Positions 1 to 60,186 are shown, numbered from the whole stretch's first letter. The stretch: 60,186 bases of DNA, filler included, from 8 parts of 8 records of this genome joined end to end with filler, not necessarily neighbours in it; one strand, 5' to 3'. Numbers and translations: made by a program. Notes: generated from the letters alone by a model not told the origin.

Positions 1-644
1 AAAAATGGATTTGGCTCTGAGATCCAGGGTCTCTGTTATTCTGGCGGGATACCAGCGGGCCGGATCATTGTTGTACTGGATGATTTCCTCATAGTTTTTG
101 ATTTCATAATCCGGGTCATCCATTTTTTTACACCTGACCCGGCTGTGTATGGCCGCACCTGTCCGGATATCGATTTTTGCCCTGCCCTGGAAGGCGAGCC
201 CCTGGGAATTGAAATGAAAGGTGTAAAGGGCGGTATCTTCCCTGACCTCAAGACCGGTCAGCCGGATTTCTGGCCCCATCTTTTTTTGAAAAAGGGAGCC
301 CTCGGCCAATTCCTCCAAAATGGCGGACGCCATCTGGTTGAATTCCGATTTAAACTGGGCGGTTTTGTCCTGGCCGTTGTCCATGTGGGAGACCAGTATT
401 ATCTGTGGCCGTCCCCCCTTTTTTCGGGTCATTTTTAACCGGGTGACCCGGGTTGAGACTGTTTTTTCCCGGGTGTCCCTTATCTTTTCCGTGGAAAGGA
501 TGGTTTCAGGAATCCAGCACCGGTTTTTTTCTGCGGTTTCCACGGCCCTGTCCCAATGGGTGCGGTCAATCTCCGAAGCCCATCCTGTGCCGGAAAATAA
601 AAAAAATATAGAGATGAATACAGGGAGAAAAAAGAGGGGATCAT
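1..644 (-). CDS. Secreted/periplasmic hypothetical protein, 3'-truncated by window start
   Basis: Frame open from ATG 644 (GGAAGG upstream) to the window edge: MIPLFFLPVFISIFFLFSGTGWASEIDRTHW..., with a signal-peptide-like N-terminus. The listed + strand ORFs here are its antisense shadows. Confidence 0.6.
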
Positions 645-959
645 GGGTATCCTTCCTTTGAATTAAACCCCTTGCCAGGGGCGTTGGGGGAAATGCCGGT
701 TTCCCGGGGAGAAATCCGGCGGTGCAAAACTTGCCCCTTTTACCACGGCCGACCTGCCTGGTCTGTTGGGTTTGTGTTGGAAGTCGTTAAGAATTGTATG
801 CTATACCCTTGTGCACCTGAATCCGGCAAAGATGGGGGCCAGGATAATTCCACAACGGCCCTGACCTGCCGGGCAGATCCAGAAGAAGGGATCGCGGTCT
901 GGGTTGCCTTTTTCTATGCCGTTTCAAGGCCCCGGATATGACAGTGGTTCACCTTAATG

Positions 960-1004
960 GTTTGATATAAAATTATTGACAACGGTTTTATATCAAACTA
1001 TTTT
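960..1004 (+). promoter_or_regulatory. MarR-type operator (13-bp inverted repeat) overlapping a sigma70 promoter
   Basis: GTTTGATATAAAA (960-972) and TTTTATATCAAAC (986-998) flank TTGACA (976-981). TATTTT lies 17 nt downstream of the -35. Confidence 0.7.
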
Positions 1005-1011
1005 CAGGGCC

Positions 1012-1446
1012 ATGGATAAAAAAACGGAAAAAAATACCCTGGTCCTGATCTCCAGGATCCGGTATCTGCTTAACAGGCAGATCATTTCCATGCTGGGGGA
1101 AAAGGGGGTTGAAGGGATCGCTTCATCCCACGCTGAAATTCTTTTCCTGTTGCACCGGAACGGGGAGTTGAGCATGACAAGGCTTTCCCACCGGTTGGGC
1201 CGGGATAAGTCCACCCTGACGGTATTGGTCCGTAAACTTGAATCCCTGGGGTATGTGGCGCGCAGGATTTCAGAGAAGGACCGGCGGGTCCATCTCCTGC
1301 GCCTGACCCCCAGGGCCGGGGAGTTTCATCCCCTGTTCGAAAAAATCGCAGACCTGGTGAATAAAAAGGCGTTGAAAGGATTCGACCCTGTGGAGGCAGA
1401 CAGGCTCCGCCTTTTTTTGACCCGGGTCCTGGACAACCTCTCTTGA
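1012..1446 (+). CDS. MarR family transcriptional regulator
   Basis: wHTH pattern ...LGRDKSTLTVLVRKLESLGYVARRISEKDRRVHLLRLT. Confidence 0.92.
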   Translation: MDKKTEKNTLVLISRIRYLLNRQIISMLGEKGVEGIASSHAEILFLLHRNGELSMTRLSHRLGRDKSTLTVLVRKLESLGYVARRISEKDRRVHLLRLTPRAGEFHPLFEKIADLVNKKALKGFDPVEADRLRLFLTRVLDNLS

Positions 1447-1559
1447 GGGCCATCCCCTTTGTTTGAAACCTATACGTTTTCCAGATAAGGAAAAAACCCA
1501 GAGAAAGACCGATGATGTTTAAATTTCCACGACGGACCCGGAACGGTCAGGGGGCCTCC

Positions 1560-2692
1560 ATGAAGCCTTTTGAACGCTGCCGGAGAACGGTTCAGCTTAT
1601 TTTTTTTCTGACTGCCCTGTTTATCGGATTCAGGTTCTGGCAGTTCACCCTTCAGCTTGATATGGGCAGGATCCCCGTCATTGAAAGGCCGCCGGGGTTG
1701 AAGCCTTTCTGCCCATCAGCGCCCTTTTGAGCCTCAAGCAGTTTTTGATGACCGGGGTGGTGAATCAGGTCCATCCTTCGGGGCTGATGATACTCGGGTT
1801 TATCACCCTTGCGGCGCTGTTGCTGAAAAAAAGTTTCTGTTCCTGGATCTGCCCCATAGGATGTCTGTCTGAAATACTGGGCCGGGTCCGGGCCCTGGTG
1901 TTTAAACGGGAGATCACGCTGCCGCCATGGGCGGATATCCCTTTAAGGGGGATAAAATACCTGGGGCTCACCATTTTTGTCTGGACCATTTTCTTCAAAA
2001 TGAATCTTTCGGCCGTTGAAGCCTTTGTCTACAGTTCCTTTAATATTATTTCAGACATTAAAATGCTCAGGTTTTTTACGGATATTTCCTTTACCTCGGT
2101 TTTGGTGATTTCGGCGATTGCGGGGCTCACCTTTGTTGTTCAGAATTTCTGGTGCCGTTATCTTTGCCCCTATGGTGCCTATCTGGGACTTGTGAGCCTT
2201 TTGAGCCCCTATAAGATCCGGCGGGAGCCTGCAGGCTGCACTTCGTGTAAAAAATGCACCCGGGCCTGTCCCGGTCATATCCGGGTGGATCGGCTTGACA
2301 CCGTAATGTCCGATGAATGCTTTGCCTGCGGTAAATGTATTGATGCCTGCCCTGAAAAAGGGGTGCTCAGCCTTTCCCTTTTGGGCCGGCGGGCAGCGGT
2401 TCGGCCCTGGGCGGCAGCCCTGGCCCTTTTGCTCATTTTCGGGGCCGGCAGCATTGGGGCCAGGTGGGCCGGCATGTGGCAGAACCGGGTGAGCGCCCGG
2501 GAATACCTTTCCCATATGGCAGTCACCGGCCTGATCCGGCCGGAGCGGATTGAAAACATGGCCCGGTTTGTGGCGCACCTGGATCAAAAGGGGAAAATTC
2601 GTTTCATGATGCAGATGAGAAAAAACAGGGCGGATCGTACCAAGGATGCCCCAGGGTCTTTTTCCGGCCATGGGAAGGGGCAAGGGTCATAG
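1560..2692 (+). CDS. 4Fe-4S binding membrane protein (NapH/YccM-like), frameshift near 1700
   Basis: FCSWICPIG, WCRYLCPYG, CTSCKKCTRACP and CFACGKCIDACP motifs plus TM helices. ORFs 1512-1730 and 1727-2692 join at the RPPGVEAFLP motif. Confidence 0.85.
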
Positions 2693-5569
2693 GTGCTGGA
2701 CGACTATTCTTTTTCCTTTGCCCCGTCTTCGTCAGCATCCAGCTCCATTATTTTACAGGCCCTGATATGCTCTTTGATCACCAGGGATGAATGGGGGGCG
2801 ACAAGTTTGGTGCCGGCGCAGATCTTTTTCCCAATGGTGACAACCGGTGGGGGGATCTAATGCGGCAGCCTCTTTTAACCCCGCCATCTCCCCTTTGATT
2901 TTTTCCAGGTGTGTATTCTCTTTGTCTATCTTGTCGTCAAAGGCTCCGATCTGCTCCATTAACCGGTCCTGGGAGATGAAAATTTTGTTTAATACGGCTT
3001 CAAATTCGGCCAGCTGCCCCTCAAGGGTTTTAAGCTCTTTTGTTTTCTGGGTCTTAAGGGATGGGGAGGACTCGACACCTGAAAGGGTTTCCCTCACCTC
3101 TTTGATCTGCCTCAGTTTTGATTCATGGGTGAATGAATGACTGGCCGCATGTTGATGGAGCCTGAACAATTTTTCCTCGGTTTCTTTTTTCTGGTTTTCC
3201 AGGTCCAGGATAGCGTCTTCCAGTTTTCGGATATCCGCTTCAACCCCCTTTAATAGAATCTGCATATGATCGTTGACCCCGATTTTGAGGGTGGAGCCGG
3301 CAGTGGTTTCCATGCCCACCTGGTTCAGGGTCTGTCCTTTTTTTGATGCAATGACCGATCCTGTGATCCTGCCGGTCTTATTGATGACCCTCCCGCTTGA
3401 AAAAATGGAGGAATCCATGATTTCCCGGGTCACCATCACATCTCCCCGTACACAGACCTTGGACCGTTTAAAGTGCATGGTGCGGATATTCCCCTGGACA
3501 TGGATGGTTGAGTTGGCAATACCCTGGGATACATTGAGATCTCCCAGAACATTGATGATACCGCCGTTGATGTTGGTGACGGTCAGATCCACACAATCCA
3601 CTGAGAAGCCCTCCCGGATGATGCCGGTAACCACCACATTCCCGGTGAAGTTGATATTTCCCGTCTTAAAATTCACATCCCCCTGGATGACCATCTCTTT
3701 GTGAACGGAAATGATCCCTTTGGGGTCGACCCGGGGTTGCCCATCCGTTTCTGCATAAATCCTGAGGCCGTCCTCGGACATCCGTGTCCCTTCTCCTGTG
3801 ATGAAGTTCTCTTCTTGCACCTCCAAAGGGGTAATGACTTCCCCAAAGACATCAAATCCGATTTTTCCTTTTTCAGCCGGGGTGAGTTCCGCCAGAAGTT
3901 CTCCAATCTTGACAAAGGGCACTTCCCCTCTTTTTTAAAGTCAATGGTGCCGTCATCCTCTATCAGTCCGGGACGCTGATACCGGGTGTTGAAAAGGTAT
4001 TCAATCCGGGCGTCCGTCCCTTCCACAGGCTTGCTGCCCATGGCCAGGAGAAATTTTTGATCCCCGGGTTTGGCGGTTTCCATAAATTTGTTGATCAGGC
4101 CCTGCTCCACCAGGCCGTGCCGGATCCTATAGGTATCTATCAGGGCCTGGATATCTTCCATGGTGACTTTTTGTTTTAATCTGCCCGGGATATGGATATG
4201 GGCCTGGGTTTTGTCCTTTGAAAACTCAAGGGCCAATTGCCCGGCAGCGGCCCTGGGATGCTGCCGGATCGGATGATCGGCCCTGTCCCCCCGGTTGTCC
4301 AGGTGTCTGAAACAGTCCTTTTTTGTCCCCTGGTCAATCAACCCGGTGACAGCTAAAAGTTCTCCGATGGATGTGCATGAACCGGTCTCATGGAAAAGAT
4401 TGGCCTGTTTGATGAAGAACTGCTGGACCTGGCGCTCGGATAAAAGGTCCGTTGCGATTAACCGGTCTGCCCCGTAACGATCTGCGATACGGGTGTCCAT
4501 GAACTGTTTTTTCATGAGGATTTTACCCAAACGGATCCGGTCCAGTAATCCCTTTTGCAGCAGAAGGTTTCCCATTTCGTAGTCGGGCAGGGGAGGGGCG
4601 GGTCCCCAATGGCCGCCGTCAATTGATCCGGATCAATGCCTCCTTCGGTTTGGGCCAGATCCAGAAAATCCTCCCCCGGTGTACCCTGTGCAAATTCAGA
4701 TTGGTCCAGATCCTTTTGGCCATGGTTGAAAAGCTCGGGTTCCGCATATTTCCATGTAAAATGAAGGATCTTGTCAATGATCTGATAGTTCGGTTCGCCA
4801 ATATCGGCCTGGTCCTTTTTTTTAGGATTTCATCAGGGTCCATGGATTGTGACGGGGGGGACAGGTCCCAGGCTGTGGCCATGGTGTCCATGACCTGGTC
4901 GATTCCTTTTTTGCAAATATGAAAAGAGTGCGCCAGTGACCCTTTATGGATGATGACATTTTTGGAAATCAGGTCGTGGAGGTTGAAAATGCCCTGGCCG
5001 GCTTTATTTTCCTTTTCCTTTTTCTCAATTTTGGTTTTCAGGGCACGGATGATGGCCGCTTTTTCATGGATTTCATTCAAAAATTTTTTGCCGGCCTGTT
5101 TAGAGGAAAAGGCCAGTTTATACAGGCTGGCATTCTGATGTTCAATGGTCTTGCGATACCTTTTCCTGGATTCGGCTTTATCAAACATGAAAAGCTCGTG
5201 GTCGATTTTCACAAGGAGGTCGTCATTGTCCCAGGGCTTGGAAATAAAATGGTGTACCGCACCTGTATTCACCGATGAAATGGCGATGTCCACTGATTTA
5301 TGTCCGGTCATGAGCATTCGCCGGGTGGCAGGGGATATTCTGGCGATGGTTTTAAAAAACTGGGTGCCGCTCATGCCGGGCATGACTTGATCGCTGATAA
5401 TGAGGCTGAAGGGCGTGGCTGAGGATTCAACAATGTCAAGGGCCTGCTTGGCGGACATGGATGTGACCACATTCGAAATACCATGGTGTTTGATCACCCG
5501 TCTGAGGACATTCAAGATGGTTTCGCTGTCATCAAGGACCAGAATTCGGTTTTTCTGAGTTTCCGCCAT
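2687..5569 (-). CDS. Response regulator receiver domain fused to FapA/DUF342 domain (one gene split by several frameshifts)
   Basis: N-terminal REC (ILVLDD...IISDQVMPGMSG...ISKPW) and C-terminal DUF342 (IQGDVNFKTGNINFTGNVVVTG, beta-helix, coiled coil). Shifting frame at homopolymers near 4825, 4590, 3930 and 2850 gives continuous sense. Confidence 0.75.
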
Positions 5570-5571
5570 GG

Positions 5572-6312
5572 TTAATTCCACAGATTCTTCATGTCCAGGT
5601 CAATATTGCTTCGGGATGCAATCCCGGTCAGCTGCTCAAGGAGTTCGTCCAGGACATGTACGTAGAGGGTATTCAGCCGTTCCTGGTTCAGAGGCCCGTT
5701 CTGCCGGATCATCTCCTGTAGGCATTTTTGTTCCTGTTCCCAGAGGGCTTCAGACCCAGGGTGGAGACGGCTTAAATCCTGTTCAAGGGACTGAATCCGG
5801 GTGTCCAGATCTGCGATTTTTAATTTGTGGGCATTGATGTTGGCCAGGAGCTGCTTTTTCAGTGTATACAGCTTTTTATTCTGGACCTTTGCGGTTTTAA
5901 AAAGAAATCGTTCCTCCTGGATCAGTTCAAAATCTTCCAGGCTCTGTTTAACGGTGTCCAAAAGCAGGGTATTTTCCCAGGGTTTTTTGATAATCTTGTG
6001 AACACGTCCAAGGTTAATGGCCTGGACAATATTGTCCAGGGAATCACATTCTGTAATCAGATACCGGATGGAATCCGGAGAGCGGCGGACGGTTTCCCTT
6101 AAAAATTCGTGGCCCTGGATGCCGGGCATTCCTTCGTCTGAAATGATGATGGAAAAGGGGGCCTCCCTTTGATGGATCTTTTCAAGGCCGGCTTCTCCGG
6201 ATGGGGCATGGATGACCCTGATATTTTCATCAGAAAATAGATCGCCCATGAGTTTTCCGATGCTCTGGTCCTCATCCACCACCAGTATGCTATGGGAAAA
6301 TGGTTTATCCAT
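5572..6312 (-). CDS. Response regulator (REC plus coiled-coil output)
   Basis: ILVVDED...IISDEGMPG...IKKPW. Confidence 0.85.
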   Translation of the reverse strand: MDKPFSHSILVVDEDQSIGKLMGDLFSDENIRVIHAPSGEAGLEKIHQREAPFSIIISDEGMPGIQGHEFLRETVRRSPDSIRYLITECDSLDNIVQAINLGRVHKIIKKPWENTLLLDTVKQSLEDFELIQEERFLFKTAKVQNKKLYTLKKQLLANINAHKLKIADLDTRIQSLEQDLSRLHPGSEALWEQEQKCLQEMIRQNGPLNQERLNTLYVHVLDELLEQLTGIASRSNIDLDMKNLWN

Positions 6313-6706
6313 GGGGCATTGCCTTGAATCCCTGTTTCAATAAACAAGACATCGGGGTAATTGGGTTGTGATAAAAATTGCCGATCCGGAACAGAAGACA
6401 GCATTAAATCAACAAGGTGTCGGAAATCTATCGGGTTGACACATATTATAATCAGGTTTTTTGTGAAAAAAAAGGGAAAACCCAATATCCTGTTTCCTTC
6501 GGGGGCATTTGTGACGGGTGTATTTGAATGAAACAAGACAAAATGAAATTAAAGGTCCGGCTGGATCAGGTTTTCCGTGATCCTGTCGATGGGCAGGGGG
6601 CGGGATGGTGCCGGCCTGCTCCGGGGCGGTGGGGCTGCTGTCTGGCCGTCCTGCAACCCGGGGGCCGGGCTTGGAAGTCGGTTCGTATGATCAAATCCGG
6701 ATCCAT

Positions 6707-7225
6707 TTATCTTGAATTTTCCTGTATCTGTCTGGCTTCATGGTCACCAATGCCAATGGAAATTAAAAAATCATAATGGGCCGCTGAAGACAGCCGCTCA
6801 AACTCTTTATGCCAATTATTCATATCATCATCAGACATACCCGAAGCCTCTAACAGGGAAACCCAGTCCTTTTTATCTATGATTCCAAACTTTTTTTGGG
6901 TTGTTTCATTCCGGATGATTTCCAATATGGCGAATTGCTGTTGTTTTAATTCCTGGATTTTTTCAGTCAGCTTTTGGAGCTGTTTTTCAAGAATGCCTGC
7001 GACCTTATGTTCAGTCAGTTGGTTTATTTGTTTTATTTCATCTGTGGGAATTCCCATTCCCCGGTAATGACAAATTTTTTTCAACAATTTCCGGTCATCC
7101 TCTGAATATTGCCGATAACCGCTATTGCTGCGTGAAGCAGGTTTAAGTAAATGTATTGAATCATAATAGAGCAGGGTACTTCTGGAAAGCCCGAATTTCT
7201 TTGCCAGCTGGCTTATTGAATACAT
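6707..7225 (-). CDS. MerR family transcriptional regulator
   Basis: MYSISQLAKKFGLSRSTLLYYDSIHLLKP...SGYRQY HTH followed by a coiled coil. Confidence 0.92.
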   Translation of the reverse strand: MYSISQLAKKFGLSRSTLLYYDSIHLLKPASRSNSGYRQYSEDDRKLLKKICHYRGMGIPTDEIKQINQLTEHKVAGILEKQLQKLTEKIQELKQQQFAILEIIRNETTQKKFGIIDKKDWVSLLEASGMSDDDMNNWHKEFERLSSAAHYDFLISIGIGDHEARQIQENSR

Positions 7226-7310
7226 CTTATCTACCCTTATAAATTAATCGTTAAAGCCCGTAATCCCCCTATATCTCCAGCGTATTTTGTCCCTTGGGGC
7301 AACCTGGCTG

Positions 7311-8577
7311 TCACACCTTGGCCAAAAGCGTTTTAAATTCATTTTGACGCAGAATACAGAATAGAATTAACATCAATAAAAGACCATTTATCATTAGGAT
7401 GCCCGGAACAATCATGCCTGCATCTGTAAGGTGTTTTCGCAGGATGTCCATTGTAATGCCATATACCCCCAGAGCGACGGGGATTGTCGCGTTAGCCAAA
7501 GTTCCAATCACTCCGAATACCCTTCCGAGGAATTCTTCATGGGTTCTTTTTTGAATTATGGTCTCCAAGTTCACAATAATTATTCCGATGATAGCACCTA
7601 ATACGCCAAGAAAAATCATTGATAGTATTGGGTGGGTAAATGTGCCCAGGGCCACGAAAATCAGGGCGGACAGAAAAAAGTTGGCAGTTATGAAATTATA
7701 ATTTTTATTTCCCTCCGGATTGATCGTCCCTGCGACAGCGAATCCGCCGATTATACCCAGGCCAAAACCTGCCATGAGAAATCCGGTCCATTCATCGCCC
7801 AAAGCCAATGTGTCTGAAACGAAATAGGGTATAAGAATCGGCAGCGGTCCGATAAAAAAATGATAGATGGCAATGACAATTAAAAAATTTTTTAACCCTT
7901 TATGCTTATGGATATAGAGAACCCCGTCCCTTAAATCGGCGGTTGCTTTTTTAAAACTGATATTGCCGACATTCTTTTTGGGCGGGTCATCTTTTTTAAT
8001 GAACATTTCGCTAATGCCGGAAAATAGGTAGCTCATCCCATTCAAAAGAAAAATCAGGGGGCCGCCGAGCAGAATGAATAAGGCTCCGCCAATGCTTTGT
8101 CCCAGTATCATACCGCTGTTTTTACCTGCCTGATAAAGCGAATTGGCAGAATGAAGCCTTTCCTCTGGCACTAATTTAGGGATAAATGCGGATACTGCGG
8201 GGTTAAAAAGAGCCATCAGAATGCCAAGCAAGGCTGATACGAAGAATAATAGAATTATGGAATCGGACGCATCAATCAGATTAAAAATCAGTAACAGGCC
8301 AAAGGTGGCCAGCAGTATTCCGCTCAATAAATCCGTTATGACAATGATCTGTTTTCTAAGCGTATCTGTCAGCAATTACGCCCCCCAAAGGCCCGAATAA
8401 AATTTTGGGCAGTGTGCTGGCAATCATGATCAACCCAATTAAACTCGCCGCTCCGGTTTGGTTTTTTAGCCATAAAATCATCGCTAAATCGAATACATAT
8501 GTTCCAAAATTACTAACAAATTGTCCCTGCCACAACAATAAAAATGAAGTGTTGAGCAGGTTTTTGTTTTTTTTCAT
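7311..8577 (-). CDS. MFS transporter (DHA3/MefA-like), frameshift near 8370
   Basis: FLLLWQGQFVSNFG, GGVIAD and EFLGRVFG motifs, about 12 TM segments. ORFs 8356-8655 and 7311-8375 join. Confidence 0.88.
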
Positions 8578-8611
8578 GGTCCAGTCCTTAAATTGATTTT
8601 TGATGGCTGCA

Positions 8612-8642
8612 ACCATAAAGGGTGAAGCTATAGACGGGTCAA
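8612..8642 (-). promoter_or_regulatory. MerR-type promoter with 19-bp spacer
   Basis: Minus strand TTGACC-N19-TATGGT upstream of the MFS-MerR unit. The spacer contains an imperfect dyad around CTATAG. Confidence 0.65.
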
Positions 8643-8731
8643 GGGGTCGAACCATGTTTTTTGGGGGGGGCTGACAAGCGGAAAAGGGGATCTTTCAGCC
8701 AGCGGGCTTACAGGTTTGGACACGCCAAACA

Positions 8732-8763
8732 CCCCCGGCAGTTTAAGAACCACTGCCGGGGGC
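8732..8763. terminator. Stem-loop downstream of cbiK
   Basis: CCCCCGGCAGT...ACTGCCGGGGG inverted repeat. Confidence 0.55.
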
Positions 8764-8790
8764 GCAGGCTTCCGGTAAACGGGCAGGGGA

Positions 8791-8911
8791 TTAGAAATGG
8801 TTTAAGGGGCCCTTGAGATGGTCCACCCAGATATCTACGTAGTCATCGTACTCTGCCGTGCCTTTAAGGATAATATGGCATTTGATCCCGGCTGCGGTGA
8901 GCAGGTGTTTC
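8791..8911 (-). CDS. cbiK: Sirohydrochlorin cobaltochelatase C-terminus (partial)
   Basis: ...LLTAAGIKCHIILKGTAEYDDYVDIWVDHL...stop resembles the CbiK C-terminus. Confidence 0.6.
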
Positions 8912-9011
8912 NNNNNNNNNNNNNNNNNNNNNNNNNNNNNNNNNNNNNNNNNNNNTTAATTAATTAANNNNNNNNNNNNNNNNNNNNNNNNNNNNNNNNN
9001 NNNNNNNNNNN
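8912..9011. other. Artificial contig spacer (repeated at 14790, 24639, 31564, 36915, 43862, 52691)
   Basis: N44-TTAATTAATTAA-N44. Composition and gene content change at the spacers. Confidence 0.98.
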
Positions 9012-9826
9012 AAATGCTCACCCAGTGGTACACCCAACATGCAGTTGATTTTATAAACAGACATAAAGACGAGCCATTTTTTCTGTATGTCCCCCACTCT
9101 ATGCCGCATGTGCCAATTTTCTGTAGCGAAGAATTTAAAGGGAAATCGGGCGTTGGTTTGTATGGCGATGTTATGTTAGAATTAGACTGGTCGGTTGGGC
9201 AAATAAATAAAGCCTTAAAAGACAATGGAATTGACGAGAATACCATCGTAATATTTTCTTCGGATAATGGTCCCTGGATTTCGTATGGAAACCATGCCGG
9301 AACAACGCCTTTCCGCGAGGCAAAAGCAACTACATTTGATGGAGGAACACGCTCGGCAACTATTATAAAATACCCGGCAAAATTAAAAGGCAACCAACAA
9401 TCTGAACGGGCTGCAATGACCATTGATTTGCTGCCAACACTCTGCAATATTGCCAATGTGCCATTACCTGAATCGGAAATTGATGGAAGAAATGTTTGGG
9501 ATGTGCTACAAGGCAAAGAAGATGCTAAAAATCCACACGATTATTATGCCTTTACAACCGACAAACACTTCGAGGCAGTAATGAGTGGCGATGGAAAATG
9601 GAAGCTGCACTTGCCTCACAATTATCGTACAATGACCGATATTAAAGGCAAAGACGGAATGCCCGGCAAATACGATTATTCAGTAAAAATTGAACTTTCG
9701 CTTTTCGATATGGAAAACGATCCCTATGAAACAACCAATGTTATTGAGAAATATCCTGAGGTTGCCGAACAGTTAGTGAACTTTGCAGAGTTACATAAGG
9801 AGAAGTTCTTTTCGGAAAAAGAATAG
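9012..9826 (+). CDS. Arylsulfatase (5'-partial)
   Basis: PFFLYVPHSMPHVP, IFSSDNGP, WKLH and LFDMENDPYE motifs. Confidence 0.9.
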
Positions 9827-9988
9827 AAACCACCTCTACAGATAAAGCAATTGGTATATTTTAATGCCGGTTGCTTTATCAAAACATATTAACCGACACT
9901 TTAATCCATACCTCCTGAACCTTTCTGGGTTACTTTCGTATTAATCAATTGATATCTAAGCAATTGTTTATTCCTAAGAACTCAAAAT

Positions 9989-11656
9989 ATGAATTTTTTA
10001 CGTCTTTCAATAATCCTTCTTTTTATTTCCGTTCAGGTTCAGGCACAAGAATTTACTCTTCCAACAAAACTGATATCGGCTTATTTAGACGAATCAAAAG
10101 CATCTGAACTTTCCAGTGTAGACTTTATTCTGCACACAACAATAAAAGACAATGGTTCGGGGAAATTTACTTTGGAAAATAACGATACAGAAAAAAGTTT
10201 TGAATTAGCGCCTTTGTCTTATCCCGACTTTAAATCAAAACTGAATTGGGCAATAACACAAATTTTAAATGCACAAAGCATAGTCTCAAAAAATCCCGAA
10301 AACGCCGTATTAGAACATCATGCAAATCAACTTTTTACTTCAATAATGTTTTTCTCTCGTATAACAAATGAAAAACCACAGGTGGCAACTATTAGCTTGA
10401 AAGAACCTCCAATAGCAGTTTACACTAAATACAAGCGAGTAAAAGAAGACAAAGAGAAAGACAGAGAAGTAAAAGACACAATAGCAAGTCTTCAAAATTT
10501 TAGTGCCGACATTACTTTTGTGGAAGGCTTTATTGAAAAAATTCAGGTAAAAGGAGAGTTGACTGATAATGCCAAAACCAAGGTAATTTTTGCAAATAAA
10601 TTTTCGATAGGAATTAGTTCTGCTAAAAATATAAAAAGACTCAAGGATATTCCTCTATCTTCTATTGAGCTCTATACTAAAAAAGAGATTTACAGCTTAA
10701 CCGACACAACTATTGAAAGAACTACAAAAGCTCCTCTTCTTCAAAAAACAAAATCGAAAAATTTCTATTTACGCGTAAAAGTTGGTAATGTAATTCAATA
10801 TGTAAATAAAATTGACATTCACTCTCACGACATTAGCCCGGCTTCTGTAAAAGTAGAGCTTAATCACCTTAATAAAAGTCAAAAATTATTTAGAGAAGAA
10901 TCGTCTAAACTAATTGAAGCAAAAGTATATTCTGATTTACTGGGATTGATGGACGAAGAAAATCCCAATGGAGTAGTACAAATTGAAGTGGATAAAAAAT
11001 TTAATCTCAATACCTATAGAAAAGTGCTCTGTAATACCAGGGCCGGAAGAGGATGGTTCCAATATATTTCCACACGATTTAGATATGCAAAACTTGAGGC
11101 CGACAACAAATATTTCGCTCCTAACGAAAACTTCGGGAATGACATTACTAATTTGCCTTTCTACTCCCCTCTTTCCGTATTACAAAACAGAAATTACGTT
11201 GTAGGCAGTAACCTCAACATTTATTTTATTGAACACCCCGATTATAAGATGAATTTTAATATTGATGCAGGATTATTATTCGGCCGCACAGGGCTTCAGC
11301 AATCAATAGCGGGGCCAAACGAATTTTATGCCAACAATATTGAAATTCCATTGGAACTGGGAGTCCATATTGTTCCTGAGAAAAGATTTAAAATGTCGTT
11401 AATTAATCAAACTTCATATTTTAAAGTACTGAATAACGATGTTTATTTGAGGTCGTCAAACAATAACGAAATTAAGTTTTTTGATAACTTTTTAAATACA
11501 TTCAGACTAGGTATCGACTTTGATCTTTCTGATACCGGAAAACTATTCTTCAGGTACAGTTTTATTCATGAACTAACTCACCTAAAAAATAACTTCTCGC
11601 AGTTACAATTGGGCTACTCTTTTTATTTATTGAAACGTAATAGTTTGCCGGAATAA
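9989..11656 (+). CDS. Secreted hypothetical protein, possible C-terminal outer-membrane beta-barrel
   Basis: Signal peptide (VQAQ), AT-rich, amphipathic beta-strands ending QLQLGYSF. Confidence 0.65.
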   Translation: MNFLRLSIILLFISVQVQAQEFTLPTKLISAYLDESKASELSSVDFILHTTIKDNGSGKFTLENNDTEKSFELAPLSYPDFKSKLNWAITQILNAQSIVSKNPENAVLEHHANQLFTSIMFFSRITNEKPQVATISLKEPPIAVYTKYKRVKEDKEKDREVKDTIASLQNFSADITFVEGFIEKIQVKGELTDNAKTKVIFANKFSIGISSAKNIKRLKDIPLSSIELYTKKEIYSLTDTTIERTTKAPLLQKTKSKNFYLRVKVGNVIQYVNKIDIHSHDISPASVKVELNHLNKSQKLFREESSKLIEAKVYSDLLGLMDEENPNGVVQIEVDKKFNLNTYRKVLCNTRAGRGWFQYISTRFRYAKLEADNKYFAPNENFGNDITNLPFYSPLSVLQNRNYVVGSNLNIYFIEHPDYKMNFNIDAGLLFGRTGLQQSIAGPNEFYANNIEIPLELGVHIVPEKRFKMSLINQTSYFKVLNNDVYLRSSNNNEIKFFDNFLNTFRLGIDFDLSDTGKLFFRYSFIHELTHLKNNFSQLQLGYSFYLLKRNSLPE

Positions 11657-11760
11657 TCCCCTATTATTGGTCATTGGTTTTCATCGAACTTCGTGTTTTA
11701 AAATTAATGCGGTTCGGAAACCGCATCACCCTCTTAGTGCTTCAGTCTTCCAGCTTCATC

Positions 11761-13818
11761 TTACTTCTCAATCCGAATCCGCGCATCAACAGCCAAAATT
11801 TCGTGTTCGTTGCCCAGAAGCGGATTTATGTCTATTTCCTTAATTTCGGTGGCAAAACGTAGCAGGCTTGAGAGTCGTACCAGAATGTCGGCATACTTTT
11901 CAATATCCACGCCTTTTTGCTTCCGGTAACCTTTTAAAACTTTATACGATTTCAGACTTTTAATCATAGAAACAGCTGTTTTGTGGGTTAGCGGAGCCAA
12001 ACCCGAAGCAACATCTTTCATTACCTCAACATAAATACCGCCCATTCCGCAAAGCACCACATGACCAAAGGTTTCTTCGTAGGTTGCACCTAAAAACAAC
12101 TCTGTCCCCGAAGCCATTTGTGCAATCAATACCGCTTCGGCACCATTAATCTCGAAAAGATGATGAAATTCTTTTTGAACAGCTGTAGTATTTCTAACAT
12201 TTAAAACAACGCCACCAACATCGGTTTTGTGCACCGGCCCAACAACTTTCATAACCACCGGGAAACCAATTTCCATGGCGGCCAAAACAGCTTCCGACTC
12301 GGTTTTTGCAACTATTTCCTTAACGCGCGGAATTCCGGCCGCATCGAATAACTGATGAATTACCGACGGAGACTGATAACCATTTTTAGCTTTCTCAATA
12401 ACGCGCCTTATCTCGTCAACATCAATTCCTTCCATAAAAACTTCATTATCCGAAGGGCCCGGCGTATTCATTACCTTTGTAAGAGCACGTCCAAGCAATA
12501 CCTCATCGGGGAAGTTTACATTTCCGTGAGAAAGAAAACTCGCCACATCTTCTTTAACATCGATTAACGATGGAAGTATAGGATAAATAGGTTTGCTGCA
12601 TACTTTCATTTTCTCGGAAAGCAGATTATAAACATCACGAATTGGAAAAAGGCCCGAGCTACCGAAAATAACAGCCATCCCATCCACATCGAAATCATTC
12701 TCGCAGGTATCTACAATTTGTCCGAGTTGTTCTGCAGTTCCGGTTGCTAAAAAGTCGATAGGATTTTCGGCCGACGAACCGGGAAATAATCTTTCCAACA
12801 ATGCTGTCTTTTCCGGCGAATCTTGTATCTCAGGAATTTTTAAACCACCCGATTCAAGGGCGTCGGTAAGCATAACGCCCGGTCCTCCGGCGTGAGTAAT
12901 AATAGCCAGTTTTTTTCCTTTTAACTCGCGACACAAAAATACACTGGCAACGGTTGTAAGTTCTTCGCGGCCATAGCAACGCACAATTCCGGCTTTACGA
13001 AACAGCGCGTCAACAGCTGCATCAGAACTGGTTAAGGCTCCGGTATGCGAAGAAGCAGCGCGACTGCCGGCTGATGAACTTCCGGCTTTTATGGCTGCAA
13101 TTTTGCAACCTTTATTAATTAATGATGTGGCATGTTTCAAGAGCTTATCAGGACTGCCAATATTTTCGATGTACAGCAATTTTACCTTCGGGCTAACACC
13201 TTCTTCATAAGATTCATCCAAATAAGCCAAAATATCTTCAACACCGGTTTGAGCACTGTTTCCTACCGAAAAAACGTTGGCAAAACGCAATCCTTTTGGA
13301 ACACCCGACTCGATAATAAAAACCGCAGTCGCACCCGAACCGGAAATAAAGTCACAACCATTTGTACTTAATTCCGGAATTGGTGTGGTAAAAACGCTCG
13401 CATGGTCGGGTGTCATTACTCCAATACAGTTTGGCCCAATTAAACAAGCGTTGTTCTTATTTACTACATCAACAATCTTTTGCTCCAGTTCTTTACCTTC
13501 CTTATTGGTTTCGCCAAATCCGGCAGAAATTATAATAAATGCTTTTGTATTATGATACTCGGCCAAAACACTTACCGCATTGTAACAAAACTTTGCAGGT
13601 ATTGCCAGAATGGCCAAATCAACGTCGGGCAAATCGTCAACAGCATGAAACGATGGTATTCCCTGCACCTTCGATTCTTTTGGATTAACGGCATACAAAT
13701 CACCTGCAAAATTATGGTCTAGCAAATTTTTTACAATTTTACCGCCCGGTTTCGATGTATTATTAGAAGCACCTACAATAGCAATACTTTCAGGATGAAG
13801 TAATTTTTTATTTATCAT
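11761..13818 (-). CDS. Acetate--CoA ligase (ADP-forming) family, fused alpha/beta
   Basis: SIAIVGAS, LIGPNCIG, ASSHTG (phospho-His) and C-terminal ATP-grasp (HKTDVGGV, DINP). Confidence 0.92.
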   Translation of the reverse strand: MINKKLLHPESIAIVGASNNTSKPGGKIVKNLLDHNFAGDLYAVNPKESKVQGIPSFHAVDDLPDVDLAILAIPAKFCYNAVSVLAEYHNTKAFIIISAGFGETNKEGKELEQKIVDVVNKNNACLIGPNCIGVMTPDHASVFTTPIPELSTNGCDFISGSGATAVFIIESGVPKGLRFANVFSVGNSAQTGVEDILAYLDESYEEGVSPKVKLLYIENIGSPDKLLKHATSLINKGCKIAAIKAGSSSAGSRAASSHTGALTSSDAAVDALFRKAGIVRCYGREELTTVASVFLCRELKGKKLAIITHAGGPGVMLTDALESGGLKIPEIQDSPEKTALLERLFPGSSAENPIDFLATGTAEQLGQIVDTCENDFDVDGMAVIFGSSGLFPIRDVYNLLSEKMKVCSKPIYPILPSLIDVKEDVASFLSHGNVNFPDEVLLGRALTKVMNTPGPSDNEVFMEGIDVDEIRRVIEKAKNGYQSPSVIHQLFDAAGIPRVKEIVAKTESEAVLAAMEIGFPVVMKVVGPVHKTDVGGVVLNVRNTTAVQKEFHHLFEINGAEAVLIAQMASGTELFLGATYEETFGHVVLCGMGGIYVEVMKDVASGLAPLTHKTAVSMIKSLKSYKVLKGYRKQKGVDIEKYADILVRLSSLLRFATEIKEIDINPLLGNEHEILAVDARIRIEK

Positions 13819-13931
13819 GGTTCTGACTTTAACAAGCGTAAATGTAGAAAATTCAATATTAACGCTAACTGATTTTTTCAACATAGTGCAAATGACACTT
13901 ACTAAAAATGTAATTTTGTAAAAAAAGCTGA

Positions 13932-14744
13932 ATGAACGAAAACAAAGAGCAGAAAATAGTTGTATTTACCGAATTTAAAGATTGCGATAAAAGTCTAATT
14001 CTAAACGGATTAAAAATTGCGTCAATATTCAAAAAAGAACTCTGTCTGCTTTACAATTATAAGAAGAAGCAAAAATCGAAATACCAAAAATTTAAGCAAA
14101 AGTTACACGATTATACGGTGCCATTAAAAACAGAAATTCCAAATTTACAAGTTTCAACTCTTTTACTTTCAGAAAATCAACGCAATATTGCAGATACTTT
14201 AGCTGATAATCATGAGGCGATTATGATTGTAGCTAACACTGATAATTTTAAGAACCATTCGAAAGGACTTTCTGAAAGCCCAATTCCATATCTTTTTGTA
14301 AAGCCCGGCTCGCAGTTGAACAGTTTTAACAATATTACACAGCCCATCGACCTCAGAAAAGATCACACCGACTGCACTCTTTGGTGCTCGTATTTTGGTC
14401 GCTTTAATTCTGCCGAAATTGTTGTTGTAGCGGCAAACGACAGCTCGAAAGAAGGAAAATACCAGGTGGCGAAAAATGTGAATCTCACCCGAAAACTCTA
14501 CCGAAAATTTAAAATCGACCACAAAGTTTACAAAGGCACAAAAAATAGTTTGCACACTTCGTTCGAGTCGCTCGATTTTGCATTGGCTTCCGATTGTAAT
14601 TTGCTTGTTATGCTGGGTAGTTCTACAATTACGCCATTGGATTTACTTATTGGATTGCCCGAACGAAAGATTGTGAAAAGAGCAGGAAACCTGCCCGTTC
14701 TGATTATAAATCCGAGAAAGGACAATTATATTTTGTGCGACTGA
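13932..14744 (+). CDS. Universal stress protein-like (tandem USP)
   Basis: IVVFTEF and C-terminal LLVM...IGLPERKIV...PVLIINP. Confidence 0.7.
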   Translation: MNENKEQKIVVFTEFKDCDKSLILNGLKIASIFKKELCLLYNYKKKQKSKYQKFKQKLHDYTVPLKTEIPNLQVSTLLLSENQRNIADTLADNHEAIMIVANTDNFKNHSKGLSESPIPYLFVKPGSQLNSFNNITQPIDLRKDHTDCTLWCSYFGRFNSAEIVVVAANDSSKEGKYQVAKNVNLTRKLYRKFKIDHKVYKGTKNSLHTSFESLDFALASDCNLLVMLGSSTITPLDLLIGLPERKIVKRAGNLPVLIINPRKDNYILCD

Positions 14745-14889
14745 TATTCTTTTTCAATTTCAGTATCACTCTTTAACAAATCCATTTTTNNNNNNNNNNN
14801 NNNNNNNNNNNNNNNNNNNNNNNNNNNNNNNNNTTAATTAATTAANNNNNNNNNNNNNNNNNNNNNNNNNNNNNNNNNNNNNNNNNNNN

Positions 14890-15894
14890 GGGGAACAGGC
14901 CCAGTTCGCCGCCCGAGTCGGCCGTTTCTTTGTCATCCGAGTACTTTTTGGCCAGGGCCGCGAAATCTTCACCACTGAGAGCTTTATCAAGCACGTCTTC
15001 CGCTTTTTTGCGAACGTTTTCCTGTGTGTTTTCGTCAGCATTCTGAGAAACCTGGAAAAAAATGTGGGCGACATGGACTTTTTCCTGAATATCAAAACGG
15101 TCCAGGTGGCGCTGGTAGAATTTTTGCAATTCCTCAGGGGATACAACCACTTCAGGAATGTAGACCGCTGAATCGAAGAGAATATATTCCAGAGCAGTTT
15201 TTTCAGGGATTCTGAAACTTTCCTTTTTTTCGCTAAAAAATGCGTTAAGGTTTTCTTCGGAAACGTCAATCTGGTCTTCCAGAAGAGCGGGTGCCAAGCG
15301 TATAAAATGGAGGTTCACCTTCTCTTCCTGCTTACGGAAGGCCTCTTCGATATCCTGGTCGGAAACCTGAACATCCGCAACCATGCGGTTTCGGGTTTCC
15401 TGGGTTATCAGACGCTCCATCTGCATCTTTTCGAAAAGTTCCGGTGTCAATCGCTGGCTTGCGAGAATCTGGAGATATTTCCCTTTGTCGAACTTGCCGT
15501 CGGTCTGGAAATAGGGGCGTGCGGCAATCGATTCAACCAGTTGTTCTCGGGAAACGGTGATGCCCAGGCGCTCTCCTTCCTGGACTAGGAGCGCTTCTTC
15601 GATCAGGCCAGCAAGAGCCTGGTCTTTGATCCGCAGCTTTTTTTCCAGGGCTGGAGTGAACTGCTCCCCGTAAATGTTCTGGTAAGATCTGTAAAGGTTG
15701 ACATATACTTGGCGAAATGCCTCCATGTCGATTTTAGTGTCGTTAACCATGGCCGCCAGGGACCTGTCGCCGCCCCCCGGATCGTCACCTCTGCCCCAGA
15801 CGAGGAAGATGGTTCCCACGAAAGCGGCGATGATGGCCCAGAAGACAAATTTAAGAAGCAGGGTTTTCTGTTTTTTTCGAATAAGATCAAGCAT
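14890..15894 (-). CDS. ppiD: PpiD/SurA N-terminal domain peptidyl-prolyl isomerase (3'-partial)
   Basis: N-terminal TM anchor, SurA_N and rotamase motif HIFF...GEDFAALAKKYSDD...GGELG. Confidence 0.88.
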
Positions 15895-16035
15895 GTCCGC
15901 CAGTTTTCCTTTTTAGATGTTTATGAGAGATAACCAGCGGTAAATATTAGACAATAGCAGGCGTATTTGCAATGCTTTTTTATCCGATAGGCCTTGAAAA
16001 TAAAAGGCTATTTTGCTAATCTGAACCACCTTTAG

Positions 16036-17130
<1,095 letters not shown>

Positions 17131-17193
17131 AATGGTTCTATTGCTCCCGCTGTCGGGGTTTAGCCGTTTTTTTTGAGCGCCGGAAAGCTCTCC

Positions 17194-18011
17194 ATGCTGG
17201 ACTGGCTTAGGAAATTTCGCAAGACCATTATCATGGTCCTGCTTCTGCTGTCAGCCCTCCTGTTTTATTCCATTAATTTGAGGGATCGGGAAAAAACCAC
17301 CCTTTTTGAGAAGGTCATTCTTGAAATTTCCGCCCCTTTTGAGATGGCCTTCGATTACTCCGTCCGATCTGTCAGGGATTGGTGGGGGCATTATGTCTGG
17401 CTGGTTTCGACCGCTGAGAGAAACCGTACCCTTGAAGATGAAAACCGGGAGTTGCGTTCGTCGCTCCAGGAAATGGATGAAGTCCGGCAGACCAATGAAC
17501 GCCTGCGCCGGCTTCTTGACTTCAAGGAAAAGACGGCCCTGCCGGCCCTGCCGGCCCGGGTGGTTGCGGAAGACAGTACCAACTGGTTTCGTTCCGTGGT
17601 TATCGACAAAGGCTCCAGTGATGGTATTCGTGAAGGGATGCCGGTGGTGGCGGCTGAAGGGGTTGTCGGCAGGATCATCCGGGCCGCCCCACATGAATCG
17701 AGGGTTCTGTTGATTACCGACGCATCCTCCGCGGTTGCGGCCCTGATTCAGAAAAGCCGTGCTCGTGGAGTTTGCCGCGGGCAGGGCGGGTTTCTCACCA
17801 TGGAGTTCACGCTCCGTCAAAAGGACATCAATGTAGGTGACCGTATTATCGCTTCCGGAACCGGGGGGTCTTTCCCAAAGGTGTTCCGGTGGGAAGCGTG
17901 GTTCGAGTCGGCCGCAAGAGTTATGGTCTTTTCCAGTCGGTGACCCTCGTTCCTGCGGTTGACTTTTTCAGCCTGGAAGAGGTCCTGGTGCTGCGGAAGG
18001 TGGAGGAATGA
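17194..18011 (+). CDS. mreC: Rod shape-determining protein MreC (frameshift near 17880)
   Basis: Coiled coil, IDKGSSDG..GMPV...GVVG, operon position. Confidence 0.93.
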
Positions 18012-18577
18012 AGAAGTTTTTTCTTGCGACCCTCCTCGGCCTGGCGATCATTTTTCTGCAGACATGGTTGTTTCCTTCTCTATTTCCCTTTCGCTTAAAG
18101 CCGGATTTGTTCCTTATTCTCGTGGTATACATCGGGATTTACGCCGAGTTCCATCGTGGTGCCGCCTTCAGCCTGCTGTTCGGCTGGTTTCAGGATGTTT
18201 TTGCCGGGAACTCTATGGGCCTTTACGGTCTTGTTTTTCTGATTATCTATTTCATGGTTCGCTACGGCGCCTCACGCTTTAATGTGGAAGCTTTGGGTAC
18301 CTTTTATTACCTGGTGTTTTTCGGCACCCTTACGGAAGCCTTCCTGGTCTGTTTTTTTCAGACGTTTTTCACTGATGCGGGAATGTTGTGGTATGTCATA
18401 CTCCAAAACCTTTTTTCGCAGGTGTTCCTCAATATGCTGTTTGCTTTTTTACTGTTAAGAATCCTGCTGTTACTGCAGTGGACAACCGAGCTGGTTTGCC
18501 GGTCCCGGGCAGGTCCAGCAAGGATAACTTCTAGGAGCCTGTCGACAGACTCCTCCTGCCCATTTGTTAAATTCTAA
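18008..18577 (+). CDS. mreD: Rod shape-determining protein MreD
   Basis: KPDLFLILVVY...GWFQD hydrophobic protein between mreC and mrdA. Confidence 0.88.
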   Translation: MKKFFLATLLGLAIIFLQTWLFPSLFPFRLKPDLFLILVVYIGIYAEFHRGAAFSLLFGWFQDVFAGNSMGLYGLVFLIIYFMVRYGASRFNVEALGTFYYLVFFGTLTEAFLVCFFQTFFTDAGMLWYVILQNLFSQVFLNMLFAFLLLRILLLLQWTTELVCRSRAGPARITSRSLSTDSSCPFVKF

Positions 18578-18598
18578 TTCTATTATATTCCACGTTTA

Positions 18599-20455
18599 AT
18601 GACGCCCGGAATGGGAATAAGGAATGTCCTTTCAGGAAAAAAACAGTTTAGAATCCTTGTCGCGGTTGTTGTCGGGGTTTTTCTTATCCTTATTCTGCGT
18701 CTCTGGTATCTGCAGATTATCAATACCGACGATTTTCGCACCCAATCCGAGGAGAACAGAACCCGCTATGTTCTGATCCCGGCGGAACGAGGGCCTGTTT
18801 TTGATCGGAACGGGGATCTGCTGGTTGAAAATCGCCCTTCCTTTAACATTCTCGCTCTGCGTCAGGAAATCGGGGATCGGGAGAAGCTTTTTGCCGCGCT
18901 TGCAGAATTGATGGGAGTCGAGCCGGCGGAGCTTGAAAAAAACTGGCAGCAGTCCAAGTCTCTTCCGCCCTATATTCCTATTTTGCTGGCTGAAGATGTC
19001 GGTTGGGAAACGATGGAAAAAATTGAGGAGAACACCGTATCCCTTCCAGGCATCCTGGTTGAGACTCAGCCGATGCGTGCCTATCCCAATGGGGTTATGG
19101 CCGCCCACCTTCTTGGTTATCTCGGGCAGATTACGGAAAAGGAATTGAGAAGCCCCGATTTTGAGAATTATTATCCCGGGGCATATGTTGGCAAAAGTGG
19201 TCTGGAAAAGGTCCTGGACCCCTATTTGAGAGGTTTTCCCGGCGAACATCGCATCGAAGTGGATGTCAAAGGGAAAATGCTGCGGATTCTTAAGACCAGA
19301 GAGCCCAAGCCTGGAAACCGTGTTTTCCTGACTATCCGCAAAGACCTTCAGGAGGCGGCAGAGAATGCCTTCGGGGATCAGGCCGGGGCTGCGGTGGCCC
19401 TGGATATTCATAGCGGGGAGGTGTTGGCCATGGTCAGCCGTCCCGGTTTCAATCCGGCCCACTTCGCCCGTGGGATCCGCGGGGAGGAATGGAAGAAGAT
19501 CCTCACGGATTCGCGCCACCCGCTCCAGAACAAGGCCATCAAAGGACAGTATCCACCGGGCTCGACCTTTAAAATCGTGACAGCCCTGGCGGCTTTGAAG
19601 GCGGGCGCTGCAACGTCGGAGACTGTAGAATATTGTCCCGGGAGCGTCCACTTTGGAAACCGCAGGTTTCGCTGCTGGAAAAGGGGTGGGCATGGTTGGA
19701 CTGACATCAGAAAAGCCCTGAAAGAGAGCTGCGATGTCTATTTTTATAAAGTGGGGTATGAACTCGGCATTGATCAGCTTTCCGAAACCGCCAGGAATCT
19801 GGGTCTGGGAGCCCGGACCGGAATTGATCTCGATGGGGAAAAGAAAGGCTTGATTCCGGATCGGGAATGGAAATGGAATCGCTTCGGTGAGAAATGGTAT
19901 GATGGTGAAACCGTAAACGCATCCATCGGTCAGGGCTTTGTCTTAACCACCCCCATTCAACTGGCTGTGATGACCGCTGCCGTAGCTAATGGCGGCAAGG
20001 TCATGAGGCCCTATGTTGTTTCCCATGTAGAACATTGGAGCGGCCGCAAACTGCTGGAAAATGGGCCGACGGCGGTGAGGGAGGTCGAGCTTGAGAAGAG
20101 GCATCTGAAAGCGGTTTCAGAAGGGCTTGAAGCGGCGGTTAACGAGAGAAAGGGGACCGCCTGGACAAGTCGTCTTGAAGGGGTTCGGGTTGCGGGGAAA
20201 ACCGGTACCGCCCAGGTGGTGAAGCTCAAAGAGAAATTGGGGAAAAACACCGATGAGGAGGATATTCCTTATCGTTTTCGGGACCATGCTTTATTTGTTG
20301 CTTATGCCCCTGTTGAAGCGCCTGAAATAGCCGTGGCCGTGGTTGTTGAGCATGGCAGTCATGGCGGGAGTGTGGCCGCGCCGATCACCCAGGCGATTTT
20401 CAGTCATTATTTTGGTATTGAAGTGCCTGACGAGGAGACTCCTCCTGGCGGATGA
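18599..20455 (+). CDS. mrdA: Penicillin-binding protein 2
   Basis: STFK, SCD and KTGT motifs. Confidence 0.96.
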   Translation: MTPGMGIRNVLSGKKQFRILVAVVVGVFLILILRLWYLQIINTDDFRTQSEENRTRYVLIPAERGPVFDRNGDLLVENRPSFNILALRQEIGDREKLFAALAELMGVEPAELEKNWQQSKSLPPYIPILLAEDVGWETMEKIEENTVSLPGILVETQPMRAYPNGVMAAHLLGYLGQITEKELRSPDFENYYPGAYVGKSGLEKVLDPYLRGFPGEHRIEVDVKGKMLRILKTREPKPGNRVFLTIRKDLQEAAENAFGDQAGAAVALDIHSGEVLAMVSRPGFNPAHFARGIRGEEWKKILTDSRHPLQNKAIKGQYPPGSTFKIVTALAALKAGAATSETVEYCPGSVHFGNRRFRCWKRGGHGWTDIRKALKESCDVYFYKVGYELGIDQLSETARNLGLGARTGIDLDGEKKGLIPDREWKWNRFGEKWYDGETVNASIGQGFVLTTPIQLAVMTAAVANGGKVMRPYVVSHVEHWSGRKLLENGPTAVREVELEKRHLKAVSEGLEAAVNERKGTAWTSRLEGVRVAGKTGTAQVVKLKEKLGKNTDEEDIPYRFRDHALFVAYAPVEAPEIAVAVVVEHGSHGGSVAAPITQAIFSHYFGIEVPDEETPPGG

Positions 20456-21557
20456 CCTTTATGTTCGATAGAAGATTACTGACTCATTTTGACTGGTTTT
20501 TTCTGCTTCTCATCCTGTTTGTTTCGACGATCGGGATTCTCAACCTTTATAGCGCCACCTTCTCCTGGAAAACCTATGGGCAGCCGGTTTATATGAAACA
20601 GATTTACTGGCTGGGGATGGGAATATCCATCGCGCTCGGCATGTGTCTTTTCGACTATCGCAAACTCAAACGCCTGGGATGGCCCCTTTATATCATCACC
20701 CTGGGGTTGCTGGGCTGGGTCCTGCTTTTTGGAAAGACATCCATGGGCGCTACCCGCTGGATCGATCTCGGATTTTTCAATCTTCAGCCGAGTGAAGTCA
20801 TGAAGGTTGTGATTATTCTTGCGTTGGCCTGCTATTTTAACGAACGCTTTTATCCCCTGGGCTGTTCATTGCGGGACCTGATTGTCCCTTTTCTGCTGTT
20901 GCTGATTCCTTTCGGCCTTGTTATCAAGCAGCCGGACTTGGGAACCGGTCTTCTGATTCTATTCATCGGCGCCACGACCCTGCTTTTTGTGCGAATCCAG
21001 TTTAAAACCTTGGTGACCCTGCTGGTTTGCGGAGGCTTGACCCCCGTTTTCGGCTGGTTTTTCCTCAAGGATTATCAGAAATTACGCATTTATTCCTTTC
21101 TCGACCCCGAGCGGGACCCCCTGGGGGCCGGGTACCACATCATTCAGTCCAAAATCGCTGTCGGGAGCGGGGGTTCTGGGGTAAAGGGTTCATGCATGGA
21201 ACCCAGTCCCAGCTCTCTTTTCTTCCCGAGCGGCACACGGACTTCGCCTTTTCGGTTTTTGCCGAAGAGTGGGGCTTTGCCGGGTGTGCGGCGCTTCTGC
21301 TCATTTATTTCCTTATAGTGGCCTGGGGTTTTTTCATTGCCTATCGCGCTTCGGACCGTTTCGGCAAGCTGTTGGCCGTGGGTGTTGTGTGCATGTTCTT
21401 CTGGCATGTGGTGGTCAACCTGGGGATGGTTATCGGGCTTCTCCCGGTGGTAGGGGTTCCCCTGCCGCTCTTTTCCTATGGCGGAACGAGCATGGTCACA
21501 ACCATGATCGGCACCGGTCTGCTGTTGAATGTGAGCATGCGGCGCTTCATGTTTTAG
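20452..21557 (+). CDS. rodA: Rod shape-determining protein RodA (frameshift near 21170)
   Basis: QPSE, QPDLGT, ERHTDF and PLFSYGG SEDS motifs across two ORFs. Confidence 0.95.
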
Positions 21558-21749
21558 CCGGCCTTGTGTGTGCGGCTCATCATGACTTCAAAATTCGATT
21601 CTTTTTGGCCCTGCCTGCGTTGCATCATCATTCTTTAAATCCAATCCAGTTAGGCTTCATTATCGCCTGCTCCATTACTTGAGATCTTGTCGGAGAATAG
21701 ATCTGATTCGTGGTATTCTTTTTCTAATTCAGGTCAAAAGGAGGAAATC

Positions 21750-22759
21750 ATGCACGAGGCTCTTTTCTGGGAAGAACTCCCGGCCTTGAAGGTCAGTGCC
21801 GCCTGTGCCGATTTTTGCGTGATCGAGCGGGGCCATCGTGGCCGCTGCCGGGTGCGGGAAAACAGAGAGGGAAAGCTTTACTCTCTGGTTTACGGGAAAG
21901 CCATCGCCGAAAATATCGATCCGATCGAAAAGAAACCCCTTTTTCATTTTCAGCCCGGCAGCCGTAGCTATTCCATTGCCACGGCCGGTTGTAATTTTCG
22001 CTGCCTGCATTGCCAGAACTATCAGATCTCCCAGGTGGCTGGTGTCGATCTGGAACGCTCCGGTTTTGATCTGCCGGCGGCAACGGCCGTGGCGCATGCC
22101 GAGGCCGGTGGTTGCGCCAGCATCGCTTACACCTACACCGAACCGACCATCTATTTTGAATATGCCCTCGATATCGCCAAGCTTGCCCGGAAAAAGGGAA
22201 TTTGCAACGTCTTCGTCACCAACGGCTATACCGGCAAGGAGGCACTTGAAACCATCGCCCCTTTTCTGGATGCAGCCAATGTGGACCTGAAAGGATTTAC
22301 CGAGAGCTTTTACCGTAAGGTTACGGGGGCAGGACTTCAGGGGGTTCTGGAAACGCTCATCCTTTACAAAAAGCTGGGCATCTGGCTGGAGGTCACCACT
22401 CTGGTGATTCCGGGCTGTAATGATTCGGAACCTGAGCTGAAGAACATCGCCCGCTTTATTGCCGGAGAACTTGGGACTGGAACCCCCTGGCATATCACCG
22501 CCTTTTATCCCACCTACAGAATGCTCGATAAGCCCCGGACGCCAGCTTCCACTTTGCGGCGGGCCAGGGAAATTGGCCAGGAATCGGGCCTTCAGTTTGT
22601 CTATGTAGGGAATATCCCTGGAGAGGAAGGGGAAAACACCTTCTGCCCAGCCTGTGGCCGCAAGGTCATCCCCGCAGCGGTTTTTCCCTGCGTGCTATGC
22701 GGGTGAAAGAAGGCAAATGTGATTTTTGTAGCGAAAGGTTGCCGGGGATATGGGAATGA
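21750..22759 (+). CDS. amrS: AmmeMemoRadiSam system radical SAM enzyme
   Basis: DPIEKKPLFHF, CNFRCLHCQN, YTYTEP. Small indels near both ends. Confidence 0.9.
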
Positions 22760-22771
22760 TGTTCTCTTTTT

Positions 22772-23970
22772 TTATCCCTCACTGGTCATGATAAATTGAG
22801 GTTGTCCGCTGAACGTTTCATAAATCGGCCGCATGCGGTCGGGATTATAGTATTTTTTAACATTAACCACCTTCTTCTGTCCTGTGACGATATCAATGGG
22901 GACGCTGTTGTAGCAGCCGTTGCGCAGGCTGATGAGAAGGCCCGAACGTTTGGACAGAATAAGATCGAGGGCCAGGTTGCCGAAAGCCATGGGGACGATG
23001 GAATCGGTAGCGTCCGGGTCGCCGCACCGGACCAGATAGCCGAGTCTCTGGCTGACGATATTGATACGTTTGCCGTGATTGTGTTCGGCGGACATTTCCT
23101 TGAGGATGGCCGCAACCCGGTCGCCGATCCCGCCGAGCTTGCGGTGGCCGTACTGGTCGGCCTGTTCGCTTTCAAAAGACATGTCCATGTCATGCAGCAT
23201 CTGGGCTCCTTCCGAGACCAGGACCACGGCATATTTGCTTGGATGGTGGTTGCGGTCGTGGATCAGGAGTTCGGTGAGGCGCTCCATGTCAAAGGGATAT
23301 TCCGGGATGACGCAACGGTCGGCGGCACCGGCCATGGTCGGCAGCATAGCCGTGAAGCCCGCGTAACGGCCAAAAACCTCGATGACCAGGAAACGTTCGT
23401 GAGAGCCTGCCGTGGTGCGGAGCTTATGAGTCAGCTCGATGGTGCGTGTTACGCAGGTGCTGAAGCCGATGCAATAGTCCGTCCCTGGGACATCATTATC
23501 CATGGTTTTGGGAATGGCCACGATTTTAACGCCCTCTTCATGCAGGCGCTTGGCGTAGCTGAGGGTGTCGTCCCCGCCGATGGCGATCAGGTAATCAATG
23601 CCGAGGAACTCCAGATTTTTGAGGATTTCCGGAGTGATGTCGTTGATCTCGTCGGGATACTTATCCCGAAGGTGAGGGGGACGATATTCAGGGGCAGGTG
23701 GCTGGGCCGGGTGCGGGAGGTATGCAGAAAGGTCCCCCCGGTTCTGCCAGCGCGGTTGACAATATCCTCGGTCAGGATCTGCACCTGGGAGGTGTTGTCG
23801 GCCCCTTTATCCGGTATCAGGTCGACCAGACCGCCCCAGCCACGGCGGATTCCCAGTACCCGATAGCCTTCGCGCAGGGCGCGATAGGTGACGGCGCGAA
23901 TCGCCGGGTTGAGCCCGGGGACATCACCGCCGCCGGTGAGAATGCCTAAAGTCCCTTTAATAGCGGCCAT
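22772..23970 (-). CDS. pfkA: 6-phosphofructokinase (frameshift near 23660)
   Basis: TGGGDVPGLN, GGTFLHTSR, IPKTMDND and EVFGR. Confidence 0.93.
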
Positions 23971-24264
23971 AATGTTCACCTCATGTTTGTTTTGGGTTTG
24001 AAATTTGATTTATTCCGGACATGATGATATGAGAAAAAATGGCCTTGGAAAATCACAGCAAAGTAGAGTCTGTTTCGCGACCTGACCAGGCATTGACAAA
24101 TAAGTGCATAAAGGCCGGAGCTTTATTTTTGCGCTTACAATTTTCAGTCTGACATTTTTTCGGACAATTTCAAGGGGGCAACAAATAAGTAGCGACAGAT
24201 ACCGTGCAAAGGTGGAGCCTTGGGAAAGATTGGCCCCAGGGTTTGACTTAGAAGAAATTGAATT

Positions 24265-24302
24265 AAAAAAGACCTGACCCTATTTTGGATCAAGTCTTTT
24301 TT
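24265..24302. terminator. Bidirectional-type intrinsic terminator after sod
   Basis: AAAAAAGAC...GTCTTTTTTT hairpin. Confidence 0.55.
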
Positions 24303-24333
24303 ACGGCTAGGGTTTTATCAAAATTTTAGTCCA

Positions 24334-24638
24334 TCAGCCCAGGCAGGAGTTGACAAAATCCCAGTTGACCAGGCTGTCAAGAAAAGCTGTCAGGTAGTCG
24401 GGGCGCCGGTTCTGGAAATCCAGATAATAGGCGTGTTCCCAGACATCGATGGTCAAGAGTGGTTTCTGGCCATGGGCGATGGGGGTGTCGGCGTTGGCGG
24501 TTTTGGTGACTTTAAGTTTTCCTCCCTCAAGGACCAGCCAGGCCCAGCCACTGCCGAACTGGGTGGCCCCGGCGGTTTTCATCTCTTCCTTGAAGGCGTC
24601 GAAGCTTCCAAAATCCGCCTTGATTTTATCCGCGATAG
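24334..24638 (-). CDS. sodB: Fe/Mn superoxide dismutase (5'-partial)
   Basis: FGSGWAWL and DVWEHAYY. Confidence 0.93.
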
Positions 24639-24738
24639 NNNNNNNNNNNNNNNNNNNNNNNNNNNNNNNNNNNNNNNNNNNNTTAATTAATTAANNNNNN
24701 NNNNNNNNNNNNNNNNNNNNNNNNNNNNNNNNNNNNNN

Positions 24739-25760
24739 AAAAAAGGCTTTTTCTTGTTCATCCAATCCTAGTCTTTGTGGCAGCACAATTAGCCTGGCTT
24801 TCGCTTCTCGGGCTCTGGATCTATTGGTATGTTTCAAATTATATCATCTTTAATAAAGTCGGTGACAAGCTCTCTCCTCAGCTGGTCCCAAAAACAACCA
24901 ATATAGTGGCTTTAGTTGTGGGCTTGGTCCTGCTGGTTGCCATTCTTGTTGGTATGTATTTAATATTTATATATTTAAACCGTCAAATAAGTGTTACAAA
25001 GCTTTATGACAATTTTATCGCCAATGTCACGCATGAACTCAAATCACCGTTAGCATCAATTCAGTTATATTTGGAAACGATGAAAGTGCGGCAAGTTTCA
25101 CGTTCGAAACAAACTGAATTTATTACCTTGATGACAAAAGACGTTCATCGGCTTGATAATTTAATCAATTCAATCCTTGAATTATCCAGACTCGAAAAGA
25201 AAAAAATTGCATATAATTTCCATGTTTTTAATATAGAAACTCTTATTAAAACACTCATAGCAGAATCAATCGAGCAATTCAAGTTACCTGCGGATTCAAT
25301 CGAAATAAAAGGCAGCGCTTCATGCCAATGTGTTGTGGATCGAAATGCACTAAAAATCGTTTTTAATAATCTTGTTGATAATGCCATCAAATATGCTACA
25401 AAAGCCGTTTTCATCACTATTGATCTGGATAGTTCATCAAGAAACATAAGCATAGAATTTAAAGATAATGGGATCGGTATTTCTCCTAAAAACCAAAAAA
25501 AAATCTTTACCAAATTTCATCGCATAAACAATGAAAACAGTCCCAATATAAAAGGAACCGGACTGGGTCTGTATTGGGTAAAAGAAATTATAAAGTACCA
25601 TGGTGGCAAAGTATCGGTATTCAGTAAAGGTATTAATCAGGGAACAATGTTTCGGATCGAACTCCCAATCTATCAAACTCAAAAAAAACGTTATATAAAT
25701 CAGTTGTTAAAACTGACTCAAAAAAGAGAAAAACTAAAGGTCGATACCCATGCAGAATAA
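24739..25760 (+). CDS. Sensor histidine kinase
   Basis: Two TM segments, VTHELKSPL, NLVDNAIKY, DNGIG and GTGLGL. Confidence 0.93.
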
Positions 25761-26482
25761 TTCCTATGCGGGAAGTAAATTATTACTGGTTGAGGATGAG
25801 GAAACCCTGGCAATCGGACTGGAATATAATCTGTCAGAGGAAGGCTATCATGTTATTTGGGCCAAAGATGGGAAAGAAGCACTTGACTATTTCAGCGCTC
25901 AAAAATTTGATCTGATTATTCTAGATATTATGTTGCCTTATGTGGATGGTTTTCAGGTGGCAGAAAAAATTCGCAAAACATCCCCACAAATCCCAATATT
26001 AATGCTAACAGCAAAAACAGGCGCAGCCGATCGGGTCCGGGGGCTGAAAATAGGAGCCGATGATTATTTAACCAAACCTTTTCATCTTGAGGAATTACTT
26101 CTTCGGGTAAAGGGTATGCTTAAACGCAAGGACTGGTACCATAAGGCAATAAACAGTGAGCCTATATATTCTTTTGGAAACAACGAAATCAATTTTTCAA
26201 ATCTTTCATGCAAAGCTGGTAAAAGAATCGTGCAACTGACACCCAAAGAAGCCATGGTTTTGAAATACCTGATTGATAACAAGAACAAAATTGTGTCGAA
26301 AAGAATTACTGGAAAACGTCTGGGATATAAACTCTGAAATTGAAACAAGAACAATTGACAATTTCATCGTCAGGCTGAGAAAATATTTTGAACCAAATCC
26401 CTCAAAACCAATTTATATCAAAAGTATCCGCAGCGCTGGTTATATGTTATGCGATGAATTGAGCACCAACTCAAAATCTTAA
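25750..26482 (+). CDS. OmpR-family response regulator (frameshift near 26300)
   Basis: REC (LDIMLP, KPF) plus wHTH (RTIDNFIVRLRK...GY). Confidence 0.93.
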
Positions 26483-26559
26483 TGCGTTATGTTGCCTTTA
26501 ATTGATAAATGCATTATCTTATTAAAGATGAATTCTTGAATCCTAAAAAAGTTAATACT

Positions 26560-27435
26560 ATGTTAGAAACCTATGACCAATTAGCTGAATTTTATGATCT
26601 GGAATACGATCATAAGGATGACGACATCCCATTCTACTTTGATATCGCAGATAAATACGGTTCACCCATTTTGGAAATCGGTGCCGGAACCGGCCGGTTG
26701 GCATTACCGCTGGCTGAAAACGGTTTTCAGGTTTTGGGTATTGAATACTCTGCCAAAATGCTGCAACAGGCGCGCCAAAAAATTGATGAATTACCGGAAA
26801 AATACAAAAAAAACATAACTCTGGTCAAGGGCGATATGCGCTCTTTTTCTCTGGACCAACAATTCCCTGTGTCAATTATCCCTTTTCGTGGTTTTCTTCA
26901 TAACCTGAATATGAAAGACCAGCTGGACACGCTAAAATGTATTCATAAACATTTACGTCCAAATGGCATCCTCGCTTTGGATTTATTTGTTCCGGTTTAT
27001 TCGGTTATGGCCCAAACAAAATGGCAGGATGAAATCAGCGCTGAGGAACTGGACGACGCCGTGAGTGGTGTGTCCCTGTCAACGAATGTTGCACATGAAC
27101 CTGATAAACAACTATTGACTATCAAAAATATCTATAATAAAAAAAATATGCAGGTTGTTGGACAATACAAATATCGATATATTTTTCGTTATGAAATGGA
27201 ATTACTACTCCGGTTAGCTGGTTTCGATATTTTAAGCGTTCATGGTGGTTTTCAGAAAGAACCTTACGATTTTTATAGTGGTGTTATGGTTTTTATCGCA
27301 AAAAAAATTCACATTAAACTTTTACTAATTTCAAGAGTGAATCATGATTTTTCCGGAAGAATTAGACAACAAGTCCTTTCGCCTCTTTGTTCAACGAACT
27401 TTATTTCTGATGAAACGAAATGTCACTTTATCTAA
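26560..27435 (+). CDS. Class I SAM-dependent methyltransferase (true stop probably near 27320)
   Basis: ILEIGAGTGR and GDMR motifs. Confidence 0.88.
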   Translation: MLETYDQLAEFYDLEYDHKDDDIPFYFDIADKYGSPILEIGAGTGRLALPLAENGFQVLGIEYSAKMLQQARQKIDELPEKYKKNITLVKGDMRSFSLDQQFPVSIIPFRGFLHNLNMKDQLDTLKCIHKHLRPNGILALDLFVPVYSVMAQTKWQDEISAEELDDAVSGVSLSTNVAHEPDKQLLTIKNIYNKKNMQVVGQYKYRYIFRYEMELLLRLAGFDILSVHGGFQKEPYDFYSGVMVFIAKKIHIKLLLISRVNHDFSGRIRQQVLSPLCSTNFISDETKCHFI

Positions 27436-28360
27436 AACTGAAAAAGAACTGGCCTTCCTGCTGGAAGAACATCCCGAGGTTGGGCTCTCCATCGCAGGTT
27501 CCAACCTGGATGTGAATCGACATTATAATGAAGATGATTATAATCCTTTTCTTTACTTTTCAGCAATCGATCAGGTTTACAAGCAATTAAAGAACGATCA
27601 ACCTAAAGGTATATGTCAACTCGTTGATAATTCGTTCTCCGAGGATCTGAACGACGCTGACATCCGATCCAGATTAGCCATCATTTATCTGGACCTGTAT
27701 GATCAGGCAAAAAATGAAAATGTCGAATTTTCACCAAAAACCTATTTGGATAGAGTTAAACAGATTTTAGAGGACCCATTGTATTTCGAGCACATTGAAG
27801 ACGATGGTACCATAGAAATTGAGGTCACTAAAGAAGATCCCGGAGAACTCTATTTCAGCTCTTTAATTGATAAAGCATTCACCTCCTATATGCATGCTTC
27901 ACATGAAGAAGTAAGTAGCAAACCACTTAATATAAACACCAAAATTCACGCGGCCATGAATAAACTGCCGGCTGAATGGGTTGATGCCACTGTTCTATTC
28001 TGGAAAAGACCGGCCTTTAAATTAAAAAGAGACCGGATTAAAGACATATGCTCTTATTTAACGTCAGATGTAGCACCGGAACATATTCGCGACGCAATAA
28101 ATGACGATGAACGTGCTGTGCTAAAAATATTGATCGACAACGATGGCTATATTCAGTATGGAAGAATAAGCAAAACATTTGGTGATGAATCAAAAGATGA
28201 TTACTGGTGGGTTCAAAATCCACCACGCTCCGTTATTGGACGTCTGCGGCTTTTGGGTCTGGTCTTTGTTGGAAAAGCACCCATAAAGTCAAGAAATTAC
28301 AAAGTTATTATCATCCCAAAAGACCTGATACCAGTTATAAAAAAGGTCCTTGAAAATTAG
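27344..28360 (+). CDS. Hypothetical protein (N-terminus loosely DUF1841-like)
   Basis: Long ORF in operon with EEHPE...NPFL pattern. Confidence 0.65.
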   Translation: MIFPEELDNKSFRLFVQRTLFLMKRNVTLSKTEKELAFLLEEHPEVGLSIAGSNLDVNRHYNEDDYNPFLYFSAIDQVYKQLKNDQPKGICQLVDNSFSEDLNDADIRSRLAIIYLDLYDQAKNENVEFSPKTYLDRVKQILEDPLYFEHIEDDGTIEIEVTKEDPGELYFSSLIDKAFTSYMHASHEEVSSKPLNINTKIHAAMNKLPAEWVDATVLFWKRPAFKLKRDRIKDICSYLTSDVAPEHIRDAINDDERAVLKILIDNDGYIQYGRISKTFGDESKDDYWWVQNPPRSVIGRLRLLGLVFVGKAPIKSRNYKVIIIPKDLIPVIKKVLEN

Positions 28361-30224
28361 CTCATTATATCCATTGTTTATAATTTTTTTAAAACATCAA
28401 CAACCAGGTTTAGGTTTCTATCAAGTCCTACGGGAGGGTAATTTTTTGATAAAAAAATGTATTCTTTTTACATTAATATTCTATTGTTCAGTTGTCGCAC
28501 AACCTAATCAGCAGTCTTTTTCAGTTTATGACTCATTAATGCTCAATATCACCTTCCCTGCAGACCAGGATACTTTTGCTCTGGACAACATTCGACTTTC
28601 AGGATATACAGATCCAAAAGCAACTGTATTTATAAACTCGGATCGCGTGCGAGTTTATCCTCACGGTGCTTTTGTATCACGAATAGCCCTGCAACCAGAC
28701 TCGAATCAGATCAACATCCGTGCAGAACGCAACGGACAGGTTGCGTATCAGACGTTACATATTTATCGCCCACCAGATTTAAAAACAAGTCCGGAATTTC
28801 CGACCCAAATTGACTCGAATTTAATCGAACCGGCCAAAGACCAATGGATTATGCCTGGGGATTTTTTTCAGGTCCGGTTCAAAGCAAGCCCGAATGCACT
28901 TTCGACTTTTTCAATTGACAAACAGACCAAAAACACTCGAATGGTTGAACTATCACCCCGGGAAACCTGGGGGCTTGAGGGTATATACAATGGCATCATA
29001 AAAATAAAGCCAACCTCATCCCATTCACCACACAAAATAAAATTCAATCTTTTGGGAAAGGATGGCAAAAAAATTAAATTTGAAGCACCAGGCAGGCTCT
29101 TTGTTTTACCGGAGGATATCCCTATTATTGGTCGCACAATAACGAAAACAGAATTAAAAAATGACTGGCAAAATGGAGCAAGCCTGGGTAAAATCTCCGA
29201 TTCAACCAGGGTGCAGATTATTGGTCGAAAAGGTTCCAGCTACAAAATCACGTTGGGAGATCATAAAAGCGCCTTTATTGACATTAAAAACATCGAGTTG
29301 TTGCCCTTTGGTTCTCCAATTCCAAACACAACCGTTTCAACACCATCTATTTCCTATGAAAAGGACTGGATAAAACTCTCCATGAGTGTCAATGAATCGG
29401 TTCCTTATATGATAAAGCAATCAATAGATCCTACTTTTATCGAATTGTATCTCTATAATGCCCGCCAGGGTTCACAGTGGACCACCTATCCCAATGGACT
29501 ATCTGAGATAAAAAAACTGTTTTGGGAGCAGGTTGAAGAAAATGTCCTCAAAATACATATTGGATTAAAACAGAATCTATTATGGGGACATAAAATCAGT
29601 TACAGCAACAACAAGTTGGTGCTCCGAATACGTCGCAAACCGTATATTGCACCTCGTCCGGCAAGCCCGACAAATGGACTGACTATTGTCCTGGATCCCG
29701 GCCATGGTGGAGAAAACGATCTTGGCGCAATTAGCCCTGTCGGTCTTTACGAAAAAGATATCAACCTGAAATGGGCAAAATATCTCGCAGAGATGCTCCG
29801 CAATTCCAGGGCTCATGTTGTCCTGACAAGACAAACAGATGATAGTCTTTCTCTTCGCCAAAGAACGGAAATAGCACTCGATGCCAATGCGCATATTTTC
29901 ATCTCATTGCATAATAACGCCACAGGACTGGCTTCCAATCCCACGCGTGCCAGAGGTACAAGTATCTTTTTCAATACACCTCAGAGTCAAAGCCTGGCAT
30001 ATGCTATTTATCCGCACATGGTTAAAACCGGTCTGGCGCCAATGGGACGTTCATTCACGTCATTTTATGTAACCAGAAATTCGGCAATGCCTGCCATTCT
30101 TGTGGAAGGTGCTTTTATGTCGAGTCCGGATGACGAACAATTGCTCATGCAGGATTTGTTTATAAAAAAAATGGCCCGTGCTGTATTTACGGGTTTGGAA
30201 GAATTTTTGCTTAAACAAAAATAA
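28350..30224 (+). CDS. N-acetylmuramoyl-L-alanine amidase (Amidase_3)
   Basis: VLDPGHGG, EK, ISLHNNA and ILVEGAF. Confidence 0.92.
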   Translation: MKISSLYPLFIIFLKHQQPGLGFYQVLREGNFLIKKCILFTLIFYCSVVAQPNQQSFSVYDSLMLNITFPADQDTFALDNIRLSGYTDPKATVFINSDRVRVYPHGAFVSRIALQPDSNQINIRAERNGQVAYQTLHIYRPPDLKTSPEFPTQIDSNLIEPAKDQWIMPGDFFQVRFKASPNALSTFSIDKQTKNTRMVELSPRETWGLEGIYNGIIKIKPTSSHSPHKIKFNLLGKDGKKIKFEAPGRLFVLPEDIPIIGRTITKTELKNDWQNGASLGKISDSTRVQIIGRKGSSYKITLGDHKSAFIDIKNIELLPFGSPIPNTTVSTPSISYEKDWIKLSMSVNESVPYMIKQSIDPTFIELYLYNARQGSQWTTYPNGLSEIKKLFWEQVEENVLKIHIGLKQNLLWGHKISYSNNKLVLRIRRKPYIAPRPASPTNGLTIVLDPGHGGENDLGAISPVGLYEKDINLKWAKYLAEMLRNSRAHVVLTRQTDDSLSLRQRTEIALDANAHIFISLHNNATGLASNPTRARGTSIFFNTPQSQSLAYAIYPHMVKTGLAPMGRSFTSFYVTRNSAMPAILVEGAFMSSPDDEQLLMQDLFIKKMARAVFTGLEEFLLKQK

Positions 30225-30239
30225 TTAAATGGAGAGGCC

Positions 30240-31563
30240 ATGAGATATGTGATTAGCGCTTGTTTGTTTTCTCTGCTTTTAACAATAAATTGTTCAAAAC
30301 TTTTTAGCCCGAAAAACCATATAGTCAAGCAGAGTTTAATATACGAATCTGATAATAAAATATCTTTCCCAAACATGACAAAACTTTTTTCTGGTGACTT
30401 GCTTTGCGTATTTCAGGGAAATTCGAACTCGCCAGACTCAAACTCGTCTATCCTTCTCTCCCGCTCTTCTAACAATGGTTCCAGCTGGACAATACCGGAT
30501 ACCATTATTCACACCCAATTTAATTGCCACCAGCCCTATATTACAGAGATGAGAGACGGCTCCTTATTGCTTAATTTTTATCAATCTTTTGTGGATAGTA
30601 CAAACCAAAAAACCGGTTCTGTAGGTGTGTTCGTTACACGATCATTTGACGGAGGACAGACATGGTTCCCGCCTAAAATGGTCATTATGGAGGAATACGA
30701 TTGGGCCATCACGACATGTAATATTCTCGAATTAAAAAACGGTTCGTTGCTTTTACCAATTTATGCCGGTACAAAGGATGGAAAACACACAATGCTTGTT
30801 TCGGCTTCCACTGATCTGGGACGTACATGGAATGAAAAAATCATTGTCTATCATGATTCAACAGGAATGAAAAATTTTACCAATTCCGCCCTCCTGCAGT
30901 TACCGGACGGACGAATTCTTAATATGATGAGCACGGCAGAGGAAAATCACCAGTTATTTCAGTCTTATTCGGACGATATGGGAAAAACATGGAGTGCTCC
31001 CCAAAATACACGTATCCAGGGTCAGGATCCTGCGCTTTTGCTGACAAACGATAATATTCTCGTTTGTGCATTTCAGGATTTTTCGCCCAATGGGATGAGT
31101 TATTGTTCAAGTTACGATTATGGGCTCACCTATGAGAAGGAACATATTATTGCTCCCACAACAACCCCCGGCTCTTCACCATCACTGGCACTTTTGGAAA
31201 AGGACCGCCTCGTCTGTGTTTTTTCAAATAATTCAGGATTAAACAACCAAATAGCAGCTGACTTTTTTCAGGTTTTACCCCCACTCTCACCAAACGGCAT
31301 TAGAGCGTCCGTACAAAAAGACACCACCATCAAGCTAAGATGGAATCGGGTAGATAATGCACATTATTATCTTGTTTTCCGCGAAGAGCAATCCGACTCG
31401 ACTGGATTAGTATCACAGGATTTTAACGGATTGCTCTATTCGCAAACAGATAAAACCTGGATCCTGGATAATGATATATCCGCTGATAAGACTTATCGCT
31501 ATCAAATAGTTACTGTAAGTAGCTATTCAGAACTTGTTGAAAATAGTGGTGCGAAAAGCCCCC
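30240..31563 (+). CDS. BNR-repeat/sialidase-fold lipoprotein with FN3-like tail (partial)
   Basis: Lipobox TINC and repeated Asp-boxes (SSNNGSSW, SFDGGQTW, STDLGRTW, SDDMGKTW). Confidence 0.85.
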
Positions 31564-31725
31564 NNNNNNNNNNNNNNNNNNNNNNNNNNNNNNNNNNNNN
31601 NNNNNNNTTAATTAATTAANNNNNNNNNNNNNNNNNNNNNNNNNNNNNNNNNNNNNNNNNNNNCCCCCCCTTCGCACCCACTTAAAGCAATAAAGCAAAA
31701 ACGTCTTTATACTCATGCCTGAAAA

Positions 31726-32088
31726 CTAGCCGGCATACCCTGCAGGCGCTTCGATGTCCACTTCCTCCAGGCAAGGCAGTCGCTTCAATTCAAGGATTCG
31801 ATTTTCAATCTGCGTCCCCTCCAACTCCAGGACGATAACAAAGAACCGGTCCAACCCCGAGGCCTTCTCGTTATCGGCAGGCCCCTGATCGGGTGAGGAT
31901 AAATCGAAAACGGGATATACGCTCGTGGGAGGGTATCGTTCCAACCACTCGTTGACGAGAGAGACGTCTCCGCTCTCGGAAAGAAATTTGCTGTTCCGCA
32001 AGGAGACCTGCCGTCCCTCCGCGAATTTGAGAACAATCCGTACGAGTGATATTTTTTCTGCCATAAACAAATTATCGTATCGATTCAT
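31726..32088 (-). CDS. Stand-alone subtilase prodomain/inhibitor-like protein
   Basis: Aligns by eye with the upstream S8 propeptide: GLDRFFVIVL...LKRLPCLEEVDIEAPAGYA versus DLERFYHITA...LEKNDLVEEAYFEPPSYPA. Confidence 0.6.
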   Translation of the reverse strand: MNRYDNLFMAEKISLVRIVLKFAEGRQVSLRNSKFLSESGDVSLVNEWLERYPPTSVYPVFDLSSPDQGPADNEKASGLDRFFVIVLELEGTQIENRILELKRLPCLEEVDIEAPAGYAG

Positions 32089-32293
32089 CACAATGGCCCT
32101 GTGCCGCCCTCGAAAGATTGTCTGTCGCCTGAATGGCGACATCGAGCCCTATGAACAGATTTTTGCGTCCCTCGGACCGGGCGGTGGGAGGCCATCGTAT
32201 AAAGAGGGGTATTGTTTCCAATCATCAACCCCGAAAGGACGACCGTGACACTTGTCCCCCAGCCGAATTCACGGTCTTGTAATTCCCGGAAGA

Positions 32294-32328
32294 CGGGCCG
32301 GCCCACAAGCGCTTGTGGGCCGGCCTGC
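32294..32328 (-). terminator. GC-rich stem-loop after the small gene
   Basis: GGCCGGCCCACAAG-CG-CTTGTGGGCCGGCC. Confidence 0.65.
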
Positions 32329-32337
32329 CGTCGGTAA

Positions 32338-32679
32338 TCAGTTTCCTTCTACAACAATACCTACGATCATTCCGTCGTTGTACCAGACCCTCACGTTGCT
32401 GCCGGAACCCAGGAAGGCCCGCTGCACCACGTCCTGGATGCTCCCGCTAGGGTTGTCCAAACGCTTCCAGGCATTGTTGACGTAAAGCCACAAGCTCCGG
32501 GCGCTGCCGGCCGGATAGGCAACTAGCTCGAGCCAGTACTTAGTCGCCACACCCGAAGTGACAGCCGCCACATCGGCCCCGGCCAGCCCACTGGGCGGAA
32601 TGGTAAACGCTCCTCCGGCACCCTGCCCGCCGGGCATCCCAAAACCTGCTGCAAGTGGAGATGTCGATGATTGAGTCAT
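32338..32679 (-). CDS. Small protein: Gly/Ala/Pro-rich leader plus a copy of the S8 C-terminal domain
   Basis: RBS AAGGGAG. Residues 40-113 match the protease C-terminus at 59 of 74 positions. Confidence 0.88.
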   Translation of the reverse strand: MTQSSTSPLAAGFGMPGGQGAGGAFTIPPSGLAGADVAAVTSGVATKYWLELVAYPAGSARSLWLYVNNAWKRLDNPSGSIQDVVQRAFLGSGSNVRVWYNDGMIVGIVVEGN

Positions 32680-33018
32680 GTCTTTGCTCCCTTAGTTAGA
32701 TGGTTTGATTCAAGCCCTCGTAATTAATTATCGTTTTCGGTGATACCGGCCCCTGTTCGCGTGAAACGAACACCACCGGCATCCTGTCAGCTATTAAGTT
32801 CCTTCTACTACCAGCCCCATAATCGTTCCGTTGTCGTACCAGACCCGCACGTTGTTGCCAGTACCCAGGAAAGCCTCCTGTACTGCATCCTGAATGCTCT
32901 CGCTGGGATTGTCCAAACGCTTCCAGGCATTGTTAACGTACAGCCACAAGCTCCGTGCACTGCCGGGCGGATAGGCGACCAGTTCGATCCAATATTTTGA
33001 AGCGATTCCGGATGTGAC
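32338..33018 (-). repeat. Direct duplication of a 225-nt coding domain (32338-32562 and 32794-33018)
   Basis: Ungapped alignment with many third-position differences. Confidence 0.92.
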
Positions 33019-34452
33019 CTTCGGCTGAGGAATCTTGAGAATTGCATCCTTAAGGTCCGGGCGGTTGCCGATGCGTTGCGTCTTGGGACCGTTTGGACCA
33101 TCGGTCTGGGGAGAACCGGTCGTACGGAAAATATTTCGCAGCTCGGTATACGTTAACAGTTGACCCCCTCGATCCTTCTGAATGCCCAACAGGCAGGCTG
33201 CGGCACCAACGACAATCGGCGAAGCACTTGAGGTTCCGCTGAATGACCGGGTGTACCACCTGTTCTTATTGGCGCCGCCTTGCAGACCACCGTACCCGGT
33301 GCTGACCACTTCGCGTCCCCAGCCCTGGGCATCGACGATCTGCCCGTAATTTGAGAATCCGAGCCGCGAGCCGATCGGGGCCGAAGTTCCCGCTCGACGG
33401 TGCGCCGGCGCCGACAATTAATGCGCCAGAATCCCGTTTTTTGCGATCGAACCGCCCTTGATAGACGGCGTCGTCGAGGTTCTGCGAACCATTGCCGGCA
33501 GCGGCGATCACAATAACACCTTTGGCGGTTGCATATTGAACCGCCGCAAAGTCGGCAGACCACCATTCGATAGCGATAAAACCGAATTGACCCTGCCCAG
33601 TGGCATTCGGTCCGGCCCGGTGCAGTTCGATAAGAATGATGTCGCCTTTGTTCAGCTTGTCGGCCGCTGTCTTCAGAGCCTTGGCGGGAGAGTTACCGGT
33701 ACCAAAAATCGAAACCGCCGAGAACTGGGCCAAATCAGCGATTCCTGTAACACCGAAACTGTGGCGATCGCCGCTGATCTCTCCCTGTACAGCCGTGCCG
33801 TGATTCTCCCAGCCAAGATCGCTGGTGGGCGTACCCCCGACCACTCCGCCCTGGTTGAGCAGCAGATCCTCATGGCCGAAGTTCCAGGCCCCTTCGATGT
33901 CGATAACATGAATTCCCTGTCCACGCCCGCCGTTATGCGTCCAGGCATGCTTGGCATCGACGCCCGCAGGTGCAGGGTTCAGGTAAGTCTGCTGGTTGGT
34001 GAAATCCGGAGTGGCAGGCAATAAGGTGTCTGCCGAAACGTCTTCCGGAGGATCGAAAATGGCCGGATAAGAGGGTGGCTCAAAGTACGCCTCCTCAACC
34101 AGATCGTTTTTCTCAAGATCCGCAGCTATCGCCTTTGCCTGGCTATCATCCTTGGCGGTGATGTGGTAAAACCGCTCAAGGTCGGAACCGGAAGATTCGT
34201 GGACGAGGCAAGGCTTGCCGTCACCCGATCGAGCTCCTCCTCCGTCTCCGCGAAGGTCCTCTCAATAGAAACATCGGCGTACTTGCTCAGGATCTTCTGC
34301 ACGGACGCGACGTCCGCACCGTTTGCTGAAGTTAAATTGTTGTCTGCAACGCGGGTTTGCGCTTCCTTTTTGAAGCACACAACGGCCTTGCCTTCCTTGG
34401 ATACGCTCGGAAATTCGAATCCAGCTTCGTCATTACCTTTTTTCTCGACCAA
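32794..34452 (-). CDS. S8 family serine peptidase (prodomain, catalytic domain, 74-aa C-terminal domain), frameshifts near 34180 and 33370
   Basis: RBS GGAGGT plus TTG. Asp (VIDIEG), His (ENHGTAV), oxyanion Asn (AAGNG) and Ser (FSGTSSASP). No signal peptide. Confidence 0.9.
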
Positions 34453-34862
34453 AATGCACCTCCAAAAAAAAGTGATAGGGTGATGAAAGATCTTTTTTTT
34501 CTATCAATACCATAACATAAATCTATGATTTGTCATGCTGTTGCACAAAATCTTTTTTAGTTGTTGCTTATGTACATAAATATGAAAGCCCAAACCAAGA
34601 GCTTGTGCTCGCACTGGGCTTTCTGGTAACTGACGGTTCAGGCCAGATAAGTTCCCCTGAGCTTGTCAATCGAAGGTATTGATACAGTGAAATTCTTAGT
34701 AGAATATTCTCTGATAATGATGGTTTTGTTAAATGAAATTCAGACCCCTTTTTTCTGAAAAGTTTTCTCAGATTGTTTGGGTAGTTTGAAATTGGTGTTA
34801 TGGATTTGTTCTTACGAACCTTGCAATTAAAGAAAGCGGACCTGAGTGGGCTTAAAGAAAAT

Positions 34863-34942
34863 CCTCAGAAATGACAAATGGCCCATCCAGAAATTGGTTG
34901 GGCCATTTTGTTGTTTTTTATATGGTGACAAATAAAAACGTC
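34863..34942. repeat. Hairpin element copy 1 (other copies near 35205-35286 and 36752-36831)
   Basis: AATGGCC...(G/A)CCATTT stem followed at identical spacing by RGT and AAMGT. Confidence 0.65.
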
Positions 34943-35049
34943 AACGGCTCAAATGCCAAAAGAAAAAACTTTTTTCTGGATAACTTTTGATAAAATCATA
35001 ACAAAAAGTCTGTCGGTTTCACGTTCAAAAATTAATTCCTCTTTGGCCC

Positions 35050-35190
35050 ATGGATCCGCGTTATTACAAACCTACCCAAATTTTTAACACACTCACTCCT
35101 GCCCTCGGTTTTTTTCTGAGCCTCCCCGGACTTGTGTTATTAGTCGCTCATGCATCAAGTAGCGGAAACGGCTGGCATCTTGTAAGTTTT
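35050..35190 (+). pseudogene. Hemolysin III (YqfA/PAQR) family 5' fragment
   Basis: FNTLT.ALGFFLSLPGLVLLV..ASSSGNGWHLVSF resembles the HlyIII N-terminus, then breaks off just before repeat copy 2. Confidence 0.6.
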
Positions 35191-35282
35191 GAAGTGGGCA
35201 AAAAACCTTTCAAAATAAGAATGGCCTACCCGGGTTTTTGGGTAGACCATTTAAGCGTCTGAAAAAAGGTAGTTTAAAAGAA

Positions 35283-35369
35283 AGTTAATATCGCGCATGA
35301 TCAGCGGCGAAAAGCAGAAAACGAAGCAGCGCAGCTATTCACTGTCTGAAGTCCATGCGCTTGTTGTCT
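35283..35369 (-). mobile_element. Integron attC site (degenerate R')
   Basis: Minus strand AGACAAC-AAGCGCATG...CATGCGCGAT-ATTAACT, 87 bp, about 28 nt after the metallopeptidase stop. Confidence 0.7.
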
Positions 35370-35397
35370 CCTCGTCTGTTGTCAGTAACTGGGAGCC

Positions 35398-36488
35398 TTA
35401 GTACAGCATGATTGCACCACTCCCCTGCGCCATTGCGTAGTAGAGCCGCGTTCGTAAAAGGTACTGGCGACCACGATGAAGGCGAGTGACGATCTTGGCG
35501 TTATAGTCAAGACCGCTGTCGTCATCACCATCCATGTATTCTTGTATACCGTCACGTATCTCAAAAAGAACCATAACCGTATCCATCTGACCAAAAGTCT
35601 GGATGGTGTACTCTCTGTTGATAGGAGGGCTTATCATGAAATCAACCTGTTCCCCGGCAGCAATGGTTAACCTTTGCGATTCGTAGGGCCGAAGTTCTGG
35701 TGGGCTTTCTTCCAGTGCAGGGTACAGGCGCCGCACGGTCTCCACATCGAGCGGCGAAAGGCCACTCGCAGGAATCAAAGGATGTGTCTGGTACTCTGAT
35801 GGTTGCTGAATAAGGCCAGCCTCGAACTGGTAATGCATTATCGAATCTTTGTCCCAATCTGACCCGTCCACAGTATTTGCCGAAATCTTGCGGATAATGT
35901 TCCAATACGCTTTATCCCTGGACCAGTAGTTAGGTGGACCACCAAGACTTTCATATACCTTTTCTTCATCCCAGACAATGCCCGCTTGCGGGTTCTGGTG
36001 TTCATGAGGAAAGCCGAGGACATGCCCCAATTCGTGAAGAGCCGTATCACGGCCATATGGGGTAGTCAAATTCCAGCCGTAGTTAGTTGTGCGCTCTGCG
36101 GGGTCTTTGGCATAATCGATACAGTCCCGGCCTACATAGGACCAAGAGCCGTCGGACTGATCAAAACCAATTCTTATCATGGCATCAGCAGCATCACTCA
36201 CTTCCTGAAAAGTCAGCCCTATACCCAATCCCTTCCATTCAGCAAAGGCATCCCGCACAGCCTGTTCCTGTTCACTCCCGCCGCGCCAATTAGCAGGCTC
36301 TTTGAAGAAGAAGTATTTGATATTTGTCCCATTCACCCACATCTTCGCCATCACTACTATAAGGCGGAGCCTGAGACCATCCGTGATGTGGCTGAGGTCA
36401 CGTTCTTGCACCTCGGGCAAGGAACAACAAAGGGACCGACCTTCAGCGGGTGCCTCTGCAAATTCTTTGGATTTCTTTTCCTAGCCAT
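35398..36488 (-). CDS. M12/astacin-like metallopeptidase with C-terminal PPC-like domain (frameshift near start)
   Basis: HELGHVLGFPHEH, Met-turn SIMHY, GSWSYVG, C-terminal DDDSG motif. RBS AGGAG before ATG 36488. Confidence 0.9.
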
Positions 36489-36840
36489 CGTTGCTCTCCT
36501 TTCTCTTTCTGAAGCTATTAAGTATTTATGCAGCTTTAAGATAACAAAATGACATAGTCTTCATTGGTATTTTAAATATCTCCCACAAAAAGCTTATCAA
36601 GATAAAATGATAACTCCACTTTTAAAATAGATTTATGGAAATAGGCCCCAGTTTAAGAAACTTCTGATCCAAAAGGACGTTTGGGGTACTGGAGGGATTA
36701 TTACAAACCCTGGCTTATAAGAATTTTGATCAGGGCCGGCTGGAACTAAAACCTCAAAAATGGCAAATGGCCCCACCATTTTCTGGTAAGGCCATTTTCG
36801 TGTCTGATTGATAGTAACATTTAAGAACGTTTTTCTGCCG

Positions 36841-36914
36841 CCTCAACGTTTGAGCTACACGGTTTGAGCGCGTCGTTTTCAGCGATTTTAGCAGGACGTT
36901 GAAAAACTAGCCTG
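36841..36914 (-). mobile_element. Right half of an attC-like site cut off by a probable IS terminus at the contig end
   Basis: Minus strand ...CCGTGTAGCTCAAAC-GTTGAGG. Plus strand GCAGGACGTTGAAAAAC resembles IS1182/IS5-type ends (from memory). Confidence 0.4.
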
Positions 36915-37045
36915 NNNNNNNNNNNNNNNNNNNNNNNNNNNNNNNNNNNNNNNNNNNNTTAATTAATTAANNNNNNNNNNNNNNNNNNNNNNNNNNNNNN
37001 NNNNNNNNNNNNNNGGGGCGAAAAGGGGCAGATGGAAAACGTCTG

Positions 37046-37192
37046 TTGACAAAACCGCAGGATAAAGCTTGAATAAAGCATTGTTAATTCTTTCATTTTG
37101 CTCAGAGGGGGGCTTTGTGAAAAGAGACATTTACGAGAAACATCTGTAAGTCGTCGAACCGGTATGAAGCTGGTTGGCGGCTTTTTTTGTTT
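37046..37192 (+). promoter_or_regulatory. Promoter, short leader ORF and intrinsic terminator
   Basis: TTGACA at 37046, GTG-KRDIYEKHL-stop, then hairpin AAGTCGTC.AACCGG...CTGGTTGGCGGC-TTTTTT. Confidence 0.45.
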
Positions 37193-37218
37193 TAGGGATG
37201 AATGTTGGTGAGGAGGAT

Positions 37219-37287
37219 ATGACAATCAGGGGACATGAGGATGTGAGCACCACGATGATCTACACGCATGTTCTTAACAAAGTCTGA
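37219..37287 (+). pseudogene. intI: Integron integrase C-terminal remnant
   Basis: Translates as MTIRGHEDVSTTMIYTHVLNKV*. GHxDVSTTMIYTHVLN is the IntI box II with the catalytic Tyr. Confidence 0.82.
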
Positions 37288-37389
37288 AAAGTTAATACGC
37301 CTGCAATATGTTGGAATATATGGTAAAAATAGATTCATCGGCAATTCGGTCGAGAATCTTATACAGCTTGGACTTTCTGTGTTAAATGG

Positions 37390-37422
37390 TAGATGAAGAT
37401 CCGTCCATTTATAGTTATGTTC
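37390..37422 (+). mobile_element. Candidate attI core site
   Basis: GTTATGTTC at 37414 matches the reverse complement of GAACATAGC at the end of cassette 1 at 8 of 9 positions. Confidence 0.6.
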
Positions 37423-37432
37423 TGGAATCAAT

Positions 37433-37981
37433 ATGGACAGAGAAATTATTTTGAGACGTGCCTGTCTAAAGTGCGTGGATTATTCTAGACAGATTATATA
37501 TCACAGAGAAATGCTGCCCTATGTCGACAAATTGAAAGTTAATTACTGGATATATATTTTCAACAATTTCATTGATATGGCAGTGCTCGACTGGTGTCAT
37601 CTTTTTGGAAATCACGACGATGATCTCCATTGGCGTAAAGTGGTTACGGATACAGATACTTTTAAAAATGACCTTCTGCGATCTCTTGAGATTGGCGAAG
37701 ATCAATGGCAAGAGTACTGGACAACCATGAAGGATTATAGAGACAAAGACGTTGCCCACCTAGAGGTTAGGCCATCAACAGTTGTGCCGGATATGGATAT
37801 AGGGATTCAGTCTGTAGGGTTCTATTACAATTGGATAATTCCTGAATTAAAAGGCTTTGGAGGGTACGATATATTCCTCGATAACCTGTTCAATTATTTT
37901 GAGAGAGTGCACCAAAACACTCAAAAATTTGTAAATGAGCATCTACAGGGACTTTTTGACTTGAGGGTGGTTGCGGACTGA
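37433..37981 (+). CDS. Gene cassette 1: HEPN-like (AbiU2-type) protein
   Basis: Helical 182-aa protein with R-x5-H (YRDKDVAH), bounded by a GTT core and attC. Confidence 0.65.
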   Translation: MDREIILRRACLKCVDYSRQIIYHREMLPYVDKLKVNYWIYIFNNFIDMAVLDWCHLFGNHDDDLHWRKVVTDTDTFKNDLLRSLEIGEDQWQEYWTTMKDYRDKDVAHLEVRPSTVVPDMDIGIQSVGFYYNWIIPELKGFGGYDIFLDNLFNYFERVHQNTQKFVNEHLQGLFDLRVVAD

Positions 37982-38100
37982 ACATAGCCATTTAATCAAC
38001 CGGACGGAAAATACGTCTGCTTTTGGCCAAAAAACAAAATCTAAAATTGCGGTGGTGGCCAATACTTCGCGTCGCCGCCGGTTATCGTGAACCGTTGTGC
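37982..38100 (+). mobile_element. attC site 1
   Basis: ACATAGC-CATTTAATCAACCGGACGG...CGCCGCCGGTTATCGTGAACC-GTTGTGC. Confidence 0.85.
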
Positions 38101-38102
38101 CA

Positions 38103-38959
38103 ATGATCATATCAATAAGAGACAAGAATGTAAGAAAAGCTGTCTATCGTGCCTTCAAAGGCCAATGCTTTTATACCGGCCGCCCTGTCCGCGAAGAAGA
38201 GATGGTCATAGACCATCTAATTCCGGTTTCCAAAGGAGGAAGAGACTCGTTTGATAATTACGTTCTCACCTTTGGGGATCTGAATGCTGGCAAGAGTAAC
38301 AAGCTTAATGCTGGACTTGAACGCATGGCATGGACTGTGAAGGAGATATACGCACCCCGATCAGAAAAACTTTATAAAAAGTTCTCTTCGAAGATCAGAT
38401 CAGACTTTAAGTTATTTATTGATGATGAAGAGATCGACTTTAAATTAGAGAAATTCTCATCGCGGTCAAGGCCACCTCAAAACTTGGTTCACTTAAAGAC
38501 CGAGCACTTATTCTGGATCAAAGATAACGGCATCAAGATATATTCAACTCAGGATTACGAATACAGTGAAATATTTGAGTCATTTGTCTTTTTACGTGAA
38601 GACCTTGAGGAGTTTGAGGAAGATGGGACCGATTTTTTTATCAACAGCACGCCAACTGATGATCAAATTAATTTACTGAAATCACTGTGGTATGAAGTGG
38701 GTGGAGGTTTTTTCGGCCAATACTCAAAATTGAAGAAACGGACAACTCATTCTACCGACTTTCAAATATCTATTTTTCAAAAAAGTACATTGCGTTTCTT
38801 AAATGGCGTAAAGAGACGGCAGATGTGCTGGAAGCTATATTTGAAACTGAAAACGAAAATGTCTATGAGAAAGCGCTCGGGCTTTTTTGCAGCATATATC
38901 CTCAACCAGATTATACGTCAAGCAATGTACAACAACAAAATCAACCGGACGGAAAATAG
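38103..38959 (+). CDS. Gene cassette 2: HNH endonuclease domain protein (frameshift near 38710)
   Basis: CFYTG...[18 protein letters not shown]...N..KSNK. ATG lies 2 nt after attC1. Confidence 0.85.
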
Positions 38960-39033
38960 CTTTGGTTTGTATTCGTAAAAGTTCGGTGGGTTGCGAAGGC
39001 TGCAGCGCCGCCGCTTATCAAGAACCGCTATCC
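38927..39033 (+). mobile_element. attC site 2
   Basis: GTACAAC-AACAAAATCAACCGGACGGAAAATA...CGCCGCCGCTTATCAAGAACC-GCTATCC, with arms homologous to attC1. Confidence 0.85.
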
Positions 39034-40384
39034 CTTTAACCTTTTCTCGCCGTGGTTGTGTTGCCGCCACGGCGTGTCCTGTTGTTTCCTTTTGCGGCAC
39101 AGTTCTCCTGCAATTGGCTGCGCTGATGCCGTTTTTTACCTGGCCTGTTGCGCTCGGAGGATGCTTTCCTTTCCCCGGTAAGATCTTTTTCACCTTTGGT
39201 TTCTTCGGTTTTTTCGGTCGTGCCTTGGTCTGTCGGGTCAGTGGGACTTTATGATTGGGGACAAAGCCGGTTTCCACTTCACGTGTCAACGTTTGTTTTG
39301 TCAGTGACTCAATGGCGGCCAGTAGTTTGGCCTCATCAGCACTGACCAGAGAAATTCCTTGCCCTTCAGACCCTGCACGTCCTGTGCGACCGATACGGTG
39401 GATATAGTCTTCGGCGATTTTCGGCAGGTCAAAATTGATGACGTGGGGGAGTTCATCGATATCAAGGCCACGGGCGGCAATGTCTGTGGCAACCAGAATA
39501 CGGGTGCGATTTGTTTTGAAATCCTTTAAGGCGCGACTCCGTAAGCCTTGGCTCTTGTCACCATGAATGGCAACGGCCGAAAGGTTTTCGCTTTTTAAGT
39601 GGCGCACCAAGGTGTCAGCACCTTTTTTGGTCTTGGTGAAAACGAGTACTTGCGACCAATCTTTCGTGCGGATCAAATGGCTGAGCAGGGCCGGTTTTTT
39701 ACCCTTATCAACTTCGTAGACCCATTGTTTGATACTTTTAGCGGTTGAATTACGTGGACTGATATCGATCTTGAGTGGATTGTTCAGCAGCGTTTTTGTC
39801 AGTGCGCGAATGTCGTCAGAGAAGGTGGCTGAAAAGAGCAGGTTTTGTCGCTTCCGTGGAAGCAGGGTCATGATTTTATTGATTTCATCACGGAACCCCA
39901 TATCGAGCATACGATCCGCTTCATCGAGAACCAGAGTTTCAAGCTGAGTAAACTTGATGGCATTTTGATTGGCGAGATCAATCAAGCGGCCCGGTGTTGC
40001 CACGAGCAAGTCAACTCCGCTGCGCAGTTTCATCATTTGTGGGTTGATCTTTACGCCACCATAAACCACGCAAGATTTCAGCGGCAGATGTTTGCTGTAA
40101 GTGGCGATATTTTGGGCGACCTGAACCGCCAGTTCGCGGGTTGGCGCGAGCACGAGAACGCGCACCTGATTCGATTTGACTTGAGAGCCGTCCGTTAAGC
40201 GTTGCAGTAATGGCAGAATGAAACTGGCGGTTTTGCCGGTTCCCGTCTGTGCTGCAGCCATCAGGTCTTTGCCATCCAGAATTGCAGGAATTGCTTTGCT
40301 TTGAATCGGTGTCGGTTTGCTGTAGCCACTTTCATTGATCGCGCGCAGGAGCGGTTCAGAAAGTTTGAGAGATGCAAAGGACAT
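39030..40384 (-). CDS. rhlE: DEAD-box RNA helicase RhlE-like (3' end uncertain)
   Basis: [15 protein letters not shown] and HRIGRTGR. Confidence 0.92.
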
Positions 40385-40425
40385 AGGTTATTTCTCGCTC
40401 CTGTTGATCACGGATGGTCTCTGGC

Positions 40426-40971
40426 TCACGCCTGTGTTTTTCTGACGACTGGTGAAATACTGCAATCGCGTTCGCCGTTATTCAGCCAGATCTCTCCGTC
40501 CTGGATGGTGCACTGCAATTGCATGGAGCGCTTGACCAGTGTGCTTAATGTTGTGCTTGCCTCTTCGGGGATTTCAATGACATTCAGGTTGTTATGGCGG
40601 CTCAGTTTGTCACTGATCTTTTGCCACCACAGGCCTGCCCCACGACCACCATAGCTATACAGGTAAACCTGTTCTGCACGACTGCACGCTTTGCGCACGC
40701 GGCGTTCATCGGGCAGGCCGACATCGATCCACAGTTCAATCTCATTCGCCAGACTCATTTGCCACAGGTCAGGCTGGTCATCGACACATAAGCCTTTGGT
40801 AAAGGACAGGTGTTCGTCAGCATGCAAAGCAAAAGCGAGCAGGCGTACCATCATGCGTTCATCGGTCTCCGACGGATGCCGCGCCAAGGTTAATTGATAG
40901 TCAGCGTAATGGTTCCGATCCATATCTGAAACCTGTAGAGCCGCTTTGAAGATGGTGGCAGTCAGAGCCAT
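40426..40971 (-). CDS. yaeQ: YaeQ family protein
   Basis: MALTATIFKA...ARHPSETDERMMVRLLAF. Confidence 0.95.
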   Translation of the reverse strand: MALTATIFKAALQVSDMDRNHYADYQLTLARHPSETDERMMVRLLAFALHADEHLSFTKGLCVDDQPDLWQMSLANEIELWIDVGLPDERRVRKACSRAEQVYLYSYGGRGAGLWWQKISDKLSRHNNLNVIEIPEEASTTLSTLVKRSMQLQCTIQDGEIWLNNGERDCSISPVVRKTQA

Positions 40972-40994
40972 GAAATAACCTTAAAAATGTGACA

Positions 40995-41486
40995 TCAAGG
41001 ATTGGTTCCTCGCAGCGCTTTGCGCAGGGAATCTCTAGATGCTTTGTCAACGAGGCTGAACAGGTGGTCGATCTCGTTTTTCTGTTTTGAGGGCCTATGT
41101 CCGCTGGCTTTAACCAGTTTGATATCCATGTGATCGCTCAGGCGATAGAACTCCCGGTAGAGGTGGCCATTGTTGAGACGACGTTGGCTCTTGGCGCGAA
41201 AACCGTTCTCTTCTAAACGTTCCCGTCTGCCGGGAAGGCCGATAATCGTTTGTGAATCGGTATAGACCGTCAGTGAGTGCTCTACAGGTTGAATATCGAT
41301 CAGTGCCCAAAGCAGCATTTGCAGTTCAAGTTTGCTCGAAGAGGTCTGCTCAAAGCGTTTTACAACAACCTGCGTCGCCAGTTTGTGTGGGGACTGTTCT
41401 GCCGAGGTGACAAGAAGGTAGGCTCCATAGCCAACCTGAGACAGGTTGTCGACACTCCCATCGGTGAAAAGCAGCAGCTCATCCAA
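40995..41486 (-). CDS. Ribonuclease H-like protein
   Basis: LFTDGS, KLE, YTDSQ and GH...VD acidic motif set. Confidence 0.8.
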   Translation of the reverse strand: MDELLLFTDGSVDNLSQVGYGAYLLVTSAEQSPHKLATQVVVKRFEQTSSSKLELQMLLWALIDIQPVEHSLTVYTDSQTIIGLPGRRERLEENGFRAKSQRRLNNGHLYREFYRLSDHMDIKLVKASGHRPSKQKNEIDHLFSLVDKASRDSLRKALRGTNP

Positions 41487-41665
41487 GGATCAGCCGTTCT
41501 TTTGGGTGGCACCGAGCAATGGAACATGGCTCTGTTGTTCGGTCATTGTTTTCGCCCCTGTTGCGTCTTTCTCTTTATTGAAGACCACTGACGGAGGGAC
41601 TATAGATGATTGTAGGAAATGTTACAAAACTATCTTTGACGGTCGGGTTTTCCTGTTGCTGTGAC

Positions 41666-42286
41666 TTATCCGACCATGGCAGTGACCTTTGGCCACAGCA
41701 GGGTCGCGGCGATTCCCCACATGGTCAGGCAGACGAAGCCGTCAAGGCAACGCCAGGCAATCGGCTTGCGGAACAGGGGTGCGAGAAGCCCGGCCCCGAG
41801 GCTGAGGCTGAAGAACCAGACGAAGGATGCGCTGACCGCTCCGGCCCCAAACAGGTAGCGTTCATTGCCTCCCAGATCACCACTTAAAGAGCCGATCAGG
41901 ACCAATGTATCCAGGTAGATGTGGGGGTTGAGGAAAGTAAACGTCAGGGTCGCCAGCAACAGCTTCCTGCGGGTTGGAACTTTAACGTCGTTCAGTTCCA
42001 TCGTCTGATCGACGAAGGCAGAGCGGAAGGATCGCCAGCCGTAAAACAGCAGGAACAGGGCCGCAAAGAGTGTCATCCATTGACCGGCAGCAGGATTGTT
42101 GGCGATGAAAGCACCAACCCCGGTAATGCCAAGCAGAATCAGGAGGGCGTCGCTGAGCCCACACACCAGAGCCGTCTGGATTGGATAGTGACGTTTGATG
42201 CCCTGTGACAGGACGAACGCGTTCTGCGCGCCAATGGCGATGATCAATCCTGCCCCGATTCCGAATCCCTGAAAATATGCCCACAT
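41666..42286 (-). CDS. argO: LysE/ArgO amino acid exporter
   Basis: IAIGAQNAFVL and LNPHIYLDT. Confidence 0.92.
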   Translation of the reverse strand: MWAYFQGFGIGAGLIIAIGAQNAFVLSQGIKRHYPIQTALVCGLSDALLILLGITGVGAFIANNPAAGQWMTLFAALFLLFYGWRSFRSAFVDQTMELNDVKVPTRRKLLLATLTFTFLNPHIYLDTLVLIGSLSGDLGGNERYLFGAGAVSASFVWFFSLSLGAGLLAPLFRKPIAWRCLDGFVCLTMWGIAATLLWPKVTAMVG

Positions 42287-42385
42287 CTGTTTGTAACTCC
42301 CGAAATCAATTCTGTTTTGCATGTCTGACCGGGGCCAGAATAGAGAGCGGAACATCGAAAGTAAAATTAATTGTTTTTGTTATAC

Positions 42386-42400
42386 ATTAGTGCTGCTAAT
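42386..42400. promoter_or_regulatory. LysR (ArgP) binding site
   Basis: ATTAG-N5-CTAAT (T-N11-A) between the divergent argO and argP genes. Confidence 0.65.
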
Positions 42401-42408
42401 ATAAGGGT

Positions 42409-43305
42409 ATGTTTGATTACAAATTGATCGAAGCACTGGGAAAGGTCATCCAGGAGGGTGGCTTTGAACGGGCCGCCAAAGCGCTGTTTTTGACTCAGTC
42501 TGCTGTGTCACAGAGGGTCAGGCAGCTGGAGGACCAGTGTGGCCAGCTGTTGCTGACGCGAAGCTCACCGCCGCAACCGACCGCCGCAGGCAAAGCGTTA
42601 TTGAAGCACTTTCAGCAGGTCAGCTTGCTGGAAGAAGGGCTGAAGCAGGATCTGATGGCAGCCGATGAGGATGACACTCTGCCGACCATTGCCATCGGGA
42701 TTAATGCGGATAGTCTGGCGTTCTGGTTTATGGATGCGCTGGAACCTGTCTTTGCTCGGATGAATGTTCTGGTCGATCTGCGTGTTGATGATCAGGAGCA
42801 GACCCACAACTATCTGCGTGATGGAGATGTTGTTGGCTGCATCAGTAATGAGCCGAAAGCGATGCAAGGGTGTCGCGTCGAGCTTCTGGGGAAGATGCAG
42901 TATCGTCTGTTGGCAACACCGGATTTTGCGCAGCGCTGGTTTCCGCAGGGTTTGACCGCGGAGAGTGTTCAAAAAGCACCGGCCGTTCTGTTTAATCGTA
43001 AAGATCGTTTGCATGTTCAATTTCTGGAGACTCACCTTGGACTTCAGAGACCCTCTTTCCCATCTCATTACCTTCCCTCACCCGACCCCTTCGCTCAATT
43101 GATTACGAAGGGATTCAGTTACGGCATGATTCCAGACTGGCAGGGGCGTGCCCTTCTTGCCAATGGCGAGCTGATTGAGTTGATTCCTGGAGCCACTGTG
43201 ACGGTTGAATTGTTCTGGCATTGCTGGAACTTAACGGCGGCTCCTCTTGATGCCCTCTCTCAGCAACTGGTCTCTGGAGCAAAGGCGTGTCTGAATAATA
43301 ATTAA
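42409..43305 (+). CDS. argP: LysR family regulator ArgP
   Basis: FERAA..LFLTQSAVSQR and NADSL. Confidence 0.93.
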   Translation: MFDYKLIEALGKVIQEGGFERAAKALFLTQSAVSQRVRQLEDQCGQLLLTRSSPPQPTAAGKALLKHFQQVSLLEEGLKQDLMAADEDDTLPTIAIGINADSLAFWFMDALEPVFARMNVLVDLRVDDQEQTHNYLRDGDVVGCISNEPKAMQGCRVELLGKMQYRLLATPDFAQRWFPQGLTAESVQKAPAVLFNRKDRLHVQFLETHLGLQRPSFPSHYLPSPDPFAQLITKGFSYGMIPDWQGRALLANGELIELIPGATVTVELFWHCWNLTAAPLDALSQQLVSGAKACLNNN

Positions 43306-43392
43306 CATTAACTAAATAAGTGTTTACTAATTATTAATCTTATCTTATAATTGTCTTCCGTTTGTATAAAGTCCCTTTTGGGTGAGGACATT

Positions 43393-43861
43393 ATGAACAA
43401 GATCATCGGGTTTATTCTTTTCCTGATATTTTACGCCTGGTCGGTGACGGCTCATTCTGAGCCTGCGCGAGCCACAGGACATGTTCATGATCTGCTGACC
43501 GGGGAACGCCTCAGCGGGGTTGAAATACAGAGTTCTGAAGAGATCGTCCTGACTGACGCAAACGGTTCCTTTGATCTACTCAGCGATGATGGTCAATTGA
43601 TCGCGCGGCGCCCCGGCTATCGTCCTTTCGTCTTCAAAAATGACTTCCCTGTCCAACTGGCGTTGGAGCCGATTGATCCGAGGGCCCTTTATCTGTCTTA
43701 CTGGGCGGCGGACAGTCGCGATCTGCGGAACCATTTGACAGGTCTGATCCATGAGACCGGTATGAACGCCCTGGTTATTGATCTGAAATCGGTCAGAGGC
43801 GATATCTCTTTCCGAAGTCAGACCTCTCTGGCGCAGAAAGTGGGAGCCCAGAGAGTGCGCA
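43393..43861 (+). CDS. Secreted putative glycoside hydrolase (DUF4015-like), partial
   Basis: Signal peptide, carboxypeptidase-regulatory-like N-domain, RALYLSYW...NALVIDLK. Confidence 0.6.
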
Positions 43862-43961
43862 NNNNNNNNNNNNNNNNNNNNNNNNNNNNNNNNNNNNNNN
43901 NNNNNTTAATTAATTAANNNNNNNNNNNNNNNNNNNNNNNNNNNNNNNNNNNNNNNNNNNN

Positions 43962-44243
43962 AAAGGAAACTGGAAATTGGTACTTCCGCACAGTTGGCAA
44001 TCGTACAATACAGCTCCCGGAAATGATGGTTATGGTGGTAAACGGATAAAAAAAGATGTTGAATCGCCCGAATTGTACAACATGATGCGCGACCCCGGAG
44101 AACAATTTAATGTAATCGATTCCTACCCTGAAAAAGTGGAGGAACTAATGAAAGTAGTTGAAGTTGCCCGTGCCGAACTTGGTGATTTGAATGTTGGAAT
44201 TGAAAAAGGGACAGGGAATCGCGAAATAGGAAAATTAGATTAG
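43962..44243 (+). CDS. Sulfatase C-terminus (partial)
   Basis: WKLVLPH...ELYNM.RDPGE. Confidence 0.8.
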   Translation, partial: KGNWKLVLPHSWQSYNTAPGNDGYGGKRIKKDVESPELYNMMRDPGEQFNVIDSYPEKVEELMKVVEVARAELGDLNVGIEKGTGNREIGKLD

Positions 44244-44305
44244 CCTGTGAACTAAAACAAATATCGTTTCAGAAAGAAATACCACAACCAATAAAACAAC
44301 AGATT

Positions 44306-45770
44306 ATGAACTCACAAAAAGGTTTAAACAGGCGAAAATTTATCTCCCAAACTGCTGCTACTGGTGTAGGTTTAACAATTGTTCCATCTTTTGTTTTGGG
44401 TGGAACAGGCAAGGTCTCACCAAGCGATAAAATTAATGTTGCCTTGATTGGTTCAGGAACCCAGGCATTAAAACAACTCCCGGGTTGGATGGAACACGAC
44501 AAACTTCAATTTACATCGGTTTGCGACCCCAACAGAGAGAGTTACGATTACCCACTTTGGGGACGCTCGAAAGGAGAAAAACAAGGAGTCTATGAGGACG
44601 CGTAATTGGTAAAAACCGAATTAACGAATTTTATGCCGAAAAAACCGGTAACAGTTCGTACGACGGAGTTACAACTTATGCCGACTTTAGAGAACAATTA
44701 GATATTGAAAAAGATTTGGATGCCGTATTTGTAATGACTCCGGATCATTTACATGGGGCAATAGGAATTGAAGCCATGAAAAAGAATATCATGGTTGGGA
44801 CACATAAACCAATTGCAAATTTCATGAATGAAATTCGTGCAATTAGCAATGTGGCAAAAGATACAGATGTTGCAACTCAATGTTTTGCTTTTCAGGATCC
44901 GGCAGAGTTATACCAAATTAAAGCCTGGGTTGATAGTGGAATTATTGGCGAAGTAAAAGAGTTACACCGTTGGACTAACCGCCCCATGTGGCCACAAGGC
45001 TCACCATATTTACCTGAAGAGGCCCCAATACCGAAAGGTTTTGACTGGCAGCTTTGGTTAGGCCCTTCAACCGACAGACCCTATTCGCCCGAATACACAC
45101 ATACCGTATTTCGTGCCTGGTACGAATTTGGGGCTGGTTGCCTTGCCGATATGGGATATTACGGTTTTTGGAAAGACTGGCGAATTCTAAATCTTGGAAT
45201 GGCAACAAATGCTGAAGCCTCTTCAAGTTTTACGTGCGAAATTAAAGATTTTAGAAGTACCTGGGTAACAAACAATATTCGCTACCCACATGCCGCAACA
45301 TTGTTTATGGAAGTTCCGGTAAAAGGCACTAATGACATTATGGATGTTTATTGGTATGAAGGAGGGATTCGACCACGTACACCAAAATCATTATATAAGC
45401 TCAATAAACCAATGCCCAAAGAGGGAGTAATGTTTATTGGAGAAAAAGGTACAATACTTGCCGATTATGGGTACAGAAATGCCATGTTGCTAGATGTAAA
45501 AAATAGTGATAAAGAAATGGCAAACATCGAAATTCCACAACCGAAGTTAATTAGCCAAACCGATGAAATGATAAATGCTTTTCAGGGGGGGAACCTTCAA
45601 GAGGCAGTATTGTAAATGCTCAAGAAGTAGCCGAAACCATTGGTTTAGGTAATCTGGCTATTCGCATGAGAGACCGCCTGGATTGGGATAATAAAAACTT
45701 GCGTGTTACAAACATGGAAAAGGCAAATAAATATGTTTCGCGTGAGTACAGAAAAGGATGGGAAATTTGA
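44306..45770 (+). CDS. Tat-exported Gfo/Idh/MocA oxidoreductase (frameshifts near 44600 and 45590)
   Basis: RRKFI Tat motif, IGSG, TPDHLH, HKP and DWQLWLGP. Confidence 0.88.
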
Positions 45771-45796
45771 ATCTAACAGACGTAAAAATAAATAGC

Positions 45797-46549
45797 ATGA
45801 AAAATCTAAAATCAATACTGGTAACAGCAATCAGCCTGTTCGTTTTTGTCACTGCTGGTTTTTCTCAAAAATGTGTCTATCAAGAAAAAGGATACACAAA
45901 GTTATTTAATGGCAAGAACCTGAATGGATGGATAATTCCGGATGGAGACAACGGGCACTGGTCAGTAATTGACGGTGTAATAGACTACGATGCACGGTCG
46001 GAAGCAGAAGGCAACAAAAGCCTTATGTCGGAAAAAGAATACAAAGATTTTGAATTGCATGTGGAATGGCGTTTTAAAGGTTATGGCGACCACCTGTTTA
46101 AATTACCAACCATTCTTCCAAGCGGTGATTATTTACGAGATGAAAATGGAAAAAATATAGCACCACTGGGACCAAATTCTGATTCAGGAATTCTGTTGAA
46201 AGGTGTTGGTCAAACTAATCTTTGGTGTTGGTCGGTAGGATCTGGTGAGCTTTGGTCAGTTCGAAATAATAAAAACTTAAGCGACGAACAACGTGCTGCA
46301 GCAGTTCCAAGTTCTAATCAGGATCAACCTGTTGGTTTTTGGAATGCCTTCGATATAACCGTTAAAGGCGAATACATTACCATAAAAAACAACGGTGTTA
46401 TTGTAATTCACAACGCATACTATCCTGGATTAAATGTTACTGGTCCAATCGGTTTTCAACATCATGGAGGAATTGATGCGAAAACCGGTAAACTGAAAGG
46501 TGCCTCTAGTTTGGTACAATTTCGAAATGTATGGATTAAAGAACTTTAA
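45797..46549 (+). CDS. DUF1080 (3-keto-glycoside hydratase-like) protein
   Basis: LFNGKNLNGW, DFELHVEW and GPIGFQHHG...FRNVWIKEL. Confidence 0.9.
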   Translation: MKNLKSILVTAISLFVFVTAGFSQKCVYQEKGYTKLFNGKNLNGWIIPDGDNGHWSVIDGVIDYDARSEAEGNKSLMSEKEYKDFELHVEWRFKGYGDHLFKLPTILPSGDYLRDENGKNIAPLGPNSDSGILLKGVGQTNLWCWSVGSGELWSVRNNKNLSDEQRAAAVPSSNQDQPVGFWNAFDITVKGEYITIKNNGVIVIHNAYYPGLNVTGPIGFQHHGGIDAKTGKLKGASSLVQFRNVWIKEL

Positions 46550-46559
46550 AGCTGATAAA

Positions 46560-47537
46560 ATGAAAACACGTCGCGATTTTTTAAAGAAAAGTTCTTTGGC
46601 TGCAGTTGCAACAGTAGCTGCACCAAGTGTTTTAAAAGCCTCCGAATTAAGCCCGTCTGAATCGGAATCTTTTAATAAAAAACACAAGCTTTCCATTTTG
46701 TCGTACACCTTTAACAAACAGGTGGGCAGGGGCACTCAGGATATTTTCGGATATTTTGAAACATGTAAATACCGCTATAATCTGGATGCTGCCGATTTGT
46801 GGGGCGGGCATCTTATGGATTTTAGGGAACGCTACGACAAAGGCACATTTATTCCATTTGAAGATAAATGGATTGCTAATGTAAAACAAGCTTTGGATGA
46901 ACGTGAGCTTTTTATTCCCAACATAGCAGCTGACGGATGCCATGTTATTACTTTCGATACAGAAAGAACAGAATTGCAATATCAGAACGCCAAGGAACAT
47001 TTGAGATTGGCAAAAATGTTAGGCGTTGGATTTGTACGTTTTGATACCGGACCGGCTTGGAAGCTGCCAGATGGTAGAACAGACTGGACAAATGAAGAAT
47101 TCGATTTTATTGTAAAACGTTACAAAGAATATGCGCAGTATGCCTATGATAATGGTTTCAAAGTGGGAGCCGAGAACCACATGGGACCATCGGGAGTTTG
47201 GAAAAATCTAAAGAAACTTTACGATGCTGTTGACCATCCCGGATTTGGAGTTTGTATTCATTTGGGTAGTTATAAAAATGCTACACCGGAAGAGATTGAG
47301 CAGATTGATAAGGAAAGTGCAAAAATTGCTGTACACACCCATGTTCCAATGAATATTATTAATGGTCCGCTCGAAGAGAAATTGAACAATCTTAGAAAGG
47401 CCAATTATCAGGGATATTACAGTGTTGAAGTACCTCCGAAAGGAGAAGGTGAAAATGCTTACGAAAATGTTGCTTATGCACTGGCCAAGGTTCGTGCGGT
47501 ATTTAAAAAGTGGAACAAGGAAAAGGCAACAAATTAA
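46560..47537 (+). CDS. Tat-exported sugar phosphate isomerase/epimerase (AP_endonuc_2 TIM barrel)
   Basis: RRDFLK, AENH and YQGYYSVE. Confidence 0.85.
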   Translation: MKTRRDFLKKSSLAAVATVAAPSVLKASELSPSESESFNKKHKLSILSYTFNKQVGRGTQDIFGYFETCKYRYNLDAADLWGGHLMDFRERYDKGTFIPFEDKWIANVKQALDERELFIPNIAADGCHVITFDTERTELQYQNAKEHLRLAKMLGVGFVRFDTGPAWKLPDGRTDWTNEEFDFIVKRYKEYAQYAYDNGFKVGAENHMGPSGVWKNLKKLYDAVDHPGFGVCIHLGSYKNATPEEIEQIDKESAKIAVHTHVPMNIINGPLEEKLNNLRKANYQGYYSVEVPPKGEGENAYENVAYALAKVRAVFKKWNKEKATN

Positions 47538-47555
47538 TTGTTTAAAAATTACAAG

Positions 47556-48371
47556 ATGAACCGAAAATTTATACGCAGATATGTAGTGCAGTTGCTTGGC
47601 ATTTTGGTGTTGGTATTGGCCGTCTCATGTTCTGGCAACAAACAAAAATCCACTCAGAATCAGGTGTCACCGGCAGAATTGGTTTCTGATTCGAAATCTG
47701 AATGGATTTCGTTATTCGACGGCAAAACACTTGATGGCTGGAAACGCTATAACGCCGACGAAATCGGTCCTCTTTGGAGCGTTGAAGAAGGCACCATCAA
47801 ATGCGATGGTATTGGGCACGGAGAAGGTAGTGGCGAGCACGGAGGTTCTTTAATTACACTCGAAACATTCGAAAATTTTGAACTGGAGCTTGAATGGAAA
47901 ATTTCGGAAGGTGGAAATAGTGGTATCATGTATCATGTGGTTGAAAAGCCCGAATACAGCCATGCTTATGTTACCGGCCCCGAATACCATATGAGAGACG
48001 ACGGGAAGAATCCTGGCGAATTTCCGGACAGAACAGCAGCAGCACATTATGGTATGTATGCAGCCTCGGAAGCAAAAAAACTGAATCCGGTTATGGAATG
48101 GAATACTTCAAAAATTATCTACAACAACGGACATGTAGAGAATTGGCTTAACGGAGTAAAAGTTGTTGAATTTGATGAAGGTAGTGAAGAATATAAACAA
48201 CGCTATGAAAAAAGTAAATGGGCTTCAGGAAAATATCCGGCATGGAATTCTTACAAAGAAGGTTCCATTGCATTGCAAGACCATGGTGCTAAAGTTTGGT
48301 ATAGAAACATCAGGCTAAAAAATTATAAATTAATAATCAATGCACACATTATTTCAATTCATATTTCGTAG
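47556..48371 (+). CDS. DUF1080 lipoprotein
   Basis: Lipobox AVSC, LFDGKTLDGW, GGNSG and LQDHG..VWYRNI. Confidence 0.9.
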   Translation: MNRKFIRRYVVQLLGILVLVLAVSCSGNKQKSTQNQVSPAELVSDSKSEWISLFDGKTLDGWKRYNADEIGPLWSVEEGTIKCDGIGHGEGSGEHGGSLITLETFENFELELEWKISEGGNSGIMYHVVEKPEYSHAYVTGPEYHMRDDGKNPGEFPDRTAAAHYGMYAASEAKKLNPVMEWNTSKIIYNNGHVENWLNGVKVVEFDEGSEEYKQRYEKSKWASGKYPAWNSYKEGSIALQDHGAKVWYRNIRLKNYKLIINAHIISIHIS

Positions 48372-49797
48372 AGTGGGTGTTACAATAGTTTTTACTTTGT
48401 TTGTTTTAACCCTTCTGGCACAAAATAACAAGCGCCCAAATATCTTATTTATTGCAGTTGACGACCTTCGACCTGAATTAGGGTGTTACGGGGAATCGCA
48501 TATTCATTCGCCCAACATTGATGCTTTGGCAACTTCAGGAATTGTATTTAACCGTGCTTATTGTAATGTGCCGGTTTGTGGTGCTTCGAGGGCAAGTTTA
48601 TTATCGGGAATACGACCAAACAGAACACGTTTTCTGGAGTATTATGCGTCTCAGGATGAAGATGTTCCGGGAGTTATTGGTTTGCCAATGCATTTCAAAA
48701 ATAATGGTTACCATACTATATCATTGGGGAAAATTTATCATCACAAAGACGATGCAAAAGGAAGTTGGTCGGAAGAGCCGTGGTATGCTTCCGGTGATTG
48801 GAAGGGATGGCAATCGTATGTAAGTCCTGAATCTCATAGTAAGATTATTCCGCATCCTAATAATAAGGAGCTGATATTGGGGCCATCTTACGAATCAGTT
48901 GAAGGACCAGACCATTTATATCCCGATGGGCAAATAGCTAGCAAAGCAATATTAGAGCTAAACAAGTTAAACAAGCAGGATAAACCATTCTTTTTGGCAG
49001 TGGGATTTATTAAACCCCATTTACCATTTAATGCACCAAAAAAATACTGGGACTTATATGATTATGATAAAATTCAGCTCCCATCAAATATGCAAAAACC
49101 TGTTGATGCTCCCGAGGCTTGTATGCATAATTTCGGAGAACTGAGGGGGTATACCGATGTTCCTGCCAAAGAACCGATTGAAAAAGAATTTATGCGGAAA
49201 CTAATACATGGTTATTATGCCTGTGTAAGTTATACCGATGCACAAATAGGAAAGGTTGTTAACGAACTGGAAAAATTGGGGCTTGCTGAAAATACAATTG
49301 TTGTTTTGTGGGGTGACCATGGCTGGCATTTGGGCGAACACAATTTATGGTGCAAACATTGCAACTTTGAAAAGGTGCTTCATGCCCCTTTAATTGTTAA
49401 AGCACCTGGAAAAAGAACAAACGTTAAACTCGACCAATTGGTTGAATACGTTGATATCTATCCCACACTTTGTGAGTTGACAGAAACGAAGAAACCATTT
49501 CATTTACAAGGTAAAAGTTTTTCTCCCATAATGGAAAATCCAAATATGGAGTGGAAAGAGGAAGTGTATTGCAGGTGGTTAAAAGGTGAAACAATTATCA
49601 CAAAGAATAATACCTATACTGAATGGACTGAAGATAATTCAGAAACTCCATATGCCAGAATGTTATTCGATTTAGATTCCGACCCGGAGGAGACAATTAA
49701 TCTATCAGAAAAAGAAGAAAATAAAGAGTTGATAGAACAACTTCAAAATAAACTGAAAGAACACATTAAAGAACGTGACTTAATAATTATTCCATAA
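48340..49797 (+). CDS. Sulfatase (iduronate-2-sulfatase-like S1)
   Basis: PNILFIAVDDLRP, CGASR and GDHGW. Confidence 0.93.
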   Translation: MHTLFQFIFRRVGVTIVFTLFVLTLLAQNNKRPNILFIAVDDLRPELGCYGESHIHSPNIDALATSGIVFNRAYCNVPVCGASRASLLSGIRPNRTRFLEYYASQDEDVPGVIGLPMHFKNNGYHTISLGKIYHHKDDAKGSWSEEPWYASGDWKGWQSYVSPESHSKIIPHPNNKELILGPSYESVEGPDHLYPDGQIASKAILELNKLNKQDKPFFLAVGFIKPHLPFNAPKKYWDLYDYDKIQLPSNMQKPVDAPEACMHNFGELRGYTDVPAKEPIEKEFMRKLIHGYYACVSYTDAQIGKVVNELEKLGLAENTIVVLWGDHGWHLGEHNLWCKHCNFEKVLHAPLIVKAPGKRTNVKLDQLVEYVDIYPTLCELTETKKPFHLQGKSFSPIMENPNMEWKEEVYCRWLKGETIITKNNTYTEWTEDNSETPYARMLFDLDSDPEETINLSEKEENKELIEQLQNKLKEHIKERDLIIIP

Positions 49798-49802
49798 AGC
49801 AA

Positions 49803-51244
49803 ATGATACAAAAAAAAATATTATCAATTTCTCTAATAGTTATTTCTGTATTTATGGGTTTTTGTAGTGAAAAGCAAAGCCCTTCTGAAGAATTGCAGGA
49901 AGTAGTTCGCGCCCCAACATCGTTTTAATTTATGCCGACGATATGGGCTATGGCGATGCTGGTTTTCTGGGGGCGACCGATATTAAAACGCCGGCTATTG
50001 ACGCTTTGGCACATGAAGGGGTCTATTTTACGCAGGGCTATGTTTCTGCTTCGGTTTGTGGTCCTTCAAGGGCTGGATTAATGACCGGGGTTTACCAGCA
50101 GCGTTTTGGCTGTGGTGAAAATGGTCCTGGCGAAAGATGGTACACCGGTGTAACTCAAAATGTAGGTGTTCCCAAAAATCAACCACTACTTTCTGAAATG
50201 TTGAAACCATTTGGTTACAAATCGAAGATGATTGGTAAATGGCACCTCGGATTGGATGAACATTTAAGACCTATACAACGTGGTTTTGATGAATTTTATG
50301 GGTTCATAAACGGTTCGCACGACTACTACAAAGCCGATACCGTTTTTACAAAGAAAAGGGGTACCTGGCCGATATTCAGGAATAATGAAATCACAAAATT
50401 CGAAGGTTATACAACCGATGTATTTAGCTCTGAAGCTGTAAGTTTTATTAATGAAAATGCAGAAAAAGAAGAGCCTTTTTTCGTTTACCTGGCATACAAT
50501 GCCGTTCACCATCCCTGGCAAGTGCCTGAAAAATATGTCAATCGATTAGCTCATATTCAGAACGAAGACAGACGGTTTTTTGGAGGCATGTTACTTGCAA
50601 TGGACGACGGAATTGGGCAAGTTGTACAGGCACTAAAAAACAAAGGTGTTTACAACAATACAATCATATTTTTTATAAGCGACAATGGTTCACCAGCCGG
50701 ACAAAAAGGTCCAAGCGGAGAAGGACAGATGTCGAGCACCGGAGGTTTCCGTGGATGGAAAGGCGATACTTTTGAAGGAGGAATTCGTGTGCCATATTTG
50801 GTACGCTGGCCGGGAGTTTTACCCACAGGAAAAGTTTACGATAAACCCGTTAGCAGTTTAGATGTGGTTCCAACAATTTTATCGTATTTAGGTGTAAATT
50901 CTAATGGTGCCAAACTCGATTTCGACGGGGTAAATATTGCTCCGTTTATAAAGGGTGAAAAAGGCGATGAAGAGCCGCATGAAGTAATGTTCTTCAGAAG
51001 GGATGACGATTATGCTATCCGAAAAGGAGACTGGAAATTGTTGTGGAACGACCGCGATTTGCAATATCCCGATGATGCTAAAAAAGTGTTGCTGTTTAAT
51101 ATGGCTACCGACCCACAAGAAAGCAAAAATCTGGTTGAAAAATTCCCGGATAAAGCAATAGAAATGCAGGATGAGTTTGATGCATGGGATAGCAAATTAC
51201 CGGATAGCCCGTGGTGGGGAGGTCCTGTAAACCGCAAAAAATAG
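49803..51244 (+). CDS. Sulfatase S1 (N-terminal frameshift)
   Basis: RPNIVLIYADDMG, CGPSR and GKWHLG. Confidence 0.92.
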
Positions 51245-51267
51245 AATTTAAACAGAATATTATCAAA

Positions 51268-52690
51268 ATGAAAAGACACAAAACATACTTGGGAAGGCTA
51301 ATTATTGCAGTAATTGCGTGCGTTTTTTTGAATCTGCAATTGGTGGCACAAGAAGTTGTGTTTTTTACCGAAGGAACAAACAATAATTTCTACGACCAGG
51401 GGATTGTTAACGTTAATGATTTAGGCGAAAGTACATTTGAACATACATATCCGCCGGGAGGTTCAGAAGATAAATGGAACGATAAAGTACCTTGTTCAAC
51501 AACTGCATTCAAGGGGGCGACTTCATTAAAATTTAACTACAAATCATCTGAAAACGGAAACTGGAAAGTTCGTATTCACCGAAGCGATTGGAGTGTAGAA
51601 TACCTTTCAGACCTCGATTCTATCTCATTTTATATTTATTGTGAAACGGAATTACCAAACACTGCACTGCCGTTTATTGCTATAATGACCGAAAATGGGA
51701 CATCCGATTTGGATACACTTGCCAACTATAATTCAACTGTTCCGGCTTCAACATGGACGCAAATAACATACCCGATTTCCGGTTTTAAAGGCAGTTTTGA
51801 TTTAACACAGGTAAAAGCCATAATTTTTAATCAATCGGAAAACGATAACAGTTCGCGCATTGTGCTAATCGACGAAATTACCGCGTTTAAAAGCATCGAC
51901 GAAGTTCCTGCGGTTACTGAGTTTACAGCTACAGGCTACGACAGTCACGCCGAACTAAACTGGAAAGAGTCAATGGCTGATTTGAGCTATAAAATCTATG
52001 CTTCGTTTGATGGCGGCACTACTTTCGAATTGCGCACCGAAACCACCGAAACTTCTTATATGGATTTTGTTCCGGCTGAAGGGAGAAACAAAACGGTTAT
52101 CTATCGTATTGTTGCAACAATTCAGGGAAAAGATTCTGAATCCCTTGAAAAGTCAGCTGAAATCCGCGATTTTTCGGATGAAGAATTGATGGACATGGTT
52201 CAAGAATATTCCTTCCGTTATTTTTGGGAAGGGGCACACCAGGCTTCAGGAACTTCAGTGGAACGTTCAAACGGAAGTGGAAAAACAACTGCTTCGGGTG
52301 CTGTAGGATTTCAATTAATGGCAATGATTGTGGCCTACGAGCGCGAATACTGTCCACGCGAAGATGTAAAAGACCGCATTTTAATGATTCTCGATTTCCT
52401 TGAAACATGCGACCGGCATCATGGCGCATGGTCGCACTGGTACAATTCAGACACTAAAAAATCAAAAAACTTTTCACCTTTAGATGACGGCGGCGATATT
52501 GTTGAAACGTCTTTTGTTGCACAGGGATTAATTGCACTAAAACATTACTTCTCGGGAAGCGATACAAAATCAACTCAAATCCGCGAAAAATCCGAACAGC
52601 TTTGGAAAGAAATTGAATGGGACTGGTACACCACACACTGGGGAAATACTTTGTCGTGGCACTGGTCACCAAATTATGGTTTCGAAAAAA
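51268..52690 (+). CDS. GH144-like (beta-1,2-glucanase/glucoamylase family) protein with N-terminal CBM/FN3 domains, partial
   Basis: FRYFWEGAH, HGAWSHW, DDGGDIVETS and WHWSPN. Confidence 0.8.
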
Positions 52691-52790
52691 NNNNNNNNNN
52701 NNNNNNNNNNNNNNNNNNNNNNNNNNNNNNNNNNTTAATTAATTAANNNNNNNNNNNNNNNNNNNNNNNNNNNNNNNNNNNNNNNNNNNN

Positions 52791-54332
52791 GCTCCTCCCG
52801 GATACTGGATAGAATCGATAGTCGCTTATGTAGTATCGCTTGCGATCTTGTACATTCCATATGAAATCATCACGACTCTAAATCAGGCTGGTGATCCATC
52901 GCTGCAATATAGCTGGTTAGCTATAATTGGTGTTGTAATCTGCATTGCCGTAACCTATTTTATTTCACGCTTCAAAATCATTGTCGGCAAAGAAACAGAT
53001 TCGCCCGGCCTTAGAGCAGATGGTTATCATTCTCGTGCCGACATGTTCACCTCTTTTGCCGTGCTTTTGTCCATTTTAGGACAACATATCGGCATTAAAC
53101 TCGATCCATTAGTTGCTGTTATAATTGCAGTTTTGATCGGCATAACGGGCCTGGAATTATTCTTTACTTCATTGATCAGCTTTGTTAACAAAAGCAAGAT
53201 CAAAGAACTGAAAATCTGGACATGGATATTTACAAAACTGGACAGCTTTATTGGATTTATTTCCGAAAAAGTTATCGGCAAACGCTTTTCCGTTCCTTCG
53301 TTGAAAGTCAACTGGCAAAAAGTTGCTGATTATGTTTTACGTCCGAAATTCATAGTTTCGACTGTTCTTGTTTTGCTGGCTGTTTATCTTTCTTATGGTT
53401 TTACTGTAATCAACCCAAATGAAACGGGTGTCAAACTTCGTTTTGGAAAAGCTGTTGACGACAACATGAAACCGGGATTGCATTATGTTTTTCCCTGGCC
53501 TGTTGAATCCTTAATGAGAGTAGAGGCCAATCGGGTTTATCGTGTGGAGGTAGGTTTCAGAACCGATGAAAACATGGAAGGTGGACTAACTTCGCTACTA
53601 TGGGAAACTCGTCATGCTATTCAAGGTTACACAAAACTGAAAGGCGAATCTGTAGCTTTGACCGGTGACGAAAACCTGATCGACATAAGTCTGATAGTCC
53701 ACTATCGTCCTACCAATCCAACCACTCACTTGCTAAAAGTAAGAACTATTACCGAAACGATACGAGGGCTTGCCGAGTCGAATTTAAGATACATTCTCGC
53801 AACAAATCATTCGGAAGAAATAGTTTCCGGAAAAAGAATAAACATCCTGAATGCTATTCGTGACAAGTTGATCGAAGACTCAAAAACACTTGATTTGGGA
53901 GTAGAGATTCTTTCGGTATTTTGCCATGACATTCATCCTCCACTTGATGTAATCAGATCATTCAGAGATGTTTTTTCGGCACGAGAGGATAAAGCCAGAT
54001 TGTCAAGCGAGGCGGAATCGCATCGTAATGAAGCTCTACCGAAAGCCAGAGCAGAAAGCGTAAAAAGGCAACTGGAAGCTGAAGCTTTCAGCTTTGAGAA
54101 GCTTGCAACAGCAGAAGGTGACGCTTTGAAGTTTAAACTTACATCCAGTGCCTACAGAAAATCACCGGATGTAACAGGATACAGACTGTTTGTAGAAACT
54201 GTTGAAAAAGGACTTAAGGGCAAAAAGAAAATCATTGCCGACCCAGAAGCCAATCGTGGTGGTTATCGAATGTGGATGTTTTCACCAAATAAAACACCTT
54301 TCGATTCCGGATCAAGCCCTAAAGGGAGATAG
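52791..54332 (+). CDS. Cation diffusion facilitator TM domain fused to HflK-like SPFH domain (5'-partial)
   Basis: ADGYHSRADMFTS...LDPLVA (CDF TM5/6) in frame with GVKLRFGK...PGLHY..PWP and LTGDENL. Confidence 0.8.
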   Translation, partial: APPGYWIESIVAYVVSLAILYIPYEIITTLNQAGDPSLQYSWLAIIGVVICIAVTYFISRFKIIVGKETDSPGLRADGYHSRADMFTSFAVLLSILGQHIGIKLDPLVAVIIAVLIGITGLELFFTSLISFVNKSKIKELKIWTWIFTKLDSFIGFISEKVIGKRFSVPSLKVNWQKVADYVLRPKFIVSTVLVLLAVYLSYGFTVINPNETGVKLRFGKAVDDNMKPGLHYVFPWPVESLMRVEANRVYRVEVGFRTDENMEGGLTSLLWETRHAIQGYTKLKGESVALTGDENLIDISLIVHYRPTNPTTHLLKVRTITETIRGLAESNLRYILATNHSEEIVSGKRINILNAIRDKLIEDSKTLDLGVEILSVFCHDIHPPLDVIRSFRDVFSAREDKARLSSEAESHRNEALPKARAESVKRQLEAEAFSFEKLATAEGDALKFKLTSSAYRKSPDVTGYRLFVETVEKGLKGKKKIIADPEANRGGYRMWMFSPNKTPFDSGSSPKGR

Positions 54333-54335
54333 AAG

Positions 54336-55220
54336 ATGAAGAAATTTTTGATTATATTGGGAGCTTTGGTGATAGCCGGCTACCTTGTTTACACTTCATT
54401 TGTACAAGTGCTGGAAACCGAACTCGTAGTTGTAACACAATTCGGAAACCCTGTTCAGGTTGTCACCGAAGCCGGTTTGGTCGCCAAATGGCCTGATCCG
54501 ATCCAGACTGCCATCAGGCTTGATAAAAGGTTGCAGGCACTTGATTCCAACTTGGGCGAATACCTGACTCTCGACAAAAAAAATCTTGTCGTAAGCTGTT
54601 TCATTTTGTGGAAAATAGCCGATGCCAATCAGTTTATCAGAACGGTTAAAGATACCCGATCGGCCGCCAGAAGGTTGTCCGACTTGATAGGTTCCGAGCT
54701 TGGTGTGGCAATTGGTTCTCATCCGCTTTCCTCTTTTCTTACGATAGATAAAGAAGGAACAAAGATTCCGGAAGTTTTAACGGGAGTTACTGACGTATCT
54801 AAAAAGCTTGCTAAAGAAGAATTCGGTATCGAGCTTGTCGATGTTCGCATGAGAAGGCTCGGCTTCCCGACACAGAATTTACGCTCTGTGTATAACAGGA
54901 TGCGTGCCGAGCGTGAAAGAATGGCCAAAAAATATCGTGCTGAAGGACAGGAAGAGGCACAAAAAATACGTTCAAAAACAGATAAAGATGTACGCGAGAT
55001 CCTCGCCAAAGCATACAGGGAAGCTCAAGTTGCCAAAGGTAAGGGCGAAGCGGAAGCAACAAGAATCTACGCCGAAGCTTTCAATAAAGATCCGAAGTTT
55101 TACAAGATGACAAGAACCCTTGAAGCTTATGGAAAATTTCTGGATGATAAAACGACTCTGATTTTATCTGCGGAATCGCCGCTTTTCAAGTATCTTGAAT
55201 CGCCGCCAGAGGCCAGATAG
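54336..55220 (+). CDS. hflC: Protease modulator HflC
   Basis: LTLDKKNLVV, RMRAERER and RTLEAY. Confidence 0.92.
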   Translation: MKKFLIILGALVIAGYLVYTSFVQVLETELVVVTQFGNPVQVVTEAGLVAKWPDPIQTAIRLDKRLQALDSNLGEYLTLDKKNLVVSCFILWKIADANQFIRTVKDTRSAARRLSDLIGSELGVAIGSHPLSSFLTIDKEGTKIPEVLTGVTDVSKKLAKEEFGIELVDVRMRRLGFPTQNLRSVYNRMRAERERMAKKYRAEGQEEAQKIRSKTDKDVREILAKAYREAQVAKGKGEAEATRIYAEAFNKDPKFYKMTRTLEAYGKFLDDKTTLILSAESPLFKYLESPPEAR

Positions 55221-55237
55221 GCTAGAATCGAAGTCAC

Positions 55238-56170
55238 ATGAACGCACAAACGGAAATAAAAAAGACTTTTAAAGGAGCGAAAACTGTTGCTATCGCCCTG
55301 CTGCTGCTTTTATTGGCAACATATTTTTTAAGCGGGTTTTATTCGGTTAAACCTGAGCAACGCGGTGTTTTGATTCGCTTTGGAAAAGTGATTGACGACA
55401 ACGTAATGCCCGGAATTCACTACCGTTTCCCGTGGCCAATCGAATCAGTTGAACGACCTAGAACCACAGAAGTACGTTCCTTGTCCGTAAGATTTCTGGA
55501 TACTCAGAATGTGGAATCCAAAGATACAACCGGCGTACTTTTAACAGGCGATGAAAACCTCGCCCTAATGACTCTCACTTTTCAGTACACAATAGTTTCA
55601 CCCAAAGATTTTTTGTTTACTTCAACTGATTCCGAGAAACTGTTATACCGTCTTATAGAAGAAGACTGCATCAATCATCTGGCGGAAATAAGCATCGATG
55701 AAGCCTTTACTACAGGTCGTCAGAAATTGCAGGTAATTTTAAAACGTGATCTACAAAAGCGAATAGATGAACTGAAACTTGGAATGCGTATTACTTCGGT
55801 GCAGATACAATCCATCGAACCACCACCATCGGTTGCTCGTGCCTTCAAGGATGTTGCTTCGGCCAGAGAAGATAAACAAAAAGCTGTAAAAGAAGCCGAA
55901 GGTGAAAGAAACCGCAGGTTACCGGAAGCCAGAGCACAGGCAGATCAGGTCATAAGCAAGGCAGAAGGTTATGCCAATGAATTGACAGAAATGGCGCATG
56001 GTGAAGCCAACCGATTTATTGCAACATGGAAAGAATATAAAAAGGCTAAATCAGTTACGGCACACCGTCTATATATGGATAATGTCGAAAAAGTGCTTGG
56101 CAAAGTCAAAAAGCTTATCACAAACCCGAAGGCCGAGAAAAAAGTCGATAAAAACATGCGGTTCAGATAA
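55238..56170 (+). CDS. hflK: Protease modulator HflK
   Basis: GVLIRFGK, LTGDEN and PPSVARAFKDV. Confidence 0.9.
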   Translation: MNAQTEIKKTFKGAKTVAIALLLLLLATYFLSGFYSVKPEQRGVLIRFGKVIDDNVMPGIHYRFPWPIESVERPRTTEVRSLSVRFLDTQNVESKDTTGVLLTGDENLALMTLTFQYTIVSPKDFLFTSTDSEKLLYRLIEEDCINHLAEISIDEAFTTGRQKLQVILKRDLQKRIDELKLGMRITSVQIQSIEPPPSVARAFKDVASAREDKQKAVKEAEGERNRRLPEARAQADQVISKAEGYANELTEMAHGEANRFIATWKEYKKAKSVTAHRLYMDNVEKVLGKVKKLITNPKAEKKVDKNMRFR

Positions 56171-56183
56171 CAAAAGGCAATAG

Positions 56184-58094
56184 ATGCGCATCATTCCTCT
56201 TGCAATTTTCATCCTGTTTCTAATTAGTGCCTGCGATGCATTTCTGCCCGCAAAAGGTGATTTGGGGCAACCTTGCACGGATGGAGGATTGTGTCTCGAT
56301 GGTTTTATATGCGTAGAAAATACTTGTGTGGATTCGACTTCACTGGATGGTGATTATACCGAAAAAGACAAAGACGACTCAGACGGCGACAAAGACACAA
56401 CAAACGACAGCGATACAACGGACAAGGATAACGACACTTTAGATGAAACCGACAAGGAAACTACCGATGGTGATGTAGATAAGGATTCCATCGAAACTGA
56501 AACTACCGATGGCGATACCGATGCAACTACAGAGACAGACAAAGACGCTATCGACAAGGATTTTGCCGATGGAGATTCTGAGCCAGAAAAGGAACCTGAA
56601 ACGGAATATGAAGTTGATTACGATGGAGACTTGCCGACAGGAATTCCTTTCAAGTTGAATCGTGACAATGTCGGCACACAACCAAGCGATCAGGAAATCA
56701 CAGATTTCACGAAGAAAATCACGGGTTTTTGGAAAGATACAGATTATTTCAAATGGATCTGGCGACTTAGTCACGGACATGACTCTTCATACAACAATGA
56801 CATGATGGGCTTCAAGCTCTTCTGGCAAGGTGTTACTGCTTATAAAGAAGGCGACAAGGTTCGCTTTGTTCATACGGACAATTCGGATAACATGATGATC
56901 GCCTCCTCGAAGATTCTGTCACAAGCTATTTCCGGTTACCTTTTGACCGGTGATGAAACGATGGGCAAGATAACCCTGCAATATTTAAAAGGTTTTGTTG
57001 CTCAGTCTTTGGCGATGGAATTCGATGGTGAAAATCCTGTCATCAAATATTTGCAGGCAAGAGCTTTGTATACTCACAATCATAGCTACACTATGGAAGG
57101 CGGGCGCAAGGTCGAAGTTGAATATGACGCTGTCAAACAACTGAAAGAAGACTGGAACGCTCACACTATTCCCAATTCAAACAATCCAGAATACGAAAGC
57201 ATCTGGATCAGAAACATGCGCTCCAAAGATGATGTTGGGCATATGTATCGAACTGTGCCGCTCATGATGCGCCTTGAAAAAGAAGCTAAAGACGAAGAAA
57301 TAAAGAAAGCCGCAACACTTGCGCTCGAATACATGCAAGGTTTTGCAAAAGATATCGTCGATAACGGCTACTATATTCGTACGAAAAACAAAGACGGCAG
57401 AGCTGTAATCGCCAAAAACAAGGACAACATAATACTTGATTTGGCCAGTTTCGTTCAATATGAAGGCATGTTACCCAATGCGGAATGCAATGGAAAGCTC
57501 AGTTCGGCTTTGGTCGCATATGGCGAATTGAAGGATAACGATTGCAAAAATGGTATTAGTAAGTCGTATGAGATTGTTTCTACCAGTAATCATTACAACA
57601 ATTACGCCATTATCAGATACTTCCACATTGCGTCCATAACAAACGCTCTTGTTAACAGCTATTTAGATACTGCCAAAGCTCTTTTGCTTGGGCTTATCGA
57701 TCGAGTCGACGAGATGGAAAGTGATTACACTGGGCGGGCAACCAATTCCGCCTGGAACGCAGATACAGCTTCCGTTTTGCTTGCTTCTGCCGCTAGCGGA
57801 TTGCCTCTTACTTCAAAGGAAGTGAAAATAATTCACGATCAATATTCGGTTGCCGTAGATCATTACAAAAAATGGAAATTTTGGGACCCGTGGACTGCGT
57901 CTGTTTCCGATGGTACTTTCAGCTACAAACCTTATAGGTATGAAACGATTAATGATGATACAAGAATCACTTACGTAGATGTTTCAGAGCTTGCCTACCT
58001 GCTCGAATACTGCTATTCGCCTTTTAAAAACGAAGAAGGACAAAAACTCGTCGATTGCGATATCATCTCCAACCCCACCAAATGGGGTGAGTAA
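56184..58094 (+). CDS. Lipoprotein: Cys-rich module, Asp/Thr-rich linker, large unknown domain
   Basis: Lipobox ISAC, CTDGGLCLDGFICVENTC and DGD repeats. Confidence 0.8.
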   Translation: MRIIPLAIFILFLISACDAFLPAKGDLGQPCTDGGLCLDGFICVENTCVDSTSLDGDYTEKDKDDSDGDKDTTNDSDTTDKDNDTLDETDKETTDGDVDKDSIETETTDGDTDATTETDKDAIDKDFADGDSEPEKEPETEYEVDYDGDLPTGIPFKLNRDNVGTQPSDQEITDFTKKITGFWKDTDYFKWIWRLSHGHDSSYNNDMMGFKLFWQGVTAYKEGDKVRFVHTDNSDNMMIASSKILSQAISGYLLTGDETMGKITLQYLKGFVAQSLAMEFDGENPVIKYLQARALYTHNHSYTMEGGRKVEVEYDAVKQLKEDWNAHTIPNSNNPEYESIWIRNMRSKDDVGHMYRTVPLMMRLEKEAKDEEIKKAATLALEYMQGFAKDIVDNGYYIRTKNKDGRAVIAKNKDNIILDLASFVQYEGMLPNAECNGKLSSALVAYGELKDNDCKNGISKSYEIVSTSNHYNNYAIIRYFHIASITNALVNSYLDTAKALLLGLIDRVDEMESDYTGRATNSAWNADTASVLLASAASGLPLTSKEVKIIHDQYSVAVDHYKKWKFWDPWTASVSDGTFSYKPYRYETINDDTRITYVDVSELAYLLEYCYSPFKNEEGQKLVDCDIISNPTKWGE

Positions 58095-58192
58095 AAATCG
58101 AAGAATCCATCCCCCTACAAAATCTCAGCTTGCATTTTTAAAATAGTTATAATACTATTTGTATAGTGCTTCTTAATTTGCAGGAAAAACCT

Positions 58193-59335
58193 ATGAGATT
58201 TGCTGTCACTATTACAATTGCGATCTGCTTCCTTTTTGCATGTGAGTCATCATCGCCTGTGAAGATTGCTGAAACAGAACCGTGTACGTTTGATAGATCA
58301 TGTGAAAATGGATTGATTTGCGTTGATAAGATGTGTATCGATCCAAGGCTAGTAGATGGCGATTTACCTGAAGATGAAATTGAGAAAGTGCAAACAGATG
58401 GTGATAAAGACACAACAAGTGACAGAGATACTACAGAAAAAGATTTTGATGTTTCAGTCGAAGCAGACCAGGAAACGACACCTGAAAATGATGAAGCGGA
58501 ATTTGAACTATACATCACAGAATCGGAAGATGATAGTGATGAAATAGTGCCAACAAATATTCGACCAGTAGCCCTTGTTTCTATAGAGGAAAACGGTCAG
58601 GATATTGTGTTGCCAATTTTGATTCCAGCTTACGCAGCATTGGAAGATCGGACAATCACATTTTTTTCAAACAAATCATATGATGATGATGGAGATTATC
58701 CTCTAAGTTTTATTTGGACACTAAAAGAAAAGCCTGAGAAAAGTAAAGCTGCAATTCAAGATATTTCCAAATCAAAAATTACAATAGTGTTCGATGTAAA
58801 TGGTCAGTATCTTTTATCTCTGATGGTAACAGATTCAAAGGGAGCTAAAAGCAAATCGAAAGATGTGGAAATAGAACTATTTAGAAAAGATATAATAAAG
58901 GTGGTTAACTCATACGATGGCAGTGGTCATCAAAACGTTCTATTTGAATGGGTTGGTAAAGATGGCGGAATCTGCTCCGAAGAACGTATCCAATCAGACA
59001 AGACTTGCCCGCAAATAAAAGAAGGAAAAGCACTTATAGAATCTCGTTCTTTTGACCCTGATGTCCGAAGCATTACGATCAGTCATGAAGATGCACCAGA
59101 CGGAAAATATATTATTCGCGCAATTTTCAAGGAGGATTGTACGAAGTATGTTGATTTTACTATAACTCCATTTTGCGCTTCAAGAAAAAGTGTTGATATT
59201 ACTACCAATATCCATGTTGACACAAACCCTGATCCTGCATGGAAGCTCACAGGTACTCTAAAAGCCAAAGACGATATCCTGGAATGGCCTATTCATAAGA
59301 CTAATGGTGTTTGGCAAGTACCAGTTATGCAATAA
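58193..59335 (+). CDS. Lipoprotein: Cys-rich module, acidic linker, PKD-like domain
   Basis: Lipobox LFAC and SYDDDGD..LSFIW...GQY..SLMVTDSKG. Confidence 0.78.
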   Translation: MRFAVTITIAICFLFACESSSPVKIAETEPCTFDRSCENGLICVDKMCIDPRLVDGDLPEDEIEKVQTDGDKDTTSDRDTTEKDFDVSVEADQETTPENDEAEFELYITESEDDSDEIVPTNIRPVALVSIEENGQDIVLPILIPAYAALEDRTITFFSNKSYDDDGDYPLSFIWTLKEKPEKSKAAIQDISKSKITIVFDVNGQYLLSLMVTDSKGAKSKSKDVEIELFRKDIIKVVNSYDGSGHQNVLFEWVGKDGGICSEERIQSDKTCPQIKEGKALIESRSFDPDVRSITISHEDAPDGKYIIRAIFKEDCTKYVDFTITPFCASRKSVDITTNIHVDTNPDPAWKLTGTLKAKDDILEWPIHKTNGVWQVPVMQ

Positions 59336-59813
59336 AGCAATAAACCCCTGTAAAAACAAATGGTTACCTTGACTATTTAATAAAATCCGCCATATTTCCC
59401 CACTTTTGTGTCCATATTTGTAGGAAAGCTGATTGAGCATACCTCAAAATATTTTTATTTAATGAAAACACCGCCTAAAATCATGAAAAATCGAATAAAT
59501 TCAGCAAGTTACAAAGACAAGCAATCCATCATATAAAATAAAGTAGAATACAGTTATCATCAAAAGAGTCGATATTAATAGTAGGTGGTTCTTTGGTATA
59601 AATGAATAACCAATGTTCTCTCGTTATTAAAATGCGTTGTAATCGATTTTGGATATGTTAAAATTGTATATGACTTGGGTTATCTCTAACGAGGGGATAA
59701 AAATGGGGATTCGCTATTATAGACCAGAGGGAAACAAGGGGTGTCGTGGTGTGACCACTGCCTACGACAGGTTGTTTAGCTACTGGTGTAGACTGCAAGA
59801 ATAGGAGTGAACA

Positions 59814-60186
59814 ATGTCTCAAAGTCAAGACCTGTTAAAGAAACTGGCGTCCAAGTTTGACAGAGAAAAATATAAGCACCTTTCCTGGGAAGGCAGTTTT
59901 TCGGAATATCTGGATCTCATTAAAGAGGACCCGGATATTATCAGAACGTCATTTCAACGTGTATACGACATGATAATGAGTTATGGCAGCACTGAATATG
60001 TAGATGCCAAAAAGAAAATAACTCATTACACATTTTTCGATGATCCAATCGGCGAAGGAGTCGATTCTGTTTTCGGCATAGATATTTCGCTGATGAAGCT
60101 GGTTAACTTGTTTAAATCGGCTGCTCAGCGATTTGGTACGGAAAAACGTGTTATCCTGCTGCATGGACCTGTAGGTTCATCCAAAA
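59814..60186 (+). CDS. prkA: PrkA/YeaG serine protein kinase (AAA+), 3'-partial
   Basis: RBS AGGAG, then WEGSFSEYL...FQRVYDMIMSYG...KRVILLHGPVGSSK. Confidence 0.92.
   Translation, partial: MSQSQDLLKKLASKFDREKYKHLSWEGSFSEYLDLIKEDPDIIRTSFQRVYDMIMSYGSTEYVDAKKKITHYTFFDDPIGEGVDSVFGIDISLMKLVNLFKSAAQRFGTEKRVILLHGPVGSSK

What the first reader, a model, noticed from the sequence alone, without database searches (positions are those of the whole stretch)
32338..33018. The duplicated 74-aa domain has the pattern of an AB5-toxin B-subunit OB fold, suggesting a SubAB-like toxin with one B subunit fused to A
Seen: predicted order beta(SGVATKYWLEL), beta(SLWLYVN), beta(AWKRLD), helix(SIQDVVQRAFL), G, beta(NVRVWY), beta(IVGIVVE). 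The 21-aa identical core carries six synonymous changes and no amino-acid change, which points to purifying selection on both copies. Established: AB5 B subunits such as StxB are roughly 70-100-aa OB folds with this order and a helix-A-xxx-G-xx-V-x-I/V turn, and subtilase cytotoxin SubAB pairs an S8 protease with such a pentamer. Inference: a hetero-ring of one protease-fused plus several free protomers. The exposed Trp/Tyr residues would suit glycan or nucleic-acid binding.
Basis: inference. Interest (0 to 1): 0.8.

Follow-up and report, generated by a model that had tools for sequence, protein, structure and literature searches.

The report
Leaderless protease cassette with Shiga-B-like domain
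A soil and marine bacterial protease carries a small barrel domain shaped like the binding subunit of Shiga toxin, and the next two genes encode free copies of that domain and of the protease's front domain; it looks like a self-regulating protease set, not an exported toxin.

Summary
Two 74-aa copies (window 32341-32562 and 32797-33018, minus strand) are 59/74 identical. They share a 21-aa identical run with six synonymous changes (dN 0.11, dS 1.0).

AlphaFold2 gives a confident beta-beta-beta-helix-beta-beta OB barrel. Its best solved matches are Shiga toxin B subunits (Z 6.3-7.0), about one Z unit above generic OB folds; SubB scores 5.4.

One copy ends an S8 subtilase and the other is a free 113-aa protein. 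This pairing is present in 18 of 18 related loci that have enough downstream DNA.

The SubAB-like AB5 toxin reading is not supported:
- 0 of 83 free-copy relatives and 0 of 120 protease relatives have a signal-peptide-like N-terminus.
- The window copies have no cysteine.
- There is no sequence link to any toxin B family.
- The protease belongs to a large leaderless family with interchangeable C-terminal modules.

Best reading: a three-gene cassette in which free copies of both end domains act on the protease in trans, by propeptide-like inhibition and by OB-OB docking. Ring assembly could not be tested.

The two frame breaks in the protease are absent from an independent assembly.

The parts
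32794..34452 (-). S8 subtilase gene, colinear with an intact 554-aa homologue (L001). In this record it is read in three frame pieces. Rough parts: N-terminal pro-like domain about 34069-34452, catalytic domain about 33039-34009, C-terminal OB domain 32797-33018.
   Evidence: tblastn of the L001 protease gives three colinear pieces covering residues 1-96, 93-362 and 355-554, at 52-78% identity. Pfam PF00082 matches both larger pieces. The catalytic Asp, His, Ser and the oxyanion Asn are invariant in the 44-sequence family alignment. The AF2 model of the L001 homologue has pLDDT 89.4 and pTM 0.83.
34160..34175 (-). First frame break of the protease in this record
   Evidence: The frame changes between L001 residues 96 and 97. 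The independent contig of run X1 differs from the record by one letter in length at 34167.
33365..33380 (-). Second frame break of the protease in this record
   Evidence: The frame changes at L001 residue 362/363. The independent contig of run X1 differs by one letter in length at 33371.
32797..33018 (-). Fused copy of the 74-aa OB domain (C-terminus of the protease)
   Evidence: Domain HMM score 133.4. 80% identical to the free copy. In the L001 model the same region folds as strands 482-491, 503-508 and 511-516, helix 520-531, strands 535-542 and 545-553.
32338..32679 (-). Free OB protein, 113 aa: a disordered Gly-rich N-terminal tail (32563-32679) with a conserved T-x-P motif, then the OB domain (32341-32562)
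   Evidence: 84 relatives at E<=0.01, none with a name or a Pfam domain except one weak outlier. P28 is invariant and T26 at least 90% conserved in the 71-sequence alignment. AF2: the 10-residue blocks of the tail (1-40) average pLDDT 35-60 and those of the domain 84-97.
32290..32335 (-). Strong RNA hairpin just after the stop of the free OB gene, without a U tract
   Evidence: Minimum free energy -38.4 kcal/mol, z -5.06, 0 of 200 shuffles as stable. Not listed by the terminator scan.
31726..32064 (-). Third gene, about 112 aa (start uncertain; the ORF could begin at 32142): a free copy of the protease's N-terminal pro-like domain
   Evidence: Profile-profile comparison with the protease N-domains gives probability 96.6%, E 4.9e-10, 99 columns. 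Homologues lie downstream of the free OB gene in L001 and L002, with weaker ones in L003, L004, L006 and L026. The Atlas leads are Peptidase_S8_N at 0.88 and Fervidolysin_NPro-like at 0.87, leads only.
34509..34536 (-). Promoter-like site upstream of the protease start
   Evidence: Consensus scan, 9 of 12 matches with TG before the second hexamer. A pattern match only.

Best explanation
This is a conserved three-gene protease cassette with no export signals, not an exported AB5 toxin.

The genes:
- Gene 1 is an active-type S8 subtilase built from a fervidolysin/I9-like N-terminal pro-domain, the catalytic domain and a C-terminal 74-aa OB domain of the compact Shiga-toxin-B shape.
- Gene 2 is a small protein with a disordered tail (conserved T-x-P motif) followed by the same OB domain.
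- Gene 3 is a small protein that is a free copy of the pro-domain.

Shown: the gene order, the homologies, the fold, purifying selection, the absence of signal peptides, and the conservation of the pairing.

Inferred: the two small proteins act on the protease in trans through the surfaces used by its own end domains. The free pro-domain copy acts as a propeptide-like inhibitor or folding helper, as free-standing I9 proteins do for fungal subtilases. The free OB protein associates with the fused OB domain by like-with-like contact. That would tether the protease to an OB-protein oligomer, or gate it. The C-terminal module of this protease family is its targeting part. In sister proteases that position is taken by lectin-like or peptidoglycan-binding domains.
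For: Fold:
- AF2 of the free protein: 59 of 113 residues at pLDDT 90 or more, nearly all in the 74-aa domain, with OB topology.
- Best matches are Shiga toxin B subunits at Z 6.3-7.0 covering nearly the whole chain and pertussis S5 at Z 6.7.

Pairing:
- A fused copy plus a free copy just downstream occurs in 18 of 18 loci with a fused-OB protease and enough downstream DNA. These are the window, L001-L007 and ten metagenome loci; L037 and L040 are near-duplicates. Three further loci end too early.

General rule for the family:
- A second, unrelated 88-aa C-terminal module also has a free copy downstream in 10 of 18 loci.

Third gene:
- hhalign 96.6% against the protease N-domain.
- Found in 8 of 13 OB-type loci with enough DNA.
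- A separate N-pro-like small ORF, mostly just upstream of the protease, lies in 41 of 68 non-OB loci of the same protease family.

Protease:
- The family alignment keeps Asp, His, Ser and Asn invariant.
- Best structural matches are fervidolysin and unprocessed pro-subtilisin E.

No export signal: 0/83 and 0/120.

Variable C-terminal modules in sister proteases:
- Pfam families PF01471, PF18885, PF17660, PF18998 and PF20328.
- Tails whose motifs I read as ricin-type and tectonin-type lectins, by recall.

Precedents:
- Free-standing I9 inhibitors PBI2, PoIA1 and TrI9 (bioRxiv 10.64898/2026.05.05.722857, passages).
- Homotypic adaptor pairs in neighbouring genes (PMC7159879, passages).

The gene is probably intact: an independent assembly lacks both frame breaks.
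Against: - No direct evidence that the fused and free OB domains touch, or that any oligomer forms.
- OB proteins of the same family also occur alone. 14 of 22 genome loci have no S8 match within about 6 kb. Six of these, in Methanosarcina, carry signal peptides. So the OB protein has a function of its own that need not involve a protease.
- The T-x-P tail motif is kept in these orphan forms too, so it is not specific to the protease.
- Identity between fused and free copies falls to 33-40% in one lineage (L037, L040, L045), where the free copy has lost the conserved tryptophans. This sits poorly with strict like-with-like assembly.
- The pro-domain assignment of gene 3 rests on a profile comparison and weak family leads: Pfam PF16361 matched 1 of 4 members at E 0.0056. 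No structure was predicted for it.
- The third gene was not detected in 5 of 13 OB-type loci.
- Several sister C-terminal modules are typical of extracellular proteins. That conflicts with a purely cytoplasmic reading and leaves the site of action open.
Confidence: 0.45

Rival explanations
1. AB-type toxin or delivery particle. The free OB protomers and the fused one close into a Shiga-B-like ring that binds a glycan on a target cell and carries the protease in. Export would be by a route that needs no Sec signal.
For: The nearest solved structures are toxin B subunits. The enzyme gene is followed by the OB gene as in AB5 operons. Sister proteases carry lectin-like or cell-wall-binding C-terminal modules, so an outward-facing binding role for this position is plausible. 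A secreted branch of the OB family exists in Methanosarcina and others: 15 of 92 cluster representatives have a hydrophobic N-terminus.
Against: No signal peptide on any of 83 free-copy or 120 protease relatives, whereas SubA and SubB have confirmed ones (PMC2213318). The Z lead over unrelated OB folds is about 1 unit, which the tool counts as a tie, and SubB is Z 5.4. No cysteine in the window copies and no sequence link to toxin families. The hosts are soil, sediment and marine Actinomycetota, Acidobacteriota and the like, not known pathogens. A third gene for a pro-domain copy has no counterpart in AB5 operons.
Confidence: 0.12
2. Enzyme and substrate. The free OB protein is the protease's dedicated substrate. 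OB-OB docking places its disordered tail in the active site, and cleavage releases either an N-terminal peptide or a trimmed OB protein as the working product.
For: The free copy of the OB type always has a 30-150 residue disordered tail with conserved short motifs (T-S-P near the N-terminus and T-x-P about 15 residues before the domain). The protease keeps its catalytic residues. The strict gene pairing.
Against: The same tail motif is kept in orphan OB proteins with no protease nearby. The free copies of the second, 88-aa module have no tail at all, so a tail cannot be the common point of the fused-plus-free design.
Confidence: 0.15
3. No contact between the copies. The C-terminal OB domain is a ligand-binding targeting module (glycan, cell-wall polymer or nucleic acid). 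The free protein binds the same ligand on its own, either competing with the protease or serving an unrelated role.
For: OB folds commonly bind sugars or nucleic acids, and the hit list mixes toxin B subunits with SSB, PriB and RecO. Orphan and secreted OB proteins exist. Four tryptophans and a tyrosine are invariant. Sister proteases carry known binding modules.
Against: It does not explain why a free copy is kept next to the protease in 18 of 18 loci, or why a second unrelated module shows the same arrangement. In L001 and L002 the fused and free copies are each other's closest relatives, with starred support. That points to repeated duplication or gene conversion, and hence to matched partners.
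Confidence: 0.2
4. Decaying pseudogene. The protease is broken by two frame shifts, so the cassette is non-functional in this organism.
For: Two frame breaks in the record.
Against: An independent contig of run X1 (depth 13.7, probably the source sample) differs from the record only at these two places. There is no stop codon inside any of the three pieces, and identity to L001 is 76-78% in the two larger pieces.
Confidence: 0.03

Closest known systems
Shiga toxin B subunit and other AB5 B subunits (pertussis S4/S5, LT-II B, SubB)
   Same: Compact five-stranded OB barrel of about 70 residues with one helix between strands 3 and 4. The match to StxB covers 62-64 of 67-71 residues at rmsd 2.2-2.5 A. 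The gene lies directly after the gene of an enzyme.
   Different: 11-13% identity and no profile match. No signal peptide. No cysteine in the window copies. One copy is covalently fused to the enzyme. Oligomeric state unknown. Hosts are environmental bacteria and archaea. SubB itself is only Z 5.4.
Subtilase cytotoxin SubAB
   Same: An S8 protease gene followed by a small OB-fold protein gene.
   Different: SubA and SubB are Sec-exported, with signal peptides confirmed (PMC2213318). SubA is not among the 50 best structural matches of the protease model; this is no proof of distance. There is no fused B copy and no third pro-domain gene in SubAB. From recall: SubA joins the pentamer through a C-terminal helix.
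Free-standing I9 propeptide-like inhibitors (yeast PBI2, Pleurotus PoIA1/2, Trichoderma TrI9)
   Same: A small separate protein homologous to the subtilase's own N-terminal pro-domain. These inhibit the cognate protease, and some of them help it fold (bioRxiv 10.64898/2026.05.05.722857, passages).
   Different: Those are fungal or plant proteins and are not encoded in an operon with the protease. Here the copy is in the same cassette, and a similar small ORF accompanies 41 of 68 sister proteases. Inhibition was not tested. From recall only: Spi, encoded next to speB in Streptococcus, is a bacterial precedent for a different protease class.
Fervidolysin (PDB 1r6v) and pro-subtilisin E
   Same: Best Foldseek matches of the full protease model, at E 2.7e-16 and 5.2e-16. 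Both retain an N-terminal propeptide, and fervidolysin also has C-terminal beta domains.
   Different: Those enzymes are secreted, and their C-terminal domains are not OB folds.
Effector-associated domains (EADs) of bacterial conflict systems
   Same: The same small domain is present in two proteins of neighbouring genes and is proposed to join them by like-with-like contact (PMC7159879, passages).
   Different: EADs are mostly helical and link effectors to NTPase cores. No NTPase is seen here, and the second partner is little more than the domain itself.

Membership tests
AB5 toxins (SubAB type) | B subunit is a small OB-fold protein | tested here: met
   AF2 model with OB topology. StxB Z 6.3-7.0, pertussis S5 Z 6.7, SubB Z 5.4.
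AB5 toxins (SubAB type) | Both A and B subunits carry Sec signal peptides and assemble outside the cytoplasm | tested here: not met
   No 12-residue hydrophobic window in the first 45 residues of 0/83 free-copy and 0/120 protease relatives. The window N-termini are polar. SubA and SubB signal peptides are confirmed in PMC2213318.
AB5 toxins (SubAB type) | B subunits form a pentameric ring | not testable with these tools
AB5 toxins (SubAB type) | A subunit is a separate chain held in the ring by a C-terminal helix (recalled feature) | tested here: not met
   The protease ends in a complete OB domain joined by a short linker.
AB5 toxins (SubAB type) | Sequence relationship to a known B-subunit family | tested here: not met
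   0 Pfam and 0 NCBIfam families for the free protein. 0 of 27 domain copies hit a toxin family at E<=10. The best PDB sequence match is E 0.26, to an unrelated protein.
AB5 toxins (SubAB type) | Glycan receptor binding by the B subunit | not testable with these tools
   Needs a glycan array or a co-crystal.
Peptidase S8 (subtilases) | Asp-His-Ser triad and oxyanion Asn within the subtilase fold | tested here: met
   PF00082 at E 5.2e-17 for L001, and 6.2e-7 and 6.6e-5 for the window pieces. D186, H219, N322 and S409 are invariant in 44 sequences. Subtilisins at Foldseek E about 1e-15.
Free-standing I9 / subtilase N-pro-like proteins (gene 3) | Homology to the pro-domain of the cognate subtilase | tested here: met
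   hhalign probability 96.6%, E 4.9e-10, 99 columns.
Free-standing I9 / subtilase N-pro-like proteins (gene 3) | Membership of the curated I9 or S8 N-terminal families | tested here: inconclusive
   PF16361 matched 1 of 4 members at E 0.0056. Atlas leads of 0.88 and 0.87 are below the 0.9 mark. No PDB sequence match for the N-domain profile.
Free-standing I9 / subtilase N-pro-like proteins (gene 3) | Inhibits the protease or helps it fold | not testable with these tools
   Needs an enzyme assay.
Homotypic adaptor pairs (EAD-like logic) | The same domain in two proteins of adjacent genes, conserved across lineages | tested here: met
   18 of 18 OB-type loci, and 10 of 18 loci of a second module type.
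Homotypic adaptor pairs (EAD-like logic) | Physical like-with-like contact | not testable with these tools
   No complex model was obtained.

The most novel reading that the evidence does not exclude
The OB family is a non-toxin relative, or an independent reinvention, of the Shiga-type B subunit. It would form a ring in which one protomer is covalently the tail of a subtilase. That would make a built-in A-B particle used by environmental bacteria, with secreted free-ring forms in Methanosarcina. It would sit inside a wider, undescribed rule: a leaderless subtilase family is encoded together with free copies of its own end domains as a two-key control.
Probability: 0.12. Interest if true: 0.85.

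Novelty: new variant of a known kind. Interest (0 to 1): 0.55.

Why it matters
If the reading holds, it defines an unnamed protein family and an unreported design for controlling a subtilase.

The family:
- It has 94 clusters at 50% identity.
- It has no Pfam, NCBIfam or PADLOC model.
- Its fold is that of the smallest toxin B subunit.

The design is that the operon supplies free copies of both the pro-domain and the targeting domain. The pro-domain companion alone is seen in 41 of 68 sister loci, so the rule may cover thousands of uncharacterised proteases in soil Actinomycetota, Acidobacteriota and cyanobacteria.

The finding also gives a concrete and cheap test of whether Shiga-B-like rings exist outside toxins, which bears on where AB5 binding subunits came from. 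It is not evidence of a new toxin.

I found no paper describing this. Searches for DUF6623, subtilase with homotypic adjacent genes, Shiga toxin B structural homologues and standalone I9 in bacterial operons returned nothing relevant.

Tried and rejected
No oligomer model exists, and this says nothing for or against binding.
- Whole-genome search of the window's own assembly: no genome is held.
- Word-index search for relatives of gene 3: only 1 hit. The family was instead followed through loci.
- Sequence families for the OB protein: none in Pfam, NCBIfam or PADLOC. No PDB sequence match better than E 0.26.
- Protein Atlas for the OB protein: only unnamed clusters at 0.89-0.90.
- Foldseek of the OB model against the PDB: no match at E<=0.001; the best is LT-IIb B at 0.018.
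- Earlier notes of this scan: nothing by place, sequence or words.
- Sequencing runs: no RNA holder listed. Runs X2 and X3 gave only pieces of 35-50 bases under 90% alike, so they say nothing about habitat or about the frame breaks.
- Context genes around OB-type loci: ECF sigma factors upstream in L001 and L003. BTAD regulators beside L003, L005 and L007. A PAC2-family gene upstream in L037 and L045. None is shared by all loci, so none was taken as part of the cassette.
- The neighbouring Zn-metalloprotease gene (35398-36420) has no counterpart in related loci and was set aside.
- A defence-system reading: only a weak subtilase hit in PADLOC, at E 1.1e-4.

Full report
SETTING. The 60,186-base window is a chain of contigs joined by N linkers. 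The finding lies on the piece 31664-36914 (5,251 bases, GC 0.50). Its coding part is at GC 0.55-0.59, between neighbours at 0.39 and 0.48. All genes of interest are on the minus strand:
- an S8 protease, 32794-34452;
- a 113-aa ORF, 32338-32679;
- a further ORF, 31726-32142;
- upstream and separate, a Zn-metalloprotease-like gene, 35398-36420.

THE OBSERVATION. It is correct in every detail that could be checked.
- The two 74-aa copies lie at 32341-32562 and 32797-33018. They are 59/74 aa and 176/222 nt identical.
- The 21-residue identical run has exactly six codon differences, all synonymous.
- Over the domain, dN is 0.110 and dS 0.997.
- The DNA on either side is unrelated. These are old paralogues kept by selection, not a recent repeat.

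THE FOLD. The free protein was folded with an alignment of 71 relatives.
- The first 40 residues have low confidence. The domain is confident: 59 of 113 residues at pLDDT 90 or more.
This is the classical OB order.
- Foldseek found nothing at E<=0.001. Its best rows were LT-IIb and Shiga B subunits mixed with RuvBL, eIF5A and SSB OB domains.
- The search that does not depend on Foldseek put pertussis toxin S5 (Z 6.7) and Stx2 B (Z 6.3) first, followed by a run of OB folds at Z 5-6.
- The second look at Foldseek's top 999 chains put Shiga toxin B subunits in ranks 1-13 (Z 6.3-7.0, rmsd 2.2-2.5 A, 62-64 residues aligned of chains 67-71 long). Then came pertussis S4 (6.1), DUF2500 (5.9), SilF, RecO and PriB (5.7-5.8), and SubB (5.4).
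- So the domain is an OB fold and its nearest solved shape is the Shiga B subunit. The lead over unrelated OB folds is about one Z unit, which the tool itself treats as a tie, and all values are under the level of 8 at which it advises trust.
- Sequence gives no link. There is no Pfam or NCBIfam family, and no PDB sequence better than E 0.26.

THE PROTEASE.
- The window gene is colinear with an intact 554-aa homologue (L001, a Candidatus Multivoradales MAG). It is read in three frame pieces, with breaks near 34167 and 33371.
- A contig assembled independently from run X1 holds 97% of the sampled words, so X1 is probably the source sample. That contig differs from the record at exactly those two places and nowhere else in 2,821 bases. 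I therefore treat the gene as intact and the breaks as errors of the record.
- The family alignment keeps the catalytic Asp, His and Ser and the oxyanion Asn invariant.
- The AF2 model of the L001 protein (pLDDT 89.4, pTM 0.83) shows four parts: an N-terminal alpha/beta domain (about 23-125), a low-confidence linker (130-150), the subtilase core, and the OB domain at 482-553.
- Its best solved matches are fervidolysin and unprocessed pro-subtilisin E, then ordinary subtilisins.

DISTRIBUTION OF THE OB FAMILY.
- The free protein has 84 relatives at E<=0.01. Almost all are 100-120 aa, and none has a name.
- An exhaustive profile search of 1.84 billion cluster representatives found 94 clusters. 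Nearly all are small proteins with the domain at the C-terminus.
- In one genome per species, 22 loci were found:
  - Seven (L001-L007: Acidobacteriota, Ilumatobacteraceae, Gaiellaceae, Thermoleophilaceae, Kribbella) have the fused-plus-free pair.
  - One (L015) ends inside the protease.
  - Eight bacterial loci and six Methanosarcina loci have a lone OB protein with no S8 match within about 6 kb.
  - The Methanosarcina proteins start with a signal peptide.
- A scan of metagenome contigs with the protease profile gave 80 more loci, twelve with the OB tail.
- Across all sources, 21 loci have a fused-OB protease. Three of them end too early. All of the other 18 have a free copy just downstream. 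L037 and L040 are near-duplicates. In L037, L040 and L045 the free copy is only 33-40% identical and has a Gln-rich tail of about 150 residues.
- In a tree of 45 domain copies, the fused and free copies of L001 and of L002 are sisters with starred support. In the Actinomycetota groups the fused and free copies form separate clades. The base of the tree is unresolved.

NO EXPORT SIGNAL. A 12-residue hydrophobic window in the first 45 residues was used as a proxy. It is found in 0 of 83 close relatives of the free protein, in 0 of 120 protease relatives, and in 15 of 92 cluster representatives of the OB family. Most of those 15 are clear signal peptides of the secreted branch. SubA and SubB both have signal peptides confirmed by N-terminal sequencing (PMC2213318, passages read).

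THE THIRD GENE.
- The ORF after the free OB gene (best start 32064) has homologues in the same position in L001 and L002.
- Its profile matches the N-terminal domains of the proteases: hhalign probability 96.6%, E 4.9e-10, 99 columns.
- Weak family leads agree. PF16361 matched one of four members. The Atlas gave Peptidase_S8_N at 0.88 and Fervidolysin_NPro-like at 0.87, below its 0.9 mark.
- With a profile of the N-domain, a separate small ORF of this kind is found in 8 of 13 OB-type loci with enough DNA. It is also found in 41 of the 68 non-OB loci, there mostly just upstream of the protease.
- A free pro-domain-like companion is thus a family-wide trait.

THE PROTEASE FAMILY HAS INTERCHANGEABLE TAILS.
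- More than 4,285 relatives share the N-domain and core.
- After the core come different modules: the OB domain, an 88-aa module with a W-P-x-x-W-H-V motif, Lys/Glu-rich low-complexity tails, DUF5648 repeats, PG_binding_1, BTRD1, DUF6623 and others. I read two further tails, from recalled motifs only, as ricin-type and tectonin-type lectins.
- The 88-aa module also has a free copy just downstream in 10 of 18 loci. Of the eight without one, five have more than 700 bases of downstream DNA. These free copies have no N-terminal tail, and the three examples scanned against Pfam (L047, L061, L075) match no family.

WHAT IT IS NOT. The features that define an AB5 toxin, beyond the fold, are not met or could not be tested:
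- There are no signal peptides.
- The A part is not a separate chain held by a helix.
- There is no sequence tie to a B family.
- There is no cysteine in the window copies.
- Ring formation and glycan binding were not tested.
- The third gene and the modular protease family have no counterpart in AB5 operons.
I therefore do not file it as a SubAB-like toxin. The resemblance in design, an enzyme with a Shiga-B-shaped partner, stays a live minority reading.

HOW IT MOST LIKELY WORKS. This part is inferred.
- The cassette supplies, in trans, copies of both non-catalytic ends of the protease.
- For the N-terminal copy there is direct precedent: free-standing I9 propeptide-like proteins inhibit their subtilases and sometimes chaperone them (bioRxiv 10.64898/2026.05.05.722857, passages).
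- For the C-terminal copy, the simplest account of a strictly conserved fused-plus-free pair, seen for two unrelated modules, is like-with-like contact. The same has been proposed for adaptor domains shared by neighbouring genes in bacterial conflict systems (PMC7159879, passages).
- Whether that contact builds a ring, a dimer or a larger assembly is open. So is whether it tethers, gates or feeds the protease.

OBSERVATIONS THAT CUT AGAINST A SIMPLE DOCKING MODEL.
- Orphan and secreted OB proteins exist.
- The tail's T-x-P motif is invariant in the orphans too.
- One lineage has strongly diverged free copies.

NOVELTY. No model library names the OB family, and four literature searches found no description of the cassette. 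Supplementary files were not consulted. I rate it a new variant of known kinds: a subtilase with a propeptide-like companion, and a homotypic domain pair.

Noticed in passing
window 1-60186: The window is eight contigs joined by 44 N + 12 A/T letters + 44 N. Contig GC ranges from 0.377 to 0.523, and the finding's contig (coding GC 0.55-0.59) sits between pieces at 0.39 and 0.48. The bin may mix organisms, so neighbouring contigs say nothing about this cassette's host.
   Followed up: partly
window 35398-36420 (-): A 340-aa protein with an HExxHxxGxxHE zinc-protease motif. It matches Pfam Matrixin and Astacin (E about 1e-8). It also matches the NCBIfam model named 'beta-glucuronidase AbsR1' over its whole length (E 3.8e-112, 375 bits, below the 650-bit cut-off). 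That name is odd for a protein with a metalloprotease motif. No counterpart in related loci.
   Followed up: partly
window 32290-32335 (-): A 13-bp perfect GC-rich hairpin (extended structure -38.4 kcal/mol, z -5.06) directly after the free OB gene's stop, with no U tract. It could set the ratio of gene 3 to genes 1-2, or stabilise the upstream message.
   Followed up: partly
L047, L049, L050, L061, L065, L067, L075, L076, L078, L086: A second protease C-terminal module of 88 aa (W-P-x-x-W-H-V motif; the three free copies scanned against Pfam (L047, L061, L075) match no family) also recurs as a free, tail-less small protein just downstream of the protease, at 54-68% identity.
   Followed up: partly
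L024-L102 (41 of 68 non-OB loci): A small ORF matching the C-terminal half of the protease's N-domain lies mostly just upstream of the protease gene in the sister subfamilies. One hit (L088) lies within the protease's span in another frame and is doubtful.
   Followed up: partly
L037, L040, L045; P0260, P0275, P0277, P0286: Some free OB proteins carry Gln-rich, prion-like N-terminal tails of 100-160 residues and a diverged OB domain that has lost the conserved tryptophans. In L037 and L045 a PAC2-family gene lies upstream.
   Followed up: no
L016-L020, L022 (Methanosarcina); P0208, P0215, P0225, P0231, P0261: A secreted branch of the OB family has a signal peptide, a Ser/Thr-rich linker that still holds a T-[ST]-P-like motif, and then the OB domain. 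No protease lies nearby.
   Followed up: partly
L006 4113-5901: The protease of this long-contig MAG locus is spread over at least five frame pieces. It is either heavily error-laden or a pseudogene.
   Followed up: no
L001 3563-4093, L003 3451-4041; L003 6658-7470, L005 3475-4308, L007 3101-3964: ECF-type sigma factor genes lie directly upstream of the protease in two loci, and BTAD-domain regulator genes lie beside it in three. This may bear on when the cassette is expressed.
   Followed up: partly
P0134, L024 (tail after the S8 core): Some sister proteases (one from a MAG labelled Nitrosopumilus) end in a Tyr/Arg/Cys/Leu-rich tail of 50-80 residues with a repeating R-Y-L-x-x-Y-Y pattern. 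It matches no known family.
   Followed up: no
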